Shown here: positions 1-20,000 of the stretch, in pieces | Numbering within the stretch: the stretch's first letter is position 1 | How the letters are laid out: every line of letters starts with the position of its first letter | NCBI GenBank assembly: GCA_010093995.1 | Contig: ML992528.1 | Span: forward strand, 54,464 to 74,463 | Length of the DNA stretch: 20,000 bases | Direction of reading: 5' to 3' | DNA from: Elsinoe ampelina | Lineage: Eukaryota | The notes under the pieces: model-generated | Databases searched by the model: none | Told to the model about the DNA's origin: nothing | The model's input: the letters and a program-made list of their open reading frames with translations, nothing else | Program-made: the position numbers and the translations under genes

Positions 1-584
1 CGTTCGTGTTGTATGAGCTGGCGAGGCAGCCGGAGCTAGTGAGAAGGTTGCGGGAAGAGTTGGCTGAGTTGTTCCCTGGAAACCTGGAGAAGCCGGATGA
101 TTTCGAAATACTGAGGGATCAGGCGCATCTGTTGAATGCGTGTATCAATGAGGCTTTGAGATTGTGGGCGCCCGTGCCGTCAGGGTTGCAGAGAACTACC
201 ACAACCCGGATGACTTTGCCTTCTGGCAGGGAAACGATCGTGGTGCCTGCTGATACGGTGGTCTCGACGCATACATTGACAATGCACCTCGATGAGCGCA
301 ACTTCTCTAATCCGGAGCTGTACTTGCCAGACCGCTGGATCGAGCCAGAAAAGCAGCAGACGCACAATCCGAGAGCTTTGAGTCCGTTTGGGTATGGTGT
401 CACGGGGTGTATCGGGAAGAATTTGGCCTTCATGGAGATGCGATTGGTATTGGCGCAATTTGTGGCGAGGTTTGATATCGAGGTCGAAGAGGCAGATGCT
501 AGGGCATTCGAGGCGAGCGTGAGGGACCAATTCGTTGTCGCCACTGGACCATTGCGGATGTCGATTAAGCCGCGGAAGAGCTGA
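1..584 (+). CDS. Cytochrome P450, C-terminal part (5' truncated by the window edge)
   Basis: End of the I-helix (LYELARQPE), K-helix ExxR (NEALRLW), meander motif (PELYLPDRW) and heme-ligand motif PFGYGVTGCIG; stop TGA at 582-584. Confidence 0.95.
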   Translation, partial: FVLYELARQPELVRRLREELAELFPGNLEKPDDFEILRDQAHLLNACINEALRLWAPVPSGLQRTTTTRMTLPSGRETIVVPADTVVSTHTLTMHLDERNFSNPELYLPDRWIEPEKQQTHNPRALSPFGYGVTGCIGKNLAFMEMRLVLAQFVARFDIEVEEADARAFEASVRDQFVVATGPLRMSIKPRKS

Positions 585-1108
585 GGTGAATCGTGTCGAT
601 CGAACTATATCAGGCTCTATAAGTGGATTTGCCGCAGTTGGTCGATAAATCGTATTAGAAAATCCCCGGTCGAGAATGCTATTAGCTGACTGTTTACTGT
701 AGTATATACCTTCCCGTTTCTGCTTCGTCTCTACAATCAATACATCTCACATGCTGTAGCGAACAAAGGAAACAAATTTTACTGTCTTTCATTGTCGGCT
801 GCTTCTCAAGCGCAGGTCGCTGCTATCATGGGTATGCTGTCTAAATATGCTTTCACTCATCCTATCATGTCATGCTAATCTTCCTGATGGTCCTTCTTCC
901 AGAGTCTCGGTGTGGCTGCCGGCTCGGTCTTCGAAATCATGGTGATGTGTCCGCTTCATTGGATATCCCCGAGCTGGAGTTCCAGGGGTGCTGTCATCAT
1001 ACATCGTGCGTTCGTTTGTGAATCGTCGAGCGAGACTCGGAAGCACAATCGAAACGAGTCTCCTCAGTCGGCAGTCGGATCGACGTAACTTTCTTTTGTT
1101 AGTCGTGC

Positions 1109-2752
1109 TCAATCATCTCCATTACGAGGCTTGTACATGATGGTTGTGAGGAACTGCGGGTTGTCAATAGCAGTCCTTTCAGTTCGAGAATACATAAAAC
1201 TTACCCTGGTCTTGTATCTTGTCGTGGCACTCGTGGCAAGGACGCCATGCTTGATATTCGTGGTGGCCAAGTGGTTGAGTACTGTGTGATTGGGTTGAGC
1301 CAAGACACTTGCATCATCTTTGAGGGGAGTCTGAGCATTAAGAACAGACTTGTTGAGAAAGAGAGGAAGAGAAGGAGGAGTAGGCTGAGAATCGGCTGCT
1401 GCTTTTGCGCGGTCCAGGTTGCGATCCTTGATTGAGTCCGGACTCGAGTCTGGTGTCTCCGACGGCCAGTGATCGAGGTCGAGAAGGTATTGCGGGATGT
1501 CGTTGGTATACTGCTTAGGTGAGGACTTGCGGACTGGTGGGGTCTTTGTTGGACGAGGAGATGCCCTGTTTGGGGTTTGTGATGGTGAAGGCGTGGCAAC
1601 TTGCTTTGGAGCTGGTGATGATGTCTTGACTGGGGACGCTGCTTCTGTCGTTTGCTTTGGACGGATGTCCATTGGTTTCGACGGAGCAGGTACTGCCACA
1701 GGCTTGGGCTGATGCCTTGCGACATCCTCGACGCTGACCTCGATATAGTTGACAAGAATGTTACCATAGTCAACAGTGGTGGGCATATCGTGTGACGTCT
1801 GCATGTCGTTGTTGATGAGGAATTTGATGTGATAAATGCCAGGCCTCAGCTGGAGGGTAAGGGACACGATATATGGTTCTCCAGGCCTATTATTGCTGCT
1901 GATCTGGTCAGTCTTGTTTGTACCTGCTGCCCATGCGACCTACCTTGGGTGAAGACGGAACTTCTTATTCCAGTTTGCGAAGCTGCCAGTAACGTAGACC
2001 TTATCTCCCGGTTTGGCTCTCTTCCATTCCACTGTATATGGTGCTGTCGGTGCATTTGGATCTGGCTCTTCAAACTCGTATTCTTCGTCATCGTCCTCCT
2101 CATCTTGATTGCTGCTGACCACACTCGTTCTACGATTCACCAGCACTTCCGACTCGTTGTCGATGCCGTCCACGCGGGGTACATCAGGAACCTCAGTAGT
2201 TGGTGAGAGAATCGGAGAGCCGGGGGTGTAGTTCTCGTCGTCGATCGGGAGCGGTAGACGAGGCGGACGACTGTAGCTAGCGGACGGTAGATTGTACGCA
2301 TCGCTTAAAGGAGCAGTGGGATCGAGGGGTGAGGGCTCAAAGACTGGTTCGGAATCATCGACTGGTTCGGTTGGTTTCTCTGCTGGTGATGCGGTCTGTA
2401 TGTCTGCTGGCTTCTCTCGTTGGGCGCTTGACCTTGAAGCTGTGCGCTTCGGCTTGGATGAGTCGTTACCCATGGCCTTTTCGAGCTGGTCTTGTGGCTT
2501 CAGGTGAGGTGTCGCGACTGTTGCGCTACGATTCCTGGAATGTGAGGGTCTCGATTGAGTGGGTGAATTTGCTTGTACGCCCGTCGCGCTTTCTAGACTG
2601 GCAGACGGAGGTGCCGGTGTCGCCTTGGGAGTAGTTGTAGGCAGAGCATGAACACTTTCACGTCTTTTTGGTTCACGCCTGACTGGTAGGTCGTTTGACT
2701 TTTGATGCCCCGCTGGTGCTTGCTTCTGCGACGTTGAGGGGCTGTTGCCCAT
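1109..2752 (-). CDS. GAL83: SNF1/AMPK kinase complex beta subunit (Gal83/Sip2 family), 3 exons: 2752-1944, ~1895-1205, 1153-1109
   Basis: Start MGNSPS (myristoylation-type G2/S6) at 2752. Glycogen-binding CBM48-like domain (VEWKRAKPGDKVYVTGSFANWNKK...LRPGIYHIKFLIN...GNILVNYIEV). C-terminal ASC domain (PPSLPLFL...DDASVLAQPNHTVLNHLATTNIKHGVLATSATTRYKTR/FLTTIMYKP). Intron 1 starts GTAGGT at 1943 with a CTGAC branch and ambiguous acceptor (1899, 1896 or 1887). Intron 2 is 1204-1154 (GTAAGT..TTGAC..CAG). Confidence 0.95.
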
Positions 2753-3056
2753 TTTGACTCGCAATGAGACCCGCGCCAATCGCTTTCAGCGTCTTGCTAG
2801 CTTTGTGTCACCATCAAGAAAAAAACGGGTGTTCGGCATTCCAGCGCCGCAGCAGTCGAGGGTTGATTGGACAAAGTTGACTGCCTGGCGCAAACTTGAC
2901 ACGGCTCACATGAGGGGTGAGAGTGCCAAGACCGACGACGACCTTCGGATCGACACGCTATCGACACGAACTACAGCATCTCACACAACTACAGTGGCAA
3001 CAGAAGTTTGAATCCTGAGCACGATGTAGGAACGTCTAGTCCGCTCGGCTTCGAAT

Positions 3057-3708
3057 ATGAATCAATATCTGGCACTAACGATCACGATTCTGTACTGGCT
3101 TCTTTTCCCCGTCTACTGGATTGTTTACTATATCATACTGGCACTATTCGCTATAATCTTGTTCTTCGTGCATCCGATCTATTCTGTCATCCTTTTCTTG
3201 CTTCAGCCGGTCATCTTTGTTGGTGTATTCATCTCCCAACTGGCGTATTTGCCCATTGATATATTCAAGCGATTCGAGGTAGGTCGTGGCAAAGTTCGAG
3301 TCAGATCATGGCTGATCATTCCAGACACTCTACATCTACCTTGGCGTCGGTGGTCTCGTGGGTCTGACCACGGGGCTATTCCTACATGGTCTCTTCAATT
3401 TCCTCGCAGGGACCCTGGGTCTGAAGCCTACGAAACCAATCAAAGGACCCACGGCAAGAGAACATCGAGAAGCACGCCGGAAAAAGGTTGAGAAGTCGGA
3501 GCCGAGCTCGACAGTACAGCCATTCCCACCAGCAGAGCCGATTATTCAGCGACCAGATACCAGATATGAGCCGGAAAAACCAGTGAAGCAGGACCGCATG
3601 CGACTATCTGCGCTGCCTAAACTCACTCTGCAGGGTCCGTCACCAGAAGGGAAGCGGTCACTATATGACCAAACCATGGACGAGGATGCAGATTCTGATA
3701 TTTTGTGA
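3057..3708 (+). CDS. Hypothetical membrane protein, 2 exons (3057-3278, 3325-3708), ~201 aa
   Basis: A 46-nt intron 3279-3324 (GTAGGT..GCTGAT..CAG) joins the two ORF-track fragments in frame as ...IFKRFE/TLYIYLGVGGLVGLTTG.... The N-terminal half is strongly hydrophobic (several TM-like segments) and the tail is charged. Divergent from GAL83. Confidence 0.8.
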
Positions 3709-3821
3709 TCATAATTCATACGAGGCAACCACCATCATGCGTTATAAGCAATGTCCTGGACATGATAACAAGGTCCTTCTTACCCCAACGCCACGCTAAA
3801 ATTCAAAGGGTTCTCCAGTAT

Positions 3822-4829
3822 TTACAACCTGATGCGCTTCCGATCCCCATCCTTGTCGCCTGATCTTTGCCTCTTCTTTTCCTGTTCTTCCTTGTCACGA
3901 AGCATGACCCTCTCTAGCTCACTCATCTTCTTGGGCTGATCCACTACAGCCACCTTCTTCTGCTTGAGAGGGTTGGACCTTGAAGAGAACACATTGACCG
4001 GCTTCGACTTTTGAGCTGCGCCTCCAAAGCTGATTGACATGGGCTTCGATTCCTCTGTCGTGGTCGGTCCGTTGGTATCCTTGGCTGCCGTCCTAGGCGA
4101 TGCATCCTCTTTACTTCTAGGCTGTCCAGCTGTCTCAATCTCCGTTGCTGGTTTGGACTTGGGCTCGTCGTCTTTCGAGCCATTTCCGAGTTTCGGGGCC
4201 GTAAGACTGAAGCTGATCGGTCCATCGTCCTTGCGCTCAAACGTCGACTCGGTCGGTTCGATGCCACCGTCTCCCTTTTTCTGCTCCTGCGCCCTCTTGA
4301 TCTGCGCCTCTAGCATCCTAGTTTGCCGTTCCTCGTCGCCCTTCTCCATTCGATCTTTCCGCAAAACTGCCTCGCGTCTCCTTAACGCTTCCGGACTGTC
4401 ATCCACCCACGCAATTTCCAGACCGCGCTCCCCCTCTTCAACACGGCATATACCCTCCCTACCCAGGTATTTGACAAACTCGGTCAAGCTTGGCCATCGC
4501 GTTGCATTCATGTGTATGTGACTTTTCTCAGCGATGTATTCCTGGTAGAAGTGGTTTGCGTGTACTTTTTTCTCCCCATGAGCCGTTCGTAATAAGCGGA
4601 GGAAGTCCTTCTTGAACTGATCCGAGTAGTTGCTGATGAATTTGCGACTGTTCTCGCCAACGACCTGCATATTTCGATTATGTGCCTCTGACAGACAGTG
4701 CTGCTTGAATCCGTTTTCGTCTCGCATTTGTCGTTCGCAAACCTGGCAGTACCATCGCAGGCGCTGCAATCCCTTTTGTTTCATATTGTTGGAGAGCCAT
4801 TTTGTACTGCCTACCTCTGCTTTAGGCAT
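3822..4829 (-). CDS. RTS2: KIN17/Rts2 zinc-finger DNA/RNA-binding protein, 335 aa, single exon
   Basis: Typical start MPKAEVGSTKWLSN..KGLQRLRWYCQVCERQMRDENGFKQHCLSEAH (C2H2 finger), then the KIN17 winged-helix region (NHFYQEYIAEKSHIHMNATRWPSLTEFVKYLGREG). The real ATG is at 4829, not the upstream start in the ORF track. Confidence 0.95.
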   Translation of the reverse strand: MPKAEVGSTKWLSNNMKQKGLQRLRWYCQVCERQMRDENGFKQHCLSEAHNRNMQVVGENSRKFISNYSDQFKKDFLRLLRTAHGEKKVHANHFYQEYIAEKSHIHMNATRWPSLTEFVKYLGREGICRVEEGERGLEIAWVDDSPEALRRREAVLRKDRMEKGDEERQTRMLEAQIKRAQEQKKGDGGIEPTESTFERKDDGPISFSLTAPKLGNGSKDDEPKSKPATEIETAGQPRSKEDASPRTAAKDTNGPTTTEESKPMSISFGGAAQKSKPVNVFSSRSNPLKQKKVAVVDQPKKMSELERVMLRDKEEQEKKRQRSGDKDGDRKRIRL

Positions 4830-5055
4830 ATTGACCGTGAAATCACAAAAGATTACTTGTGAGAACAGACGTCTGATTTGGCCGGGAAAAGTGAAGTTGT
4901 CGATAAGTGCTCCGCCCGCCTGGGACTGCCGTTTTAGGAAGTCGAGAATGCTTATGTAATCGCACTTGCGGAGGCTTTCGCAAAATCTACCTCCACTACC
5001 GTCACTGGAGAATTGATCACGGATAGCACAACTGACGTCTTGACAATCACTCAAG

Positions 5056-5339
5056 ATGCCTGTGAGTACACCATACAAGACGGACGATGCGATGAACTCA
5101 TCATGTTTGTCCCCGCGACTGCCCGACTGACACCCTCGATAGTCCCACAAGTCATTCCGCACCAAGCAGAAGCTGGCAAAGGCCCAGAAGCAGAACCGTC
5201 CTATCCCACAATGGATCCGCCTTAGGACTGGCAACACCGTACGATCAACGATGAGCGAAACTGCGATGCCTGCTAATCAAAACAGATCCGCTACAACGCG
5301 AAGCGAAGGCACTGGAGGAAGACTCGCATCGGCATCTAG
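5056..5339 (+). CDS. RPL39: 60S ribosomal protein L39 (eL39), 3 exons: 5056-5061, 5143-5238, 5286-5339; 51 aa
   Basis: Spliced translation [51 protein letters not shown]. Introns 5062-5142 (GTGAGT..CTGAC..TAG) and 5239-5285 (GTACGA..CTAAT..CAG). Absent from the ORF track. Confidence 0.98.
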
Positions 5340-5588
5340 ACAACTCGACCCGGCGCACCATTTTCTTTTGCGACTGCGATACACCGACTGCAAATACAGC
5401 GATCACAACCGATCACCTTGCTCGGATGATGAAGGATGTGGAACGGTGGGCAAGCTGAACTTCCGGATGGGCAAAGACTCCCGATGGAGAAGAGCATGGC
5501 ATGATCACAAGGCGTTCGAAAATGGAATGAATCTTTGATCAACATGTCTATTTCTTGGGTATCGTGCGAGTCTGCCAGGTCTATGAGT

Positions 5589-6580
5589 CTATGCAGGCAT
5601 TTCTGTGTCCCTCGTGCGTTGTTTCAGCCCAAACCTTGGAGGGTATTCTGTGTCGACCACCAACAGCCTTTCCTCTGCTCTTCCAAGCATGTCCCAGATC
5701 TTCAACTCGCCGTCTTTGATACCCATGACGCAGCTGGTGCCTGCGAACCCAACAACGCTCTCTCCCTGCTCGTCAATCCCCCTCGTCACACCATCCACCT
5801 TCCCCGGCTCAATCCCACACCTATTCGCAAAGACAACCACCACCTCCTCCCTTCCCATCTTCTCCAGCACCGGCTTGAACCTCGCCACCCAGTAATTCAG
5901 CGTATCAGAATCCGGCGCATTTGGATTCGCCAACAGATCCCCCGGCATCATACTCGTCAACCAAGCCGTGCTCAGTACTACCAGTCCCGCTTCATTCTCC
6001 ACACAATGCGTCGCAAACTCGTACTTCTCCCACTCGGTCTGAAATTTGTACGGATTGATATCCATGCAAATCCCCATCGCCACTTTTGAGAATTCCCCCC
6101 ACCCCTCGATCTCAGTGGATAAGAACCCCTGCCCTTCCTCCGCCCACGTCTCGTCCGTGTAGTAGAGAAACGACTTGCGGTAATGCGCCACCACTTCTCC
6201 TGCGGGCGACACCGTGACGAGGGAATTGTAGTTCTTCCCCTCCTCCCCAGACCGTGTGGAGCGCTCAGGGTAGCCTACGCATACGTGGCATTGTAGTCTT
6301 TGCGCTGTGCGGATGGCCCATTCCGTTGATGGTCCGGATGAAGTGGGTTCGAGGAAAGGAAGAATAGAGGAGAGATCGGGGAAGGAGTAGCCTACCTTTT
6401 GGATCAGGATGGAGTGGGCAAGGTGATGGTAGGGCACCTACCGGTGAAGGCCATCTCCGGGAGCACGAGGAGGTCTAGAGACGGGAGGTTGGTGGTGGTG
6501 GCGAGGAGGGCATCGGCGCGGGCGATGTTTTGGTCGCGTTCGCCTAGTTTGGGGGCGAATTGGAGGGTGGCTATCTTCAT
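5589..6580 (-). CDS. NTA1: Protein N-terminal Asn/Gln amidase (Nta1-like; carbon-nitrogen hydrolase/nitrilase fold), 2 exons (6580-6442, 6391-5589), 313 aa
   Basis: Exon 1 MKIATLQFAPKLGE...LDLLVLPEMAFT is joined through a 50-nt intron (6441-6392, GTAGGT..CTGAT..TAG) to GYSFP. The Glu-Lys-Cys triad lies in LPEMAFTGY, HYRKSFLYYTDETWA and MGICMDINPYKF. Confidence 0.92.
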
Positions 6581-6933
6581 GTTTGCAGGGGGAATATATC
6601 TGTGGTCAGTCTGAATCAGATTTGTGCAATCGCTGCGTTTATAATGTTAGTCCATTGATAGACATACACAATTTGAGGTATACGCAAATGTTCATGGTGC
6701 GAGTGGTGATGGCAAGCAGAGTTGCTGGCCTCGCTTGAAAGCGGAAGCAGCTTCGGAGTGACGACATGCTCTCAAATGTTTGCAGCACTTCCACCAACCT
6801 AGTCCGATACCTCATCACTCGCCAATTCCTCCACCACACACGGCATAGCTTTCAGGAATGGTTGGGTTCCAGCGCTATCTAATGGCACCATGAAAGTCAC
6901 AAGCGACAGATCTGGAGGAGTAATTGCACAAGC

Positions 6934-9710
6934 ATGTCAGGCAAGAGGCTGCTTGATGCAGCTCGATTCTATGGAGCTCTCCGAACGGTAGCAAAAACGC
7001 ATTTCGCAATTCGCTCGCGGCAATTGGACACGTTCTCGAAGACGTCGAGTCTTGCAAAAGCAGTGAAGAGTCAGACAGATCGTGTAACTGTCACGGCTGG
7101 AGCTGCATATGCTTTGGCAAGGAGATTGAGCGAGAATGCGCCTGCGTACTCCACGAATGGTGCGCCCACTGGCTACAGTACAGGCGCATCGATACCGCGG
7201 CAAGATGCAGGTCATACTGGTTCCCCCGCGACATCAAGCGCAGTTGGGTTGGAGCAAGACCACCACTACAAACGATCTGAGGGCAATGCTGTGCAAGAGG
7301 AGGCTCCGACGGAGAGTATTGAGGTGACTCAGGAGAAGGCACAACGATACCCTCTGCCAGATGGTACTATACCGCCTGAAGGCGCGCCGGTGGAAGGGGT
7401 GCCCTCTCCTGGTCAGGACACACTGAATGAGCGTGTCAGGGAAGCACCCCAAGATCCGCTCCAGCATGATGGCAATCACCCCGGACTGGACATTGGACAG
7501 AAAGAGGCCGAGCGCGATGCCCTCACTGATGGCAGCATACCACCCAAGGATGCTCCCATCGGCAAAGGACCCGAGGTCGGTGGGGAGGATACTTTTGCGG
7601 ACAGACCTGATCCTGAACCCCAAAAGCAACCTCTTACGCAGCAGCATGAATCCGAATCTCAATTGGAGCCTCGAGGATCTGGTCAGTCTACTATCCCTGA
7701 TCCTTCACTGGCAGCTAGGAAAGCACAACAGCTGTCAGAGATGCAAATACCATCTGAATCTGCCAACGAACAATCGGGGAGCACTAGCGCAGACACATTT
7801 GCGGAGCGGCCCCGGACGACTGCGACCACTCTATCATCCTTACCTCGATCGAAGATTCCGAAGCATGCAGAAACGAGTGAGGGTACTGAGAGCATCGGGG
7901 GACAAAGCATCAATCAGGATGTGTACTACACACCATCGCCGGATAGCAGGCGTGACTCTATGCTGGACAAGGATATTCCTGACGGCGTAGATGTCAATGT
8001 GTTTCATAGTCCGCAAGTAGCATCCCTGATCAACAGCGGAGGTCGAGACGACAGGAGGAAGGCTTATGAAGCGAAGGTGAAAGCTGCAAAGGAGAAATCT
8101 GGTGCAAAAACGGTCCAGTCTGAATCTGTCGCCAACCGAGGACCTCTTTGGGGCGAAGGCGATGTTGTGCGGGACGAGTCAGATCGAGTGATCAATCCCA
8201 TCAGACCGCAAGACGATGAGGCGAAGGATACTCGGGATCTTGCAAAGTCTATCGCAGAGGAGGCCAAGCAGCAAGAGGTGAGCATGTTATACATGATCGA
8301 CTCATGGAGCTGATACTGACAGTATAGTGATAGACGCAAGAAGCCATAGCCACAGAGGAGCCAATCTCGAGGCACCAATTGCATGAATCAAGAGTGCCAT
8401 CTTCTCGACTTGGCCGAATCTGGCAGTTTGCTGGACTTGGGACAAGTATGGCCCTGGGCGCTGTCGGAGAGACCTTCCGGCGGGCCACTGGTAGCGGTAC
8501 TGATGGGTCTATCATGCTCAGCGAAGCCAATATGGAACGTCTTGTCAGCAAGCTCTCCCGCATGAGGGGTGCAGCGCTTAAACTGGGACAAATGATGAGC
8601 TTTCAGGACTCCAAGCTACTTCCACCCGCCATCAATGCTGTCCTACAACGAGTTCAGGACAGCGCCGACTATATGCCACCATCGCAACGCAACAAAGTGC
8701 TCGCCAGCAATCTTGGAGACAATTGGAAGGACCTCTTCTCGTCATTCGATGATGTGCCGATCGCCGCTGCGTCAATCGGGCAAGTTCACAAGGCTGTGCT
8801 TGAATCCAATGGACAGACAGTCGCTGTCAAGGTGCAATATCCCGGCGTGCGAGACTCCATCACTTCCGATCTGAACAACCTCTCGCTTCTACTGACTGCA
8901 TCGCGACTCTTGCCGAAAGGTCTTTACCTTGACAAGACCATTGCGAATGCAAAGACGGAACTGGCATGGGAATGCGACTATGAACGGGAGGCAGCTTGCG
9001 GTCAGCGATTCGCTCAGCTTTGTCGGGACGAGGGGGACGTCTTCACGGTGCCGACAGTCTATACCAAAGCAAGTGGAGGGGAAGTTCTCACGGCACAATT
9101 CATGCACGGCACAGGAGTCACCAAGATCAAGGACCTGAAACAGTCAGAGAGAGACTGGATAGGAACCCAGATTCTCCGACTATGCCTGCGAGAGCTGATG
9201 GAGTGGCGATTCATGCAGACTGATCCGAATTGGACGAATTTCCTCTACAACAGGAAGAGTAAGAAATTGGAGCTGCTTGACTTTGGTGCCAGCAGGGAGT
9301 ACCCAGAGCATTTCGTCAGACCATATGTTGAGCTGCTCATCGCTGCCAGCAAGAAGGACAGAGACGTCTGTCGAGAGAAGAGTATCGAGCTTGGCTACCT
9401 GACTGGGCATGAGAGTAAAGCCATGTTGAATGCTCACGTCGACAGCATCTTGACACTTGCCGAACCCTTCATGGAAGACGCGAACCTCGAAGATGGGATG
9501 TATGACTTCCAGGACCAAACCATCACAGACAGAGTGAGGTCAAAGATTGGTCTGATGGTGAGGGAGAGGCTGGCGCCACCTCCGGAAGAGACGTACAGTC
9601 TGCACAGAAAGTTGAGCGGCGCCTTCCTGCTTTGCGCTAGGCTTGGCAGCAAGGTCAAGACGAGGGACATGTTCGAGAAGGCGGTGGGCAAGTGGAACGC
9701 TGCGAACTGA
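6934..9710 (+). CDS. COQ8: Mitochondrial atypical kinase Coq8/Abc1 (UbiB family), 2 exons (6934-8277, 8334-9710), ~906 aa
   Basis: Basic presequence-like start, long low-complexity linker, then ESRVPSSRLGR, KxGQ (GAALKLGQ), A-rich loop (IAAASIGQVH), VAVKVQYPG, QTDPNWTN, LLDFGASR and PPPEETYSLHRKLSG. A 56-nt intron 8278-8333 (GTGAGC..CTGAC..TAG) joins the two ORFs in frame. Confidence 0.95.
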
Positions 9711-10117
9711 TCAGATACTCCTCTCAATGTACATTTTCACCTCACGTCGCTACGGCGACTCGCTTCGCCACGTCCGGATATGAGCGGTGCACAGATTGAC
9801 CGTCGCTGAGACACGCTCGTGATGCGCCATGATAGCCCCCCACTCGAAGGCAGATCGACTCCGCTAGAACATGCTAAGATGATCTTCTCAGGAACGGGAA
9901 TGCTTGACTGGCGAAGGAGCCCTCCTGGAGGTTATCGTGATCCCCCGCCTCCTGCCTGATTCAGTCAGCGCGGACTCTGGGCATGGCTTGGCGGGGCAAC
10001 TCAGCGACGACACTGGATGCGATAGCACTCGCAGATCCCCGAGCGACGCATGCAGGATGCATTGGCGGGTATTCAAATACTGCTCCGTCGCCATGATGAT
10101 GGGAACGTATCGCCAAA

Positions 10118-11277
10118 ATGCACTACTCCGCTGTTCTTTCGCTGCTCGCGTGCTCCTCCTTCGTTGCGGCTCTGCCCCAGGACAACGCCGCCAGACTCGC
10201 CGCCGGACTGCGGCTGATCAAGACTTCGGAAGAAGATCCAGGGCAATGGATCTCCGAAGAGGACAAAATCACTCGTTATGTCGCGAAGAATATCGGGTTT
10301 ATTGACATTACCGATATCACGGATAATGAGGTGCTCTCCCGCATGTCCACCAAGCCAAGCGAAGCCCGCCAGATCGCGGCCGTGACTTACCCCTCGGCGG
10401 TGTCGAGGCAGTCGGTCGCCAACCCTTTGATTGCCAATGTTGGTACAACCAATCCCCAGGCGTGGTTGAAGACTTTGACGGATTACTACAATCGCTACTA
10501 CCGCTCCACTTACGGCACCCAGGCCGCTACCTGGGTCTTCAACACGGTCAAGTCGGTGGCGGCGGCGAACTCTCGGATTGTGGTCAGCCAGTTCACGCAT
10601 TCGTTCAATCAGCCGTCTGTCATTGCTAGGATCCCTGGTACGTCCGCGAACGTTGTCGTCGTCTCTGCTCATTTCGACTCCACTGGTGGGTCCGCTACTG
10701 CTCGCGGTCCGGGTGCCGACGACAATGGGTCTGGAGTGGTGGTCATCTTGGAGGCTCTTAGGGTACTGGCCAATGCAGGGTACGCGCCGAAGAACACGCT
10801 GGAGTTCCATTTCTATGCTGGTGAGGAAGGTGGACTTCTCGGTTCAGGGGCGGTTTTCTCCAACTACAAGGCTACTGGGAAGAACGTTCTTGCGGTCGTC
10901 AACCAGGATATGGCCGGATACAGTCCCAGTAAGAAGCTGAGCATCTACAGCGACTATTCTGATGCAGGGCTCAACGCCTATGTGAAGAAGGTCGCTGTCG
11001 CTTATGGAGGCGGAAGTTACACGACAGATGTATGCTCCTACGGCTGCAGCGACCACGCCAGTGCCTATAACCAGGGATTTCCAGCTGCGTATGTGTGTGA
11101 CGAGGTAATACGGACGAGCTCGCCGTACATACACTCGCCACAAGACACGTTTTCGACCGTGGACTTCGCCACCGTTCTCAGACACGCAAAGGTACGACCC
11201 ACGGGATCGATTTGCTGAATGCAGCTGACTTGACACAGTTCACCGTTGGCTTTTTGGTTGAGGCTTCCTACATCTAA
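10118..11277 (+). CDS. Secreted leucine aminopeptidase, peptidase family M28 (Lap1-like), 2 exons (10118-11191, 11239-11277), 370 aa
   Basis: Signal peptide MHYSAVLSLLACSSFVAA and a propeptide (RLIKTSEEDPGQWISEEDK..GFIDITD). Zinc-site motifs SAHFDS, GADDNGSG, AGEEGGLLGS, NQDMAGY and CSYGCSDHAS. Intron 11192-11238 (GTACGA..CTGAC..CAG) gives the ending RHAK/FTVGFLVEASYI*. Confidence 0.95.
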
Positions 11278-12175
11278 TGTAAAGATGGAAAGAGACAGCT
11301 TGTCGTGGTCGGAAAGGGGGTGGCGGTGGCAAAAGTTGCTTGTACATATTCCACCTTGAGGTACATCTAAACCGAGATGTTAGCCTTGTCAATACATTAT
11401 TCGGACAGAGATGTCATGCAAAGCGTGAGATTTGTAGGCCTTCGCCGCTGTGAGATGGACAAGCGAATCGCCCAACGTTCGTGGTCGGGACTTTGAGGCA
11501 AGATGAATCGAGTGAATTTTGGTAAGCGGAAGCCTGCGTTCATGGAATGCTGCTACAGTCACAGTCGGTATACAACTATCAAACCATACCAGCAGACCTT
11601 ACCGATGGAGTCACCGTGCATGATTATCTCTCATGAGCTATCATCTACTGGCCATCCCCCGCTTGCGATTCCTCGGACGGCTTCACCGCAGCATGCTGGT
11701 ATTACTGGCCCTTCCGCCACCCGAACGATATCCATATCAGGAACATTGATTGCGATGCTGACCACGATACGGGGGGTCAAGAACCTCATGGAGTGCTACG
11801 AGGGATCTTTATCCTCATTCTCACTCTCCAACAACGATGGCAAGGATAAAAGGAATCAGACGCGGAGGACATGGGTGATCGTGTATACCACTATACTGGT
11901 ACAGCAGGAGAGACTGCGTTTGCATCGAGGAAGGGTAGACAAGTGGTGGAGTGCTCCAGCAAGGTCGAAAGTATAGCATTTCCTTTGCGGCTAGAGCCAC
12001 AAGGAAAGCAGCACGGCGAGAAATAAAGAGAGAGGATTGAGTCTATCTATGCAAGTATGCCGAAATCCACCTGAAGCCGAAAGGTCTTCCAGTACCCTGT
12101 ATCTGCCCAATCTGCCCTTGAACTTTTGGTATATCAGTCTGAGCATTGACAAATGAAAACTCCCTCGACCCCCGC

Positions 12176-12361
12176 TCGCCAACGCCATGCAGCATCTCTA
12201 TATCGCCAGCGCCATGCAATGTGTCCTTTCCATCAACGCCATGCAAGCCCATCATCCAAACATCGCTATGCCAGTCTTATCCGTCTCCGCTGTGTAACCA
12301 GTCTTGTCTGCTAACCCCATGCAACCAGTCTCGTTCGCCAATGCCATGCAATTTGTCTCCA
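12176..12361. repeat. Degenerate 27-bp tandem repeat (minisatellite), 7 units, one of them 24 bp
   Basis: Units start at 12176, 12203, 12230, 12257, 12281, 12308 and 12335. Core approximately TCGCCAACGCCATGCAA, e.g. tcgccaacgccatgcagcatctctata / tcgccagcgccatgcaatgtgtccttt / tcgccaatgccatgcaatttgtctcca. Confidence 0.85.
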
Positions 12362-12495
12362 CCAGCACTACTACCCAGTGCGCGAGCGAATGTCCAATGT
12401 GAATGCCTAAAAGTCCTTCCATGCTCGTCCAGATCCGAATACTACAGAGGTGTCACCGAATTACAATCAACCAGCACCATGCTCCTCTACCTTCT

Positions 12496-12525
12496 CCCTT
12501 GCCCCCCGCCCCCACTCCCCTCCCC
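12496..12525 (-). other. G-quadruplex-forming motif
   Basis: The minus strand reads GGGG-A-GGGG-AGT-GGGGG-C-GGGGGG-CAA-GGG: five G-runs with 1-3 nt loops. Confidence 0.7.
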
Positions 12526-12539
12526 TACCTCCATTACGC

Positions 12540-15500
12540 TCAGTCGACGCGGACCCACCCCTCTTCTGTCAGAGGATGATAGCCTCCTTCAGCGATCACC
12601 TCCCACCTCTCCTCTCTATCAGCAGGAGCGCGCCACTTGAAACCGTGTCGACCAGGTCGCAGCTGCTTCGGATCCGAATCATCCACGAATTCTGGCAGGT
12701 AGCCAAAACTGGTGATGGGATCATAGCCGCCAATCATACCTTGGATCGCAAGCTCCGGTGCAGTGAAGACATGACCCCAGGTGAAGCCGGTGCGGTTTCC
12801 AGGAGACACGGGTCGCTTCTCGGGGGCCGGAGGGGGCCATCTGAAGGTACCATCGCTAACGGCACCCCACTGCTGACCAGCAGGACGTCCAGGAATGGGT
12901 CTGTTGTGGACTTCGAGATGAGCGCCGTATGAAGGCATATTAAAATGTTCGCGGCCCATCGGTCCAAAGCCAGGCACTTCGTCAGGTATCTCGGTCGCTG
13001 TCAGACCAGTTGATGTTTCGGGATCCCATCTGCCGCGCGTAATCATTGCGCGCCTCTCCTCAAAGTCACCGGGTTGGCGGAATGGAGGCTCCGGTGCGCC
13101 CAAGCCTTTGTCATGGTTGTCTTTGTACGGACCTTTCGGTAACACAGCACGCTGTCTGCCGAACCAACTCGTCTTCTTCTTCGTCCTTGATGACTCCTCG
13201 TCATAGTCACCAAAGTCTGGCAGATCGCTCATTCCGCCTGCGAAACTACCTCCCGGATCGCTGGACTGATTGCCGGGGCTGGATCTGAAGGGCTTGCCAG
13301 CGTCGGAGGCTGGCAGGCCAGTAGCACCAGAGGTCGCTTGATCATCAGCGCCAGGCGCCGACAACCTACCAGCACCAGAGCCCGAGCCACGAGTACCACG
13401 GTCAGAGGGACCACCGCGTCTACCAGTCGAAGCTTCCGCTTCATCATCGTCTTCGCCTGTGGTAGTCGTGCCCGCCATCTCGACATCGATATCGACACCT
13501 CTGGCCGCATCAGCCGCTGCCTGCTTCGCAGCGTTGAACTTCGCAGCAAGCCATGGGCTCATCCCTTCGGTCGGCGACCTGGTCGGGATGGCGGGGTCGT
13601 TGAAGAAGCCCGCTGGAGGAGGTTCGTTGAAATGTTGCCAGTAGAGAAGATGATGGTCCCTGCGCGCATCCCAGGCGTTCGCACCCTCAGTATCTGTCGG
13701 CCTCGGTCCAGCAGGCCGGAAGCGCAGCCAGTTAATTTGGTCCGTGGTCTTCTCATAGCCGGTGCGAGGGTCAGTATCGTCATCACCTGCTGTAAGAATG
13801 TCCAGGTAGCCAGTCGAAACGAAGAATTCATAGGTATTATCGTCGATAGGCAAGTCCGAGATTCGCTTCTTGGCTGCGGTGACATGAGGATCTTCCGTGA
13901 CGTCTTCCGAACCACCAGCTGGCTTTGTCGCTGTAGGTGAGTCCATGTTGACATTGATGTTGTCCTGCATGAGTTCATCGTCGTCAAATGTGGTGGTTTG
14001 TCCATTTCCAGTAGGGACATCACTACCCGCTTCATCCGTAATCGCAGCAGCTCCAGCTCCTCTGGTCCTTTTAGTCGGCGGCTCATTTTCTTCTGGCTCT
14101 TCACGCGAGCCTCTCGCCTTCATCAGCCTGTCCAGCTCCGCAAGCGTTTCACTTATAGTTTTCGAGCCGGGTCGCTCCTGACCTCCAGTCCTCCGATCGC
14201 TTCGCGTGGATGGCGCGGTAGGGGCGAGCTTCGGCTTCCGAGCAGCCTTCGACTCAGGTACTCCAGCTTCTTTCTCATCGTCGGCGTCGACATTGTTCTG
14301 ATCCCCGTTGTCGTCGTTCGCAGATCTCTTCCTCTTTCTTCCAGGCTGAACCTTGCGTTCATCATCAACCTCGTCGACATCATCGGCCTCGGTTTCTTCG
14401 TCATCGTCGTCGTCGAACTCCACCATACCGCCATGAACATAACCGTCATGCTCCTCAACCCATTCGGCGGCATGAACTGCTGGATCGAGTCTAGGAATCG
14501 GCCTGTTCGGATCGTAGTCTTCCTGCCTGATCTGGATTCGTGGAAACTCAGCAGCGATACGGCCAATGGCATTGTCATCGAAGTCGTGAGCGCCAAAGTT
14601 ATCGAATGCAGTTTCAAATCTCATGTTGGCATTGACAGTATCCAATTGATCCAGAGAAGAAGCCCCGTCGGGAAAGTAGCCGCGCATCTGTCGTCCATGA
14701 AAGCGATGTCCAAGCACGAGGCGTCGTAGGTGGCGTACCCACAAGACCCAGCTGAGACCTGTGAAGCCACGGTCGTTGTTGATGTAGCACCATAGGCAGG
14801 ACAGGAAGACAGTCTCAATCGTATCTACGAGGATCCAGCGCCCGTTGCAGAAGAGCCACATGCGTATCAACCTCTCTCCAAAGAAGCACCAAGCATTCCA
14901 GTAATTCCAGTCTTCAGGCTTGGCATCTGGCGGACCTGGGAAGGGACACCCGTCGGCACCGAGAGCGACTTCACAGCCACCAGAGCGCTGTCCGGTATTC
15001 AGGATTTCGTCGACGAGTGGCTTGAGTCTTTCCTGAAACTCAAGCGGCTTCCAGCCGATGCGTGGAGGGTTCCGCTTGTTCGACATGTATTGGTGCTTCT
15101 TTGCGGTTATCTTCTCTTGGTGGCTTTGATTATCCGGAAAGTGCTTGCCAGAGCGCATCTCGTACTCCATCATCTCGAACTTCGCCGCGGTAAGGTCCGT
15201 CCCAAATCGACCGGCCTTGTTGTGAGCCTTCTTCAACGACACTTCGTGGATTTCTTCTTCAACGTCGAGGAGGTGAGAATACTCTTCGGGAGACGCGGCG
15301 CTCTTGAGTTTGACGGCGATTGCAAGCCAGCTAGGGTCCCATGTCGACTTGGCGAGGTTGATCCATAATGCGGTAGGTACGACATTGTGCTCCACGTGGT
15401 ATCCAAATGTGCCATCAGACCTTCGGGCAACTCCAAAGAGGGCGTCTGGGCTGGCTTGTTCTTCGCGACCGACTCCCTTCAGATATCGCCTTTTCCCGGG

Positions 15501-17234
15501 GAGAAAATAGTCGGTGGCATAAGGCGGGTCCTCCGCTAGACCTTCCGCTCCCGGCATAGTGCGCATGGCATCGTCGAGGTCGCTATCGGCGACTGGGATG
15601 CCTCGGGTTACATCCTCTCTGATCAAAATGTCCAATCGGCGACGTATGGATCTTACAGTGAAACTGCAGTCAGGGCAGGTCATTCCGAGACTGACCTCTG
15701 TACAAGGGACATGGGAGCCACAGGATGTACAAGTGTGCCCTGTCCCTGGGGGCGGATCCGTTCCATGCGAACAGACAGGCTTAGGCACTTCTCCTTGCGC
15801 GATTGACTGGTTTGTCACGTCGGCAGCAGCAGCAATGCGCGCCATAGTATCTCGCAAGCCGATGCCGGACAAGAAACATTGGTCGGCGACGTCGAGGATG
15901 TAGGCGAGATGCGCCCAGAATCTGGAATAGACGTACAGGCATGGCCCATCCCCTTTGATACCAAGGTCTTTGAGGATCGGCTTGCTAAACTTGATCATTG
16001 TGATGTTTCCTGGTCGCTTGCAGAAACGCAGAATGGCATAGCCGCGATAGAGTCCAGTAAGACGGCGGAACTTGCTCCTTCTTCCGATCGTCGCTTGTGT
16101 AATCGTCTCGACACATGCACCGAAAGCGCCTGCATTTTCAAAGATGCGCCCACGGAGTTGTGCGGACAGGTAATAACAGAAGTCGATCGCTCGTTGATGG
16201 CGATCCCTCTCTTGGCCCGAGTATTTCGAATCCGGTACAATTCGAGACGTGCTGATCGCTGGCAACAATGTGGTTGACGGTCCATCCATGTCGGTTTTGG
16301 TAGCATAAGTGGTTGAAGCTGGAAGGGTTGGGATTTGTTTGGCCATGTCAATGTATTTCGGGCTGACGTTAATTTTTTTGACCTTCCAACCCTCGTCGTC
16401 CATCATGTAGACCCCAAAGTACGCCCCGTATGCGCCCGCAGTCTTTCCAGTGCCAGGCACAGGATGTGGTAGAGGGTCAAAAGTATGGTACCCATGGTGT
16501 TTCTTCGCCAGGTCCATGATCTCCTGGCGAAGCTTTGATGCAGTCCTGCCCCACGGATCCCCTGGGTAACGTTCGAGGAGTTCCTTGACTGTCTTCACAA
16601 TGGGAATCATGTTGTCTGTGCTGATTGTCTTCTCGTTGAAGGCAACTGAGCCGAGGTCATTTCTTTTCACGTCGTTATACCGAGTACCGTGGGCGAGATC
16701 TGCGAAATGAATGTTGGGCCTCGACTTTGGATTGTGAAGAGCGGTGGCGAGTTTCCGGATGGTTGGGTACTGTAAAAGAACGTCCATTGTAGTGTACGAG
16801 ACAGTGGAAGGAGCAGATGCCGCCTTGTCGAATTTGTAAGTATCCAAGGCCGTCATGAAACGCTTCAGCTGCCTGGTCTCGCGGTCGTTTTCAACCTCCG
16901 ATGGCAGCATGCTCATCAATTCACGATCACGCTGGGCAAGGCCTTTGAGTCCGCTATCGATGGCAGCTTTGTTGGTGTATCCACGCATTCCTGTGTCGCG
17001 TTTCAAACTTTTCATTTGGGACTCCAACTTAGACTTTGGATTGGATCGACGATTGATGGTCTCCCTCTTCGGTCTCTGCCTCTTTGCAGGTCCAGTATCG
17101 GCATCATCTTTCGCGTCATATTCCGAGGCATGCTCATCACTCTGCTCATCGTAGTCGTCGGTGTCGATGGTGACGATTGGCTCCTTTGCAGCAGAGTCGC
17201 CAGGAAATTTCTTGACTTTGGACCTTGTAAACAT
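12540..17234 (-). CDS. Large uncharacterised protein (~1564 aa) with a Cys/His zinc-finger cluster and two HNH/His-Me-like motifs
   Basis: 4.7-kb stop-free ORF; first ATG at 17234 (MFTRSKVKK). Protein-like alternation of globular and low-complexity regions. CSH..HTCTSC..PC..CPDC cluster; motifs SPDA-x11-YHVEHNVVPTALWINLAK and LGHRFHG...NMRFETAFDNFGAHDF; acidic tract followed by RKRKR. Coding status is confident, the functional call is tentative. Confidence 0.8.
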   Translation of the reverse strand: MFTRSKVKKFPGDSAAKEPIVTIDTDDYDEQSDEHASEYDAKDDADTGPAKRQRPKRETINRRSNPKSKLESQMKSLKRDTGMRGYTNKAAIDSGLKGLAQRDRELMSMLPSEVENDRETRQLKRFMTALDTYKFDKAASAPSTVSYTTMDVLLQYPTIRKLATALHNPKSRPNIHFADLAHGTRYNDVKRNDLGSVAFNEKTISTDNMIPIVKTVKELLERYPGDPWGRTASKLRQEIMDLAKKHHGYHTFDPLPHPVPGTGKTAGAYGAYFGVYMMDDEGWKVKKINVSPKYIDMAKQIPTLPASTTYATKTDMDGPSTTLLPAISTSRIVPDSKYSGQERDRHQRAIDFCYYLSAQLRGRIFENAGAFGACVETITQATIGRRSKFRRLTGLYRGYAILRFCKRPGNITMIKFSKPILKDLGIKGDGPCLYVYSRFWAHLAYILDVADQCFLSGIGLRDTMARIAAAADVTNQSIAQGEVPKPVCSHGTDPPPGTGHTCTSCGSHVPCTEVSLGMTCPDCSFTVRSIRRRLDILIREDVTRGIPVADSDLDDAMRTMPGAEGLAEDPPYATDYFLPGKRRYLKGVGREEQASPDALFGVARRSDGTFGYHVEHNVVPTALWINLAKSTWDPSWLAIAVKLKSAASPEEYSHLLDVEEEIHEVSLKKAHNKAGRFGTDLTAAKFEMMEYEMRSGKHFPDNQSHQEKITAKKHQYMSNKRNPPRIGWKPLEFQERLKPLVDEILNTGQRSGGCEVALGADGCPFPGPPDAKPEDWNYWNAWCFFGERLIRMWLFCNGRWILVDTIETVFLSCLWCYINNDRGFTGLSWVLWVRHLRRLVLGHRFHGRQMRGYFPDGASSLDQLDTVNANMRFETAFDNFGAHDFDDNAIGRIAAEFPRIQIRQEDYDPNRPIPRLDPAVHAAEWVEEHDGYVHGGMVEFDDDDDEETEADDVDEVDDERKVQPGRKRKRSANDDNGDQNNVDADDEKEAGVPESKAARKPKLAPTAPSTRSDRRTGGQERPGSKTISETLAELDRLMKARGSREEPEENEPPTKRTRGAGAAAITDEAGSDVPTGNGQTTTFDDDELMQDNINVNMDSPTATKPAGGSEDVTEDPHVTAAKKRISDLPIDDNTYEFFVSTGYLDILTAGDDDTDPRTGYEKTTDQINWLRFRPAGPRPTDTEGANAWDARRDHHLLYWQHFNEPPPAGFFNDPAIPTRSPTEGMSPWLAAKFNAAKQAAADAARGVDIDVEMAGTTTTGEDDDEAEASTGRRGGPSDRGTRGSGSGAGRLSAPGADDQATSGATGLPASDAGKPFRSSPGNQSSDPGGSFAGGMSDLPDFGDYDEESSRTKKKTSWFGRQRAVLPKGPYKDNHDKGLGAPEPPFRQPGDFEERRAMITRGRWDPETSTGLTATEIPDEVPGFGPMGREHFNMPSYGAHLEVHNRPIPGRPAGQQWGAVSDGTFRWPPPAPEKRPVSPGNRTGFTWGHVFTAPELAIQGMIGGYDPITSFGYLPEFVDDSDPKQLRPGRHGFKWRAPADREERWEVIAEGGYHPLTEEGWVRVD

Positions 17235-17242
17235 GACTACCA

Positions 17243-17288
17243 CTATCAGCACAGGTCAGCTTCAAAGCGAAGGTTGGTGAATACGTAC
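17243..17288 (-). other. Probable intron just upstream of the large ORF's ATG (5' UTR intron or link to an unresolved upstream exon)
   Basis: The minus strand reads GTACGT...GCTGAC-CTGTGCTGA-TAG, 46 nt, the same size class as the other introns here. It ends 8 nt before the ATG at 17234. Confidence 0.6.
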
Positions 17289-17880
17289 CAGCGGTTGTGG
17301 TAGGAAGTAGTGTTGCAATACTACCAGGGCATGGAGGTGCTTGAGAGCTTGTGCAGCTTGGCAGGAAGACTGAGCAGGTGTAGTCGTGATGGGCTCAGCC
17401 GGAGCGCCAGCAGGAGAGTTCGTCGGAGGAGCTGGTCGCTATTCTCGAGCTAGGTGGTACGGTCTGGCGATAGAAACTACCAAGGTGATGCGTTGGGGAC
17501 AGTCTATATGTAATAGAACGCGGCCGCGCTGTGCGAACGATTCGCAGCTGTGGCAGCTTTTCGCCGATCTGGTAGGTCAATCTGACTGACCAGGTAAGAT
17601 TGCAATGCAAGTTTCAGCCTGTAGAGCAACGATTTGGGATCGGTAAGCTTGCCATCAGAAGCGTAGAAGTGATGGAATGGTAACAGAGTGTGAACAAGGA
17701 GGTATTAACTGAGTGAAAAGGGAGATGCACGATTTTGTACCTCTGTGAGTTGCCTCGTTTGTAGAAGCTCGGGCCAAGACCGCATTGCCGCTCCTCTGGA
17801 CAGACTGAAAATTAACCACCTTTTTTACCTAGCACCCAATACAAAGCGACATCTCACAAAGATCATCTCACACTCCGAAC

Positions 17881-18638
17881 ATGGCCGATCCAAACATCAA
17901 CGCTCATATGATGTATGATGAACAGGACAACAGCATTCACGACCTTTTCGAGCAAGACGATTGGGATGGACTTGCTGACCTGCTTTTCGCTGCCCTCAGC
18001 GATCCATTCCTTCCAAGGTTTTTCCGAGCCAAGTACCACATTCTTTCGGCCTGGTGTTCAAAGGAACCACGGGTGCACCTCGACCTTGCGAAGACTCGCA
18101 TTGAGAACATTGTTGAGGTGCTCAAGGCGGATGGGCAGCCTGATGAGGAGATCGACCGCCGTCTCAGTGTCTTGCGCAGCATGGTTGAGACTGCAGAAGG
18201 CGCGATCGAGGAGGTAGATGTGGATGAACAGTACGCCCCCTCTTGGTTTGATATTCGTTGACTAATGTGCTTAGTGGGAATCCTATTTTCGGGACCGACG
18301 ACAACCCTGAGGACAGTCTGCGCACTAGATCGACAAGCCCAGCAGGACTCATATCAGCCGACATCTCTGCTCCAGCAACCGAGAAAGGAAAGATTCCAGC
18401 CGGGCTTGATGAGGGAGAGCCACTAGAAGAAAACAAAACGGAGGAAAAGGCAGAGGAAGAGGACCCACAGGACAAGGAACCAGAGGAAAAGGGACCAGAG
18501 GATGAGGGCTATCCTGGTTCGGGGTCAAATCGTCGTCGCATCATGCCAGCAAGATCTGCTAAGGGTGGAAGGATAGATTCCGGGTTTCAGAGCTCTGCAG
18601 GCAGCCCATCCCGCCGTCGTCGTGGCTCTGGAAGGTAG
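17881..18638 (+). CDS. Hypothetical protein, 2 exons (17881-18230, 18275-18638), 237 aa; helical N-terminal domain plus acidic/disordered tail
   Basis: A 44-nt intron 18231-18274 (GTACGC..ACTAAT..TAG) joins two ORF-track ORFs in frame (..VDVDEH-GNPIF..). The ATG context is good (GAAC ATG G) and follows a C/A-rich leader. Confidence 0.8.
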
Positions 18639-19968
18639 ATTCGGAATGCCGGAAAGCAGAGCAAAGAAAAGATGGCGAGCTGGTAGACAAGCCTTAAATG
18701 GAAATTATGTATCTTGCAGAGCCGTCGTTGAAATCACCAGGGTTTGAAGAGAGTTGTTACGGCACCACGCAAAGATACGTGTCACCAGTCGATTCGAGGA
18801 ACCTCGAAGAGGTTTGATTCATGACTAGGTTCTGACAAATTTTAATGCCAATGTAACCAAGTTATATCCAGCTCTTATCGTGTTGTTGATGGATGAAAAA
18901 GTAGTGAGCAAATTTGGACTCGGGTTTGATGTTGAATCCGAGGCCTGCGCTTGGGGCAGGATCTGCCACGCCGGATGACGACCCCACTGGCACGTACTCT
19001 ACTACGGTGCAAGAGGGAGAGTATTCACTGACTTCGAACTACCCGTGAGTGAATTTTTGGTCTGAGATACTACCAGAGCCATGCACGGTAGCACGAACAT
19101 AGCCTTCGTCATTGCTATATCGGTGTGCTACATTAAGTAAATTTGTCGTGAGCGTCGACTAAGTTTATGTAGCGTGAACGACCAAAGCACACCCGTTAGA
19201 TCTCTTCAACATCCCCGATACCATGTTCGAGACACCCGGTAATGTGGCTGATGTGGCTACGATTACGTTTGTTCCATTTACGCTCTATATGACGACGGAA
19301 GAGGACGGGAGATAAAGCGACCTCACATATGAATATGACACAGCCCTGTCTGCCTTGAAGACTCGGTTACTTTTGTTCACGAAATCTGGATGATATCAGT
19401 GATCAGTCTCCTGCTTGGGAGTTGTATCAGCTACTAGTGGGTCTGACCTCTGAACTGGCTCGCATTTCCTCATCGCAAATAGATATGAACGGATGATCTA
19501 ACCTACAGCACGATGGCGTCGTGCAGACAGGACGCTTCGTCCACGATCATTGGGGTCTGCCAACTTGACGATGCAAAGGCGAAACATGCTCTCAGCATAG
19601 GCACCCACCTAGTCCAGCACAGGAAACTCGAGCTCTGCAGACCGTGCAAAGTGTGGCTGCTGCAGGGTGCCTTTGAAAACATCAGCAGCATTACTCTGCT
19701 GCTGCAGCCATTGACGCATTCCGGTCCGAGCGGAGGTGCGACGTTTCCTGGTGCGTATCTATGATGGAAGGGGTTGTGATCCCTCTGGCGACTGGTCTTG
19801 CCCTGCAGGGACATCTACCTTCTGACCCACCAGCGTTATTATGTCATTCAGCTCGCCAAGTTCTAATTCCCCTTCTGACTGATTATCATATTTGGCGTCT
19901 TGGTAGTCACCATCGTTGACACTCCCAAGCAGTCCTAGAATACCGGTGTCTTGGGATTCATCATCTCC

Positions 19969-20000
19969 TCTTCTTCTTCTTCTTCTTCTTCTTCTTCTTC
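19969..20000. repeat. (CTT)n/(GAA)n microsatellite, at least 10 copies, truncated by the window end
   Basis: Perfect TCT/CTT run from 19969 to 20000. Confidence 0.95.

Follow-up and report, generated by a model that had tools for sequence, protein, structure and literature searches.

A diverged fungal protein family with a Cys/His cluster and two predicted His-Me finger modules: a candidate two-site endonuclease in Elsinoe ampelina

The window analysed here, a 20,000-nucleotide stretch of the Elsinoe ampelina genome (contig ML992528.1), carries on its minus strand a single-exon open reading frame (P0002; 12540..17234) for a 1564-residue protein, in which an eight-ligand Cys/His cluster is followed by two modules resembling His-Me finger nucleases. 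We suggest, with somewhat better than even confidence, that the protein is an active nuclear endonuclease, with two sites in place of the homodimer of PacI, DraIII or I-PpoI and a structural zinc cluster, encoded by a selfish or conflict gene that evolves by birth and death. It is likely that at least one of the two sites is active; that both are, we would put a little short of even.

The window gene is transcribed and spliced. A contig from run X3 spans 12606-16017 with no gaps and no differences, and a separate X3 contig joins 17236 to 17289 across a 52-nucleotide GT..AG intron in the 5' leader (17237..17288, minus strand), which ends two nucleotides ahead of the ATG; the spliced leader holds no in-frame upstream ATG. 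Pieces of the gene are also covered by runs X4 and X6, from two further studies. We take X3, X4 and X6 to be RNA because the intron of the peptidase gene next door is spliced in all three, that is, on the evidence of spliced joints and not of the run records. The gene sits close to the end of contig C28 in a 28-Mb genome, its neighbours are fungal housekeeping genes (KIN17, ABC1 kinase, M28 peptidase, AMPK beta subunit, P450), and the window copy has no RIP signature. An intron-borne (shintron-like) site was rejected for this copy, as its transcript is spliced on its own, without flanking host exons. All motif coordinates given in the initial annotation were recovered in the minus-strand frame. 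The N-terminal conserved region (residues ~150-480; 15795..16787, minus strand) was delimited from the family alignment, ends in W-x6-A-D-x2-N and contains no invariant acidic triad. By composition the C-terminal 630 residues (~935-1564; 12543..14432, minus strand) are acidic and of low complexity, with basic patches that may serve as nuclear localisation signals.

The protein is not the orphan that it was at first taken for. Residues 150-905, which leave out the C-terminal tail, served as the query for a full HMMER scan, which returned 191 proteins at E<=0.001 including the query, hence 190 other 50%-identity clusters, of which the 149 listed were used in the family analysis. An organism name was present for 15 of 30 clusters looked up, and 13 of these are filamentous ascomycetes (Bacidia, Vermiconidia, Boeremia, three Colletotrichum, Elasticomyces, Fusarium, Pseudocercospora, Dactylonectria, Paraphoma, Saxophila and Peltaster); the remaining two come from a hornbeam assembly, where we infer fungal contamination. 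The family is widely spread across Dothideomycetes, Sordariomycetes and Lecanoromycetes. The members share a core that begins with the N-terminal region and the eight-ligand Cys/His cluster and continues through module 1 and a conserved helical block, in which a Cys-Asn pair is invariant, to module 2. Divergence is deep, with a median pairwise identity of 25% over the core. The nearest relatives are fragments 36-43% identical to the window protein, and there is no close full-length relative among 7998 scored candidates. In a FastTree tree of 86 rows the branches are long and the placement of the query is unreliable. Some relatives are interrupted at common positions that resemble introns, and a PHD finger is fused in 3 of 41 scanned relatives.

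Established family models do not account for the core. With one exception, an automatic Zn2Cys6 label, the clusters looked up are annotated as 'hypothetical' or 'uncharacterized'. The query protein had no match in Pfam, in PHROG or, by sequence, in the PDB, and word-index homologue searches returned the query alone or nothing. No Pfam His-Me family, HNH_2 included, matched the query or any of the family proteins scanned (45 + 41), and the family is not covered by any model of Pfam, NCBIfam or PADLOC; NCBIfam and PADLOC gave single stray matches only, among 45 family proteins. PHROG 1035 ('endonuclease VII') matches 4 of 29 relatives (best E 2.6e-5), roughly over the zinc cluster and module 1. 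ESM Atlas offered no usable match for the part of the query submitted and, for relative P0013, leads below 0.9 only (HNH 0.78, endonuclease VII 0.76; low recognition). The family is apparently undescribed: it appears nowhere in the literature that we found, although members could still be listed in subscription papers or in the supplements to PMC5714182, and no characterised fungal counterpart of this architecture was found, in agreement with the initial annotation.

The eight-ligand cluster (C488, H/C490, H500, C502, C505, C511, C520 and C523; 15666..15773, minus strand) was defined by conservation. C488 maps to 15773 and CPDC to 15677, and C523 ends at 15666. Each of the eight positions is Cys or His in 87-100% of the family in the alignment, against the 25% median identity, and the cluster probably holds two structural zinc ions. 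The block between the modules (D761-G-x-P764, P773, W776, R788, R791-M792, C796-N797 and D804; 14787..14969, minus strand), identified from the alignment and the model, is mostly helical in the AlphaFold2 prediction, and its C796 is invariant in 111 of 111 aligned rows.

As outlined in PMC5714182, a His-Me site has a His that closes strand 1 and is often preceded by Asp, Glu or His, an Asn in the omega loop and an Asn or His in the helix. Module 1 (15348..15458, minus strand), placed by the model and by conservation, follows the pattern S595-x-D597-A598 ... H613-x3-N617-x8-N626-x2-K629 and is modelled as a strand (593-598), a loop, a second strand (618-622) and helices at 623-629 and 634-644. 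TDYFLPG maps to 15515, ASPDALFG to 15455, GYHVEHNVV to 15404 and WINLAK to 15365, and K629 ends at 15348. Residues were counted in 91 homologous frames that have both modules, with fragments dropped and a few near-duplicates included. Position 597 is Asp or Glu in 89 of these, while the canonical His position, 598 at the end of strand 1, is Ala or Gly in 85 and His in none. Module 1 had been suggested to be possibly inactive on account of this Asp-Ala pair; the aligned frames indicate that Asp-Ala is the state of the family and not a defect peculiar to the window protein. The other positions are well kept (N617 in 88/91, K629 in 83/91, N626 in 81/91 with Gln in 8), and the loop residue H613, four residues ahead of N617, is nearly invariant (89/91, Tyr in the other two). 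This conserved loop His, H613, is our candidate for the general base of site 1, its putative overlay on the loop Tyr of PacI being made by analogy. D597 and N626, both retained, are the putative metal ligands. The alignment shows no CxxC knuckle or conserved Cys in either module.

Module 2 (14589..14723, minus strand; likewise from model and conservation) reads G842-H843-x2-H846 ... N870-x3-E874-x4-N879, with Ala at 882, and is modelled as strand 838-843, a loop, strand 871-875 and helices at 876-882 and 887-899. DRGFTGLSW maps to 14774, GHRFHG to 14711 and NANMRFETAFDNFG to 14633. H843 closes the first strand; its position is His in 73 of 91 frames and Lys in 11, and the residue ahead of it is Ala or Gly in the family, not Asp. 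Conservation is high at H846 (87/91), N870 (87/91) and E874 (85/91) and complete at N879 (91/91). The earlier statement that module 2 keeps a His stands for H843, but the window protein departs from its family nearby: a Lys found at 882 in 85 of 91 frames is Ala here, as in some of its nearest fragments, and the module-2 loop reads GYF where the family has TGW. As had been noticed, both modules close with N-x8-N (N617/N626 and N870/N879), some 200 residues apart; the exact separation is 192 residues. The residue sets of both modules are complete in 55 of the 91 frames, that of module 1 alone in 21, that of module 2 alone in 13 and neither in 2, so at least one complete set is present in 89. 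The window protein carries both sets together with A882; a weakened site, should there be one in this protein, would be that of module 2, and the activities first assigned to the two modules are probably reversed. The residues at the catalytic positions are near-invariant in the 91 frames despite the 25% median identity, so that the motifs go beyond chance.

AlphaFold2, run on residues 478-915 with a 117-sequence alignment, gave a model of pLDDT 91.7 and pTM 0.88, with the module blocks above pLDDT 90; from the single sequence the prediction was unusable (pLDDT 35.6). The model contains two strand-loop-strand-helix units that lie exactly on the modules, as the initial annotation had anticipated. 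A profile alignment of module 1 with module 2 places their Asn, Asn and Lys in exact register (E 2.7e-4; controls 0.33 and 0.11). When the model was compared with 48,161 PDB representatives, the top three matches were 4l0k (Z 4.4), which is DraIII (PMC3996161), the HNH region of Cas9 (Z 3.6) and PacI (Z 3.5). The highest single score, Z 4.5, is below the level of about Z 8 at which the tool is trusted, and each structural match is weak by itself. The DraIII match covers the zinc cluster and module 1 (model 5-173, Z 4.4-4.5, 123-125 aligned residues, rmsd 8.6-11), and that of PacI lies over module 2 (model 251-425, 114 of 142 residues, rmsd 4.1). Judged from titles and ranges, His-Me nucleases make up 13 of the 50 listed matches and cover both modules; in a second structural comparison they account for 7 of 9 rows. 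I-PpoI and T4 endonuclease VII are absent among the structural matches listed, and Foldseek against the PDB gave none at E<=0.001. Searching the PDB by sequence gave nothing significant, whether with the query, with profiles A1 and A4, with P0089, with two viral ORFs or with T4 Srd, and PacI was not among the matches listed. The enrichment of His-Me chains, the secondary structure and the residue positions agree, and we therefore assign the predicted His-Me fold to both modules with high confidence. The conserved cluster, the model and the structural matches together uphold the architecture first proposed, a putative zinc-binding cluster with two His-Me-type modules.

Predicted viral structures gave the best Foldseek matches. 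Foldseek against BFVD returned five matches at E<=0.001 (1e-4 to 1e-3), and 14 of the best 15 rows bear giant-virus names, among them Fadolivirus, Pithovirus, Yasminevirus ('HNH endonuclease'), Barrevirus, Klosneuvirus and Medusavirus; the proteins have 236-614 residues and align over 288-480 columns. With TM-scores of only 0.18-0.37, rmsd of 11-18 A and 9-14% identity, the predicted giant-virus proteins resemble parts of the window protein, not a superimposable whole. A motif scan of viral contigs found at least 120 loci with a D-R-type module, many in giant-virus bins. Among the matches listed, 122 of 123 of these modules have the H-x3-N-x8-N spacing of module 1; they differ from the family in having Arg where its module 1 has Ala. 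Their profile matches module 1 (prob 59, E 9e-5, among the matches listed), a result with some circularity, the viral set having been chosen by a motif of the same shape, and does not match module 2 (E 0.28) or a control. Clear tandem modules occur in 2 of 120 viral ORFs among the matches listed, and the whole-profile comparison of viral A4 with family A1 is weak (prob 3, E 0.014). Scanned with one module-2 motif pattern, viral contigs gave 13 pattern matches, with no relative or family member among them, and a phage tblastn gave no match. No viral neighbours were seen at the window gene or at the family loci examined, where the flanks are fungal. The flanks are fungal and the viral-contig scan found no member, which leaves a viral origin plausible but no firmer than that, and we entertain giant-virus ancestry of the family only tentatively.

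Three family loci are present in this genome: the window gene, which is intact, a frame on contig C2 and a relic on contig C5, with no similarity between them at the DNA level. The C2 paralog is a 1421-residue frame, 15-24% identical to the window protein, whose module 2 is degenerate, most residues being lost; its 3' flank enters AT-rich RIP-type DNA (GC 0.27, TpA/ApT 1.9). The C5 relic retains module 2 only and lies between ordinary genes. We compared fifteen metagenome family loci, several of them redundant, and near-identical copies aside they share no neighbours with each other or with the window. Seven regions contained no terminal repeats or target-site duplication, the window gene has no near-identical dispersed copies, and neither transposase families in the flanks nor a conserved linked antidote or partner gene was found at family loci. 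A small divergent ORF has a paralog on contig C56; a role as antidote partner was rejected, since it has no counterpart at other family loci. In one organism (L015, L016 and L026) a 5'-truncated RNase T2 frame follows the family gene. This frame is the single hint of WHO-like gene-end capture, which was not adopted as it is absent at other loci. The 25% median identity, the degenerate paralog, the relic and the unshared neighbours are signs of birth and death that favour a selfish or conflict endonuclease. Against this, the window copy sits among ordinary genes, and no terminal repeats, transposase or linked partner were found. The selfish or virus-linked origin raised at the outset is plausible on the paralog decay, the relic, the unshared neighbours and the giant-virus structural matches.

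A word search located an inverted pair of the word CTGGTAGT in the 5' leader (17298..17327, no strand), near consensus with one mismatch and a 15-nucleotide spacer. The word is over-represented at the paralog loci, with 8 copies in the C2 locus and 9 around the C5 relic where 1.08 are expected per 9.9 kb (P 2e-5 and 2e-6); four stretches flanking these loci have 0-1 copies, and the 20-kb window only 3 exact copies. Genome-wide, inverted pairs gave 129 + 126 matches against 3 + 1 for a control. At six family loci of other fungi there are 0-1 copies each, with no enrichment. Seventeen sampled paired sites adjoin varied genes, four of them inside a common short repeat. We read CTGGTAGT as a lineage-specific regulatory site, with a putative link to the protein.

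We suggest that one chain would combine a structural two-zinc cluster with two beta-beta-alpha-metal sites. In site 1, D597 and N626 would coordinate Mg2+ or Mn2+ and the loop residue His613 would act as base, a PacI-like layout in which His stands in for the loop Tyr of PacI. In site 2 the base would be His843 and the metal would be bound by N879, perhaps with E874, in an I-PpoI-like spacing. Together the two sites could do the job of a homodimeric HNH enzyme, nicking each strand, or each arm of a branched substrate, with the target chosen by the N-terminal region, plus the PHD finger in some relatives. The gene would spread and decay in filamentous ascomycetes as a selfish or conflict gene does. 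In a fuller version, a giant-virus-related, single-chain double His-Me endonuclease with two chemically distinct sites, one loop-His and one I-PpoI-like, colonised the nuclei of filamentous ascomycetes as a free-standing selfish gene, homing or driving without intron, intein or transposase, and in this genome clusters of the inverted CTGGTAGT word may switch the genes on at a spreading stage; we think this rather unlikely.

Two observations weigh against an active enzyme: the canonical His is missing in module 1, where H613 is assigned as base by analogy, and the window protein has neither Lys882 nor, in its module-2 loop, the TGW of the family (GYF instead). His-Me folds can become DNA-binding only, as PMC5714182 notes for Smad MH1, and a dead or nick-only, sequence-specific binding protein of this kind, possibly one that binds inverted CTGGTAGT pairs at its own loci, would explain the lack of the canonical His in all 91 frames and the loss of K882 here, as well as the excess of CTGGTAGT at the two paralog loci (8 and 9 copies versus 1.08) and of its inverted pairs (129 + 126 versus 3 + 1). 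However, each module retains a His as well as its putative metal ligands despite the deep divergence of the family, and the word shows no enrichment at the six loci of other fungi and just 3 exact copies in the 20-kb window; we consider a binding-only role decidedly improbable. Convergence, in which the modules would not be His-Me fingers at all, could appeal to PDB scores that all stay below Z 5 and to the lack of significance in Foldseek against the PDB, yet secondary structure, residue positions, the viral HNH-type profile match and the His-Me enrichment all agree, and this explanation is extremely unlikely.

If the protein does cut, its role need not be selfish. It could be a host nuclease that has been domesticated to serve repair, recombination or meiosis, for example a single-chain, endonuclease-VII-like resolvase of branched DNA. 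The occurrence of the family in three ascomycete classes (Dothideomycetes, Sordariomycetes, Lecanoromycetes), the strict motif conservation, the transcribed and spliced window gene, the PHROG label 'endonuclease VII' and the PHD fusions in 3 of 41 relatives are what one might expect of such an enzyme. A host function is harder to reconcile with nearest relatives that are 36-43% identical fragments, with no close full-length relative among the 7998 candidates, with a degenerate, 15-24% identical paralog and a relic, and with unshared neighbours, and we regard it as unlikely. An effector nuclease (a cell-death DNase or RNase) of antiviral defence, heterokaryon incompatibility or spore killing would suit the combination of fast divergence with fixed catalytic positions; the long acidic tail could be autoinhibitory, and His-Me fingers are common conflict effectors in the account of PMC5714182. 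The 86 scanned family proteins have no NLR, HET, Crinkler or secretion-type domain, however, and no conserved linked antidote gene was found at the family loci, which makes an effector very unlikely. We retain the active, selfish or conflict endonuclease as our preferred interpretation. Roughly 190 deeply diverged clusters in fungi, including plant pathogens and lichen formers, are concerned. If active, they would represent a new active-site variant, in which the loop supplies the His and the canonical His position has Ala, as well as a nuclease scaffold with two sites in one monomer, and they would offer a case in which the idea of a virus-linked selfish gene in fungal nuclei can be tested.

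Comparison with known nucleases places the family close to several groups. Groups 16, 20 and 21 also do without the canonical His, and group 20 (PacI, mostly giant viruses; 78 giant-virus, 4 bacterial and 6 eukaryotic members) uses an omega-loop Tyr in its stead, as tabulated by Jablonska 2017 (PMC5714182). The metal ligands of PacI and Hpy99I are described as Asp and Asn (PMC4081073). In module 1, likewise, strand 1 does not end in His, a base-capable residue is conserved in the omega loop, and an Asp and a helix Asn are the likely metal ligands. It differs in that the loop residue is His in 89 of 91 frames (Tyr in 2), that the zinc ligands form a separate upstream cluster whereas PacI and group 20 have a CxxC/CxxC knuckle at the nuclease motif, and that two modules reside in a 900-1700-residue chain from a fungal nuclear gene, whereas PacI is a 142-residue homodimer. 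In module 2, H843 ... N870-x3-E874-x4-N879 parallels H98 ... H110-x3-E114-x4-N119 of I-PpoI, whose signature is given as S97-H98 / H110 / E114 / N119 (PMC9587614), but Asn replaces H110, Ala or Gly replaces S97, and the zinc ligands stand apart from the nuclease motif. Unlike the I-PpoI and KolobokP nucleases as PMC9587614 presents them, the window gene is free-standing, with no group I intron and no DDE/Kolobok transposase beside it. DraIII, with two zinc sites, eight Cys/His ligands and an adjoining beta-beta-alpha site, resembles the cluster and module 1, but is a prokaryotic homodimer and has one site per chain with a canonical His183 (PMC3996161). Free-standing, two-site nuclear HNH-type endonucleases are absent from the fungal groups of the 38-group Table 1 in PMC5714182. 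The fungal HNH_2 and CR-HNH proteins described there (groups 6 and 38) are also fungal His-Me finger proteins with a presumed conflict role; they have other motifs, and the tandem layout belongs to the present family. The family has the predicted fold and the Asn residues of the His-Me fingers and stands outside PacI group 20, the His-Cys box and HNH_2/CR-HNH as each of these is defined.

Inverted pairs of the words CTGGTAGT and ACTACCA, arranged as CTGGTAGT-N-ACTACCA, occur genome-wide in Elsinoe ampelina far in excess of the control (129+126 versus 3+1), with a spacer N that is mostly 12-16 nt long. Such pairs cluster at two relatives of the nuclease gene, the paralog with a degenerate second module on contig C2 (L009:7019-7267, with three 81-nt repeats) and the module-2-only relic on C5 (L010:3956-5384), and, more weakly, in the leader of the nuclease gene itself (window 17237-17575), whose 3' splice site coincides with one TGGTAG copy. 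Four paired-word sites on C1 and C2 (L030, L033, L038, and L059) share a dispersed repeat, up to 200-250 nt long and 80-94% identical, that is possibly a small non-autonomous element.

Divergent from the nuclease gene lies a small acidic ORF (window 17881-18640, plus strand), for which a Pfam search returned no family and which has a paralog on C56 with 48% identity. RNA contigs from three runs stop at 18865-18868, one of them continues into the nuclease gene leader, and run X4 contains a weak minus-strand skip (18325-18468), so this transcript could come from either strand. The 3' flank of the nuclease gene carries short GCCATGCA-based repeats (12178-12357), overlain by a separate X3 RNA contig.

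At one locus (L016:5880-6700; the same as L015 and L026), a 5'-truncated RNase T2 frame lies downstream of a family gene in the same orientation. The L016 frame begins at the first catalytic motif, and its missing 5' part was not found within 2.4 kb upstream. This truncation, present in one organism only, could reflect gene disruption or displacement of the gene end.

Among the relatives P0054, P0076, P0110, and P0039, three have a fused PHD finger and one has a weak Zn2Cys6 match, hinting at chromatin targeting. The C-terminus of the C2 paralog (L009:2805-3400, minus strand) gave no match in a Pfam search; by eye it looks like a fragment of a Ulp1-type protease.

Two ORFs on viral contigs (L140:1887-2735, minus strand; L168:1-786, plus strand) encode tandem HNH modules of the DR type, 110 residues apart. 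The weak Foldseek matches to the predicted fold of the window protein include Srd-labelled phage proteins, and T4 Srd itself (L185:2540-3286, minus strand) has module spacing identical to that of the DR-type HNH modules, with Tyr as the loop residue.
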